Origin: Trichosphaerium sp. ATCC 40318
Taxonomy: Eukaryota; Protista; Tubulinea
Assembly (NCBI GenBank): GCA_038496445.1
Contig: JALMLS010000256.1
Coordinates: 62,001 to 126,000 of the forward strand
Reading direction: 5' to 3'
Length of the DNA: 64,000 nt
Shown piece after piece: positions 1-64,000 of this stretch. The position numbers and the translations under genes were made by a program. The notes beneath the pieces were generated by a model that did no database searches, was not told where the DNA came from, and saw only the letters and a list, made by a program, of their open reading frames with translations. Within the stretch, counting starts at the first letter, position 1, and each line of letters begins with the position of its first letter.

Positions 1-177
1 TGCCATATTGTCATTATGAGTCACGGATTGTATTTCAACAATTTATATTGCACACGTTTCTTTGCCATTCATGCAGCACCTACAAATCGTTCGATTTGTG
101 TGAGTCCGAAACCATAACGAGGTAAGTAAATACATTGAGTTAATTTATTTTCTTTATAATACATTTCACGTCAAACC

Positions 178-2301
178 TTAAACATCTTCTCCTTTCTGTT
201 CTTGTTCCTTCTCACCAATATCTTTTACAACTATGGATGGTTCTGGTGAAGAAACAGTACTTAATCTACAACTCAAAGTCACTCATGGCGTCCATAAAAC
301 ATTATAAATAAAACGAAAGAACAGGCAACGCTTTGAAAAAACATTCATTGCTTGATTTACCTAAACAGAAGCCTTACCTTTTGCCTCAGGCAAATCACGC
401 AAGCTTCGCCTGAGTACAGTAGGATTGACTCTGCTATTTGAAGCGTACAAGATTGCAATCATGCCGCATACTGCGCCCAATGCGGCAGGAGCCCATGGAC
501 CCACCCTTTGCATTGCCATACCTCCTGAAAAACAAGTAAGATCGAGAATAGGATTAAAGGCTTATTACTTACCCAGTAATGGTGTCAAGGCTCTACAAAT
601 ACTCTCAAGTGAGTTACTTAACCCTACTACTGTACCAACAGTCGATTTTGTGGCAGTCTATAAAGAGAGTATGTCAGAAAAGAACTATGATACTAGCTAA
701 AAGAAATAAACTGTATGTTACTTACCTTTGTTATTGAACTGACTAAGCTTGTTTTTATTACACTACCAGTAACCATGAATGGAATGAGAACAATCATAAG
801 CATAACGATTCCCTTTGTATAGACCAAAACTAAAAGCAAAAAAAAATTAACTTCTTATCATAAAAGGTTCATAAATTGTTACCTAATAGACAAATTGTAT
901 TGATAACAATAGATCTCCATATCAATATTTCCTCTCTAAGAAATGTTAGTTTCTCAGTGAGATCAAAACGCCGGTAAGCAAAAAAAAAAAGGAAAAGACA
1001 ATGATCGTAAAAATTTACCTGACACGTGTCACCAAGTATGGAAGTATTAACGATGATGTGACTACTGTTACTATACCCATATACGATAATAAAAATCCGT
1101 TAGACCTTGGATTAAGTCCGAGCTGTTCTTGCAGTATCAAAGAAAAGTTATGAGAGTAAAAGAATTGAGCCTACGTAAACCAATTACAATTTTAAAGCAT
1201 TGACATTTTGCACTAAATGAATATTCACTTACCAGTAAAGTGATAGCCTGTAATATGATGAAATGACGCAGGATAGGAGAAGATAGAGCGCCCCATGCAT
1301 CGCTACTAAACCAAGATGATGATTCTGATCCTTTCTTTGGCTGTGGTTCTGGTCTTTTGTTCATAGTTGTTGATTCCGGTAAGAAAAAGAAAGCTATTAT
1401 AATGTTGAACAAATACATGCTACACGAAGCATATGCTGCCAATTTAAAGTCAATTCCTGCCAAGTAACCACCAAGTGCTGTGCCAAGGATCCAACCGAGT
1501 CCTGCATAAAAAAGGAAACTTAGAAACGCGTGTACAATCTCGATAATAAATCTTTTCCACGCGTTGACGTACCCACTGATGTACCCATGTATGATAACGC
1601 ACGTGTACGTTCCTCCTTTGTTGTTACATCGGACATATAAGCGTAGCTTACAGACATTGTTTGTTTAAATAAACCAACAGGTATGCGACTGTAGCATAGG
1701 TCAGAGCATTGAAGAAAAAAAAAGCAAAAGAAGAAAAAAACTTGGGTATTGCCCCAAAAAATATCTTTCGCCACGTGGCGCCATAAGAGCGTTTGTAGTA
1801 ACGCGTTACTTACCTGAGAAATAATACTGTGAGTGTTGTCGCTTGACTAAGACCAAAATAAGAAACGAGCGCCCCAGCAAAGCTGAGTAGCAACACGATC
1901 TTACGGCCTACTTTATCGCTCAATCTACCCACTTTTTGTGACAATTAGCATTTTCTCGGTTTTTATACGCGTGACAGTATGACGTACTTATGCTAGCGCC
2001 GGCAATTTGCATAATGCCATAGACTGTCATCAACAACCCTCTTGTTTCTGGCCCAGCACCGACTTGTTTGCCTAAAACACAGCATTAGCGCCACAGCAAC
2101 ATTTATGTACTGAAACACTACAAAAACTTATCTAAACGCACCGATGTACGGCAACGACGGTACAATAAGACCAACGCCAATGATATCTATAAGTACGATT
2201 AAAAACTGCTTCTTATTTCATAAATAGTGTTTCTCCTCACCAACGAAGACGAGGAAATTCAAGATATAAACTGCATACTTCTTGTCTTTGGGAGTTTTCA
2301 T
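178..2301 (-). CDS. Major facilitator superfamily transporter (DHA1/tetracycline-resistance-like), multi-exon
   Basis: Spliced exons give GRLSDKVGRKIVLLLS (MFS motif A), RIPVGLFKQTMSVSYAYMSDVTTKEERTRALSYMG, LGWILGTALGGYL and many hydrophobic helices; ATG at 2301, TAA at 178-180. Confidence 0.85.
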
Positions 2302-2391
2302 ATTGGCTTGCAAAATGATTCTAAAAATTATTCTCTGAGTTGACTTTTTCTTGCGTGATAATTTTACAATACTAGCATCTATACAACAAGC

Positions 2392-4563
2392 ATGTTACGT
2401 ACATACGGATTAATGAGAAACCGCAATGTTGCTGTGCGAACTTGCACAAAAGCTACCAAAACAAAGCAACGGATGATACACACGTCTGTTAAGACGCAAT
2501 CGGTACATTGGAAGCGTAAAAGTGTGTTTTGACGTAATTGAGGCTCACCCGTCTTTGTCTACCTTCTCAGACGAGGAAATTATGCTAAGAGACTCCACTC
2601 GCGACTTTGCAACAAACGAAATTGAACCGTTGGTCTCTAAGATGGATAAGGAGAGCCAAATGGACAAACCGCTCCTTGGAAAGCTATTTGAGCAAGGTAC
2701 GAAACATTATACTTCCGTGTCGTAACAGCAACTTCTAAAAGTAGTGCAAAATGACGCTAAAACAATTAAACTATAGGCCTAATGGGTATTGAAATACCAG
2801 AGAAATACGATGGCGCAGGAATGTCGTTTACATCCGCTATTGTTGCCATTGAAGAGATTGCGCGTGTAGACCCTGCTGTTAGTGTCATCGCAGATGTACA
2901 GGTAAATGTCATTTTCCCGTTAATATTTATTTTTACGGTTAAAACGCTGTAAAAACCTTCGCTATACACTACATCTCCTCTAGTGTATGCGCGGAGATAA
3001 CAAACAGTCGTAATTTTCAGCGCAATGACGCTTTAAAAAATAAGTTGTTAACCAATAACATAGAATACTCTTGTAATCAACGCTCTAAGAAACATGGGCA
3101 CACAACAACAACATGATAAATATTTCCCTAAACTAGCCACTGACACTGTCGGTTGTTTTTGCCTTTCTGAGTGGGAATCAGGATCAGATGTACGCTTGTA
3201 GAGCCATTTGTTTATTCATCACGTGTTAACTCGTACATCTTTAGGCTTTTGCTATGAAGACCAAAGTAGTACGTCTTGCCTCATACTCCTTCAACAACAC
3301 CCTGTGTCCTTGTGGTGCTTACCAGAACTGTTTGTACTCATACTATGTTTAGGACAAAGTAGGAAGTGATTATGTTATTAATGGATCGAAAGCTTGGATT
3401 ACTAATTCTAAGGAAGCTGGTTTGTTCCTTGTTTTCGCAAACTTGGATAAAGAAAATCTCGGTTACAAGGTGAAGTGATTATTAACGTGACTGAGAATCT
3501 ACTGACCTCGACTTTAGGGTATCACAGCGTTTTTGGTTGACAAGAACAACCCTGGATTGAAAGTAGGTAAAAAAGAAGATAAGGTACGTCAGCTTGTTAT
3601 TTTCGTTTCTTTTTGTTTGGTTGCTGTACTAACTCGATTGCTCAGTTGGGTATCCGTGCTTCTTCAACATGTGAAGTACTCTTTGAAGACTGCAAAGTAT
3701 CAAGCGATGCATTGCTTGGTGTACGTTATAAACATTCAGCATGACGATCTGTCACAAAAAAATATTATTCTAAACTAAGTTAACGTTTTGACATCTGATA
3801 GGAGGAAGGAAAAGGTTATAAGATTGCTATTGGTACTTTGAATGAAGGACGTATTGGTATCGCTGCGCAAATGCTTGGTTTAGCAGAGGTAAGAAAGGTT
3901 TTTTAAAGAACACCTTTAGTAGTTGTTTTTTTTTTAAATGTCTGTTTACAATGCTAAAAATATTGTGTTAGGGAGCGTATGCAAAGACAATACCATACTT
4001 ATTACAACGTAAACAATTCGGAAAGGAAATTGCAAAGTTTCAAGGAGTAGAATTCGCATACGGAAACATGGCCACAGGTATCCTTTACTTAATTTCTTTT
4101 TATTCTGGCGATACAGTTAGTCTAATAATTTACTATAGAAATTGAGGCTGGTAGATTGCTTGTCTATAATGCTGCTCGTCTTAAGGACGAAGGAAAACCT
4201 TTCACACAAGAGGCTGCGATGGCAAAGTTGTATTGTTCACAGGTAAGCTCGAAAGAAAACCACTTTCACAGTCTGTTTTTAAACCAGATTTTTTTTTGTT
4301 GTTGACTTGTCAATTGAATCTAATGTGTGCTAGATGGCTGAGCGTGTAGCTTCCAAATGTCTTGAACTCATGGGTGGTGTCGGTTTTACCAAAGAGTTTC
4401 CTCAAGAGAAGTTCTTCCGAGACGTAAAAATTGGACAAATTTACGAAGGTATGTTTATTCTAGGTCTGTTTACGGTTTTTGTTCTGACTCTGTGACTGCA
4501 GGAACAACGAATATTCAATTACAAACAATAGCAAAAGCAGAAAGAGCTAAGTTCGATCAATAA
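2392..4563 (+). CDS. ACADSB: Short/branched-chain acyl-CoA dehydrogenase, mitochondrial, multi-exon
   Basis: Basic presequence [16 protein letters not shown]; [86 protein letters not shown]. Confidence 0.9.
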
Positions 4564-4672
4564 GTCATTTTTTGTACAATAATACACAGACGACAACGTA
4601 TCATTTACTATTCAATTGGTATTAGATTATTTGGAATCGGTGGGAGTAATTTCGTTAATCAATCACATCAAA

Positions 4673-4744
4673 TCCCTATTGGTGTAATGGTTAACATTTT
4701 CGGTTTTCATCCGGAGGCTCGGGGTTCGATTCCCCGATAGGGAG
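4673..4744 (+). tRNA. tRNA-Glu(TTC)
   Basis: Acceptor stem TCCCTAT/ATAGGGA, D-arm TGGTGTAATGG, anticodon stem TTCGG/CCGGA with loop TTTTCAT, T-arm GGTTCGATTCC, downstream oligo-T Pol III terminator. Confidence 0.93.
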
Positions 4745-5157
4745 TAGCCTTTTTGCTTTTTTTCCCAATTTCAACATGCCACAACCATGGTTGAACAACT
4801 AGCGCTTAACCCACGTATGTAACCACCCATGGCCAGCTTGTTTTCGAAGTGGCTGGCAGCTAAAATTCTCCCAGCAAATATAGAAACCAAAACAAATTGA
4901 AAGGATTTTTTTGTTCTACCTTCATGTCATTCAACAGTGTCGCTGTGCCAAAAGAAGCAGTAGTCCGAAAAAGAAATCATTGTCGTACGACCTCGACAGT
5001 TTCCGTTTTAAACCCATAAAAAAAAGCCCTTTTGTTGATAAACGTCCAGATAGCCAAATCACGTGAGAAGAAAAAAATAGGTCTGAACAAAATCAAAAAG
5101 AATAACATTACTTTTAAATAACATTTATTTAGTTATGTAGTTTGTTCAAAAAGGTTA

Positions 5158-6195
5158 CTAATTGTTATTCGTAATCCGCTGATCAGTAGGTTTGCGTTTG
5201 GATCTTACTGGTCGGCGTTTTTTACTCTGTAGCGAACTGTAGGTGCACTTGCCATTCTTGTACTTTTCTTTCAAAACGAGTTTACCTTCTTTATTCCATT
5301 CTTTTGTATCTCCATGGCGGACTCCTTGGTGATAAGATATACTCAACTTCAAACCACCTTGTTTATACCACTCCTGGTATAAATTTTCTACGCCATAGGT
5401 GAAGGTACGGCATGAAAACAAGAGATTCTCGAAATTTTCTTCTTCTTCTTTTTCAACTTCACCGAAGTATATTGTTATCATTTGATGGTAGTATGTCTTG
5501 GACTCTCCGTGGTATTGCCCTTCATGGAAATTGTCAATGATACTTAAAGTTCCGTTGTGAAAGTATTGTCTACATTCACCGTGCATTTTACCATGCTTGA
5601 AATTGTAGACATACTCATCACGAAAGCATGAAAAGACACCATGTTTGTTTAACATGTAATCAAATCTTGACTCGATTGCAAATGACTTGCAGAGTAGTGG
5701 CCATTTAACATACACATTTTTGTCTAAATCCATAAACATTCGATGAATCTCTGGAGGCAAGTCTTTGAGACTTGACTTGTTCAACAATTTGTCAGTTTTA
5801 GAATAAAAGTCATCGCAAATGAAGTCGACAGCTTTAAACGCTTCAAAAGCATTTTCAGAATTGGATGTGGACACAGGTTCAAATGGGTTATAACTACAAT
5901 TTAAGAGCGCTAAAATAACTGTTAGAACGAAGAAAAACAAGAAAAAGAAAAAACCAAAAAAGGACTACAAGGGTTTTCTTTCCAAACTCAACGGACAGAG
6001 TCCTGTTTAAGTAAAGCAGCAAACACTAGACACTGAATATTTACTGATTAATAAATTCGTGGTAAAGTGCTTATCGTCAAAATAAAAAACCTTGTTTTGG
6101 AAGTTCCATACCTTCACCAAAGACTGGCATCTTGTTTTGAACTGATAGTTGTTCTTTGTCCTTTTCTTGTTTGTCAAACGATGCAGCATGCGCAT
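5158..6195 (-). CDS. F-box-like plus MORN-variant (MORN_2/YwqK-like) repeat protein
   Basis: LKDLPPEIHRMF...WPLLCKSF followed by G-x-x-HG-x-x-x-x-Y/W repeats (GKMHGECRQYFHNGTL, GQYHGESKTY, GVRHGDTKEWNKEGKL); probable short first exon 6195-~6112 with GTATGG donor and CTAAC..TTTAG acceptor near 5910. Confidence 0.7.
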
Positions 6196-6700
6196 TGTTG
6201 TCTGAAATGCTAGTAGCTGAAAAGAAATTGCAGATGTGAGGCCGGGCGCGAGACATGTTGTGTAGCTGACTATTAAGCTTATTCTCTTAACAGTCGCTTA
6301 AAGCTTCTGGGAAACTATCCACGTGGAAAAAAAAAATGCAATGTACAACAAACGAGTATCCTAAGACAACGCTGACAATATTCTACGAAATGCGATTTCA
6401 TAGTTTAAAACCCAACCCAGTAGTAGCTAAGCTCAGACCACAGTATGACTCAAAAATCTTTATTACAAATTTCCTTTTTAGTTTTGAGTTTTTTTCTTGG
6501 AGTGGCTCACTGTCTCACTTTTCCTCGGCCGCTAAAATCTTTTCCAACATTTCATTTCGCGTTTTATGGTTATCACCTACAAGCAATGTGAGAATGAAAG
6601 CTGGGTTTTTATCTTTGATAAACAAACAGAAAATCCAACAGCTTTTCTTTTACAGTAGTTGTAATTCTTTAGAACTAAAATGTACTATTAAATGCCAACT

Positions 6701-7027
6701 TAACGCCCTTCCGTTATGAATACAAGCAATATTCATATTCATTAGCCCGTAAGCCATATTCATTATTATTTGGTGAGTCAGGTTGTTGAGGAGCTTTTGG
6801 TTTGTAGCACCTAGGATGTTCCAAATGGATAGATTCAACAAGTATGTCTTTAAAACCGAATTGGAAATAGTCAACAGAACACCAAAAGCCACAAATCCAG
6901 TCAAAATCAGCCATCAAATTGCACAATTTTCGACCGTTTACTGTGTGCATGAATAATGAATGAATTTTTTTTGTCGTGAATGTAGGCTGTATTTGAATAT
7001 TCAAATTATTCAATCATAAGGGCGTTA
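6701..7027 (+). mobile_element. Non-autonomous TIR element (MITE), copy 1
   Basis: Starts TAACGCCCTTCCGTTATGAAT, ends AAGGGCGTTA; body aligns closely with 9186-9533 and, inverted, 59750-60022. Confidence 0.85.
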
Positions 7028-7630
7028 CACTTTACTTGTTTCAGAAAGGGTATATCCATACTGTTCATAGAAACCCTGTATCAGCGATATGCTACTACCA
7101 TAATCTGTTGGAGGAAATATTACCTCATATTAGAACTGGAAGCTGTATTAAGCGTTGGTACATTGCAAGAATGACAAAGAATAAACGGTTGAGCATACAC
7201 CAATCGGGATGAGTAAACTGCACCATAAAGCTGTTAAATTAAAGGTTGTCTTGCTGTGCTTGAACGTCGGTCAGAAAATCAGTTGTATGTTTTGGTTGCC
7301 ACACTAGTGAGAGACCCATGTTTTCAGTTGTCTACAAACAGTTTAAAGCCAGGTTTTGGTTTAGGCAATTAATAGCAAGACAACGTTTGTTCCATAGTAT
7401 TTTCAATATCGGCATTGTACATTCCCCATGGTACATGAGATCCGCGAGGGCAATGTCATGAGTACTCAGCCTCGTTTACATTGTTCAGTTTGAGGTTAGT
7501 CTGAAAAATCCTGCTAGTTTAATCAGAACCCTACAACAAGATAGACAAAAATATGATGTTGATTTAAAGTTGTGTTTATTAACAGTATTTACATAATATA
7601 TAATTCAGTGGTAAGAAATCAGATGTGCGT

Positions 7631-8611
7631 TCATACTTTTGCTAACGCTGGTTTGAATTTCTTGAGTGCTGGATCATCTTTACTCGTCAAACCTTTCTTT
7701 GCTTTACGAACTTGTTCGACAACTTTATCAAACTTTTTCATATCAGGTACTTCAAATATGCCATCTCCATTGATCTTGTTATTTGGCATCTTCTTATATC
7801 GTTGTGCTTGTTTTGTATCTTTACCCCAACCACATGCCCAAAGTGCATCAGGCTCAACAAGTGGATGAATAGAACCTTTTGAATCCAAGTAGAATCCACT
7901 TTTAAACCCTTGGCATCCTGTTTTGTTGATCACTTTGCGAGCACCCTTCAATACCTCAAGTACAGCTGCAAGTGTTGCATTGGCTTTTGGCATTCCTGTC
8001 ATTATGTAAAACGTTCTTTTGCTGATTGGTTGATTTCCTAGACAAGAGGGTGAGTCATACACCGATCAAAAGTAACAAAGCAACAAGTACCTAAACCAGA
8101 CTTGATTTTTTCTTCAATCCAAGCAGTACGAACTGCTTTTTGAACCTTGTCATATGTTGTCCACCATGTCTTCATTGAGCAAGAGTCGCTGATATGAGCA
8201 CAATAATTTGTACCATTTGGATTTGGGCTGATGATTCCGACACATGGACCCAAGCCAGCAACACCACAAGGTTTTGCTATCGTAAACTGTTAGACTAAAT
8301 TTCACAGCTAAAAATGAGAACATACGCAGTGACTTCATGAATGTGCCTCCAACACCTCCTCCAACAGTTGCAGGTTTTACTGTGGGTTTCTTTGTACTAT
8401 CGTGAAGTCAGAATACAAAATAGATGAAACCAAAGACGTACACTTTCTCTCCATGAGCTTTCTTTTGAAGCATTTGTTGTTTTCGTTGTTTGGCTTCTTC
8501 TCTCATTCGAAGTTGTTTTTCTGTTGGTGGTGCCTTTGCTGGTTTCTTTTTTTGAGTAACACGTTTCTTTGTCTTGTTGGCATTGTTTCTTGATCCCTGT
8601 TTGTTTGACAT
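7631..8611 (-). CDS. Putative CheD/CNF1/YfiH-fold Cys-His hydrolase (deamidase-like) with basic N-terminus; 4 exons
   Basis: Phase-consistent splicing gives ...KSLPKPCGVAGLGPCVGIISPNPNGTNYCAHISD...; GLGPCV-x-AH resembles the CheD LGSCV...AH motif. Confidence 0.55.
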
Positions 8612-9185
8612 ATTGATTGGACTTTTGTTATTTGTTTAGTTGTTGTGTGTGCTGTGTTGGTTGTTGATTTTGATTTTTTTAAAGTCAGTGAAACAAGAAT
8701 GATGCGACAACCCACTTTGGTCTTCTCGATACACACTTTGCTGCACGAGTACTTCTTTCGCGATTTTTAGCGTTAGCAAGTATTAATACAATGTATTAGA
8801 GCTTTATCAACCTATTCAATGGTATGCATATTTGTAGGCCTACTAAAACGCCTTTGGCGGGTTACCCACGCTCGCGCTTAACACAAGAACGTGACTAGAC
8901 GCCCTACTATCAATAGGTTGTTAATAATACCTTCTTTATGTGAAATCCCATCGAGAAACATCGTGAACAAATACCACGGTTCTTTACATGAGAAAGTACG
9001 AATGACTAACAGTAAACGATTTTATTCAATCTAAAAACTGGAAATATCACGTGTCACTGTAATCAAAAAACTCTAAATTAATATCAGATAACTAACAATA
9101 GTTGTCATGCTGTGCTTGAATTGGTAGGTTTGAGAATCAGCTGTACTTTTGGGATGAATACAACCAAATTATTGATACTGTCACC

Positions 9186-9533
9186 TAACGCCCTTCCGTT
9201 ATGAATACAAGCAATATTCATATTCATTGTCCCGTAAGCCATATTCATTTATTCATTCATGAATATTCATGAGCGTTTGGTGAGTCAGGATGTTGAGGAG
9301 CTTTTGGTTTGTAGCACCTAGCGATGTTCCAAATAGATAGATTCAACAAGTTGCATTTGAAAACCGAATTGGAATAGTCAGAACACCAAAACCTACAAAT
9401 CCAGTCAAAATCAGCCTTCAAATTGCACAATTTTCGACCGTTTACTGCATGAATAATGAATGAATTTTTTTAGTCGTGAATATTTGTGAATGTAGGCTGT
9501 ATTTGAATATTCATTCATAACGGAAGGGCGCTA
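9186..9533 (+). mobile_element. MITE copy 2 (same orientation as copy 1)
   Basis: TIR TAACGCCCTTCCGTTATGAAT ... ATTCATAACGGAAGGGCGCTA. Confidence 0.87.
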
Positions 9534-9958
9534 GTTTCATCCTAACTCTTAGATATGTCACTTTTTTGTAGGCTGTCAGTGAAGATCAAAATTGTGCAAA
9601 TCTCTACAAAGAAAACTCATTTAGTCTTCATTGTCTCTAGATTAAACAATCTTCGCAAACTAATACCCACTCCCACCATATAAATAACATACATACCGGT
9701 AACTTTTAGGTTGTAGTCGACACGTGCTATTTACAATAGGCTGAAAACCAAACAATTTTTCCAGTTTTTCTTATTTCGGTCCCAAGTTCTCAGACAAAGG
9801 TTAACTTGTAACGAATGTTTGTAAGCGCTAAGGCAGGACCAGATCATAGCCATACTCTGTATTAGCCACAGTTAAGTGCCTCTGACTTAATGTATTTTGG
9901 TCAAACTTTGCAAAGTTTTCAGTTTTTCGATTTTACACGCACGTGAAGTTTGAAAAAC

Positions 9959-12369
9959 ATGCCAAAGTTTCTTATTCTAGTACTGGTGGTACTTTTATCA
10001 GTTTCCTATGCCCAAAAGCCGAATTTCGTCTTTATACTCGCTGACGTAAGTCAATAAACTAAAAAAATGAGGGAAACTAATTTACGTTGTGTAGGACATG
10101 GGTTGGGGTGATATGGGTTATAATAACGGAACTGTACGTCTTAATATCTCCATCTACGCATAACTCTTTTCTTCAAGGCTTCTACACCTAATCTAGACGC
10201 AATGTCAACTTCCCGAAATACAGTGGTTTTTGAAAGGTTGTTCTACTTTTCTTAGTTCCAACCACGATTTATTTTTTGGTTTAGGTTTTATTCTGGTGGA
10301 CCTGTCTGTTCTCCTACAAGATCTACAGTACTTACCGGTCGTAATCATAACAGAGAATGTATTTACACTGCCAACGCTGGGGGCAGTACGTACTATAGTT
10401 AGTTACTTTAACTTTTTTGACACTATTGAAGATACTCCTGACTTTGCCAAACCCGAGAAAATGGCCCTACCAACCGAGTATGATACCTAATTCATAGAAT
10501 TTTCTTACTTATGTGTTATCAAGCGTTTTCACAGTTGCTGAAGCTGCTAAACAAGCAGGATATACAACTAAACATATCGGAAAATGGTATTAACAAAATA
10601 AATTTGATTTTGTAGTTAATGATTTCGCAAGGCATCTTGGTGATTTTAAAAAGCTTACAGGCACGTGTACCGTATTTTAAGCTTTGGATCACTCACTAGT
10701 CAAACAGGAGGCAACAAGAAATGGCCAGTTTCGCACCCAGGAATGCACGGATTTGACTCTTGGTACCTTAAGATTTGTTTGAGAATAGCCATTGTGACGT
10801 TTTGAAGGTACTCTACAGAGAGAAGCGCGCCATCAGCTACGATGAATTGTGGTTGCTTCCCTCCCTTTACTGGAAATTGTATCACTGGACACTATGGTAA
10901 CTCAACAACACTTCAACTGTTTTAGAAAAAACCCGACTACAAAATATCTTATATGCTAACAACCTACGATTATTAGGTGGATCTCATTTCCCCTGCGTTA
11001 ACTATTGGATGGAAGACGATACATCACCTGATGGTATTAAAAATGAGACTTCTATGGAAACAGGAGATGATAGCGAATGGTTGGTAGATCATTTTGAAGA
11101 TTTCCTAAAGGAAAACAAAGAAGGTCCTTTCATGGTTTTGATATGGCTTCACGTGCGCCAAATTTTGTTGTTTCCTTATATATTCATTAACTGGCTCTCA
11201 TTTAGGCTGTTCACGTTCAATTTCTTGCCACACCAAAATGGAGGGAGTACTACCAAAATAAAAACCCAAACTACTCTTCAGCGCAACTGGATTACTTTGG
11301 TGATCTTTCTGCTCTTGATGTACAGGTTGGAAGGGTTCGTGATCTTCTCAAAGAACATGATGTTGCCGATAATACTATGTTATGGTTTACAGCAGATAAT
11401 GGACCTGAGGCACGTGGCTTTTGATCAATCAATTTCTTTCTTTATCGGGCGCAATAATTATTGTCTTTTAGGGAGATGGTGCTGGTCCTTACGGAAGTAC
11501 CGATTGGCCTGGATCAACTAACGGATTGAGGTACTCCCAATTCATTTATAGTGGTGGTTTGTAACGGTATTTCTCAAAAGGGGCCGTAAACGATCTTTGT
11601 TTGAAGGTGGTGTTCGCGTTGCCGGGATGATAGAGTGGCCTAAAAAAATCACCAAGAATGCTCATACTTCGTTTCCCGCTGTTTCTTCTGGTAAGAAATA
11701 CTCTCTGTGAAGGCACTTAGTTGTTGATTCTCTTTCATAGACTTCTTGCCTACAGTGATGGATATTCTAAAGCTAGAACCTAACTCTTCTTGGCCGTTGG
11801 ATGGTATGTCTTTGATTCCAACTCTTGAAAATCCAGCGTCGTCGAATAGATCTAAGCCTGTTGGATTCGAGTATGATATTGGCAGGGGTAATGGTGCAAA
11901 GTACGCAAATTTAATATCCTACGCCTCTTTCAACATCTTATGAATCTGTTAGTATGGATTACGGTTGGCATGCTACTTGGGTAGACAATGAGTGGAAGTT
12001 ATATGCAAAAATAGGTACACTCACGTGTTTACATAACCAAGACGTTTTGCTTACGTTTTTGGTTCAGAAAAGGACGATAGTAGTCCAAATAAAGGAAAGA
12101 TAAGCGAAACCTATTTGTACAACGTGGTTGAAGACTTCAGCGAACAGGTAAGTCAATAACTTTTTTCTTGAATTTTTTTTGCTAGTCTTTGAAGTCTGCG
12201 CACTTCGTAATGCTTTACCCATTACTGAATCTTCATGTAATAGCATGACGTAAAAAGCCAGCATTTGGATCTTGCTAAACAAATGAAACTCGAGCTACAA
12301 AATTGGCGTGAATCAGTATGGATGAGTCAGACAGGACCCAACGAATCTGGTTGCTATGGTACCAGTTAA
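9959..12369 (+). CDS. Arylsulfatase (formylglycine-dependent sulfatase), secreted/lysosomal, multi-exon
   Basis: Signal peptide [18 protein letters not shown]; [74 protein letters not shown]. Confidence 0.92.
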
Positions 12370-12511
12370 AAAGTGCCGCCAACCTTTTAGTGTACAAGCC
12401 TTAAGTTCCAGAGCTTGCTCTAATAAAGATGTTAACTGCCTTAAAATTCGTAGTCAAGGTCCTCAACGTTGTGGTAGTGTAAAAGTACATTGTATTTTAT
12501 TATTGTTTTGT

Positions 12512-14081
12512 TTAAACATCCATAGCTGCTTCAATTTGTTTCAGTTCATTTTCTCTGCGAGTTGACGATGTAATAGCAAAGTAGCCCAACACTGAAGCCT
12601 AAAAACGATTGAGTTCGTGCTCTTGAGAGAAAGGAGGACTTACCAGCACACCAACCACGACAACAAACACGATCGTTGCAACAGTGGGATAAACCCAAAC
12701 AGCAATACCTTCATTTGCACTATCACAAATATCCATAATCCTTAAACTAACGATCATAGAAGTTGGTCTATAAGCAGGGGATGCTATGACTTGTTCGCAT
12801 TCGTTATTATTTACAGCTATAACAGAATCGAATTCTCCATTACGGCACTCGTATGTAAGTACACGAACAGAATCGATAGAAGATAACGAAACATTGGAAA
12901 GATCAAGAGTGAGGGAGCCTTGTAAATTAGCACAACCAGATATGAATACTTCTGCGCCTATTTATAAGGTCAGATATATTTAAGTTTGAGTGCAAGAAAA
13001 GAAAACTATTTTTAGTATTGTCACGTGATTAAAGTAGAAAAAATTAAAATTAGAAAAATATCAGATTTTGTTACCTATTGAAACTGTGATGTTTTGAGTA
13101 AAGTTTATGGTGCCGTTAACTTCCAGAGATGAACGTAAAACTATTGTAGGCTCAAGGGTTACGTCTGTCGTTACTGACCACGTAGAGTTTAAACAAATCG
13201 CTTCAGGCGACGGAGGCGGACAGATACAATCAAAGTCGCATATACTTCTCGTCGGAGCTTCTGTTGTAGGTTGTAAAGTAGGCTCTGCGGAAGGTTCAAA
13301 CGTAGGAAAAATAAGTTGCCCTAAACCAAGTTGTTATGTAACAGCTAAGAGTGGATGAAGGCGTACCAGGGTTTGGAGCACATAGTGTCATGTTATCGCC
13401 AACCGTCTCCCAATCTATCCTTGAGTTTGTATCAATATCACTAACACGGCCAAGATGATTTCCTCTAGGCGCATGTGTCCCTGTCCAATTACCAGATATG
13501 GCTATTGTCGAAAAAAAAAGTTACACAAACACCGTTTGTTTTTTGCTGTTTTTCGTACGTGTATCGCCAAACCCTACATAATCTATCTCTTCCATCGTAT
13601 CAGAAAGCAAGGCTACCCAAAAACTTCTGGTCCCCCAATCAAGGTCAGAGACTCCAATAGTTACCAAAGATGGAGGGCATTCACTTGGCGCTGTTAATGT
13701 ATTGATGAGCAAGAAGTTTTTTTGGTTGATTTTCGAGCTTACCTATAGCTGCATCAGAAAACACGTGAACATCACCAGGCAAAAGCAATATGTTTGGTAT
13801 AATAATATCAGGTGTTTTTTTAGTTGGATCATCAGGTACAGCAGAACGTATTATCCATCCAGTTATGTTTACTGTTTCAACGGGCGAAAGGTTACGTAAT
13901 TCAACAGAGTCTGGTTCCGATGAATGTACTTCATTTATAACAACCTATTTTCAGATTTAATTATTGTTTAATTTGTTGGCCCTGGTTGAAGTTTGGCCTA
14001 TTAATTTTTATACTATCGTACTTGCGTAGAAGAGTAGATTGCATACAGCAATACGAAATATATCACGTGTGTTGTCGGCAT
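12512..14081 (-). CDS. Uncharacterised single-pass surface protein (signal peptide, P/T linker, Cys-rich juxtamembrane domain, TM helix)
   Basis: MPTTHVIYFVLLYAIYSS; DCICPPPSPEAICLNSTWSV..LRSSLEVNG; TM VWVYPTVATIVFVVVVGVL; C-terminal domain similar to gene at 57066-59589. Confidence 0.6.
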
Positions 14082-14204
14082 TGTAAACAACAGCAAAAAC
14101 GTTTTTTTTGAAACAAACTGATAAATTTATGAAGTTAAGCAGACTTTTCTCGCGATATACACACGCAGGAGTGTGTACAGGAGTTTATTCTTTAAGTTGT
14201 TGTA

Positions 14205-16696
14205 TTATTTAGCCATAACCAAGTCATTGTGCATCACTACAGTTGACGGTTTTTATTTTTTTTTACATTAGTTGTACAGGGTGGCATACACCTTCACTTT
14301 TATGCGATTCGTGTATGTATTCAGCTTTTTCTGTTTTAGAAGCGTGCATCATTGACTGTTTTGCATCAAGTGCTTCTTGTGTAGAATGCTCATCTAAACG
14401 ATGATTAAGAGATGTTGTTATCTCGTTAACAAGATACTTACCTTCTTGTTCTCGTTCCAACGATAGAGTTTTAGTACCAGGAGGAACATCGAAATGTATA
14501 TCAGGCCTGTATTACAAAAAATAAAAGTAAGACGACATTTCAAAAGAAAGGTCTAACTGTCAAGAAAAGAGAAACTTTTCACGTGATTAAGAACAGCGCG
14601 CATAAAAGGAAGTTAAAATAGTACCTGTAAGACATTACAGTAGCCGCTACACTATCTTTATCTCCTGGTTTCCACCAAAAAGGTATCGGTATTATAGTGA
14701 TGCCTAAAGAAAGCGAATAAGGCCATGCTTAGAAAAGTAATTTATAAAGAAAGTTCATTTCAGTTTTTTTTGGTTGTACCTTGTTCCAGACAAACAGCGC
14801 TTTTATTGAAGTCTGTACTCTGTTGTGACAGCGCTGGCTTCGAAAACCCTGGTAAGTCTACATAATGCTGCTCCCCATTGTATTCAAATCCAATATTAAC
14901 GCCAGCAACGAAAATATCAATGCTGAGCATATGCTGCGCTGCAGTGAAGCCAGGGCTATACTCTTCGAAAATATCATTGTCAGGAAACAACTCCTCTATC
15001 ACTTTAACCAATAACCTGTAATACCATGGCGTTAAAATTATTAACAATCACGTGGGTGTTGCGAAACTGTTAATACTTTTTTTGAAAAATTTTTTTTTAC
15101 CTTTGATCAGATTTGGTAGTACCGAGCTTGAACTTTCCAAAGTCCCATTCAAATTCAGGATAAACTCTCAAAAATATCTTTGGATAGTATAGTAATAATC
15201 CTGAACCACCTTGCTCTTGTATTTTACTTTGTGAGATACGATACCAATCTGATATTTCTAAAATATGAAATTCTCTTTCAAGCTTGATAACGAATGTATC
15301 AACATTTGACTGTGTAGTCCAGAACTTATGCGATTTCGTTACTAAAGTTGTTAAGAATTATACTAAAAAATAATTAGTAGTACTGAACCGCCATTTATCC
15401 CAAGGATAATCCGGATATACAGCACGTAACGCCGGCTGCAATGATCCATATTTCCTAGTTTTTTCTTAAACATTTGAAAGAAACATTGATGCTTCGTACC
15501 ATATTAACGTATTTCTGATACCATGTTTGTTGGTTAGCGTGTTCCAACTAACATCATACCAATCTTCAAGGCACATGACACGGACTTTAGATGCTGTAAC
15601 TGATAAAAATCGTGAAATATTTTCCATTGAATCCCAAAATCCATTTCTTGAAGATCCTAAAAAATGTCACTCTTGAAGATACAAGTACTTGGTACTAATA
15701 AACAAGTTCTTACGAAAATACCATGCTTCTATATCACGTCCAGGATATAAATTCTTCAAGGTCGTGACAAATGAGCTGTCATATCTCGAACTTTAAAAAA
15801 GCCAAGTAAGTACTTGAAGATCTTTTTTTTTTTCAAAGGGTTTTCACACTTACGAAATAAGACTTTGTGCACCTATCGAAGCAAATTTCTCATAGCTTAT
15901 TTTAAACCAATCTGAGAATATTTTTATATCTAAAATCTTTTCTGCCTACAAGGAAAGAAGAGTCAACTTTAGAACTTCATATTTTTTTGTTGGTTTACAT
16001 CTTGAATAAAATTTTGTCTGTGTTCTTTCTTATCCCAATAACCATTTGAAACCCAACCCACTACACATAAAATTACTTATCAAACTTAACAGCATAGGTA
16101 GGTTTTTCTAGAGGCAAAAAACGACGAAACCAAATCATCTAAAACGACTACTCAAGACAACAATTAAGAAAATAGTGGCCTAAAGCACTTTTGAACGATG
16201 ACGGCAATCACGTCAAAGGGAGTTCTCAACCTTACTATTAAGTTGCAGCAACTCACTTGTCAGAACCTCATGTGTAGAAGTTTAACGTACTGAATTTCCA
16301 CGGCATCCAATTATGGTCAGGGTACACGTGTTTTAAGAATGTATGTTGGTTTCCAAACAACCTTGAGCATATTACGTCAATATAAGCTCAATCCAGGTAG
16401 ATAATAGGTTGTACCTTTTAAGCCAAGTAGCAGTGAGTGAAGGAGCTTTATGACATTCACCCCATGTGACATTATACCAATCGTCTAAATTAACAATCTT
16501 ATGTCTTCTTTCAACCTTATTGGCGTGTCAGAATGGTTTTTATTTTCTAATGAGTATTTACCTCTACTACACCTCGCAAAAGCCTAGACCACTGCCAATA
16601 ATCCAAATGAGAGCGATGAGTACGTGAATGGTATACTTTAAACGTTGCCTCTGTCTTTACTTGTACAGTAGTTATTTTCAGCCAACTTTTGCGCAT
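14205..16696 (-). CDS. Repeat protein (~4 x ~70-aa FW..DWY..YP..W repeats) with C-terminal PD-(D/E)XK/RAP-like nuclease-fold domain
   Basis: Repeats e.g. GFWDSMENISRF..EDWYDVS..KYGSLQPALRAVYPDYPWDKWRF; C-term LSIDIFVAGVNIGFEYNGEQHY..DFNKSAVCLEQGITIIPIPFWW; start uncertain. Confidence 0.7.
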
Positions 16697-16879
16697 TAGA
16701 AGCTACTTTCAAGCTTATGCAGCAATGAACAGTTTATCATTCGTCGTGTACGTTTTAGATGGCTGAAAACATATCTGCGTAGTACATTAACGCTGCTATG
16801 GCGTTTAGTATGCTTTGTAATGACTTAGTTCAAACCTCCTTAACGATTCAGTAAATTAAACGAATACGTGCTCGCTCGA

Positions 16880-19800
16880 ATGGAGCTGCCTCAGAACGCC
16901 CACAAGCGTCTAGGTGCTATTCTATCTCACTTAGAGTTTGTGGATGACACAGTACGCGTTTATCGCTACCATACGAAAAATGGCGATGAATACGTTGGTA
17001 CGATGTCTTGTAATACGCTCCGTGTTGGGATTTTTAAATTTACCCGCAATTGTCTTATCAACGCTCTAACTTTATGTTACGCAGCCGTATCCATCGGAGA
17101 TGTACGCCACGTTGTTAAACAACCTGAGAATCCAAACATGGTCCCAAAAGGCGTAGCACCGCCTGTATCCGGTCTATACACAGAACTACCTGAAGTTCTA
17201 TCTCACATGCGTTGGATGCTCCAAAAATCAAAGCTGAAACAAGATATGTTTCTTATTGGGTAAAGTTGAAATGACATTTCATTCTGACACTTGTCAGTTG
17301 ACATCTGAAAAAACTTTATTATTGTTTTGTTTTGTACCCATCTGATTTTAACCCTTGTAGACCACCTGGACCTCTTCGTAGATGGCTTGCTATGCGTTTT
17401 TGTGAAATTGCTCAACGAGAGTGCGAATATGTTTCTTTGTCTCGTGATACCACTGAAGCAGATATTAAGCAAAGAAGGTAAATTCGTATTATTAGTTCTT
17501 GTTTTTTTTTAACGTTTTTTACTCTTTAGGGAGATAAGAAATAAATCTGTTGTGTATGTTAACCAAAGCCCTGTTACTGCTGCTATACATGGTAGAGTTC
17601 TCATTCTAGATGGTACGCGATTGAAAGAGTATTTCAAAGTATCGAGACTTACGATTTTGCTTCGAAAAAAAATAGGCATTGACAAATGTGAACGAAATGT
17701 TCTTCCTGTTTTAAACAACTTGCTTGAAAATAGAGAAATGGCTCTGGAGGATGGTAGATTCATAGTAGCAGCAAAGAGATACGATTTACTATTGGAACAA
17801 TACTCTAAAGAGCGCTTGGATGAACTTAAACTAATTCGTTGCCATGAAGACTTTTTAGTTATTGCACTTGGTTTACCAGTAAGTTTTACTCACTATACTT
17901 TGTTGTTTGGTTTAGTTGGTAAGACCAATTTCGTGATAGGTCCCTAAATTTCAAGGAAATTCTCTTGATCCACCACTTCGGTCACGTTTTCAAGCAAGAG
18001 ATGTTCCTCCTTACAAACCTGAAACTCAGTTGTCTATACTCAGTGGCTTATCTACTGAAGTTCCAAGTGAAGTAGTACAAAGGCTTGTTAGTTTTGTTAC
18101 AGCAATTAGAAAGACTCAATACTCAGGTACAACCAAAACAAAGCTCCATGTGATAGAACAAAACTGATTCATTCGTTTTGCAGATCAAGCAAGTTTACTA
18201 CCAAAGTTGCTTCATTTCCCATCGACTGCGCTTGCTGATGTAATGACACTATTGAATGCTTTCCCGAATACTATAATAGAACGTTGTATAGCAACATGTT
18301 ATCCTTACGAGCTTACTGCAGAGAAACCAGAGTTAGAGGCAATGAAATCATAATAATTGAACTATTTCGTAATACTTTTTTAGGCTGTAATGGCTGCACT
18401 CACAAGCCTCAAGCTAAGTACAAAGACAGACCTGAAAAAGAAGTATACATTATGTGAATCATACAACTTTATTTCATTGAAGCGCACAGAAGAACCTTCA
18501 AATTGCTCAATGATATTCAACACAAAAGGAGGTCAAACTGTGCGTACAATTTTGTGAGATATTCGACCTGTTGATTGTTCTGTTACAGGATGTGTGTATA
18601 AGATCCCACTGTGGAAGTACAGTATGTGTTCTATATTGTTAAGTCCTTCATTTATAAGAATTGTAGGACGGGAGAGCGTTACAAACAAATAAGCATGACT
18701 TTATTCCTACTGATTATTTTGGTAAATTCTTGACTGGATTACTTCAAGATCATGCTCTTGGTTTCGACTTTTGTATTGTTGGAAAGAAAGGTTGCGGTAA
18801 AAGTACTGTTGTAAGAGAATTAGCCAATATTCTTGGTTACACAGTAAGAACTATACAACTGTACAGAGACATGGTATGTTGGCGGTCAACTGTCCACTCT
18901 TGCGCCTTCTAATTTTACTTAGACAGCAAGAGACATTCTTCAGAGACGTACAACTAAAGACAATGGTGATACAGTTTGGACGCACTCTACACTTGTCACA
19001 GCAGCACTTCAAGGAGATATTGCTGTACTTGATGGCATACATCGATTAGCTCCAGGTGTTCTTAGCATAGTACAGCGATTGATACACGATAGAGAGGTGA
19101 TCTTGCATTTATGCTAATCAACTTAACGTTTATTCTAGGTCACTTTATATGATGGAACGCACCTTGTGCGTATTGATAGATACGAAGTAAGCACTATTTC
19201 ATTTAATTTTCACTGACTTGTTTGTTAAGGACATGCTGAAAGGTTATACTGATGAAGGCTTGACAAACGAGCAAGCTATTCGAAAATTAGAAACAGAAAT
19301 GATATTACCTATTCATCCTGCTTTCAGGTATGATTACCTTAGTTCTTGTAATTGTTATTGACTTTCTATTATTCAGAATTATCGCATTGGCACTTCCTCC
19401 TGGTCGAACAGGTCGTACTGCTTGGTTAACAAACGAAATTGCTGCAATGTTTCATTTTCACGTGTTGCAAGGACCAAGTAACATTGAAGATCAGTTTGCT
19501 CTTCTTGAAAGACTTTTCCCTTCACTATCACAACGTAATGTTGTAGAAACATTACGAAAATTCGTTGTTAAATTAGAAGGAGCTAAAGTTCGTCAAAACA
19601 GTGGTGTTGAAGAAGGTGGATTGAACGATAAAAGCAAGTACCTTGTTCCAAGAAAAAAACAAGAATATTAATTAGGACTTTGTAGGTGGACTTCCAAGTA
19701 TCTCCTTGAGACAACTTATCCGTATTTGCCATATCACTTCTAAGTACCCTGGAGACTTACGTCACATTGTTGATAACACCATACTGTATAAATTTATGCC

Positions 19801-22800
19801 AGTATCAGTAAGAGAAGTAATCGGTCAGGTAAAATATGACAACCTCTACTTTGGTCCTTCATGCTTATTCGTACCTAGATTTATAAAGAACTAAATATGA
19901 CTATATCAGAGCAACAAAACAAAGAGTCAATGGTGATAACTCTTACCCCAGATAATCTTGAGATTGGTGGCTTGAGCATTAAAAGAAAAACACCTGAAAA
20001 TCCTTCTTTGGTTCCTAATATTTTATTCTATGCTGTACCTAAGCATGTTATCCTTCTCCGTGAAATGATGAAGGATTATATTCTTGGAGAAAATATGCTA
20101 TTAATAGGAAACCAAGTACGTACAACTTCTGAAATAATGTCAAGTCAGCAGTTGACTGATGTCTTCTTTTTTTAGGGAGTTGGTAAAAATGTGTTAGCTG
20201 ACAGATTGTTACAATTGCTGAGAGTTGAACGTGAATACATACAGCTTCACAGGGATACAACTGTCCAAACATTGACACTAAGTCCTTCTATTAATGCTGG
20301 CGTAATTGTATGGGAAGATTCTCCTCTAGTACGAGCTGTAACTCATGGTCGTGTTCTGGTTGTTGACGAAGCTGATAAAGTAAGGCAGCTCGGTTCTTTG
20401 AACTTCAATGTATTAACTGTATTCTTTAGGCTCCAACAGAAGTAGTTTGTATTCTTAAGGGACTTGTAGAAGACGGAGAAATGCAGCTGGTAATTACAGC
20501 TAACAAGCACAGTTTTTTCTCATTGTGCTTTTTTTAGGCTGATGGTAGACGCATTATGCGTGTTGGAAGACATATTGACTTCTCTTCTCTTCCTTCGGAT
20601 GTAATTCCACTACACCCAGATTTCCTGATGATTGTACTTGCTAATAGGCCTGGATACCCTTTCCTTGGAAACAACTTCTTTAGAGAAACTGGAGATTGTT
20701 TCAGTTGCCACGTGATTGATAATCCAGATCGTGAATCTGAGATATCAATGCTAAAAGTAACTTTTTACGCTTCTTGAGTGTTTTGACTTGTTGTTAATGG
20801 GTATTGAATAGGCGTATGCTCCAAGTGTTGATGAGGATATTCTCGATAGATTAGTGGATCTATTTTCTGATTTAAGAAAAATGGTTGACGAAGGCGTTCT
20901 GTCGTATCCTTATTCCTTGAGGTCAGATTTTTTTTATGGAAGTCAGTTTTTTTGCTTATATTGTGCCTGTTTAGAGAACTAGTTAATATTGTAAGACATT
21001 TAGAAAAGTTCCCTGGAGATAGTCTTGTTACTACTATAGAGAACGTTTTCCACTTTGATGCTTATGATATGCAACTTCGTGAGCACCTTGGTCGTGTTTT
21101 TAATAAACATGGCATTCCTCTTGGTAAGAACAATTTAAGGCTCGTTCTTTGTTTTAACACCTTTAACCAGGGTCTTCTTTCCACTTTGCTGTTGATCTTG
21201 GATCTGAGCATGCTTTGCCAAGACCACTTCAAACAGCTGAATGGGAAATTGACGAGGTTAATACGTCTAACCTGACTTCTTCGATTGCTTCAGAAAAAAT
21301 AAAAGCAAAAGGTCGTTGGCCTTTTGACGAGGTATGTAAAACATAACTTTGTTAGTGTATCCTAAACTAAACCCAAATATGATCTATTATTAATAGAATA
21401 TTCTTATTCATTTTATTGCTTAGGGTGTCTCGTACAAAGCTGGTAAAAGATTTATTGGTAGAATACAAAAATTCACTGAAAAGAAACTTGAGCTTTATGT
21501 TGAAACTGAAAGCCCTGTCCAACAGGTGGCTTCACTTCCTGATGGAAGTTTAGTAGTTCTTACAATAGCTCCATTGATGGTACTTTATAATCAAGATAGT
21601 AACCACAATCCTTGTTTTTTTTTCTTTAGTTAATTGCATGCTTACAAAGGATTCGTAGCTTTATCGTTATGAACCTGGATTCCATAAGTACAAACGTATA
21701 AACATATCAGATTATCTTAATGTCCATTTATCGCCTACTTCACATCTTCCTTCTCCAGAGCTAGTTGTACGTTGATAACTAATAATCTTCTTTTTTTGAC
21801 ATAAACTTTGGTACTCAATTTCTTATTATAGACTGTTGGTGGCAATAGCGTTGTTCTATTTATCACTGCTTATAATATGGTTATTCACGTCGACTTTGAT
21901 AAAGGTTTATGCCTCCCTTATGAATTACCCGACTTGCTGGGATTAGGAGGTACATCAACTCTGGCTACAAATTGCGAACTACTTCAAACAAATTTACTTG
22001 TACTCAACAGCAATGACTTAACGCACTTAGGGCCTATGTTTGCTGTGTATGGTAAACGAGCATTTATCAGTAGAGCTAAAGCTAGAACAATAAATTCAAG
22101 TAGAATGCCAAGCAGATTAGTACGTTGTTTAAACTTTAAAAGTAGTATACTTACTAACTGATCAAATTTCAGGTTAAGATGCAAGCTTCTCTTGGACATT
22201 ATAATATCCTCATTTTCTTCAAAGTATATTCTAATCAACTATGTATTCTTGATTTCAATTCTGGAACAATGCATGTTATTACACTTGAGAATAATGATGT
22301 CGAGATTGAGAATATTTTCCCTGTTTCTGATAGTGTCTGGATACTCTTTGATAGAAGGTTTGAACGTCAGCTTTTATTCAAATGGTGCGCACTATATTAT
22401 TATTGATAATTAGACATGAGTTTTGAGTTAATCCTTTACAGGGACAGGAATACAGCATCTCATTCTGTTGCCTTAATCAAAGCCAATGACTTAAGGACTC
22501 ACCCTCAAACTGCGATTCCTATAACACATCCACCTGCTTTTATCACTCCAAGCGTATCCCCAACAATGCTTACATGCTCTAACACGTATGTTCAATCTAC
22601 ATTACCAGCATTGGATGCGTTATCATCTCAGCAACCAATACGAGTTCAATCGCATATTCGCGTTGATCAAGAATCTCACAAAGTTGTGAAATCTCTGTAC
22701 CTCCGAGAATCAAATCAACTCTTAAATGTTGCTATTGTTCCTATAAATCCTGGTCTAACAGGTGAACATGAGAATGAAACGGCTCATTATGTTCTAGAGG

Positions 22801-24771
22801 TAATTAACCAAAGAGGAAAAAGTTGGAAAATCGTCATAAATTTTTTTCTAGGTGATAAATCTGAAGAGGAATTCAAGACGTTGTATCAAAGTTACTAAAC
22901 AAGCAGACCCTAGAGTAGATGCACAGTAAGTTATCTTTGAGATCAATAGTATTAAACATATTCTGATTTATATTTAGAACTTCAGGAGAGTTTGAGTCTT
23001 TATCAATGCTTAAATCTTTTTGTGAACTGCCAAATGGAGATTTAGTTACGCTTCAAGAAAACGGTGAGAAAACAGTCGTACCTCTGTCGGCACACGTTGT
23101 TAATAGTTTAATATAGGTCGTATAAGCATATGGCAAGTTGACCTAGAACAACTTGAAAAGCAACTTCAGAAATGGCGTGGTATCATTGGGAAGACTGAGA
23201 AATTGAAACCACTCAGGTTGACTTTTGAATGGAATAAAAAGAAGAACGCAACTGGTCCTAAGTTTGGCAAGGTTGATCCTAAAGATGGAGAACATAAAGG
23301 AGGTAATCAATGGGCTGGTGGTTCCGGTGGTGCCGATACAGCAGGTCTTGGTGGTAAAGGAGGACCATTCAGACTTACAAGTGGTAAACACCATATTTAT
23401 CAAATAACAAAGAAAGAAAAAGAAAATATTTCTAAGGAAGCCAAAGAAGCTGCACGTGCTATGGCGCGGGTACGTTCAAGTATGAGATTTATAGTTTTGA
23501 TTTTAACTTGTTCTAGAATGCTTTAAATGAGCGCCTTGCGGCTATAGAGATGAGTAATTACGAAGCTGCAAAGTATGAATCTATTATTGCTGAAGTTATG
23601 GTTGAAGTAAAGATTATGCGTGCTGTTCTTGAAGCAGCTCAAGCAAAGAATAAGGAACGTGTTTGGTTAAAACAAAAGACATCAGGAGATTTGGATGATG
23701 GAAGACTTGTTGATGGTATCACTGGAGACAGAGATATCTACAAAATGCGTGGAAAACGTGATCCACTCCAAGGTGCGCAAAAAAAACCCACCTTGTTGGT
23801 TTCAATTGCTTACTTCTTTTGTTGCTTGTAGGTGGATTTCAGGAGAAGCCTAAGCGTTTGAGATTCGTTGTAGATGTTAGTGGGTCTATGTACAGGTTCA
23901 ATAGCCAAGATAGACGCCTGGACAGGCTATTACAAGTAATTGTAATGATTATGGAAGCTCTTCGAGGATTTGAACATAAATTCTCTTACTCTATTGTTGG
24001 ACACTCAGGAGATGGTCCAGAGGTACGCTACATATGTAGTAGATTGCTGTAACACTGACACACTGGTTTGTTAGATTCCGTTTGTACACTATGACCTTCC
24101 ACCGAAAAACAGAAAAGAAAGACTTAAAGTTCTTGAAAAAATGATTGCTCATTCTCAATATTGTCCTACTGGAGACTATACACTTGTAGCTACAGAACTG
24201 GCGGTACGAAAAAATTATCAATAACTTTAGTGGCACCCCGTATACATCAAACATGATACAATGTCCTAAGTTTTGTTTTCAAAACACAAAAGCTAAATGT
24301 GAGTGTGGTTAGGTCAAGAATGTTGGATCTGTCCCTGCTGATGATTATTTCACGTTTGTGTTTAGCGATGCAAACTTACAAAGATATGATATTACTCCAC
24401 AACAGTTAGCAAAGGTAAGTGTTTAGCATCAATTCTGTAAAAAAAAAAAACCGAAAAGATGCTTTGTCCAAGGACTTGAAGCAAGGTTAAGGTTACTTAT
24501 TGTTTTACCTACTAGGCTTTAACTTGTGATACCAAAGTAAATGCTCATATTATTTTCATTGCTTCAATTGTTGATGAAGCAGAACAAATTCGTGCTCAAC
24601 TCCCACTTGGAAAGGTACAAAAAAAAAGTTTCACTTTGTTGTTATTTTGGTATTTTTCGTTTACAATCAACTAACACTTTGGTTCAGGCACACGTGTGTT
24701 TAGATACATCCACACTACCACATACATTTAAACAAATATTCACCTCAGACGCATTAAACAGTAATCTTTAA
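16880..24771 (+). CDS. VWA8: von Willebrand factor A domain-containing protein 8 (three MoxR-type AAA+ modules plus C-terminal VWA), many exons
   Basis: QDMFLIG, LSRDTTEADIKQR, KCERNVLPVLNNLLENREMALEDGRF, GKKGCGKS, GNQGVGKN, GGNQWAGGSGGADTAGLGGKGGPFRL, GDLDDGRLVDG, VVDVSGSMYRFN. Confidence 0.93.
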
Positions 24772-24907
24772 TCAAAATATTGGTTGTTAGCCAACAATAA
24801 ATAAAAATCTTGTGTTTGTCTAAATTACGATGCCAATATCTAAATAATACAGTTCTGATTAGAGGTGAGGGTCTAAGTTCTGACTACAGGTGTTTTGATA
24901 CTTTCAA

Positions 24908-27502
24908 TCAACCACAACAGATATCAGAATATTTCCTGAAAAAGCTTCCGAATGGTTTTTTTGAATATACGTAAACGTATCACAACTTGTGAAAACGACT
25001 CCACCTAAACTGCTTTAGCACTTTTGAGAGAATAACAAGCCGTGATCCCTTAATTTCATACCACTTGTCAGACATTACACCTGTCTAGTTTCTTTGACCT
25101 TGGCTCATAGATGGACGAAATTGTAGACAGTGTTACTAATTTATTGCGTTTCTTTTGGTGTAATTTTTATCACGTGCTTTACTTGAATAAGTCCTTGTAG
25201 ATGCTTTATTGCAATACTGTTAATCTCAGCTTCTTCTTGTTTAATATTAATGATACCACCATCAACAATTGTAGCTTTCTTGTAAAACCAATCATTGCAG
25301 AAATTGACAATCATAGCATCGTTTGTCATCACTCCGAAAGATAGCCATTCTAGCATGTTAGGTAGTTTTGACATGTCGATATCCTTTTTGAATAATATAC
25401 ACAGTATCTTAGTAGATAGTCTACCCACTTGATACTTATCAGCCATGGCATATAATCGAAGCAATCTTGAAAGTATCTTAGTACTAACTTTATCAGTTTT
25501 AACATAGTCAATAAACATTTCAACTGTAGCAGGTTTCTCCTCTAATGTCAAGGTGTTACCACATTCTGACACTTGAGACTTAATAACATCTTTAAAGAAT
25601 GGACAACGTTCACAAAGTAGATCCTAAAAAGCATCAGAGTGAATGAAAAAACACTACTCACAGAATTTATCTCATATTTCTGCTCTTGTGAAATGATTGT
25701 AAAGTTATCGTTTGATTCACGCTCTGGATCCAATTCTCCTTGCTCTACAATTTCATAATTTTGAGGAAACCAATAAACTTGTTTCACAGCATCTACGTAA
25801 CAATGGATTAACACGGAAAAACCAAACAATAATGAAAATTATTTTTTTAAACAAAAAGTCAGTACCTTCATCTTTATCAGGAGTATCAAGTTGTTTAGAA
25901 GTTAGATTGAATAGAGCACTAGCCAAAGGGAAAGGCTCATTTAAATCAAGTAAATTGACACATGCAAATCTAACAATTTGTCCTTTCCTACCAAGAAGTT
26001 CAAAGCACTTATTAATAATATGCTCGGCACATGTTCTAACACTCTTATCTCCTACAAATAGATTATTATAAAGTACACCAAAGATGGCTTGAATTAGAAA
26101 AGAAAAAAATTACAAATCACGTGCCTGTATAACTCGGAAATTGAGACTGAAATTTTTCAAAGTGGTCATCTAATGCTTTCTCAAAAAAATCAAGATGTGT
26201 TAACACGAATACAACGTTAGCGTTTTTAACATTCTGAGTTGAAATTAATGGTTCCAAATATTGGTTAAATATGGTCAAAGGCTCTTCGTGATATTGACTA
26301 AGAGGAACGAATCTTTGGCAATATTAAAAGATGAGAAAATACAATAATATAAAAATAGCCTAAGGCGAACAAGCACTTGTGGTTTGGTTTGATGTGAACA
26401 TACCCAATCAGGGAAAATACCATAATCGCAGTATCATGCTGCCGCATGCATGAAAAATACTTTCTCTTTTCAGTGCAACGAGCTGAGTTACAAAAGTCAT
26501 TAACTGAAGAGTTTGCTATTTTAAAAAAATGCAAGGTACTTACAGTAGTCGCACAGTTCGCACTTATCACCAGTTGATAGTGTCAAAACATATTCATCCA
26601 AATGGCCTTGAAGCACACGTGTGTACAATCTATCTGAGAGAGTACACTCTTCATATTCATCAGTGAACGCCAACACGCAATCAATGTTTCTGTTTTTTTT
26701 TTGTTAGCAATGTTGTTACATAAAAGCCAACTGCGGACTCACTTTAGCAAGTTATGCCATCTAAATCTATACCAAGAGTCTTTCATGCATTCTTCAAATA
26801 ATGACATAAACTGTTTGTTATTTCGAAGTCTTACAACGTATTTTAGCAAGTAAGCAAAAAAATATTACTGATTATAACCAACTTAAAACAAAAGTTGGCG
26901 TTCTTAAACGCATACCTTCTCAAGGATTCCTGAGCAAGTGGTTCCCAACAGTAACGCAATACTCGTATTATCTCATGTGCATCGTTTTTGCTCTCCTAAC
27001 AAATCATCAACGGTACAGGATACACAAAAAAAAATTCCAAAAAAAAAAACAACATGATCACTTGTAAGATCTTGTCCGTTGTTATCAAGATAATCACGAA
27101 GTTGCAGGTATTGATACAGAGCTACTAATGTTGGTTTTGTTTATACGCACACTATCAACTTTCTGGAATGTCTCGTGCTCGCTAAAAAGTTCAAGAGCAT
27201 TGTGTATACACTCAGCAATGCTAGATTTAGTATGTGTGAGGGTTGATCTGCCTGCTGTGTTATACGGCATTATTTGAAGGAACCGTGTTGTCAAAGTCGT
27301 TTTTCCTAGCAAGTGGGTAGTGTAACGCTAAGTTTAACGGTGAATACCTGCTCCGTCATCGCCTAAAAATGTAAATGATTAGTTTCCATTTCCAAGGCCG
27401 TAACGCACCAAAAATAATCACTGAGAACGGCCTCTCGTCGTTTTCATCGTTTTCATCATTCTCTTCCTTGCTTTTGGCTTGTTTATTGCTTTTATTGCCC
27501 AT
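24908..27502 (-). CDS. Ras-like P-loop plus BTB/POZ domain protein, multi-exon
   Basis: MGNKSNKQ start; FSVIIFG|DDGAG|KTTLTTRFL; C-terminal BTB (DNFTIISQEQKYEINS..ILLCERCPFFKD..TLEEKPATVEMFIDYV..LYAMADKYQVGRL); last exon may end ..DICCG-stop. Confidence 0.65.
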
Positions 27503-27802
27503 CAAAGCATAAATCAGTACGAAAACGCGTTGTGAGATATTTTTGGTGCAAAACTGTTGCTTGGTTCGTTGAAAGAAGGTACTTTATTAAACAAAGACAT
27601 GGACTTAAACTATGTTGAGATTTGCCGTTGTCACATACGTGCCAGTCAAGAAATATGTTGATTGCAAATCACGTGCGTTACGCGAACTACGGGTGTACTA
27701 GTAAACTAGTGTAACAAAAACAAACATGGAGCTCTAATGTGCTTAATCATCAAGGTTATTGACTTAACTTGGAAAGTGTAATTAGTCGTTCTACACTCCA
27801 CA

Positions 27803-29823
27803 ATGCCCAACTCGCTATCGTTGCTGCTTGTACTATCATTTTTTGCTCTCATTCTGACGGAATCAGTAAAGTTTCCTGGCCTATCAGGCCGTTATTCCAA
27901 AGAAGAAGTTCGAAAAGTTGTAAAACAATTCGGCAGCTTGCTGGAGCTATCCAAGAAGATTTCTGTAACTAGCGGTGATGCACTAACCGTAAAATGTATG
28001 TAAAAAATGATATGAGCACGTGTCTAACCAATACTAATCGCGTCTGCAAGGTGCTATCTGTGGCATAGTGGTAAACGAGCTTGAAGGTATTCTTGTCGAA
28101 AATCGCTCTTTGAGCGATATAAAAGCTCTCTTTGACAAGAACGTATGTCAACCATTGCCCTATCTACAACGAGAAGAGTGTGAGATCGTAGGTTATTCTA
28201 TACCTGATATTGTGCGCAATAATCAAGCTTGAATCTTGCTAACCCTACTCTTCTACATAGCTAGAACTTTTGGAAGCTAAACACACTGTTCGTGGTGTTT
28301 GTACAGAGATAAAAATGTGTACACAAACAGGCCTACCTGTGCACAATATTACAGGTTACATCGCAATTTACAAAATATCACGTGACTAACAGAAATCATA
28401 GAGGAGATACCAACATTTGTTATTAACCTTGACGATGCTCCTGAGAAAAGATGTACAGTTTGTGTTTTGCGTTTTGTTATACTAATCCGTCTACCAGTAA
28501 CAGAAGTATGTTCTGATCCTAAAATTCGATACAACGGTAGATACCTTATTCAATCTTTGGAAGATGTATTTGACGATACAGCGTTTATACTTGACGACAT
28601 TGGGAAGGTACACTTACAGCTTTATTCACAAAAAAAGCACTTAATATAAAGTCTTTATTTTCTAGGCTCTGAATGAGTTATACTTTCCTTACGAATATGC
28701 ACAAGAGATTAAAGGATGTGCTCAAGCCATGAACGTGTCATACGGATATTTATCCGTACTCAATGTCGGTTACGAAGTTGGGCATGTGCAATCAATGTTT
28801 TTTCTCAGATGTTTCTTATATTTTTTTTGCAGGGCTACCTGTACATCAATAGTAGCGCAAACTATGTCTGGCGATATTTTACATGCAAGAAATATGGATT
28901 TTCCTATTGGCATGGGATTCACTGATATTCTGCACGCTCAAATCGTTTTTGTCATCACTTTTCTGATTTCCCTAGGCGCGACATTCTTTACCAAGCTGAT
29001 TATCAAAGAGGCGGAAAGACTGTTTTCTATGCTACTAACTTTGCTGGATACGCAGGAGTTCTAAGCGGTACAGTACTTATGACACATGTGATATAATGAC
29101 GTTTGAATAGGTCACAAACCTGGCGAGTTTTCTGTAACGATTGATACACGTTTTTTTCCAAAAGGCATATCACAAATGTTTTATGATGTTATTGATGCTA
29201 TCGAGGTACTAGACAACTCAAAACGAATAGCCTGCTCAAGCCTCCCGTCTCTAAACAACAATTGATAGAATACAAATGCGACACTTGTTTCTTTCCTAAC
29301 AAGGGATGTGATGATGAATGAAAACGATTTCAAATCAGCAAAAGAAAACTTGTCAAATGGACCTATTGTAGCAGATGTGTACTATACACTAGCCGGTAAT
29401 TCTCCTGGTGAGGGCTGTGTTATATCTCGTAATAGACAGAATGCTACAGATGTATGGAACTTGAACGCACCAGATCAGTGGTTCTTGTTGGAGACCAATG
29501 TACAACACTAGGTTGTGGTTTTTATTTCTGATACTCTTCTCTTAGTTCGATCATTGGCAACCTGCACCATGGTGGGATGATAGAAGAGATCCCGGTATGT
29601 TACACATGCGTACTCTCGGAAGAGATGGTATCACTTTAGACGGCATGTTCAAGGTAATAGCAAAACTGACGCCAATCTGTTTTTATGTCTAATTTCAATT
29701 TAGAGCGTTCTCTCCCTTAAACCTACACTCAATCTCCAGACAGTCTATAGTATCTTGAGTAATCCAAAGATTGGTTACTATCATAGTTACAGACGCTATT
29801 GTCATTACCCTTGTGTTCAGTAA
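27803..29823 (+). CDS. Saposin-B domain fused to NAAA/acid ceramidase-family Ntn hydrolase, secreted/lysosomal
   Basis: Signal peptide; six-Cys saposin pattern KC|AICGIVVNELE..VCQPLP..EECEI..VCTEIKMC; INLDDAPEKR, CTSIVAQ..HARNMDF, TNFAGYAGVLSG, GEGCVISRNR, LLETN|FDHW, DDRR. Confidence 0.88.
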
Positions 29824-29990
29824 AGTACACACCCCCGCTATCACAAAATGTAGTTCGAGGTTTTTTGGTTTAACAACCAATGACTGCACGTGAAATGAAG
29901 TCAATTACGCTTACAAACTGCTAGCTGTGCGTGTAGTTTTATTTTGACAGGTTTATATTGTGATCACTATGTTACAGTTGTGTTTGAGTT

Positions 29991-30532
29991 TTATTGTTCT
30001 GCAGACGCTTGAGATGGTGGCATTGCGGCTGCAGATGCGTCTGGAATTGGTGGTGATGTAGTTGTTGCTGTCTCTGGTGCAAAACCAAAAAGAGTTTGTA
30101 GTTTTACTTTCCTTTCGTTCCATATTTTCTTAGTACGCTCTATTTTCTCTTGTCTCTCTCGGTAGAACTATTTCGCGTAAGTGTCATTGTTTTTCCGTTA
30201 TGATCAATTGACTGTGTAAAAGTATATATTGTAGTGTTACCTTCTTAGTGTTGCAGTCCAAGTACGCATTTATTTCATTAACGCAACCTTCTTTTCCTTT
30301 TGTAGTTTGGCAATTCAAGGATGTCTGTTGATATTAGTAACGTTTTCCAGGCGATAACACGCACCATTGCCTGTTCATCACATTCACCATAATCTAGTGA
30401 TCCTTGACGCTTTGTATTCTTCTGTAACAGAGATTAGAGCGTAACTAAACCGGTTTTGTAACTTACAATTAAATCTAACATTCCTTCTCCAAAAAATAGC
30501 TTTTCCATCTCCTCCTCCGTAGCTTTATCCAT
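29991..30532 (-). CDS. Twin CX9C (CHCH) mitochondrial IMS protein, COX23/CHCHD7-like
   Basis: Spliced sequence ECDEQAM|TSLNC...GCVNEINAYLDC gives two CX9C motifs. Confidence 0.7.
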
Positions 30533-30715
30533 TTTTAATCTGACAAGCAGCTAGCAAGCTATTTTGAGGACGTTGTTTGGCTCAGTTCAACTAACAACAG
30601 AACTTCAACGACATTTTTTTTACGCGCAAAAATACTACCGACCCTTTTCGTAAAAGTTCAAGAGGTTAGCAAACGACTTTGTAACTGAACAATAGTAACA
30701 CACAACGGGAACAAC

Positions 30716-32194
30716 ATGAAATCTGAATTTAGAGTCAGGTAAAGCCGTCAAAACCCTTTTTATAATTGCCCCTTATGCCTATTAGGATAGTAGAAGTAAC
30801 AGACCTACCAAAATATCAAGGCAAAAAGCCAAATACTTACGTTGAGGCAGCGATCATAGGAGATTACGGGAGAACACAAAGGACGAGCGTTAAACAAGGC
30901 GTACGACGTTATTAAAACTGCAATTTGTCGAAAATGTCTAAACGTAAACTTCTAGGAGTGTAATCCGATCTTTGATAACGAATACAAATGGCGCTTGAAG
31001 AAGAAGAACATTAAATTGCGTCTAACAGTTCGCGTAAGTATTTTTGATAGAAACATAAAACGTCTATTGACGTTTAAAATCATAAACAACAATCGACTGA
31101 CAACCACCACGTCAGTTTTCAACCAACAAAACGAGTTGTAGTTTGGAAGCCTACACGCGAATTTTCAGGTTTCACTAACGCTTTTTCTGTGGTAGCATAA
31201 AAACAACTGGGCAGCTGATAAAAGCTTTGGTAACGTAGAAATCACAATAATGGGTTTAAAATCACAAACGCCAAAGGAATGCTTCTTTAAATTACCACAC
31301 AACCAAGTACGTAATCACTTCATCGTAATAGAACCACTCTCGTGTTCACTCTAGCAATTCAAGCCAAAAAAAATTTGAAATTACCCGTCAACCCGTAAAA
31401 CCCCCAAAATTAATCTATATACTCATACATACTATAGGGGACAATACATTGCGTACTTACATGGTCTGACTTGGAGGATATGAAAAAAGAAGTAGAAACG
31501 CAACGTATGATACGTACAACAATGGCCGCTCAACAACAGCAACAGCAAACAGGATACCCTGGTGCTCAATTTAATACCACTCAACAAGCAATGCCAACAC
31601 CAGGTAAAACAAACCAACCTATGATGCCAATGACTATGAGCATGCAACCAATGCCTATGATGATGCAACCTATGCCTATGAACCCTATGATGTCTATGCA
31701 AGCACCTATGGTTAATCCAATGATGTACACTGGCGGCTATGCGCCAATGCAGATGGGAACTTATCAACGTGCGGCTTTACTATTTTTTTTTTTTTCTCTT
31801 TTGAGATGCATGGTTATATTGTTTGCTTACTTGCCTATTTAGCTGGACCACAGCCAATGATGATGACTGCACCTGCACCTATGTATAATATGGCACCTAA
31901 CGGTCAAGTACCACCACAACAACCAGGTAAATATTTTTTGGCTTGTTTTTTTTTTCATTCGTTTCATTTTTGACGTTGTCTAGGTTTTAATCCAATGATG
32001 GCTACTGCAAGACAAACAAACTACACACAAACAAGCCAATTATACCCAATGATGCCACCAACTGCTACAAATCATCCTGCTGCAGCTCAAGGTACTTTTA
32101 TTGAACTTTTTTTTATTTTTTATTACGTCTATTCTTTCTGTTTTTTGTTAATGTCTATTCAGGTCCTTTCGTTCGTCCTGGACTTGATAAGTGA
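30716..32194 (+). CDS. C2-domain protein with Gln/Met/Pro-rich low-complexity C-terminus
   Basis: FRVR|IVEVTDLP..KPNTYVE..TQRTSVKQG|CNPIFDNEYKW..LRLTVR..DKSFGNVEI, then QQQQQ/MPM-rich tail; 3' end uncertain. Confidence 0.72.
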
Positions 32195-33069
32195 GTATAT
32201 ACCACATATTATTTGCGTAGAGTATTTCCACCCAAGTGCACCTCCCACAAGACGTTTCAAGTTGCGTTAAAAACAGATTGTAAATAAAACATGTCATTAT
32301 TACAATCTTTCTCTGTTACTAGTGTGATGGTATTACATATCCGTAGCTGTTATAATCTCTAGCATGTTTCATTGCTTTGATGATGGTTGTAGACGGATAA
32401 ACTCAAACTAGCAGACTGGAGAGTAAAATACAAAAAAGTTAGTTTTCAAGCCTACTCGAAGACTGCGTGTATTTTTTACTCCATTATGTATAGTTAGACC
32501 GGCACTCTTGAGACGTATTTGTACCGCACCGAACCAGCAGTTTAACGCCTAATACATGGAATTCGAAAAACGCTTGTATTTGAAGTAGTGTAACTTTGAA
32601 AGCGATTGCAAAGCTAATTTTAGCTCAGTTTATGTACGCACGTGGTTTTTTTAAGGCAATTCAGTCCAACTATATCTAAGACCGAGTCATTAACAGCGCC
32701 AATAACCGTGCATTGTTACTCACGTAGTAGTTCAGCCTGCTCCTACGCGGGTTAAAAAAGTTCGTGTTTTTGAACTTCATGGCTACATTCATTACTCCCT
32801 CAACAGTATTGTGTCAATTAAGGCATGGAAGTAGTGCAGTATGCAATGTGTGTCACACGGTTTTCATTTTGTGCTCAACAATCTTACGAAAGTCGAGCAA
32901 ACCTTTATGTGAACAGTATACTACGTGTAAAGTGTTATCATAACCATAGTGCTCATAGGAAAGTACTATGATTGTAGCACCCTAAACGTGCTATTCTTGA
33001 ACTAGGTTTAGTCGTGTGAGCACAACTTAACAAGAAGACTTATTTCTTTGTCAATACCCGAAAACTACA

Positions 33070-34139
33070 ATGACTAAAGCTCTCTTGATTACTTTCTTTC
33101 TATTTTCCGCAGCATTAGCAATCAGTACGCACTCTATTTTAAGAATTGAAATATCAAACTGGCTATTTTCGTTTATAACTCTTTTACATTACAATTTATT
33201 AACCTCAACTAAGGCGTGGGTGACAGGGGGAATTGTAAGTTTATAGCTAGGTCTAATATACTGGCATCATCGTCAGAACCGAATAATCCAGACTTTATCG
33301 TTTCTGATAATGCTACGGAGTATATTAAGTTGGGACCGCCTACCTTCTTGGTTAATATAGACTCAACCTTCTTTTCGTTTACTGTCAACAGCTCAACAGT
33401 AACCAGTGATATATTCGGGAATATAGATATGATTTGCATCATGGAGCAACCGTAGTGTCAGGTAAAATTGAGACTGAAGAGTTTTTTTTTTATTCTATTT
33501 CCACTCAAGCACTCAAAACGCTTTTCTTTGACAAATTTTTCACTTGGTAGCATGCAATACATATAATCTAAAGTCATTACTCTATGATTACGAAAGCAAA
33601 CATTAAAATGAAGCAGTATTGGCTACAAAGTTGAGAAATGCTTCTTTTTTTTCTGAAAAAGTTGTTTTGCTACAATTGTCGTATTGTACTTTTCCTAAAA
33701 TATTCTTGTAGGTTTTTATCTCAAATCATCTAACTTCCCAAACCCTCCTTTTGCAGTAAAATTCAACTCAAATTCATTCAAGTGAGTACCAATAACCAAA
33801 ATCTCTTTAATTATTAATCAATTACATAGTTTTACATTTCCAACAAATCAACAATTGAACGGTGTTTTTACTAGTATGTTTGTGTACGAACCTATACCTC
33901 CAACAACGTTACCTCCAACAACACTGCCTCCAACAACACTGCCTCCAACGACTTTGCCACCAAATACGCTGCCTCCAACTACAATGGCTCCAACAGCAAC
34001 TTTGAGTCCAACAACACAACCTCCGACAACTGTTGCACCGACAACTATTGTACTAAGTGCTTCTACACCAAGAAGTTTATTAGCTTTTTGCTGGTTTTTC
34101 TGCTTTTGTTTGGCAGTGTGTTTGTCAATGAATGCTTAA
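33070..34139 (+). CDS. Small secreted/GPI-anchored mucin-like protein with PPTTL repeats
   Basis: Signal peptide MTKALLITFFLFSAALAI; last exon has PPTTL tandem repeats and a hydrophobic C-terminus. Confidence 0.6.
33898..33980 (+). repeat. 15-bp coding tandem repeat (CCTCCAACAACACTG-like, encoding PPTTL)
   Basis: About 5-6 imperfect copies visible. Confidence 0.85.
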
Positions 34140-34301
34140 AATAAATATTCTGTTTCAATCAATTGGACTCTATACAAAGGCACGATTTTTTCATTTCAGT
34201 CAGGAACGGAGTACAAATTGAAATAAAACAGGTGCATTTACAGGTTCATCAAAATTAGGAAGTAATTACGTCAGGCTTAGCAAGCCTAAGTTGTTTTCAT
34301 T

Positions 34302-36455
34302 TTATTGTACATTTTCTGAAGGAACTTCTGCTTTGTTTAGTTCTTCTTCTGTTAACTTTATTTGATACTGCTTTACCATCTCTAATGGAGGTACATAAGT
34401 ATCAATTGTTCTTTTCCAAAACTCTGGAGGTTGTCTATAAGCAGCATATATCAAACCAGTCGCAAGTCCGCCCTGTTTATTTTGGTAAGTATCCTCAAAC
34501 TTAAGTCTATTGTTTTTTTTCATACCAACCGCTCTGCGTGTCCATATCCAGTCCACATACCTGCTAATGCTAGTATATCGTACATTGATACCATAGCAAC
34601 TAGTGGACCAACTTCAAACATTGGATTATTTGCAATAGCATAGCCAGGATTAGCGTAAGTCAAAACACCTTTAAAACCAAATCAGAAAACCCAACTAGCC
34701 TTCACAATTTATGGTACCTAGCGTAGCGAAGATAGCCCCAGAAGCTCCAGATGATACTCTAGGGAAGTATTAAGATATATTTATAAGCTGTAGGCTTACG
34801 TTAAAGATGTAGTAGCGATTGCACGGAAGCTAGAAAAAAAAACACCCCAAGCACCTTTTGAGGAAAAAAAAGTTAGGAAGAAACCAGAGTTATTTTCGTA
34901 CCTCCACACGTGTACAAACATAATAATTCTTCTGGTTGTAGATAGAATGTTTGTATAACAGGCATCATGGATCCAAGCAACGCCATATTCAGGGCATAGT
35001 ATTTCCCTAAACAAAAATTTTTTAGGAAGAGTTTCAAATACTAAAGAAAAAACATACAATAAAACTGAACGTACAATCATTGTGATAGTAAGGGCTACAT
35101 AGCATTGATGATACTATTTTTAATGGCCTAGAGTTCCAAGGGTTATGTTGACATGTACGCCTAATCATTGGAGCAATTGCTTAGAGTAGGTGTGAGTAAT
35201 TTTCATTTTTGGTGTTTTATTTTTGTTTTCAGTTTAGAACGCACGTTTTGCGAAAGAAAGTGCGAAAAGCGCTGTATTTACGCCTATAATAGTGTTGAGG
35301 AGTATTTGATCTGTTAATTTAGCAAAATGAAACGCGTTTGGTTGCTATAACTGAAAATGAGCTCGTTTTAGTTTGTGATAGTCTAGCGCACGTCTTTTGT
35401 TGGTACAAAGCGTTTCCTAAAGTAAATGTCAAATGCGTTGTCACTCATTGTGCGTTTGAATGACGTACTTGTTCATTTTAAAGAGTGTAGTAACTGCGAC
35501 AGCTTTGGAGAAGTTTAGCAAGAATAAATAACGCAAACTGTACCTGCAATAGTAATTCCAGACGCACAAAGGAATCTAGGGCCTGCATGCTTGAGTATAG
35601 CTCTAAATCGTTGAAATGCTATTCGTAGTTGTTTGTTTAGCTAGAAATCATTGCGTCACATACCTATTGATGTTTTATTTCCTGTTGTGCTTGATTTGGC
35701 TGCGTTTGTACAATAACCATTCGTTGAGCCTAGTAATCGCTTCAAACCTCGCGAGACACGTAAATTATGCGCTTGATACAACCTGTCATGCCCTTGATCA
35801 AAATTGAAGCGTAGCATAGTACACTAAATGTTAACAATTTGACTTTGCTTTGGGCGCCAGCAGGCAAGCTGTTGGTTGTATTTATCCAATGTCAACTGTT
35901 GTTGACTTATTCAAACCATTACAATAGCTATGGTACACTAGGGAATGCGCTTACTGGCATAAAACGCATAAATCAGGTAGGCAACCGAGACACCATAAAA
36001 ACACGCGTTTCTTGACTTGTACTACCAACTACAGCAATTTTTATGCTGATTGCGCCTGTATTTCGTAATGCATGAGCTTACCTAGTTTTCTTACGTTCAT
36101 TTCTAGTCCAGTGTCTGCTAGACGGGTTAGAATAGTCAAAGCATCCACAAACGGGTCACTAAACAAATCTGCGAAGCTATAATGATTTTATGGCGGGTTA
36201 GACGCGTTTTAAATGTTTCAAAGAGATATTCTCATGCTGTGGGCAGACGAAAATGTTCAACTGCTCGCGTATCTGAACCTGTTACAAAAGTGCATGCTAC
36301 ACGAAGCCGTTTGCAAAAAATCGTTTTTCAGTTCTATGGAAGACAACAAGAGCTTGGGAATATAAGGAAAAAATGGAAGTTTTCTTCACGGAACAATCTT
36401 AACGCTCTCTCCATACTTTACGGACCTTTTGGTACAATGATTTGACATTTGACAT
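34302..36455 (-). CDS. Rhomboid-family (PARL/Pcp1-like) membrane protein, probably catalytically inactive
   Basis: SSGASGAIFATL and GHAERL|GGLATGLIY aligning to the canonical HxAHLGG; possible mitochondrial presequence; start approximate. Confidence 0.7.
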
Positions 36456-36555
36456 GTGTCAAAATGTCTTTGTAATTTACGACTCAAAAAAACCTTTTTT
36501 TTTTTGTTTTCTTTTCGTACCGTACCTAGCATTGTTTTTTTGCCAATTTAGCCAA

Positions 36556-39472
36556 ATGACGTGTTTTAAAAAAAAAGAGACGTTGTGTTACGGTTGTTGT
36601 TTTGGCAGTGCATTTCGTTCCGAGTACAAGAAACTTCAAATAACTTTTTTTTTTAATATCTTTTCAAAGAATTTTAGCTATCGGTTCTGTTCACGTGCTC
36701 TGATCAGTTTATTTTATTGGCTCCAAATTACCGTATTTTCTTAGTATGTTAATCTTATTTATTCATTGTAGGTATTGGTAAATCATCGATTGCAAAAAAA
36801 TTCGGACATGAGTTTAGAAACAATCATAAAACTGCATTTGTTTATCACTTGAACTGGGTTAATATACACAAATCCAAGAGATTTCAAAAGCTATTAAGAA
36901 TGAATGTATCAAATATCAGTAGGATTGAGGATTACGTAAGTGCTATGAAAGGTCTACAACAGCCTTGGTTACTTATCGTATCAAACATGACTGATGGACC
37001 TGAATTATCAAGTTCTTTTTGGAAAGATTTCGTTGATATTAAAAACCCTCATCCAGGTACGAATAGAAAAAATATTGATTACTATCACAAGCATTTATAT
37101 ATATACAGGAATGGTTGTTGTCACATGCCAAGCTTTGACAAAAAGACCAAATAAAATTACAAAGGAAGCAAGGTACGAACCAATTAATTTATTTTTCACG
37201 TGATTTTTTTTTTCTCCATAACAAGAACGAGACTAATAACAACAATAAGAAAGAGTAAGAGCATGAAAGACCACCTACAAATACCTGCTAACATAAAGAA
37301 ATCAATGAAATCGCAGTATTGTTCTTTCATTGATGGCTTTACTGCTGGCGATGTGAAGAATTTCTTGAAAGCTCAAGGTTCGCCTAAAGAAATAACAGAA
37401 TGCTAACTTAACTGTCTTCAGGTGTTAAGTGTATGCTTAAATCAGAAATTGTACAATTAATCAACTCAACACAAGGACATCCACAACTTTTATCTCATCT
37501 CGCAACAATACTTAAGCCATATAAACTTGATGATGTTCAAAGTAGTGCGGCAATTGATAAGATATATACCGAGTTTGGTATGCAATGTCTTGTACTTTTC
37601 ACGTTAAACTAATGCCTTACCTACAGCCACATACGCTCGGGAAAACTCTAATACAATAGAACCTCAAATAACTCTGCTTAGTGAGGCTATAGGTGTACTT
37701 CCAAAAACAGAACAAAGTAAGAGAGTAAACCTTTCCTTAGTTATTTTTGGAATAACTTTTATTTATAGATGCACATCTAGCTGCTCAGTTTTCTGTGGAG
37801 CTTGTAAATACCATTTTTCCTCCTAATGAAGCAATTGGTATACTGAGTACTCTATTACAAGGAATGGAGAAAGACGGCGAGAGATTAATGGGTCATATGA
37901 TTTTACATGAATTTTCAAAAGCTGCATTGAACTCGGGAGACCCTAAAAGATTACACGAAGCGTATAAGCTCAGTTTTCAAGCTTCTCAAAGTCTTGCGAA
38001 ACATAAAGCTAATCTTACTTGGGAATTATTTTCATACGGGACGCTTACAGGATACATTTTGTTTCAAATGAATGAAATTGTTCAAGGAAGAAAAGGTCTT
38101 GATAGATCGTATAGAGAAGGCGCTCTTAGAATGCTTCAACATCCTACAAGAAGGGAAATATTTGAGTATATAAGATGGCATTCTCTATCTGCTGGTTGTG
38201 AACTTAAGTTAATTTATAATGGAGAGCTGTATGAAGAGGGAATGGCAACAAGTACGAAGCAGGTTTTTTCCAATTTTCTTCTTGTTTTTTTCTGTTTCCA
38301 TTTGGTGTTGTTCTTACACTATGTAGAAATACTTGAGATGCTTGATAAAGGATTAAATATGTCATATGATTTCTTTAAGACGAAACATACTACGTTATTC
38401 TGTATTACTAGTATCATGAGTGCATTAGCAGTTAAAAAGTTTCTTAATAATGACGCTATGGCAATACAAGCACTGAAGGAGGTGGTACCAATTTTAGACT
38501 CTCTGGAAGAAAAAAAATTGGTGTCTACTGCGCTTTTGAATCTGTCTTTGATTTACTGGGATAGTGGACAGTACAAAAAGTGTGAAAATACTTTAGTTAT
38601 GGTACGGTAAAGGTTGCTTATTTTTTTCAAGAAAAAAATCTAAAACGTATTCTCATTTTATTCTAACTCTTAGTTATAGTTATCAGAAAGAATTGAGGGA
38701 GGAGAAAAAGATTTATTACAACCAGATATTGAGGCATCAGCGATATGGCTAGCAGCTGTTACATACTTTGTGTACGACGGTCTCTTTTTTTTTTCTTTTT
38801 TTTTGATGGCGGATCTGACCTTTCTTTCTTCTCAGCCACTCACTTGAAAGCGGTGAAGTTTTAAAAATAAACAAGCTCAAAGCTGTAAAAGGAGCACACG
38901 TGGCTGCGAGACAATTGTTTGATTCACGAAGGTTATCAAGTGGTCATCCGCCATCACATGTTAAGTCAGTTATTAACATGGCTCAACTTATCCTACTTGA
39001 ATACATTGACACTAACGATAAAAAAATAATCGGGGAATTACTTGATCATTTTGATAAGTATGTAAAGCGTACAAAGTATTCTATTAGAGACTCTGGTGAA
39101 GATACCAGTGCGAACTATGCGGCTCAAATTGGAGATGCAACTGATATTCATGAAGATGAAGATTTGGCAGACCCTACTCGTACTTCTGATATTGTATCAT
39201 ATGTTAAGAACCTTAGTATAGATTTAAGGACCGCATTAAACAGTCCTAAAGGTGTACGTAACCTCATATAATCCTGCTTGAATCGAAAGCAACATTTTCT
39301 TATTTTTCCTTTTTCTGCTTTTTTTCTTATTTATCAAGAAACAACATTGGTGGGCACTTACTTATTTTCTTCTTTGTAGGTATTTAAAGTAAGAGAATTA
39401 AGCTTAGAATTATCTACAAAGACACGAAAAATGTTTGACTACATAGTCCCTGTTAACGATATAGAAATGTGA
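36556..39472 (+). CDS. STAND-type P-loop NTPase plus TPR-like helical repeats (NLR-like)
   Basis: IGKSSIAKKFGHEF (Walker A), PWLLIVSN (Walker B position), TQGHPQLLSHLA (GxP motif), TPR-like TALLNLSLIYWDSGQYKKC; start uncertain. Confidence 0.6.
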
Positions 39473-39831
39473 TATTTTTTTCGAAAAAAGAATATTAACT
39501 AAACAATCCAATGACTACATCAATACTTATACGGTCCTAAATCCAACACATGTATTTATAAACCCATTTTTCTTCCTACAAGCAGAATATATTATTTATT
39601 TTTTTGAGTCAACACTAACGCTAGGTGGACGAGGCAAACATGTACTTACACTTCAGTATAGTTCTCAAGAAAAAAAGTTTGCTCTTCAATGCATTGCAAC
39701 TCGCTTTTCGCGAAGTTGAGGTTAAATAATAAGCTTTGTACTAGCTTGTAACATCATGATATGTTCCAAATCTACAATTCTCATTTCAGTGAAAAGAAGT
39801 CACTTTGTGTATTTTATTTACAACAGAACAA

Positions 39832-41102
39832 ATGCAACAACTGTTCAACCGCATCCTAAACGCGTTTTCTACTACCCAATCCCAAGATAACGCTGTTGCA
39901 ACATCACAGCAGAGTAATAAGAAGGCTATAAGATACCCTAAGCTAATTATATTCAATTTATACCAAACCCTCATAAAGATACAAAACGACTTTCTAGATG
40001 AGAAATCAGTGCGTTCCTTTGCTTGCGTATGCAAAAAAGCATACAACGAGTATTTCAAGACAAGACTGTTCAGAGTACGCTGAAAAGGATCACTACAATA
40101 TAAATAGCGTTGTTTTTGACCGTTTGGTGGTAGGAGGTTATAAGTCGCGATCCTGCGATACAGAATATACCAACACACGACGGAATAAAGGGATTACGCA
40201 CTTTTACAGCGTCCAAGAAGGGTATTCTATACTGCCAAGGACCTAATAGCTCAATTGTTTCAATTGACTTGAATGACCTCACAAAAGCACCAGTGATCGT
40301 TTGTTTATTGGATTTACAGAAATGGGAATCTATCATACAAATTTATTTAACATGTGATCAGAAAAGCATCGTTGTTATGGCAAGCGTTATAAATATCGTC
40401 AACCTCGAGTCCGGAGATATCGAAACTCTGGTGCCTGTGATGGATGGAATCTCGTTAATACCTTCTGATCTTGAGCTAAGGATGCTACCGCATCCGAAGA
40501 AGAGCGAAGTACTTCTGTTGTTACGTCGAGATGGTATATTTGAGTTCAATATGGAGTCGAAGATTGTAAAGAAAATAATTCCTCTAGACTTGGATGTATC
40601 TGACTATGTTGACTTTGTCCTTCCTCTCAGTGATTCGAACAAAGCTGATTTTGCGTTTACAGTGATAGTAGGTGGAGGTGGATGCTATTTAGCAGAGTTA
40701 TACACGGTTAAACTTGAAGAAAATGAATGTAAACTTATTCCTAGTATTTTCTCAAATTATGAACACGAGTCCCTATGTAGGGTTTGTAATAGTACGAACA
40801 GTCATGGAGAAGAAACTATTATATTCAAACATGCATTGTATGTATATTTTTTAGTTGTTTAAACAATGAAGTTCCATTTTAAGTTAATCTTGTTGTTTAG
40901 ATATTGGACAGAATATAATGTTGATACTGGTAAATTCCGGCCTTTCAATTTGAAAGATAGCAGGTTCTCTGAAGAGCCCAGATTGGTAGAATGGAATGGT
41001 CGTGTATACGGGTTTACTTATTGTGGTTCTGTAGCATTAATGCCTAATATTGATCCTTATGTAACAGATAAACCAGAGACCTACCCGCCTTACATGCGGT
41101 AA
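39832..41102 (+). CDS. F-box-like protein with beta-strand-rich (propeller-like) C-terminus
   Basis: IQNDFLDEKSVRSFACVCKKAY; LVVGGY, VIVGGGG, RLVEWNGRVYGF segments. Confidence 0.5.
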
Positions 41103-41329
41103 ATAAACACTATAATTATGTACCTAGAACATGTTGCTTATTCAAACTCTGCTTGTCTTTTTTCCAGTAGGGTATTTTGTATTAGGTTGCTGAGCGTCAG
41201 TAAGGAACTAGGCCACTCACTGTGTTGTGCCTTTCTACTACAAGAAAAAAGGAAGAAATGTTGTATGTGTACACAGTGGATTTATATGTTTTTTTCTCTT
41301 TATTTTTGGAACATATGTGAATGTAACAG

Positions 41330-44300
41330 AAGCTTCACCTTTCCAGAACAGCAAATAGTCAAGAATTACAGAATCAGGTGCAATCGAATACTGTTTGCTT
41401 TCTAATAGTCTACTTTTCTGTTCTGTTTTAAAGTGAAGCAATTGTTTTTTTTGAAATTGGAACCATCATAATGCAACGATTTGAAACAGAGCTATCTTTT
41501 CTGATAACCTGAAAACCGAATAAAGTAGATGTCTCTTTAATAACTCCTTCAATCTCAAACATCTCAATACGCACTGTATCGCCTATTGAAGAAAAGTTAC
41601 AAAAAAAAGATGAGAGAAAACTTACTGAGTTTAGTTTCGCCAACATAGTCAATAATAAATTCTGAAACATCATGTAAAGATACATGTCTTAGACTCTTAT
41701 AATTGAAGCCTCTGTTTCCACTTGCCATTGACTTTAAGTCTTCATACCATACCATGTATTGAGCGTGGTTGACATGGCCAAAAACATCAAGGTCCCATGT
41801 GTTAACTTTGTAGTCCTTAAAAACAACATCTATTTCAGGTTAGGTTATTTCACTTATTCTGTGGTGTCTAATATAGGGTTTTTAACAAATACATTGCCTT
41901 TGATTGAATAGGTTTGTGGAATTTCTATCACTTAAAACAAGAAGAAAACAAGAAATTCTTTCAAGTGTTTTACCTTTTGCTTTTTTTCTGAAGTTAGGAA
42001 TCAATTTCATTATATCTGGCGTTAGCATAAATTCATGAGAAGGCAGAGGATTATTCTTTCTTATCATTTCATAGTGACTTCGTGTTGCCTTGTCCAAAGG
42101 TATAGCATGTAATTTTGGATGCCTTGAAAATTTTTTGAGAAACTAAAACTAACAACTATCTTCAAGATGCTCCTCATAGAACAATCTGTAATACCTTGAA
42201 ACCATAACAAGGGTTGATCTACATTCAGCTATTATATCTTTTTCTGATGGCATCACTCCTTGTAATGCTATAGCAAGTGTACTTTAGAACAATATTAATC
42301 CAACTTTTGCTACAAGTTACCTTGTTTGTATTCGTTTGTGATTAAGCTTACTGTCACGTAAGAAGAATTCCCTACATATTGTATACTACTTAAAACATGC
42401 TTTAAATCGTGAATATCCTTTGGGTAATTCAATATCTAACAACAATCAGAAATCACCTTAACAAATCGAAAAAATATTATAATACAAATGTCACGTGAAG
42501 ATTGAAGTTACCCTGTGGACGTACTCTCTCCAACGAATTATTGTACTAAAAAAGCCAAATTTTCTGTCGATTACGACTTACGAACAAGTGTTGTCAAAAA
42601 GCAGCAAAATGTTGTTTATGAATGAAGATGTGGAACATTTCAAGCGTTTGGTTGGACTGAACAAGACTGTGAATATCGAAGGACACAATAGGCAACAACA
42701 ACAACAATGGCGAGTAGCAATCAAAACATTGGTGATACTGGTAAGTATTTAGGCGTAAGCCCATACTGGTATAAAATTGTTGTGGATGCAGCTCCACAAT
42801 TCCGTGAGTTTTCAAAAACAAAAGAGAAGGCAACCAAGCGGGATTTTGTTAATTTCCTGGCGGTTAACCTTGATCCCGACAAGAAAATTAAAGGGACACA
42901 GTTGTGGGATAAGATTATGGCGCAATCCAGAGATACTATACTGGAGATTTACGAACAGGTCGCTACAGATGTAGAGTTGAAAAAGTATCTGGACTGGATT
43001 AAAATAGGTACTACCTTTTTAAATATGTCCGGAAGGCATATGGAAAACCTCCAAAACATTTTTAAGCCTCAAACACCGAAAAAGAACTTTGTTTCAAAAA
43101 TAGTTTCATTGGTATCTCCGTCACGTGATAAAAATTTTCAAAATAATCAGGATGTACCTTCTTTTGATGACTCTGAAGTTGACGCTGCTTTAGCCGGAGT
43201 TTCCTCCGAAGACCTTACAATTCGCGAGGATCTGGATCTTTCTAGTCCAGAGCAGCTCCAACTGGTACAGAACCTAATTCAAGCGACAGAGGACTACCAG
43301 CGACAAACAGAAGTACTCAAACGGCAACTGGACGTGGTTCAGAAAGAAAATCAAGCTCTGAATGACGAGCTTAAACAACAACAAGCCTCAAAGGAACCGG
43401 AAGGCACGTGGACAAAAACCAAAAAAGATTTACAAATTTTGGAAAAAGCAAGAGAAATTTGTCTTTCTTATGCCTCTCGTGTAGGCTTGCAGAACTCTGC
43501 GACCACGGAGGTTACGGCTACACCGCCACGCCCTACACAAGGCATTCAGTCGGTACCAGACCAGGGTACAGCGACAGGAACAGGGCTACCTAACCCTTAT
43601 CAGTACCAAAACCAACAAGGTACTCCAAAAACAGATACTTTTTCTTTTGACAATGTTACAGCGCCGTACAATGGACTGATGGCAAAAACAACGCCTACAC
43701 CATTGGTTCAGGGTATTATGCCCTCAGATTTCACTGTGGTAAGTGCCGAAGAGGCAGCAGCACTTCGAAAAACTTTCACCAACTCTCCTTTGATTTGTGG
43801 AATTACGCGTTTTGGTATAAAAAACCCAGTTTATTTTCCAGAGTTTGTACAGTCTTTTAATGTCTTTGATAGCTCACCAGTGCTTTCACACAGGCCCTCC
43901 AAAGCCATTCCGATAACCAGCGACGCAGATCTGATTATGCGTCTTCGTTTGATCCTCCGCCAAGCAAACGTAGATATGACCAACAGTCTTATTTCGAAGA
44001 CTATGTTAGAGCACTATCAAAGATACCACAACCAAGTGCTAGCCCTATTGTCAATGTATACGCAGCAGCAGGTACTCATTTTTGATCGTGCAGTAAGAAA
44101 ATTCTGGGAACGATCTGATTCTCCATACTTGGTTCCTCAGTTGTACTTTAACATGTACCTAGGGCCGGTTCAACAACCCAACAATCAACCTAGAGGTCCA
44201 CCAAGGCCAAGACGGCAACAGCAACCTAGACGCCCTCCACTCACCAAGCAAGAAGTGATCGATGCTCAAGTTGGTAGCAGAAACAACCCTTGGAACATCA

Positions 44301-47300
44301 CCAATGATCACCTGGCCTGTATTCAAGCGAATTCATTGAGTAGTGATAACTGTCGCTTCTCCAGACGCCCAAATGGATGTTACCTAAAGCATGTGTGCTT
44401 CAGTTGTGGTATAAAAGAACATTGGCATAATACCTGTCCTAATCAAAGAAGGTGACAATCAAAATTAACGTTGCCTGTACTCAATAAACTTTCGTTCTCT
44501 TTCTCAGCAGCGTTAATGTCTAAAAAAGTTAAATTATGGTCCTCATTAATGAGTAAAGATAAGGATTGGGTGTGGTTGTCGGGGTGGATTACAATAGGTA
44601 TCTCTTTAGTTCCAGTAGGTACAGTGATTAAAGAAACAAGAGTAGAAAATTCTAAAACTTGCAATCAATGGAGCACTCTAGTAAGCAAAGATATAAACTT
44701 AGAGTTGTCTAGAGGCTGGATTTACAAGGCTAACAAGGTACGAAAATGTAACAAAATAGCAGCAATCCCAAAATATGATGACAAAGGACAATTCCGAAAT
44801 AAGATACGTAAAGTGGTTTGTTTAAATCTTCCTATTGGGACTTCAGTTAATGATCTATCTGAAACACCACAAAGTTTTACATTAACAGCTCTAAAAGAAG
44901 CTTTAACCTTTATTAGAAACAACAGTAATAGTGTCTTATGGTTAGGTAAAGAGGATATGTTTTCAGCATATCGAATGGTACCAGTAAACCCTAAACATCA
45001 TGATTTGATAGCGTTTGAATGGAAAGGAATATTATATAATATTATATAAGGATGGTAGGCTTCCCTTTGAATGGAATAGAGCACCAGAAGTATTTATTAG
45101 GTTGATGGCCATGATCTCTAGGTACTTGCGGTCAATAGGCTTTAGCTTTCATGTTGTTTACTTCGACGATTGGTTGATTATTGGAAGATCTAAAGAAGAA
45201 GTTAAAGTTGCAATGAAAATGCTAATGAAAATACTAGAAAATTTAGGTTTTGAAATGTCTAAAGATAAGTGTCAAGGTCCAACACAGTGCCTCACCTTTC
45301 TGGGCTATGAGATCAACACAGCCAAGCGTACGATTACTTTAACAGAGCGTAAAAGGACAAAAATTAAAAAATTGGTGGTTTGGTTTCTTCAGCAGAAGTC
45401 AGCGAAGTTAAGGAAGTGGCAACAACTTACTGGTACATTAAACTTTGCGGCTCAGGTTGTATATGGGGGACATACATACCTAAGAAGGATATATGACGGC
45501 TTAAGACACTATAGCAATAATGAACAGTGGGTACACAAGACAACAGCAATGCAAAAAGACTTAAAGTGGTGGCATGATATGATGGACCTATGGAATGGTA
45601 AGGCAATTTTACTATGTCCGTTACCATTATCAAAAGGTTTGTTTCAAACAGACGCTTCAAACATAGCAGCAGGCGCGTTTTTAAATGGTTCATGGCTTAT
45701 CCATGTCTTTACAAAAGAAGAAAAAAAATGGCATATCAATGTTAAGGAGATGTATGCGGTGTGGATGGCAATAAAAGAATGGAAACACTTATTTGCCAAT
45801 AAACTTATCAACAATTTATTAGTGGATAATACAGGAGTAGTTGCATCAGTCAACAGACTGGTAATGCGCAATTCCAGAGCTATGAAGATGATATACGATC
45901 TGCATAAATGGTCGGCAGCATTCGGATTCCGGCTTACTGCAACTTGGATTCCCTCAGAAGAAAATACCCTTGCTGACGCTTTAAGTAGACTGCAAACACA
46001 ACAATTTTATACCAAAGCAAATCAATTAGGCTTTTTTAATGTAACAGGACGTTTTATTAAATAAATTTATTTAGAATTCTTAACAGAAGTACAAAACAAA
46101 CGTATTAGAATCCTGCGAGAGGCCTATCCCAGAAGTACAAGCAATAATAGAATGTCAGCTATAAAAGCAGTAGTTATTGCACTGCTCAAGCTCAATATTC
46201 CACAAAGTCAATGGATGCCTTTGAGCTCTCAACACATGCAACTGGTAGTAGCATTGTGGGCAAAAGAATCAGCAGAGGAAGAGGGGTTAAAGCCTGACAC
46301 TATCCGCGTATACTTCTCACATTGGGCATGGCTTTCGAAAAGATTAGGTTATGCTGACCCAAGAGAAAATTGTGTATTATATCATGATATGTTAAGAGGC
46401 CTTAGAAGGAAGGTAGGAGATAGAGTAGACAGAAAACGACCTATGACAGCAGTGATGTTATTGAACATAAGAAAAAAAGTGGATTTGCGACAAAACAAGG
46501 ATCTGGTTTATTGGACAGCAGCATTAATGGCATTTTGGGGAATGCTAAGGATAGGTAACTTGGTTCCTCGTAAAGTAGCAGAATTTAGTGTCGATAGACA
46601 CGTATCAAGGTCCAACATAGAGTTTGACGGTGATACTTGGTGGTTTACACTTAGACAAACAAAAACAATTCGATTCCGTGAGAGAAAACACGTAATACCG
46701 TTTCTGGATATGGAAGGTCACCCTTTATGCCCTACAACAGCGATAAACAGACTAATTAAACAGGTCAAACCCATACAAGGAAAATCCCTGTTTAGACACA
46801 AGAACAACGGAAGATGGTCACAAATAACATACTCTAAATTTGTAAAATGGACCAAACTAATGGTTTCAAAGATGGTAAATAATACTAAAAAATATGCTGG
46901 ACACTCATACAGGCGTGGCGGAGCAACACATGCAGCTGCAGCAGGAGTTCCTAATGAATGGATAAAATATATTGGCGATTGGAGCTCAGATGCATATCAA
47001 ATATACATTGTAAAAAACAAAGAAGACAGATTAATAGCACCAAAATTAATGTTTCAATGGCTTAAACATGGCCTTGATCATACAGATCGCGCTGGGGAGG
47101 ATGGTCAACCTCAACCATGGCTAGAGGATTGACGTGGGTAGAATAAATCCGCTCGTGTGGCTACGCTAGAGCCACCAAAGACTGAGCGTCTTTCCTCCCA
47201 AGCGCGTCTCCCTTATATTGACAACGTTGTCCAATCTAATGAATGAAGATGTGGAACATTTCAAGCGTTTGGTTGGACTGAACAAGACTGTCAATATCGA

Positions 47301-47882
47301 AGGACACAATAGGCAACAACAACAACAATGGCGAGTAGCAATCAAAACATCCCCTCACCCTCCCTAAAATCCTTTTCTTTTTCTTGTAAAAATTTTTTCT
47401 TTATTTTTCCTTCAAACACATTTGCAATTCACACGAGTGTTCTTAAATGTAGAATAAATCCGCTCGTGTGGCTACGCTAGAGCCACCAAAGACTGAGCGT
47501 CTTTCCTCCCAAGCGCGTCTCCCTTATATTGACAACGTTGTCCAATCTAAAACGATCAAAATCAAGAAAAAAAAAGGAAAAAAAAAAAAGGTTTGTAGTT
47601 GTTAAACTGTACCTTGATGTGATGAAACTTGGTAAAAGTTAAAATACCATCATCTTTTTCACCTATATAACGTATAAGCCGTTCTCCTGAGTCGTGAGTA
47701 TTATCTCGGCCTCTCTAGTGTTAATAAGCTTAAAAAGTATATGGTTAACTGTTTTGACATACGTCTTCGATTGTAAGCAACGCTGAAAGGCGATACTTTT
47801 GTTTTTTGGTTGTAACACTATGTGTGGCATCTATAAAGTTTGGATATATGCCTATGATGCCGTATCCCTCTTTAAAGCTCAT
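41330..47882 (-). CDS. Double hot-dog acyl-CoA/ACP thioesterase-like gene; one intron (~42436-47612) hosts the retroelement
   Basis: Exons on both sides of the element: MSFKEGYG..RLSALLTIED|RGRDN..HHIK || ILNYPKDIHDL..IIAECRSTLVMVSR|HPKLHAIPLD..DRNSTNLFNQ..KETSTLFGFQVIRKD; 3' end approximate. Confidence 0.55.
42618..42729 (+). repeat. Split direct repeat A1 (112 bp), contains the gag ATG
   Basis: Matches 47239-47350 except one G/C difference. Confidence 0.95.
42707..44455 (+). CDS. gag: Gag-like protein of YR retrotransposon
   Basis: 582-aa intronless ORF with coiled coil and C-terminal CCCH+CCHC zinc fingers (CIQANS..CRF..CYLKHVCFSCGIKEHWHNTCP). Confidence 0.85.
   Translation: MASSNQNIGDTGKYLGVSPYWYKIVVDAAPQFREFSKTKEKATKRDFVNFLAVNLDPDKKIKGTQLWDKIMAQSRDTILEIYEQVATDVELKKYLDWIKIGTTFLNMSGRHMENLQNIFKPQTPKKNFVSKIVSLVSPSRDKNFQNNQDVPSFDDSEVDAALAGVSSEDLTIREDLDLSSPEQLQLVQNLIQATEDYQRQTEVLKRQLDVVQKENQALNDELKQQQASKEPEGTWTKTKKDLQILEKAREICLSYASRVGLQNSATTEVTATPPRPTQGIQSVPDQGTATGTGLPNPYQYQNQQGTPKTDTFSFDNVTAPYNGLMAKTTPTPLVQGIMPSDFTVVSAEEAAALRKTFTNSPLICGITRFGIKNPVYFPEFVQSFNVFDSSPVLSHRPSKAIPITSDADLIMRLRLILRQANVDMTNSLISKTMLEHYQRYHNQVLALLSMYTQQQVLIFDRAVRKFWERSDSPYLVPQLYFNMYLGPVQQPNNQPRGPPRPRRQQQPRRPPLTKQEVIDAQVGSRNNPWNITNDHLACIQANSLSSDNCRFSRRPNGCYLKHVCFSCGIKEHWHNTCPNQRR
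44456..46064 (+). pseudogene. pol: Reverse transcriptase-RNase H (pol), frameshifted by a 10-bp duplication at 45028-45047
   Basis: KEDMFSAYRMVPV, LPF(E)W, YFDDWL, LTFLGYEIN, TDAS, HINVKE, VDN, NTLADALSR; AATATTATAT duplicated at the frame break. Confidence 0.9.
46065..47132 (+). CDS. Tyrosine recombinase of YR retrotransposon (first ATG 46152; coding probably begins upstream)
   Basis: AFWGMLRIGNL (catalytic R), KT, HPLCPT, GHSYRRGGAT (HxxR), GDWSSDAYQIYI (W, Y). Confidence 0.92.
   Translation: MYLEFLTEVQNKRIRILREAYPRSTSNNRMSAIKAVVIALLKLNIPQSQWMPLSSQHMQLVVALWAKESAEEEGLKPDTIRVYFSHWAWLSKRLGYADPRENCVLYHDMLRGLRRKVGDRVDRKRPMTAVMLLNIRKKVDLRQNKDLVYWTAALMAFWGMLRIGNLVPRKVAEFSVDRHVSRSNIEFDGDTWWFTLRQTKTIRFRERKHVIPFLDMEGHPLCPTTAINRLIKQVKPIQGKSLFRHKNNGRWSQITYSKFVKWTKLMVSKMVNNTKKYAGHSYRRGGATHAAAAGVPNEWIKYIGDWSSDAYQIYIVKNKEDRLIAPKLMFQWLKHGLDHTDRAGEDGQPQPWLED
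47138..47239 (+). repeat. Split direct repeat B1 (102 bp)
   Basis: Identical to 47449-47550. Confidence 0.95.
47239..47350 (+). repeat. Split direct repeat A2
   Basis: Copy of 42618-42729, directly abutting B1. Confidence 0.95.
47449..47550 (+). repeat. Split direct repeat B2 (3' terminus of the element)
   Basis: Identical to B1. Confidence 0.95.
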
Positions 47883-48181
47883 TATTTTATAGCCACCTAC
47901 ACGAGACTTAAAAATTGATGACTTAAGCCAACATCTTTTCTGAAAGACAACTCGCTATCAAAGCACGTTGCTACTGTTTTTGTAGATACGGCCAGATTTC
48001 ATACAGTTTAGCGTTTAAATAGTAACTGGAACACGTGTGTTGTGGCTTAATTCAGTCAACACTTAGTGCAGTAATTTTACAATTGTCAAGCGTTAACCAA
48101 GTATAGTAACAATACTAGTGTAACAACGTCGCCTAACTCAGCGTTCTAGTATTACTTGGTGAACATCACAAACTTGATTTG

Positions 48182-50242
48182 ATGGCAACAGTTAAAACAA
48201 GTAAACTACGTACGAAAACTCTTAATCTGAGCGTCATTCTCAATAATAACGTGTTTTAAGCGCCAAATGAGCTGGTAATACAACAAAACGCTTCAATTGC
48301 TTCTAATTTACCATATGACGTTCTCTGGATAATATCAAAGCGCTTGATATCACCAAAAGATCAAAAGAAAACACTTACATTCCGTTTGGTTAACAAACAT
48401 TGGAACAAAGTTATTATATCTCGTGTGGAGTGCCTAGAGCTTTTTTGGAGCGATTCAAACTCTACCAGTGCATTACGTAATCTTGCATCTTTCCCACGTG
48501 TTTCACGTTTTTCAATAATATCACATGACATACTATTGAAGGAGTCATCAATACGTGATATACTTTCAATGATTTCGCCGTCCAAACTTGTTCATCTATC
48601 TGTGGAGCACTGTTCGAGCATAACTCCGAATGTGTACAATGTATTGACTCAGTATACAAGGTTAGAGAGCTTCTATATAACTAGCACTATAAAGGACTTC
48701 AATTGGATTAAACAAATGACTCGCTTGAAGAGTTTGACTTGTCAGATGCCACGGAAAGTAAATTACTCGGATCTTGTTCAGTTGACACATCTTGAGACAT
48801 TAGACAGCTCAATTTGTGGTGCTGAATCAAGTTGTATGACTAACTTGAAAGCATTGGTAACAGATTCGTTCAATACTGGTCGTATTATAAGACATGAGGA
48901 GCTTGAACATTTGACTTTAAGAAAGTATAATAATCTTGAGATGTTCTCGATGTCGCTGTTTCCAAAGATTAAGACTTTCTCATATAAGTTTGAAGTAATG
49001 ATACGTGGAGAGAGATATTCTTGTTTACCAATGAGATATAGCTTACAGTTCCTCGATTTTCCAACCATTCAGGTAAGTAGATGTGACTCTTTTTAATGTT
49101 ATTTTTCTCATAATTTTCTTCTTAAATGCAAACTTCAACTGCTTTTTTGTTTCATTCATTGCGCCTAGAAGTCAATTCTTAATAAGACTAAGCAGTGATA
49201 AATACTTTGTTTGATACTGTTGATTAACTTCTTGTTTACAGAGATTACAACTTTACTATGATGGCTTCGCTACACCTCATCTTGAAGATTTCCAAGACTG
49301 TAAGCAGTTAGATAGTCTTTATCTTGATGCTTCAAGGATGGGTCTTTCGCACAGTGACCTTATTACCAGTGTTATTGATATTTCTGGACTACACCTGCTC
49401 ACAACTTTGAGGACACTTCGAATAAAATACAGGTACCTCGTTAACATGGACAGGGTTTTTAGTCACATGGATAAAATGACTTTCTTGGACACGGTTGGTA
49501 CGACTTTGTATCTTGCTTCATTCAAGAGCTAGCTCTAGTTCCAATGTTCTTGGATTTCTTATGAAATGTTTGTGCTAACTATTTTTTTTTTTCAAGTATG
49601 CAACGCTGAGCTGCCAGCAATATGTTTACAGTCATTAACTCAATTAACCTCACTTGAATTAACAATTACAAAAGATAATCCTCAACTAGAATTAATTCTT
49701 CAATACACAAAGTTGACACGACTAGTTGTTACAGTACGTCTTCAGAAAAAAAGATGACTAAAAAACCACCAATTTGAATTCAGCTCCTTTACATTTTCTA
49801 GGCAAAGGGGCACAGTAATGAGCTTGTAGAAGGAATATGTGGGAAATTAACAAGATTACGAGAGTTGGGTATTATAAAGTCACATATTTCAGATGAAGGA
49901 CTTCAAATGTATGTGTTACATCCTTTTTTTTTTGGATTTTGATGGTTTTTCTTCTTCCATTTTTCTTCTCTTTATGATATGTGCGTTGATTTTCTTATAT
50001 TATCATGCAGGCTTTCTGCATTACCGCAGCTTCAAAAACTTTGCTTATGGAGAAATACAACAGTTACCAATGAAGGTATATCGGAATTCAAAAAACAAAA
50101 CATGTATGTATCTGTGGATATTTCTCAATCATTTTCAAACGATGATTTATAAACTGTGTTACTTAAACTGAACACTGCTCCATTTTCAGAACCCAGTGCT
50201 GTTCAGTCACTATTCTCGCTTCACATAGAGCAATCCAAGTAA
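48182..50242 (+). CDS. F-box plus leucine-rich repeat protein, multi-exon
   Basis: SNLPYDVLWIISKRL..TFRLVNKHW; LxxLxxLxL repeats (MTRLKSLTC, LTHLETLD, LTQLTSLEL); end approximate. Confidence 0.75.
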
Positions 50243-50783
50243 GACAAAGATACTGAAGACTCTGGTTAAAGCAGTAAACTTTTATTTACTTACAAACAAT
50301 GCCGTATATATTTACCATTATTTACCAAATATAGGCTTTTGTGGTTTAAGGTCCAAAAACGTTTTATATTTTACGTCTCTTTTTGGCGTCTCTTAATTTA
50401 GTAAGTTGCAAAAGTAGAAATCCAACGCTTCTAGAGCTCGGCAGGTCCAGAGCTATAAACCGATTATTTGTTGCGGTGTCCTAGCTTCCTGCATCTTACG
50501 GAACTTGAAAAGACATGCTAGACTTTGGCAAAACTTTGGCTCTGTCGGTATAGCCACTTTTGGCTCAAACCGAAATTTCAGAATTTTTGTACAGAATTGT
50601 AGAAAAAACTACGAAGGTTTTTGATTGAAAAGCTGGAGGTTTTTGATTCTTGCTGAGTTTGTTTGTGGCTACTCCCCTGTGTTAGTTTGTTATTATTCTT
50701 AAATTATAATGAAGGTACAGGATTTTCATGGTGCGTTGTGGTATCGAACTTAACGAAACTTAAAAACAGATATCAGTACAAGT

Positions 50784-53700
50784 ATGGCAACACCTCTTCT
50801 AATTGTGCTACTTGCACTTATTGCATGCGCTTACAATCAGATACGTACGAATAAATCTCCAAGAAATAGAATACTAGTATCTAACCGTTTATTTCCGAAG
50901 CTCTCCCTTGTAGCGTTCATGTCTCTCCAACAGGAAGCAATACCATGGTACGCTCTATTCTAACCGATAACAACTAACTAGCGGATTTCAGGGTAATGGC
51001 ACTGTTGGAAACCCATTTGCATCTATTTCAAAAGCAGCATCGTTACATGATTGTGGTAACTTAACGTCTGGCAGCAACTCTTGTGTTATTTGTTTGGCAA
51101 GTACGTGCTACAAACGGTTTATCTTTTTTTTATTCGCTAATGGGTACAAGATGGCACGTATGGCTACGATAATGAAGAAGTAGTTCGCTATAGAGCTAGA
51201 TTACGTAAGCATTCCACACATGCTTATCGGCTTTAAAAGATGCTGTTAAACAAGGTAGTGGAGTGTGAGAGCATAAAATTACGTTGTAAGCACGGAAAAA
51301 AGTACTTACTTAAAAGCAAAAACTTTTTGCCTTAAAAGGAAAGTAGCAACATAAACTCCTTGAACACGGTTTCATGATGCCTGCACATTACACAGCCTTT
51401 TAATTGTTCCAAATATGTAGGAACTGAAGTTACAAGTGTTTTACAGCGTTTAGTGGCTAAAAAAGTTATTTGCTCTTTAAAATCAAAGAACAATACTGTA
51501 CAAGCGTCATTCGCGCATAGAATATGCGTTTCCAAGCATAAAACGCTGTTTAAAACAAAAAGGCAAGAAAAAGGTATAATGCCAGGCAATGCCATCGATA
51601 TTCTCTAAACTATATAAACAAATCATATACTTCTGTTTCTACATAGTCACGGTTTGGACCGTTTTGGCCCTAGCCTTTAATATTGGTTTTACGAAAAATT
51701 CCAGCTGTAGAAAACTGGGCCATTTTTAAAAACACATAAATGTGCCAGCTAAAATACATCACTTGCAACGCATGTGAGTATATCGGTGGCAATAACTGAG
51801 ATGTAAAATTGATTGTGTGATAACTTTGGGAAAAAAAAAATGTAAGTGAGTACTTTTGGTGCAAACGCTTTTATCATGTGTATTTTTACAATTGATCATA
51901 GTGGCACCACTATGCCATATACTCATTTTCTAATGAAGAAAAGTGTAGAACATAACATATAACATCAGTGTAGAATAGTAAACCTTTTGTTTCATCAAAT
52001 ATCATTCAACAAACTCCCACATTTGACGCACTTTATTGTGCGTTTACTTTTCAATAACATGCTTTGAGGCTATTAAATACGACCATTGACACCTACTCAA
52101 AGTGATTAAAACATAGTTGATAATGTGTGCAATAAGTATAACTTAGCTAAACAATGCTTAAAAAGTCACAAAATTAAACTATTTTTTAGAGTCATTGTAG
52201 GCTACATCACTGTTGGTGAATGTTTCATACTCTGTATATATTATTCACAGTATGTATGGCTACTATTTACTCAAGCGTCAATCATAAAAAACTATTTTCA
52301 ACATCAAAATAATTTTGTTTTAAAAGTGGAGTGCTTACATAATCTGGCTCTAACTCAGCTGAAAAAGGTAAAAAAAATCCACAAAGTGATTTTGGTTAAA
52401 ACTATTTTAGGACACCTTGTAATCCGTACTGCTAATTCTTCATCTGCAATATTCTACCCTAAGATTGTAAGTACCATAATTCCTATGAGATATGTAACAA
52501 AGTGCTTATATAGAATCCTAGGTTTTCGAGTACACAGTTTTACTAGTCGACCTTTCAGGTAACGAAACTGATATTGGTTGTTGTTATTTAAAGTCGTCTA
52601 GGATTTCGTGCCCAGGTCATATTCAAATCAAATCAAGCTTGGAATAAACCCATGAAACTGGTTGCTACAGTTACAGACTTTGACATAGCAGGTACTTCAA
52701 AACAACTGGCAAAAGACTTTATTCGCAATTGAATCCAGTTCTGCTGTATTGAAGTTTTCGAGGGTTGACTTTATCAAGACTATGAATGTAACGGACAAAA
52801 GTGATGGCATAACTCTTACATTTACTGAATGTACCTTGACACGAGGGTTTCTAAACAAGATACACGTACGTCGGAGAATTTTGTTTTGTGCATTTTGGAT
52901 AACACGTGACAAGGTACAATCAGCAGGCATCTCTACTGTAAACATTGTGGATTCAACAGCAAGCAATGCAGGAGATTTTGAAGTGGGAGGTAACTTTTAT
53001 TATGCTCCGGTTCCTACTGAAGAACTCAAGGCGATAGTATGACTATTAATGTGCAACGAACAACGTTTAAGCGCACACTAATGAAATTGAGAGGATCAGA
53101 AATCAAAATCGAAGATTCGTCTTTACCTGTGTTAATAGCGTGTGCCTTGATTTGAATAGTATAAACAGTGCATCGTCGCCTATAAGTATTGATAGTACAT
53201 TGTTTCAAGGCAATAATATAAAGTCATATATTAGTATTTGGACAGACAAAGAAATTGATGCATATCTTAAGAATGTCACATTTGATTGCGGTTCCGTTAG
53301 TACTTTAAAGTTTGTTCTTGGTCTTAAATTATTTAGGGCATAAAACGACAAGCAGGTCTGATAGATGTTAATTATAGAGGAGCAGTATACATTTATAAAC
53401 AAGACACGAAAACATGTGATTGTAAGTTTCTTGTTAAAAAATCAGAAAGATAACAAAGTTTAGTGCCTTGCTCCCTGGGGAGTACTAGACCAATGTGGTA
53501 TATGAAGTGTTCACAGTGTAGGCATGGATTTGTAGCCGTTGACGATTTATATTGTACTGAGTGTAAAGCAGGCATGTACTTAATTACAAGCAACCATTAA
53601 TGTTTGTAGGAACCTTTGCAAATAGCGTTCAAACAAAATGTGTTGAATGTCCACCAGGCACTTACACTGCATATGAGTAAGTCTTTTGCTCATTTTATGC

Positions 53701-54362
53701 GAAACTAATGCCAGTACAATAGTGGTTTAAGTACATGTAGAAATTGTAGTGATATCTACTATCAAGATTTAAGTGGACAAACAGATTGCAAACTTGTCCT
53801 TTTGGGTATAAAAAAGCAAATAGTACTGCTTGTGTTGAATGTGAAGCAGGTAAATTCTTCGGGTTTTGTTTTGCTTTTTGTATCATGAGACAACACCTGC
53901 GCAGCTGTGTTTTTGTTGATGTATGTAGGAGACCTAGCAATACTGGGTGATTGCGCTAAATGTCCAGCTTTTTCAACAGCTGACTCAACAAAAAGATACT
54001 GCAAGCGTAAGCAAAAATACAGTTTAGTGCTTTGTATAAAGTTGATATTTAATCTTTAGTTAATGGCGCTGGCATTGCCTTGAGTATAGGTTGTACAATT
54101 TTAGGATTTGTTTGCCTCGCAGGTACTTATATTATGATTGAAGAAGCTGTTTCTTAACGTGGTATTAACATGTAATAGGAATTGCTGTTATTTTTATTGT
54201 TTTAAAGAAAAAAGAAAACAAAAAAGACTATGTGGCACTGTAATAGACGACAGTACGAAAAATTTCGCAAATGCAGCGTTACAGCTTCATTCTAATAAAC
54301 GACATTACTCTACAGAAAAATGTACCAATAATTTTAACCAGTCGTTGAAACCAAGCATGTGA
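50784..54362 (+). CDS. Surface receptor-like protein: signal peptide, DUF1565/pectin-lyase-like region, ephrin-receptor-like Cys repeats, TM helix
   Basis: MATPLLIVLLALIACA; VHVSPTGSN..GNGTVGNPFASISKA; CVECPPGTY, CQTCPFGY, CVECEAG; TM GIALSIGCTILGFVCLA; internal exon structure unresolved. Confidence 0.6.
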
Positions 54363-54852
54363 TACAATTAAAAGAGCGTAAATAAATAAGAACTATTCTT
54401 GTAAATATCAACATCACTATCGCAGCTGATGAACACGTGGTTCTCGTCTGCGTCATTACACTTTCATCAGTGATAGTTGAATTAAGCTTCAATAAGAACC
54501 AGATTAAACGCTGAATATCCTCCTCATAGATTTTGGCTTGATGATGAATTTAAAGTGAAGACTAAGTACAGAAAAAAAAAAAAAAGACCTTGCCGCAAAA
54601 TCTTGTCATTTGTAACTGGCTTGACAAACGTTCCAATTAACCAACAACAATTATGCTTGCAACGAAACGTCACTGTACATGTTCAGTATTCCATTCAAGG
54701 AACTGATTGAACTTGACGTTCAAACAGGAATTTCTTCTATTGACCTCTTAGTACAGGAGACATAGCTAGGCCACAAAACTAAGGATAAGTTAAGTTGCAC
54801 GTGTATTCAACAAACGTGCAGTTTTCTTAGTAGTAAAGCTACCGAAGAAACA

Positions 54853-56702
54853 ATGGAAGGTAATAGCTCTTTGCCAGTTAGTGGAGCAATCGCAGATACA
54901 AATGAGGCTGATAACGGCGTATTGGAATGTAATAAGGCCGTGAACGCTTTATCTATTAACGACAAGCTTAATACTTTAACGACGCGAGAGATAGTTAACT
55001 TGAATGCGCCACCAAGGGAGAGATGGAAGCATATTGTCCTAAAATACAAAGGGCACTTCAAAGAGCTTGTAGATTACATTTATTCGTCTGAGCGGGAAGA
55101 ATTTGGGCAAATGTTCGGTAATACTATTGGAGCGACTGTAGCATATATCGCTGGAGCTTTTGGACATAATATCACGCCAACGTACATTCGGTACGCATTT
55201 TGACACAATTCTAATTGTAGAGCATCGGTTTGCGTTACTGCGTCTTTAACATGATACTAGGGACGAACTGGCAGGTATAGCTGATATCACAGAAGAGTTT
55301 GGGCTTAATTTCGGGAGGCTACTACAACTAAACATAGGATACGATTTAATAGCGCGGTACGTTATCAACACGACATGAAATAGAAACTTTTATTCGTTGA
55401 GAGGATTTTTTGATTAAAACCGCGTCGTAGGTGCACATCTGCTGTTGGTACAACGTCTAATGGATTACCTATAATATTACGTAACATGGACTGGGACGCT
55501 GACATCTTTCGGAAGTTAACTATTGACGTTGTATGCCATAAACCCTTTGTTTGTTTTAGCAACTTGTATACAAGCGTCAGCGCTCGTGATTTTGATTTTT
55601 TCAGTGAAACTTCGAAGTTATGAAGCGGTTTTCGTTTTTAATTTTTTTTTCTCTTTCTATTAGTAAAGTATCTACAACGCTTTGATGAACACAGTTCATC
55701 GTATTTTTAGAAAAGAAAATGTATTTTACGCCTTAGTTTGCAAGATCTCGCCGTTTTGTTTATTTCGAGAGCGAAAATTTTACTTATTCTTTTTTGTTTT
55801 ACAGGAATTCCAACGTGATGGCAAGACTGTATATCGTGGTACAACATGGGTTGGATTTGTTGGTATACTTACTGCTGCAAAAATGGAAACAAGTCTAGGA
55901 GCTGGATATGCTGTAACACTCAATTTTCGATGGTACGTACATTATTGGTTTTTTTTTGGTTCAGATTAAATTTCTTTTTGAACAATTTTGTTGGCTCTTG
56001 GCCTTTGATACCGATACCTACAAGAATGAAAGGTTGTTTATGTTTTTCTACTATAAAATGAGCACTTTGCGAAGTGTGAGAGTTGTTTTGTTAAAGGTTG
56101 TTTTGTTTTGTTGTTTGATTGAACAGTGTTGCTTACAGTTTTTTAATAGGGTTGCTACATCTCTCATATGGAATGTTATAGGATCATTAAATAACTACTG
56201 GCCAATATCTTTCCTTATACGTGATGTACTAGAGACCAAACATTCATACGAAACAGCTGTAGAAGCACTAGCAACATCACTTTTAATGGCGCCTACTTAC
56301 TTCATAGTTTGTGGACCTAAAAAAGGAGAAGGTGTTGTGTTATCAAGAAACAGAACTACAGAAGAAAAGAGATACCTACTAGGTAATGAACAAGATGCTG
56401 TTATTGCACAGACAAATTGTGACCAATGGGTTGATAAAATAGACCCAGTGTGGGCTGAAGGAGATCCATTACTTATTGACTCTGTTGAAAGAAGAAATTC
56501 TTTTAAAGAGAATTATAAGAGTATCACAAAGGAAGGACACGTTGATAATTATTTTATACCTTTAGCTTCTACTCCTGTTTGTAATTACCAAACGCTTTAT
56601 TCTGTTATCATGTCACCTGGGAATAGTATTTATAGAAGTTGGACTGTTGGTGATACCAATACTTTCTTGGGAGATGTCAAGGCTTCAACAAACTCAAGTT
56701 GA
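54853..56702 (+). CDS. NAAA/acid ceramidase-family Ntn hydrolase, second paralog (no evident signal peptide)
   Basis: IVNLNAPPRERW, ELAGIA, RCTSAV..ILRNMDW, TTWVGFVGILT, PISFLIRDVLE, GEGVVLSR, QTNCDQW; may extend further 5'. Confidence 0.82.
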
Positions 56703-57065
56703 TGTACCATTGATGACCTTCAAGTCAAAAAATGCGAAAATTAAAATTAACTTATGGGCAGGTAGAGTCAAAGAGTCACTGCTTGGTTGAAAACGGAGGA
56801 ATTGTAATAGAAGTTAAAGAAAAAAACAATGTAAATACTTTATTTATCTGATCGATTCTAATATTTTTAAACAACATATTGTCCGATAGCACTCAAGTTA
56901 TTTGAGACTTGATCCAAAATTAACAAAAAGGTTTTTTCCCAAATAGCCAAGTCAAAAAACTGCAGACTTAAATTGCTAAACAAGATTTTGAGGAACATTT
57001 TTGTCTACAATATTTAGTAAGTTGGTGGTACTAATAGTTCATGTCAAATTTGAAGCAAACATCAC

Positions 57066-59589
57066 TTATTGTATCAGTTGAATCGAAAATTTCGTTTGAC
57101 TTGCAAAGTATTTAAGCGTACTATATTCACTATAGCATCCAAAGATTTTGATCTAAGTACCACTTTTTTGGCAGTGGTTTCCCGTTGCAATTCAAATAAC
57201 ACGTGTTTTGGCTACAATTTTATTTATTTGACATTTAGTTCACATTCAGAAACTGGTGCGCTTACTTCAATACCTGTGGCAAATACTCTTTTTTTTTGCA
57301 AACTTTTTTTGTATGGAAACAAAAAAGCAGGTCTTAAAACAAGCAAAATAATAATGGCAATGACAGTAGCAACTATCAACGCACATGAACAGCCTGCTAT
57401 TATTGGTACAAGGTATGTTGTAGTACGTGATTGTTGCAAAGCACAAGAAGAAGTATCAAATACAATGATCATTTTGTTACCTTCTAAAACAAAGAAAACA
57501 GTTAATAACAACATATCGTTGTAAAGTACATACCATAAATGCCTGATGCCGCCAAGCAGTTATTCTCTGTTAACGTTATTTTAGGTACATCAATTACTTG
57601 AGAATCACAAGGAGCATCAAATGAAAGAAGAGTAAATGACTCATTGTAATTGATAGTATTGTTGATGACTAGTTCGGAATCTGTTTGTGTTTGCTTGTTA
57701 GATTAATTTCAAGGTAATACGTACTTTCTAATATCAAACAATCATCAACTGTTATTGTAATAGGGCTATTAATAAATATGGAACTGTTTGACCAAGTCAA
57801 GTTACCTATGAAACAAATAAATACTGACAAACACACTACATCAAAGAACAACAATCTATTACCTTGTACACTAAGAGAAGAAAGTAAGAAAAGCTGAGGA
57901 GGTACAATGTATGATGTCTCTACTGTCCAAAGTGAGTCAATACATACAGCACTTTGTACATCATTTCTTTTGCCATCACAAATACAATTAACATCATCAG
58001 GTGTAACTGAACAATTAACACTATTGACAGTCGGTTGCACTGGAGGTATACTTGTTGGTAGTTGTGTTGGTGCTGATGTTGTCGGTGATAACGTTGCAGG
58101 CACTGATATTGGTGGTATAGACGTTGGTGTTTCACTTGTTGGAATTTGTGTTGGTACAGATGTCGTTGGCGGAGATGTTGATGGTGCAGCCGTAGGTACA
58201 CTTGGTAGTGGAATTAAAATACTCCCTGTTACAACAAAAACATTATTGCTTGCGTCTAATGTTACGGACTGATAGTCCCCGCCAGATACTATTCCAGCAC
58301 CTATAATAAGAACTTTGAGTGTATGATTGTACAAAAATACAGGCCTCTAAGGCATTGTGATCTGGCTTAAGTGAAGTTATTTCAACGCACCTGTATCTTG
58401 TACTGACCATAAGTATTCAGCTACAACTAGCAATGTATCGTTTCCAAAAGCTTGAAGTTTGTCGATTGTAGAATTGGTTGGTAATTGTTCACCAAACGTA
58501 CTGAAAGATGTGAGGGTTGTACTATCATTTATAACAGCTGTAGTATGAATACAAATGAGCAAGATAACGTCAGAGTAATAAATAAAAAGGAAAGCACATA
58601 CAAACATTCTTGTGTACATAAATAATGTCATCAACTGCTATCATTAACCACTCACCCAGAAACGTACATGCCTAAATGCATCTGGTAAGTACCATAAAAT
58701 GTACAAGTTATTTATATTATATACGCACTCGCACAGATGGTACAAGTCCAATTGGTATAAATCCTTTTTGTTGAGGTATGATATCTGTGGTTGTAAACTC
58801 ATACAAATGAATACCCTTCAGTGGGTTTTCGCTAACTGCAACTGCCATGTACCGGCCAGCGTCATCAATTTCAAGCTGTGTAATGTGTATTGCATTTATA
58901 CCATCAATTCCGTTAGCACTCACGTTAAACCCGCCGACTCTGACAAGTGTATTGTCAAAAATGACCTAAAAAAAGTAAGATTGTTGTTTTACTACCACGC
59001 GAGACTAGGTCTACGATAACAACTTTTGGGCCTAGTATTGTTGCAATCTAATACTAAAATAGCATAAATAAATAATAGCTTCTGCGTACAATATCGTCAA
59101 CCACTCCACCACCAGCATACAGATATTTTTCGTCATCATCTCGAAAATCCATAGCTTAACACGTGTTAACCATGGAGCATGAGTTCACAAAGTTATTCTA
59201 TCTCACCTTTTGGTGTGTCACCTTCAATAAATTGGCCAAACGGTATGGCTTCAACAATAGCTCCTACGACAAGTTAAACAACGACATTTAAACTAATAGA
59301 CTCACCATTTCCGAATCTCTCTTGTACCGCTCCAATGCGGCCAAATAACACTGTGTTGCGAGTCTTCGAACCAAGAAGTGAAACAATTGGTGGTTGAGCG
59401 GAACAAAGCGAGTTTTCTGTGAGGTCTTTAAAAGAGTTTGTGAGTACCTACTTACGCAATAGAAGTTTGTTGGAGCAAATGAAAGCAAATTTAAGTCACC
59501 ACAAATGAAAATCGTCTCAAAACACTGTAATTATGCTACGTACCTATTTGAACACATACAAACGCAAACAACAGCGTCAAAAGATACAT
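57066..59589 (-). CDS. Uncharacterised single-pass surface protein (paralogous C-terminal domain to 12512-14081)
   Basis: MYLLTLLFAFVCVQI signal; PTS/PTT linker; NCICDG..AVCIDSLWTV..LSSLSVQGNL; TM YLVPIIAGCSCALIVATVIAIIILLVL. Confidence 0.62.
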
Positions 59590-59749
59590 ACACGATATTT
59601 TCAACCCTAATTCTGCATTATTGCGCTTCCCTTTTACAATGAGAGTATACGCACTAAGCTTTAAGACTTTTTATTATATGGAACACTTTACCATATTAGG
59701 CATGCGTTTGACGATCAAAATCTTCTCGAAACAGAAAAAGCACCAACAC

Positions 59750-60022
59750 TAACGCCCTTCCGTTCATTATTCATGCACACAGTAAACGGTCGAAAATTGT
59801 GCAATTTGATGGCTGATTTTGACTGGATTTGTGGGTTTTGGTGTTCTGTTGACTATTCCGATTCGGTTTTCAAATGCAACTTGTTGAATCTATCCATTTG
59901 GAACATCGCTAGGTGCTACAAACCAAAAGCTCCTCAACGCCATGACTCACCAAACGCCCATGAATATGGCTTACGGGACAATGAATATGAATATTGCTTG
60001 TATTCATAACGGAAGGGCGTTA
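59750..60022 (-). mobile_element. MITE copy 3 (inverted, internally deleted) with 8-bp TSD ACCAACAC; hAT-like
   Basis: ACCAACAC|TAACGCCCTTCCGTT...AACGGAAGGGCGTTA|ACCAACAC. Confidence 0.9.
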
Positions 60023-60458
60023 ACCAACACGACTTTGCATTGCACCATTTTCTCGCTAAATCAGAGTTCTGACATTACTAACATTGAATAAGTGGAAACT
60101 AACGCTTTCGCGTTAAGAATACTAACTGCATTCATATTCACATGCCAAAACTGTATATTCACTAATATTCATTCATGAATATTTACACATTACGTTTGTA
60201 GGAGCTTGTAAAGGTACTACATACAGTGACCATTGTCTAATCCAAGCCATTTATGTACCTCAAAAAGGTTTGTTTGCGCAGTTAGTTTAAACCTGTCAAT
60301 CACAAACTTGACGGTTTACTTTGTGGTAAAAAAAAAATAGGATATTGTCACATGATTTAAAACACCAAAACGGTGCCTGTCGCCACTTTATGTGTAGTAC
60401 TACTTGTTACAGTATTTTTGACACTACAAAACTGGTAATGGAATAATCATCAACTGAG

Positions 60459-61595
60459 CTACTTTGTTATTTGATGTGCACCGTCTAATGCTTTGATTCC
60501 CTCAGCTGTTATGAACTCACAATAACATAAGGTAATAGTGTGTACGCCAGCCAGAGCTTTTAAACCTTCATCTGTTACTTTTGTATCTGTTAAATTAATA
60601 GCATGTACACCAGCCAATGCCTTTATGCCATCATCTGTTACTTTACAATAGCACAAGTTGATACTGTGTACACCTGCCAATGCTTTTAAGCCTTCATCCG
60701 TTACATTTGTAAGTGATAAGTAAATAGCATGTGCACCAGCCAATGCCTTTATACCCTGGTCTGTTATCAGTTTACAACAATCCAAATCAATAGTATGTAC
60801 TCCTGACAATGCTTTCAAACCTTCATCTGTTACACTGCACTCTGATAGGGAAATCTCGTATACACCAGCTAATGCCTTTATCCCTTCATCTGATATCATT
60901 TCACAACAATCTAGACCAATGGTGTGTACACCAGCCAGAGCTTTTAAACCTTCATCTGTTATATTGCACCCTGAAAGGTAAATTTCATGCACACCAGCCA
61001 ATGTCTTTATCCCTTCATCTGTTATCATTTCACAATACTCCAACGTGATGGTGTGTACACCTGCCAACGCCTTCAAACCTTCATCTGTTATATTACACCC
61101 TGATAGGTGAATTTCATGCACACCAGCCAATGTCTTTATTCCTTCATCTGTTATCATTGTACAATCATCTAAACGAACAGTGTGCACACCAGTCAATGCC
61201 TTCAAACCTTTGTCTGTCACATTTGTATTTGATAAATAAATCTCATGTACACCAGCCAAAGCCTCCACGCCCTTGTCTGTTATCAACTTACTAAGGTTTA
61301 GATAGATAATTTGTACACCAGAAAGCAAAAGCAAGTGACTGTCAAGTGCTGGAAAACTAGAGAACGAAATTGTGGTGTTCTTCAGTAAACGACTACCAGA
61401 AAGCATCTGAACTTCATCTTCACTTATAATACTGATACGACCGTATCCAACGTGGTTGTGAACAATATCTCGCAAAAGATGGCACGTTTGGGCTGTACGA
61501 AGTGTGTACGTCCCTTGTTTGAGAATATGGACTATTAATTCGATTGGTAGAGCAAATAGGTGCTGGTTTGTGTGTTTTTCGTATCCTTCTTCCAT
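60459..61595 (-). CDS. Intronless F-box plus LRR protein (13 short 21/22-aa repeats)
   Basis: HLFALPIELIVHIL..TAQTCHLLR; repeat (I/V)TDEG(L/I)KALAGVHxIxLxxC. Confidence 0.9.
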   Translation of the reverse strand: MEEGYEKHTNQHLFALPIELIVHILKQGTYTLRTAQTCHLLRDIVHNHVGYGRISIISEDEVQMLSGSRLLKNTTISFSSFPALDSHLLLLSGVQIIYLNLSKLITDKGVEALAGVHEIYLSNTNVTDKGLKALTGVHTVRLDDCTMITDEGIKTLAGVHEIHLSGCNITDEGLKALAGVHTITLEYCEMITDEGIKTLAGVHEIYLSGCNITDEGLKALAGVHTIGLDCCEMISDEGIKALAGVYEISLSECSVTDEGLKALSGVHTIDLDCCKLITDQGIKALAGAHAIYLSLTNVTDEGLKALAGVHSINLCYCKVTDDGIKALAGVHAINLTDTKVTDEGLKALAGVHTITLCYCEFITAEGIKALDGAHQITK

Positions 61596-62182
61596 TTTGG
61601 TTTAATTAGAGCGATTAGTTCTTACTTTTGTTTATTGTTGTTGGGGATAGCCTTACCACTATTCAGAGGAAGTAAAGCAAGTGTAGGTTAAGTTGCCTTG
61701 CTTAATACATGTCTCTGCAGTTATTCAACATGGCAGTTCTGTATGAGGTTTTGCTTCAAAACAGAATCAAGATGGATATAGGTTATCAATAGATCATGGT
61801 TTAAAACAAGGCTTTGAAACGGGGTATGTAAAAAGGAATGTCACAAATCAATTTGAGATTGAGGGTATCCTGAAGTTCACAATGTGTTTCTCTTTCACTC
61901 CATCACCAGCACAAGTACAAAGTGATAAAAAGAATCAATTCGACTCTTATGTTGAAGCTAATTCCTTTCTGAGTAAAATAAATACATCTAACTGCACTAA
62001 CAGGCCATTACAAAGTTCAATACAAAATTCTCCACAAGCCAAAAATAGTGTATTGTTGACGAATGTGTCTAGAGTTGTTGTGATAAGGCTTGATAAACAA
62101 TACAAAGACCAACCTCAAAGAAAACGTCTACGTAAGCTAGTTGACTTTTTTTTTTTATTTTGGGATATTTTTATAAGCTTAT

Positions 62183-64000
62183 TTACAACATCAATAGAAC
62201 TAGCATTGATATGAGCAAAAGTGTTGAAACCATAATTGATGAGACTGATGAATCTCGGCATTTAGCCAAATCATTATCACAACATCCAGCGAAACTAGTG
62301 TACTCCACTGGTAGTGGGGATAAATCTCTTGAGCACGTGTTGAGATCATATTCAATTGTATTGATTACAGAAGTACAGTCATCGAACTGGTACTCGTTAA
62401 ACCGAATCTAGGTATTAGTTAGAGGTGTAATGTTATTAATGATTATACTGCGCACTCTTGTGAGACTTAAGCATGTAACATCGTAGTGTACTACGCCGGT
62501 GGATCCAGTCGATATTGAGTTACATTGACCAACAAAAACAAAGGCATCACCGATTGTATCTCCTACTGTTGAATTGCAGAATGTGTCATTTGGTGCGAAG
62601 TCTCTCTTAACTAGCCTGAATGACTTTGAAACAGGCGCAACAGGAGCAATTGATCCTGCTTCAGTTGGAGATACAGGTCCTACAGGAACACGTGTTGGAA
62701 GGTCATCAAAACCAGGAAGCTCTGGAGCAGGTTGATTTAACGGAGGAACAAATTCACCAGAGAAGCCACGTCCAACAGTGAAAGCATCAAAGCCTGGTAC
62801 AAAGTCAATAAAACTACAACAGCTAGTCAAAACTCCGTACCTCCAGTTGTGGAGAACTTGGTTGATAAGTCGATTGCAGCAGAAGGGTCTGTAATGCCAA
62901 TTTTTGTCAAAGCAGCGCTGATTTTATCTTCAAAGAAAGGGAACTTTGGTAATAGAGAACCAGCCATCTTTTCGCAGATAAACTTATTACATGAGTCGGT
63001 ATCAGGACAAATAGATTTGGCAATCTCAACTATCGTAAAGAAATTAACAATAAAGTAATGCAGTTTATTCTTACCGAATGGTTCTAGGTCTTCTTTGATT
63101 TCGTCTAATCTTAGTACGTTCTTAACAGTAGGTAGTATGCTTAAGGTATCAATGAAATCAATTATTGCAGGACCACATTCTCCAATCTTAATAGCTAGAT
63201 CACGGAACTCAATGAGCCAAGGTACGCACACTAGAAGCAGTGTTAGAAACAAAATTACTGACTGATAACAATCACGTGCATGTTGCGAGATCTGTACAAG
63301 TTTCTGTCGCAATAGAAACAATCTTTTCGGATGTCGTTCCGTCAAAAAATCTCAGAGGATCAGAATCACATGCATAGCATAGAGCACCGGCCTTAGTAAG
63401 TATAAGTATAACACTAGCTACACATCAACACGTACAGCAAATGCTGAGAGTCCAGCGACACACTTCAATCCACTTGTAGACAACTTTACTGAACTACTAA
63501 TGTATGATGCAATAAAATCTAGCGCAATAAGCTACGTATTCTTGTAAGAGTCTATGTTACGTACCAACTGCACATGTACGGACATCCGCAGGAATAACAA
63601 TATCTGATCCAATCGGTACTTCAATCACGGTAGCACCCTGAGTGTTATCAACGAAGTTGTCAAGAACAGTGTTTGCACTTGTTAAACCCTTTTCAATGAA
63701 ATCAACTAAAAAGTAAAACAGTCAGAGGATGAAGATTAGTGGCCACTATTGATTACCTGCGAAGCTCATAATAAACCTATTTGTAGCATAAAGGCCATTA
63801 ATAATAGCTAGTGTTTCGTCTTTACAGCAAGTTTGACCACCAGTATCTGGACATGCAGAGTTTGCTGGCCACTACGCCTTTCATTAGTTTTTTTTTGTAA
63901 CAATAGTTTTGCGTACTTCTTGTGGTGATGTTCGGAACGCTATGGTGAGTATTGCTGGGAGGAAATCATAACTACAAGTTTGTTGTGTGTTACGCTTTTT
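62183..64000 (-). CDS. 3' part of a large Cys-containing secreted/GPI-anchored protein (5' end outside window)
   Basis: Exons linked by short introns (e.g. a 27-nt GTACGG..TTGTAG intron joining ORFs 62827-63345 and 62408-62830); hydrophobic C-terminus VSTLLLISMLVLLML-stop. Confidence 0.55.

Follow-up and report, generated by a model that had tools for sequence, protein, structure and literature searches.

Structure and classification of the element

The 64,000-nt window of contig JALMLS010000256.1 from Trichosphaerium sp. ATCC 40318 carries, on the forward strand, a 4.9-kb element (42618-47550), which is a young Ngaro-type tyrosine recombinase (YR) retrotransposon with the order A1-gag-pol-YR-B1A2-B2. 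The split direct repeat A1 (42618-42729, 112 nt) is 99% identical to A2 (47239-47350) and contains the gag start codon at 42707. B1 (47138-47239), with an AATAAA at 47142, is 100% identical to B2 (47449-47550), and 98 nt separate A2 from B2. The gag gene (ORF1, 42707-44455) encodes 582 aa when unspliced, with a C-terminal zinc knuckle (zf-CCHC_2, E 0.011, below the cut-off). Both reverse transcriptase (RT) and RNase H (RH) were located in ORF2, pol (44456-46064; RVT_1, E 5.7e-12), which has its own Met codon at 44516. The YR ORF (46065-47132), whose first ATG is at 46152, encodes a tyrosine recombinase with HxxR and the catalytic Tyr; it matched Phage_integrase (PF00589) with E 1.5e-5 and 25.3 bits, below the cut-off of 27.1, and scored 287 bits against a profile of 27 relatives.

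In this copy, pol is split by a 10-bp tandem duplication at approximately 45028-45049, and the two halves matched a single profile of 520 positions, covering 2-154 and 161-491. The gag gene and the N-terminal half of pol share one frame, and the C-terminal half of pol and YR lie in the frame shifted by one base across the duplication. The statement in the initial annotation that gag, pol and YR form a single frame once the duplication is removed was borne out. In a relative with 53-55% identity, pol ended within one residue of the pol stop found here, and the closest relative's pol ended 23 aa past the RH motif when compared to 24 aa here, while the end in the relative could be a contig edge.

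Ngaro elements are described as having A1-ORFs-B1A2B2 with the internal repeats past YR (PMC8547959, PMC4157794), and split direct repeats with internal repeats 3' of YR were found here. The assignment was made from repeats and domain content. A PAT-like DIRS, for which a methyltransferase is described along with split direct repeats (PMC4157794), was rejected, as the domain search gave no methyltransferase match after RNase H and pol stops 24 aa past the last RH motif, leaving no room for this domain. A DIRS1-like element, described with inverted terminal repeats and an ICR (PMC3266345), was also rejected, as the terminal repeats here are direct. Metagenome scans for a second DNA copy with the element's own pol and with P0004 gave 20 and 110 pattern matches, none of which was confirmed, and scans for related viral DNA with two pairwise alignments gave 600 and 317 matches, again none confirmed.

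Splicing within gag

The contigs of five sequencing runs (X1-X5) were compared with the element. A single 553-nt X1 contig contained four joints within gag (43404-44162). Intron 1 (43404-43484, GC..AG, 81 nt) and intron 2 (43620-43661, GT..AG, 42 nt) were in frame, intron 3 (43739-43872, GTAAGT..TAG, 134 nt) was frame-shifting, and intron 4 (44072-44162, GT..AG, 91 nt) was frame-restoring. The short side of the intron 1 joint was 29 nt in X1, and one letter of X1 differed 2 nt before the donor of intron 3. X4, from a different study, also contained the intron 1 joint (short side 53 nt) and an 8-nt overhang matching intron 4, giving second-study support for two introns; introns 2 and 3 were seen in one contig. 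The X1 contig is likely cDNA, because the contigs of both X1 and X3 have loose ends resembling adaptors and show host genes with GT..AG joints, and X4 was guessed to be DNA; the material consisted of contigs only, at a low depth of 2.4-6.8, from runs with no RNA label on record. With this inferred RNA origin, all four gag joints are GT/GC..AG joints in RNA-derived sequence, as is required of spliceosomal introns. The initial annotation had proposed that the host splices the element, and this was indeed the case, though at different sites: the splicing seen consisted of four short gag introns that it had missed, and these supplied further phase-compatible donors.

The intron lengths (81, 42 and 134+91 nt) preserve the gag ORF, so that the frame is open with or without introns, and gag encodes 466 aa once the four introns are removed with the 5' part unspliced. 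Introns 3 and 4 enclose a 199-nt exon (43873-44071) with two open frames, that of gag and the one into which the intron 3 joint leads. This second frame was open in only 120 of 20000 synonymous shuffles, and among five long off-frame runs it was the only one with a gag-like composition. The shuffle test overstates the case for dual coding, because the same alternative frame holds three stop-free runs of at least 64 codons (1 of 1500 shuffles), two of which are not exons. The unspliced frame is also coding, as residues 345-490 of unspliced Gag resembled unnamed eukaryotic protein clusters at 0.96-0.97. Relatives of Gag were not found at E ≤0.001 among 7998 candidates, nor among 151 other proteins compared, and the single-sequence fold of the Gag core gave a pLDDT of 37.

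Such introns might be accidental (cryptic) or imposed by the host, crippling the RNA and yielding no useful protein, a reading that would leave the other expression steps to be judged separately. The ORF that contains the introns is open when unspliced, and they excise its conserved part. Their acceptors are just those AGs of the element that score highest, ranking 1, 2, 3 and 9 of 350 by an acceptor score trained on seven host introns, with a branch bonus set by hand after the branch distances were known and with one host intron falling below zero in the leave-one-out analysis. The gag introns are poorer in T than host introns (0.33 against 0.44), further long off-frame open runs exist, and decay of early-stop RNAs could favour an open isoform even if it had no function. 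On the other hand, all four joints occur on one contig and jointly preserve the frame, introns 3 and 4 are phase-complementary around an exon whose second frame is seldom open by chance, and identical sites appear in two studies. We consider accidental or host-imposed splicing unlikely, and gag splicing that would yield a useful protein is retained below.

The gag-pol junction

The initial annotation had explained the production of Pol and YR by a single donor, G|GTAAGT (42741-42746, phase 1), 3' of the gag ATG (42707), joined to an acceptor behind the gag stop or to acceptors behind the pol stop. It was confirmed that all of its sites exist: the TGA at 44453-55, the TTAAC branch at 44465, AGs at 44506-07, 46046-47, 46073-74 and 46085-86, and the TAA at 46062-64, with the predicted joins in frame. 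The use of one shared donor for both enzymes was not supported.

The gag stop is a TGA followed by CAATCA (44453-44461), an instance of the CARYYA leaky-stop context, which followed 17 of 3662 stop triplets on the plus strand of the window. CARYYA is reported to be effective with UGA or UAG and far less so with UAA (PMC4132726), and two features of a readthrough site were found here, namely UGA with CARYYA and a predicted stem within about 8-12 nt past the stop. The 11-bp stem (44464-44517; 44464-74 paired with 44507-17) begins after an 8-nt spacer, is the longest in the element, and had a pair probability of 0.85-1.0 for 10 of its 11 pairs. A stem of at least 11 bp followed 2 of 1500 sampled stops. 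The z values were -3.9 and -4.7 in short windows and 0.03 in a 148-nt window. The stem is predicted from this one copy, no second copy having been found in the scans. Between the gag stop and the pol Met lie 20 open codons, and the branch point and pol acceptor of the initial annotation form the two arms of the stem. In addition, a single reading frame across the stop is required by readthrough and not by splicing, which counts against shared-donor splicing. On these sequence features, Gag-Pol probably arises by readthrough of UGA-CAAUCA, aided by the stem 8 nt 3', which makes readthrough the stronger rival to the pol half of the splicing model. The loop contains an AATAAA (44483-88) and a pyrimidine tract that ranks first in the element for C+T content; this tract is not accounted for by readthrough.

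The full splicing model, in which 42741 joins 44507 to give Pol and 46074 or 46086 to give YR, possibly with a choice of poly(A) site at the AATAAA after each ORF (alternative last exons), has several points in its favour. Donor 42741 is the best generic match among 258 GTs (8/9 positions), and the identical GTAAGT is used at 43739. A fifth in-frame intron from 42741, of 51 nt, was considered and rejected, its acceptor (42791), the nearest short-intron acceptor for this donor, ranking only 95/350. The pol acceptor (CAG|CAG, 44506-44510) follows the strongest pyrimidine tract and ranked second of 166 YAGs in pyrimidine content. Copies of AATAAA at 44483, 46060 and 47142 adjoin all three stops (six in the element), and an X1 contig crosses the gag stop and terminates at 44480. 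In contrast, 754 of 2000 synonymous shuffles produced an equally good donor at some place in gag, and the phase is weak evidence for 42741, because 28 GTR sites between 42707 and 45029 share phase 1. A further in-frame acceptor for this donor lies at 43178 (rank 8, 438 nt). Acceptor 44507 ranked 21/350 by the score trained on T-rich host introns and lacks a near branch, the proposed branch lying about 40 nt upstream, when compared with 11-14 nt in those RNA-seen acceptors that carry the motif (six of the nine plus-strand acceptors scored). In the readthrough anatomy, the proposed branch and acceptor are accounted for by the two arms of the stem, and the introns seen span 42-134 nt, whereas the model requires 1.8 and 3.3 kb. 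Of 13 long host ORFs, many of them not ending at true gene ends, just 2 were followed by AATAAA. A donor matrix built from the seven host introns was set aside, because among the 258 GTs it gave 42741 only rank 46 and the used donor 43739 rank 27. The contigs of the five runs included none over 42741 together with downstream sequence, over 44507 or over 46074/46086, the coverage of the likely-RNA contigs excluding pol and YR; a lone 37-nt X2 piece at 46047-46083 with seven mismatches is probably from another organism. This coverage weighs neither for nor against the model. Taken together, the full model appears improbable, slightly more so than accidental gag splicing, and readthrough is preferred for Pol.

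Expression of the recombinase

In the pol-C/YR read-through, YR homology starts at residue 351, which is 17 residues ahead of the first Met, and the conserved first helix starts at approximately 46101. This agreed with the earlier view that YR has no ATG before its conserved first helix. The pol stop TAA is embedded in an AATAAA and followed by T-rich candidate acceptors at 46073-74 and 46085-86 (46060-46089), both in phase 1 with YR. The host-like in-frame acceptor anticipated directly past the pol stop was indeed found, as 46074 ranked 4/350 by the host-trained score, amid the RNA-used acceptors; on pyrimidine content alone it ranked 35/166 YAGs. Neither CARYYA nor a stem was present at the pol stop, and structure after it was rejected (z -0.11 and 0.58). 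These features suggest that the start-less YR is likely to be produced by splicing from a gag donor in phase 1 to 46074 or 46086. At least four candidate donors are available, including 42741, 43404, 43620 and 44072, the last after intron 3.

Alternatively, Pol and YR might be translated from their own starts, Pol from the AUG at 44516 by reinitiation or an internal promoter, and YR from either 46152 or a codon other than AUG. Homology of Pol starts 7 residues after its Met, and a minor promoter at the gag-pol junction is described for Tca2 (PMC2194720). The pol AUG, however, is in a weak context and within the stem, and starting at 46152 would lose the conserved helix, making such starts very unlikely. 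Least likely is that pol and YR were once fused in a single ORF, with the TAA representing damage, or that it is a second leaky stop, because, although the two share a frame with no spacer in a copy already carrying a pol frameshift and fused RT-RH-YR proteins occur among the 150 matches listed (about 29% identity; P0007, P0008), the fused matches checked were automatic animal gene models, the closest relative's pol ends much as here, and UAA-A has neither readthrough context nor stem. Splicing onto 46074 or 46086 thus remains the preferred route to YR.

Proposed expression scheme

In the scheme that we propose, unspliced RNA would provide full Gag (582 aa) and the genome, and quadruply spliced RNA would provide a 466-aa Gag that has lost the conserved core but retains its N-terminal part and zinc knuckle. 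The latter would likely act as a regulator or RNA-binding partner and not as a shell. The leaky UGA-CAAUCA with its stem would give Gag-Pol, and a phase-1 gag donor joined to 46074 or 46086 would give YR. We regard this scheme as a whole, a young Ngaro element whose four gag introns are cut and whose proteins are made by three routes from one promoter, as about evenly balanced between right and wrong. A bolder version can be offered only tentatively, in which three recoding layers would act on one transcript: selected in-ORF introns and the dual-coded exon would toggle Gag between shell and core-less regulator; a plant-virus-like leaky stop would give Gag-Pol, with both a poly(A) signal and a splice acceptor hidden by its stem and with folding choosing among gag-only RNA, readthrough and splicing; and a splice would supply the start-less YR. 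The literature searched contained no report of gag introns, readthrough and YR splicing combined in YR retrotransposons. The interpretation in the initial annotation is partly supported.

YR retrotransposons range from protists to vertebrates, and this copy yields base-level testable predictions for pol and YR expression. It also provides sequence evidence for a retrotransposon gag that is multiply spliced while its unspliced frame is still coding. A functional spliced form would be a new type of Gag variant made by the element itself; a spliced form without function would show the host spliceosome disarming a recently active element.

Comparison with known systems

Exitrons are introns inside a coding ORF that are stop-free when retained, and they have been described for cellular genes. 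In comparison with this description, the introns found here lie in a mobile retroelement and include a frame-shifting pair. Introns in fungal Ngaro elements may reportedly be mentioned by Goodwin and Poulter (2004), the founding paper on Ngaro, and by others.

The closest systems are other Ngaro elements, for instance those of Cafeteria burkhardae (PMC8547959) and fungi (PMC3783388), for which the same A1-ORFs-B1A2B2 arrangement, gag/RT-RH/YR order, lack of a methyltransferase and non-overlapping ORFs are described. YR may share the pol frame in these elements, as it does here (PMC3783388). The premise of the initial annotation that overlapping or differently framed ORFs are established is accordingly weak for Ngaro, as overlaps are described as usually missing (PMC3266345) and YR can share the RT-RH frame (PMC3783388). 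The present element differs in that contigs show four introns and a dual-coded exon within its open gag frame, in the CARYYA and predicted stem at the gag/pol stop, and in the 98-nt A2-B2 spacer. In the portions of the literature searched, no account was found of how Ngaro elements express pol and YR.

The gag-pol junction resembles viral readthrough sites. A UAG-CAA-UUA with a 9-nt spacer and a 12-nt stem is described for benyvirus, and spacers of 8-9 nt with stems of 11-12 bp for alphavirus (PMC3159437); CARYYA is shared with tobamovirus and benyvirus (PMC3159437, PMC4132726), and the spacer and stem here are 8 nt and 11 bp. Unlike these sites, the one found here lies in a nuclear, spliced retrotransposon RNA, has a loop with AAUAAA and a pyrimidine tract, and is predicted from sequence. 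Tca2 of Candida albicans also has gag-UGA-pol in a single frame; it is an LTR element, however, whose in-frame junction alone is reported to give no readthrough in yeast (PMC2194720). Spliced pol mRNA in foamy virus (PMC3196705) is a precedent for the spliced Pol of the initial annotation, whereas foamy virus Pol is described as separate from Gag with its own precursor, and the junction here looks built for readthrough. In the Ty1/Copia element EVD (PMC5580714), gag splicing gives a subgenomic RNA that differs from the genomic one, as here, where early termination is possible at 44483. The spliced EVD RNA, however, is reported to give functional Gag from a fused gag-pol ORF, whereas the four introns of the present element take out the Gag core.

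Structure and classification of the element

The window had the composition of AT-rich eukaryotic DNA (33-40% GC) with short introns, probably from a protist host, and a retrotransposon with split direct repeats spanned 42618-47550. Repeat A1 (42618-42729) was 99% identical to A2 (47239-47350) and B1 (47138-47239) was 100% identical to B2 (47449-47550), and this near-identity pointed to a recent insertion. Between the repeats lay gag (42707-44455), pol (44456-46064) and the tyrosine recombinase gene YR (46065-47132). Both halves of pol fitted one profile, constructed from 35 relatives hand-picked among the 150 matches listed, at positions 2-154 and 161-491 of 520, and the offset between them was a 10-bp tandem duplication. 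As pol ended 24 residues past the last RNase H motif, a methyltransferase was judged to be absent. The structural tests for an Ngaro retrotransposon were all positive, and the element is Ngaro-type by the features given in PMC4157794, PMC8547959 and PMC13465315.

The contigs of five sequencing runs (X1-X5) were compared with the window. In X3 and X5, the flank ahead of repeat A (relative to window 42617 and 47239) had a 14-letter core absent from the window; judged from this foreign flank, there is another insertion of a repeat A element. The flank ended in TTAA and the ends of the window copy showed TA/TAA, possibly a short target preference. X1 contained diverged B-repeat contigs (against window 47155-47519; depth 29-35) with differing flanks, and by sequence related subfamilies are present in this run.

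Introns within gag

None of the five runs was recorded as RNA. The X1 and X3 contigs had loose ends, which we take to be template-switch adaptor, and skipped GT..AG introns in host genes at five plus-strand joints and one minus-strand joint; a second minus-strand host intron was deduced from piece ends. Because of the adaptor-like ends and the skipped introns, X1 and X3 were taken as cDNA. A single 553-nt X1 contig held four joints within gag, corresponding to intron 1 (43404-43484, GC..AG, 81 nt), intron 2 (43620-43661, 42 nt), intron 3 (43739-43872, 134 nt) and intron 4 (44072-44162, 91 nt), which by sequence are introns within a coding ORF. In X4, from a different study and guessed to be DNA, a joint with a 53-nt short side removed intron 1, and an overhang of 8 nt was consistent with intron 4. 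Another X1 contig spanned 44248-44480 over the gag stop with no joint. The few single-letter differences between contigs and window gag suggest another copy or strain.

With the four introns removed, the gag frame was open to the same stop, giving 466 aa when the 5' part, not covered by contigs, was assumed unspliced. Intron 3 shifted the frame so that the following 199-nt exon was read in a second one; intron 4 then restored the gag frame. Synonymous shuffling left the second frame of this exon open in 120 of 20000 cases (0.007 in another shuffle run), and among five long off-frame runs it alone had gag-like composition. Two points count against dual coding: the second frame contains two further long open stretches, neither of them an exon, and RNA decay triggered by early stops could select the open gag isoform. 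Frame +2 of gag at 43375-44082 carried three stop-free runs of 69-72 codons, one alone matching a seen exon, and as many runs of 64 or more codons occurred in 1 of 1500 shuffles. The unspliced frame was also considered coding, because it ran 582 codons without a stop and its residues 345-490, removed or reframed by splicing, resembled unnamed eukaryotic clusters (0.96-0.97), a lead with no alignment behind the match. The spliced Gag would be without the conserved core and keep the zinc knuckle.

Passage from gag to pol

The initial annotation had proposed that one donor, at 42741 after the gag ATG, is joined to 44507 for Pol and to 46074 or 46086 for YR. Its coordinates and in-frame joins were all correct on re-reading of the sequence, and its interpretation was partly supported; the contigs covered none of these long joins. 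Splicing does not require the shared frame noted there, and frame sharing is not unusual in Ngaro elements, where YR may share the frame of RT-RH (PMC3783388) and overlaps are not usual (PMC3266345). Donor 42741 was the top generic match of 258 GTs, but shuffling gag synonymously gave an equally good donor in 754 of 2000 trials, and phase-1 donors were common (28 GTR sites, 42707 to 45029). The same donor with an acceptor ranked 8/350 would delimit a candidate fifth gag intron, in frame (42741-43178, 438 nt).

The gag stop (TGA, 44453-55) stood in the context TGA-CAATCA. On the window plus strand this leaky-stop motif, CARYYA, came directly after 17 of the 3662 stop triplets. It promotes readthrough with UGA or UAG, much less with UAA, according to PMC4132726. 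A predicted 11-bp stem (44464-74 with 44507-17), the longest in the element, started 8 nt past the stop; an equal stem occurred at 2 of 1500 sampled stops. Its z was -3.9 and -4.7 in short windows versus 0.03 in a 148-nt window, and the pair probability was 0.85-1.0 for 10 of 11 pairs in both 240- and 500-nt contexts.

A splice to 44507 is a less likely alternative, given the strong pyrimidine tract there and the case of Tca2, where an in-frame UGA junction does not on its own have to give readthrough (PMC2194720). The predicted stem takes up the proposed branch point in its 5' arm and the acceptor in its 3' arm. In a sample of seven host introns (window 37717-48260), GTACG was seen at 4/7 donors, and acceptors were T-rich with a branch, where present, about 11-14 nt upstream. 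An acceptor score trained on these introns, with a branch bonus set by hand, placed the gag acceptors used in RNA at ranks 1, 2, 3 and 9 among 350 AGs, against 21 for 44507 and 17 for 44510. Stop-codon readthrough is probably the better reading of the gag-pol junction.

Expression of the recombinase

The YR profile, made from 27 of 28 chosen relatives (the one left out was without the motif), aligned from residue 351, 17 residues upstream of the first Met, which bore out the start-less recombinase helix noted earlier. Context and structure checks of the pol stop (TAA, 46062-64) found no leaky context and no stem. In the closest relative among the matches listed (53-55%), known from protein alone, pol ended within one residue of the element's. 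The YR acceptors ranked 4 (46074) and 15 (46086) of 350, and the upstream 46047 ranked 7. A splice onto 46074 seems rather likely for YR. It would require a phase-1 donor, for which 42741, 43404, 43620, 44072 (after intron 3) and 44619 (past the leaky stop) fit; 43404 and 43620 are already used in the seen gag joints. The intron would be 1.5-3.3 kb, far beyond the 42-134 nt of those seen. A 25-nt inverted repeat (92% complementary) was located at 42767-42791, just past donor 42741, and 45990-46014, just before the YR acceptors; it could bring these sites together, which would favor the originally proposed donor for YR.

All three stops had an AATAAA beside them (44483, 46060 and 47142; six in the whole element), a pattern spotted post hoc in which one AATAAA contains the stop itself. 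It occurred at 2 of 13 long host ORF ends, and a signal beside the stops is regarded as a putative lead.

A host gene apparently around the element

A minus-strand host gene (47888-41400) appeared to contain the element, in antisense orientation, within its intron 2 (47612 to 42436). This gene has a thioesterase motif at 41600-41839 (PF20791, E 7.7e-6). Exons 47888-47763 and 47714-47613 were seen in X3, and we infer the join to 42435 from a paralogous X5 contig and the open frame. An X3 contig of this gene spliced, via a 66-nt intron, into the end of B2 and continued antisense through B2 and A2 (47239-47612, minus strand), a possible source of silencing RNA. Elsewhere, 60459-61601 on the minus strand held one long ORF with tandem leucine-rich-type repeats.

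Comparison with known systems

A search of openly readable papers listed no account of YR retrotransposons being expressed by splicing or readthrough, and the accessible parts of PMC7192593 and PMC6681497 do not address it. The element works like an Ngaro retrotransposon. Its proposed gag-pol plan is like plant-virus readthrough, and the gag stop and predicted stem have nearly the same anatomy as benyvirus and alphavirus readthrough sites (PMC3159437). Its spliced gag resembles the Ty1/Copia spliced gag RNA (PMC5580714), and its proposed YR plan resembles retroviral subgenomic splicing (PMC3196705).
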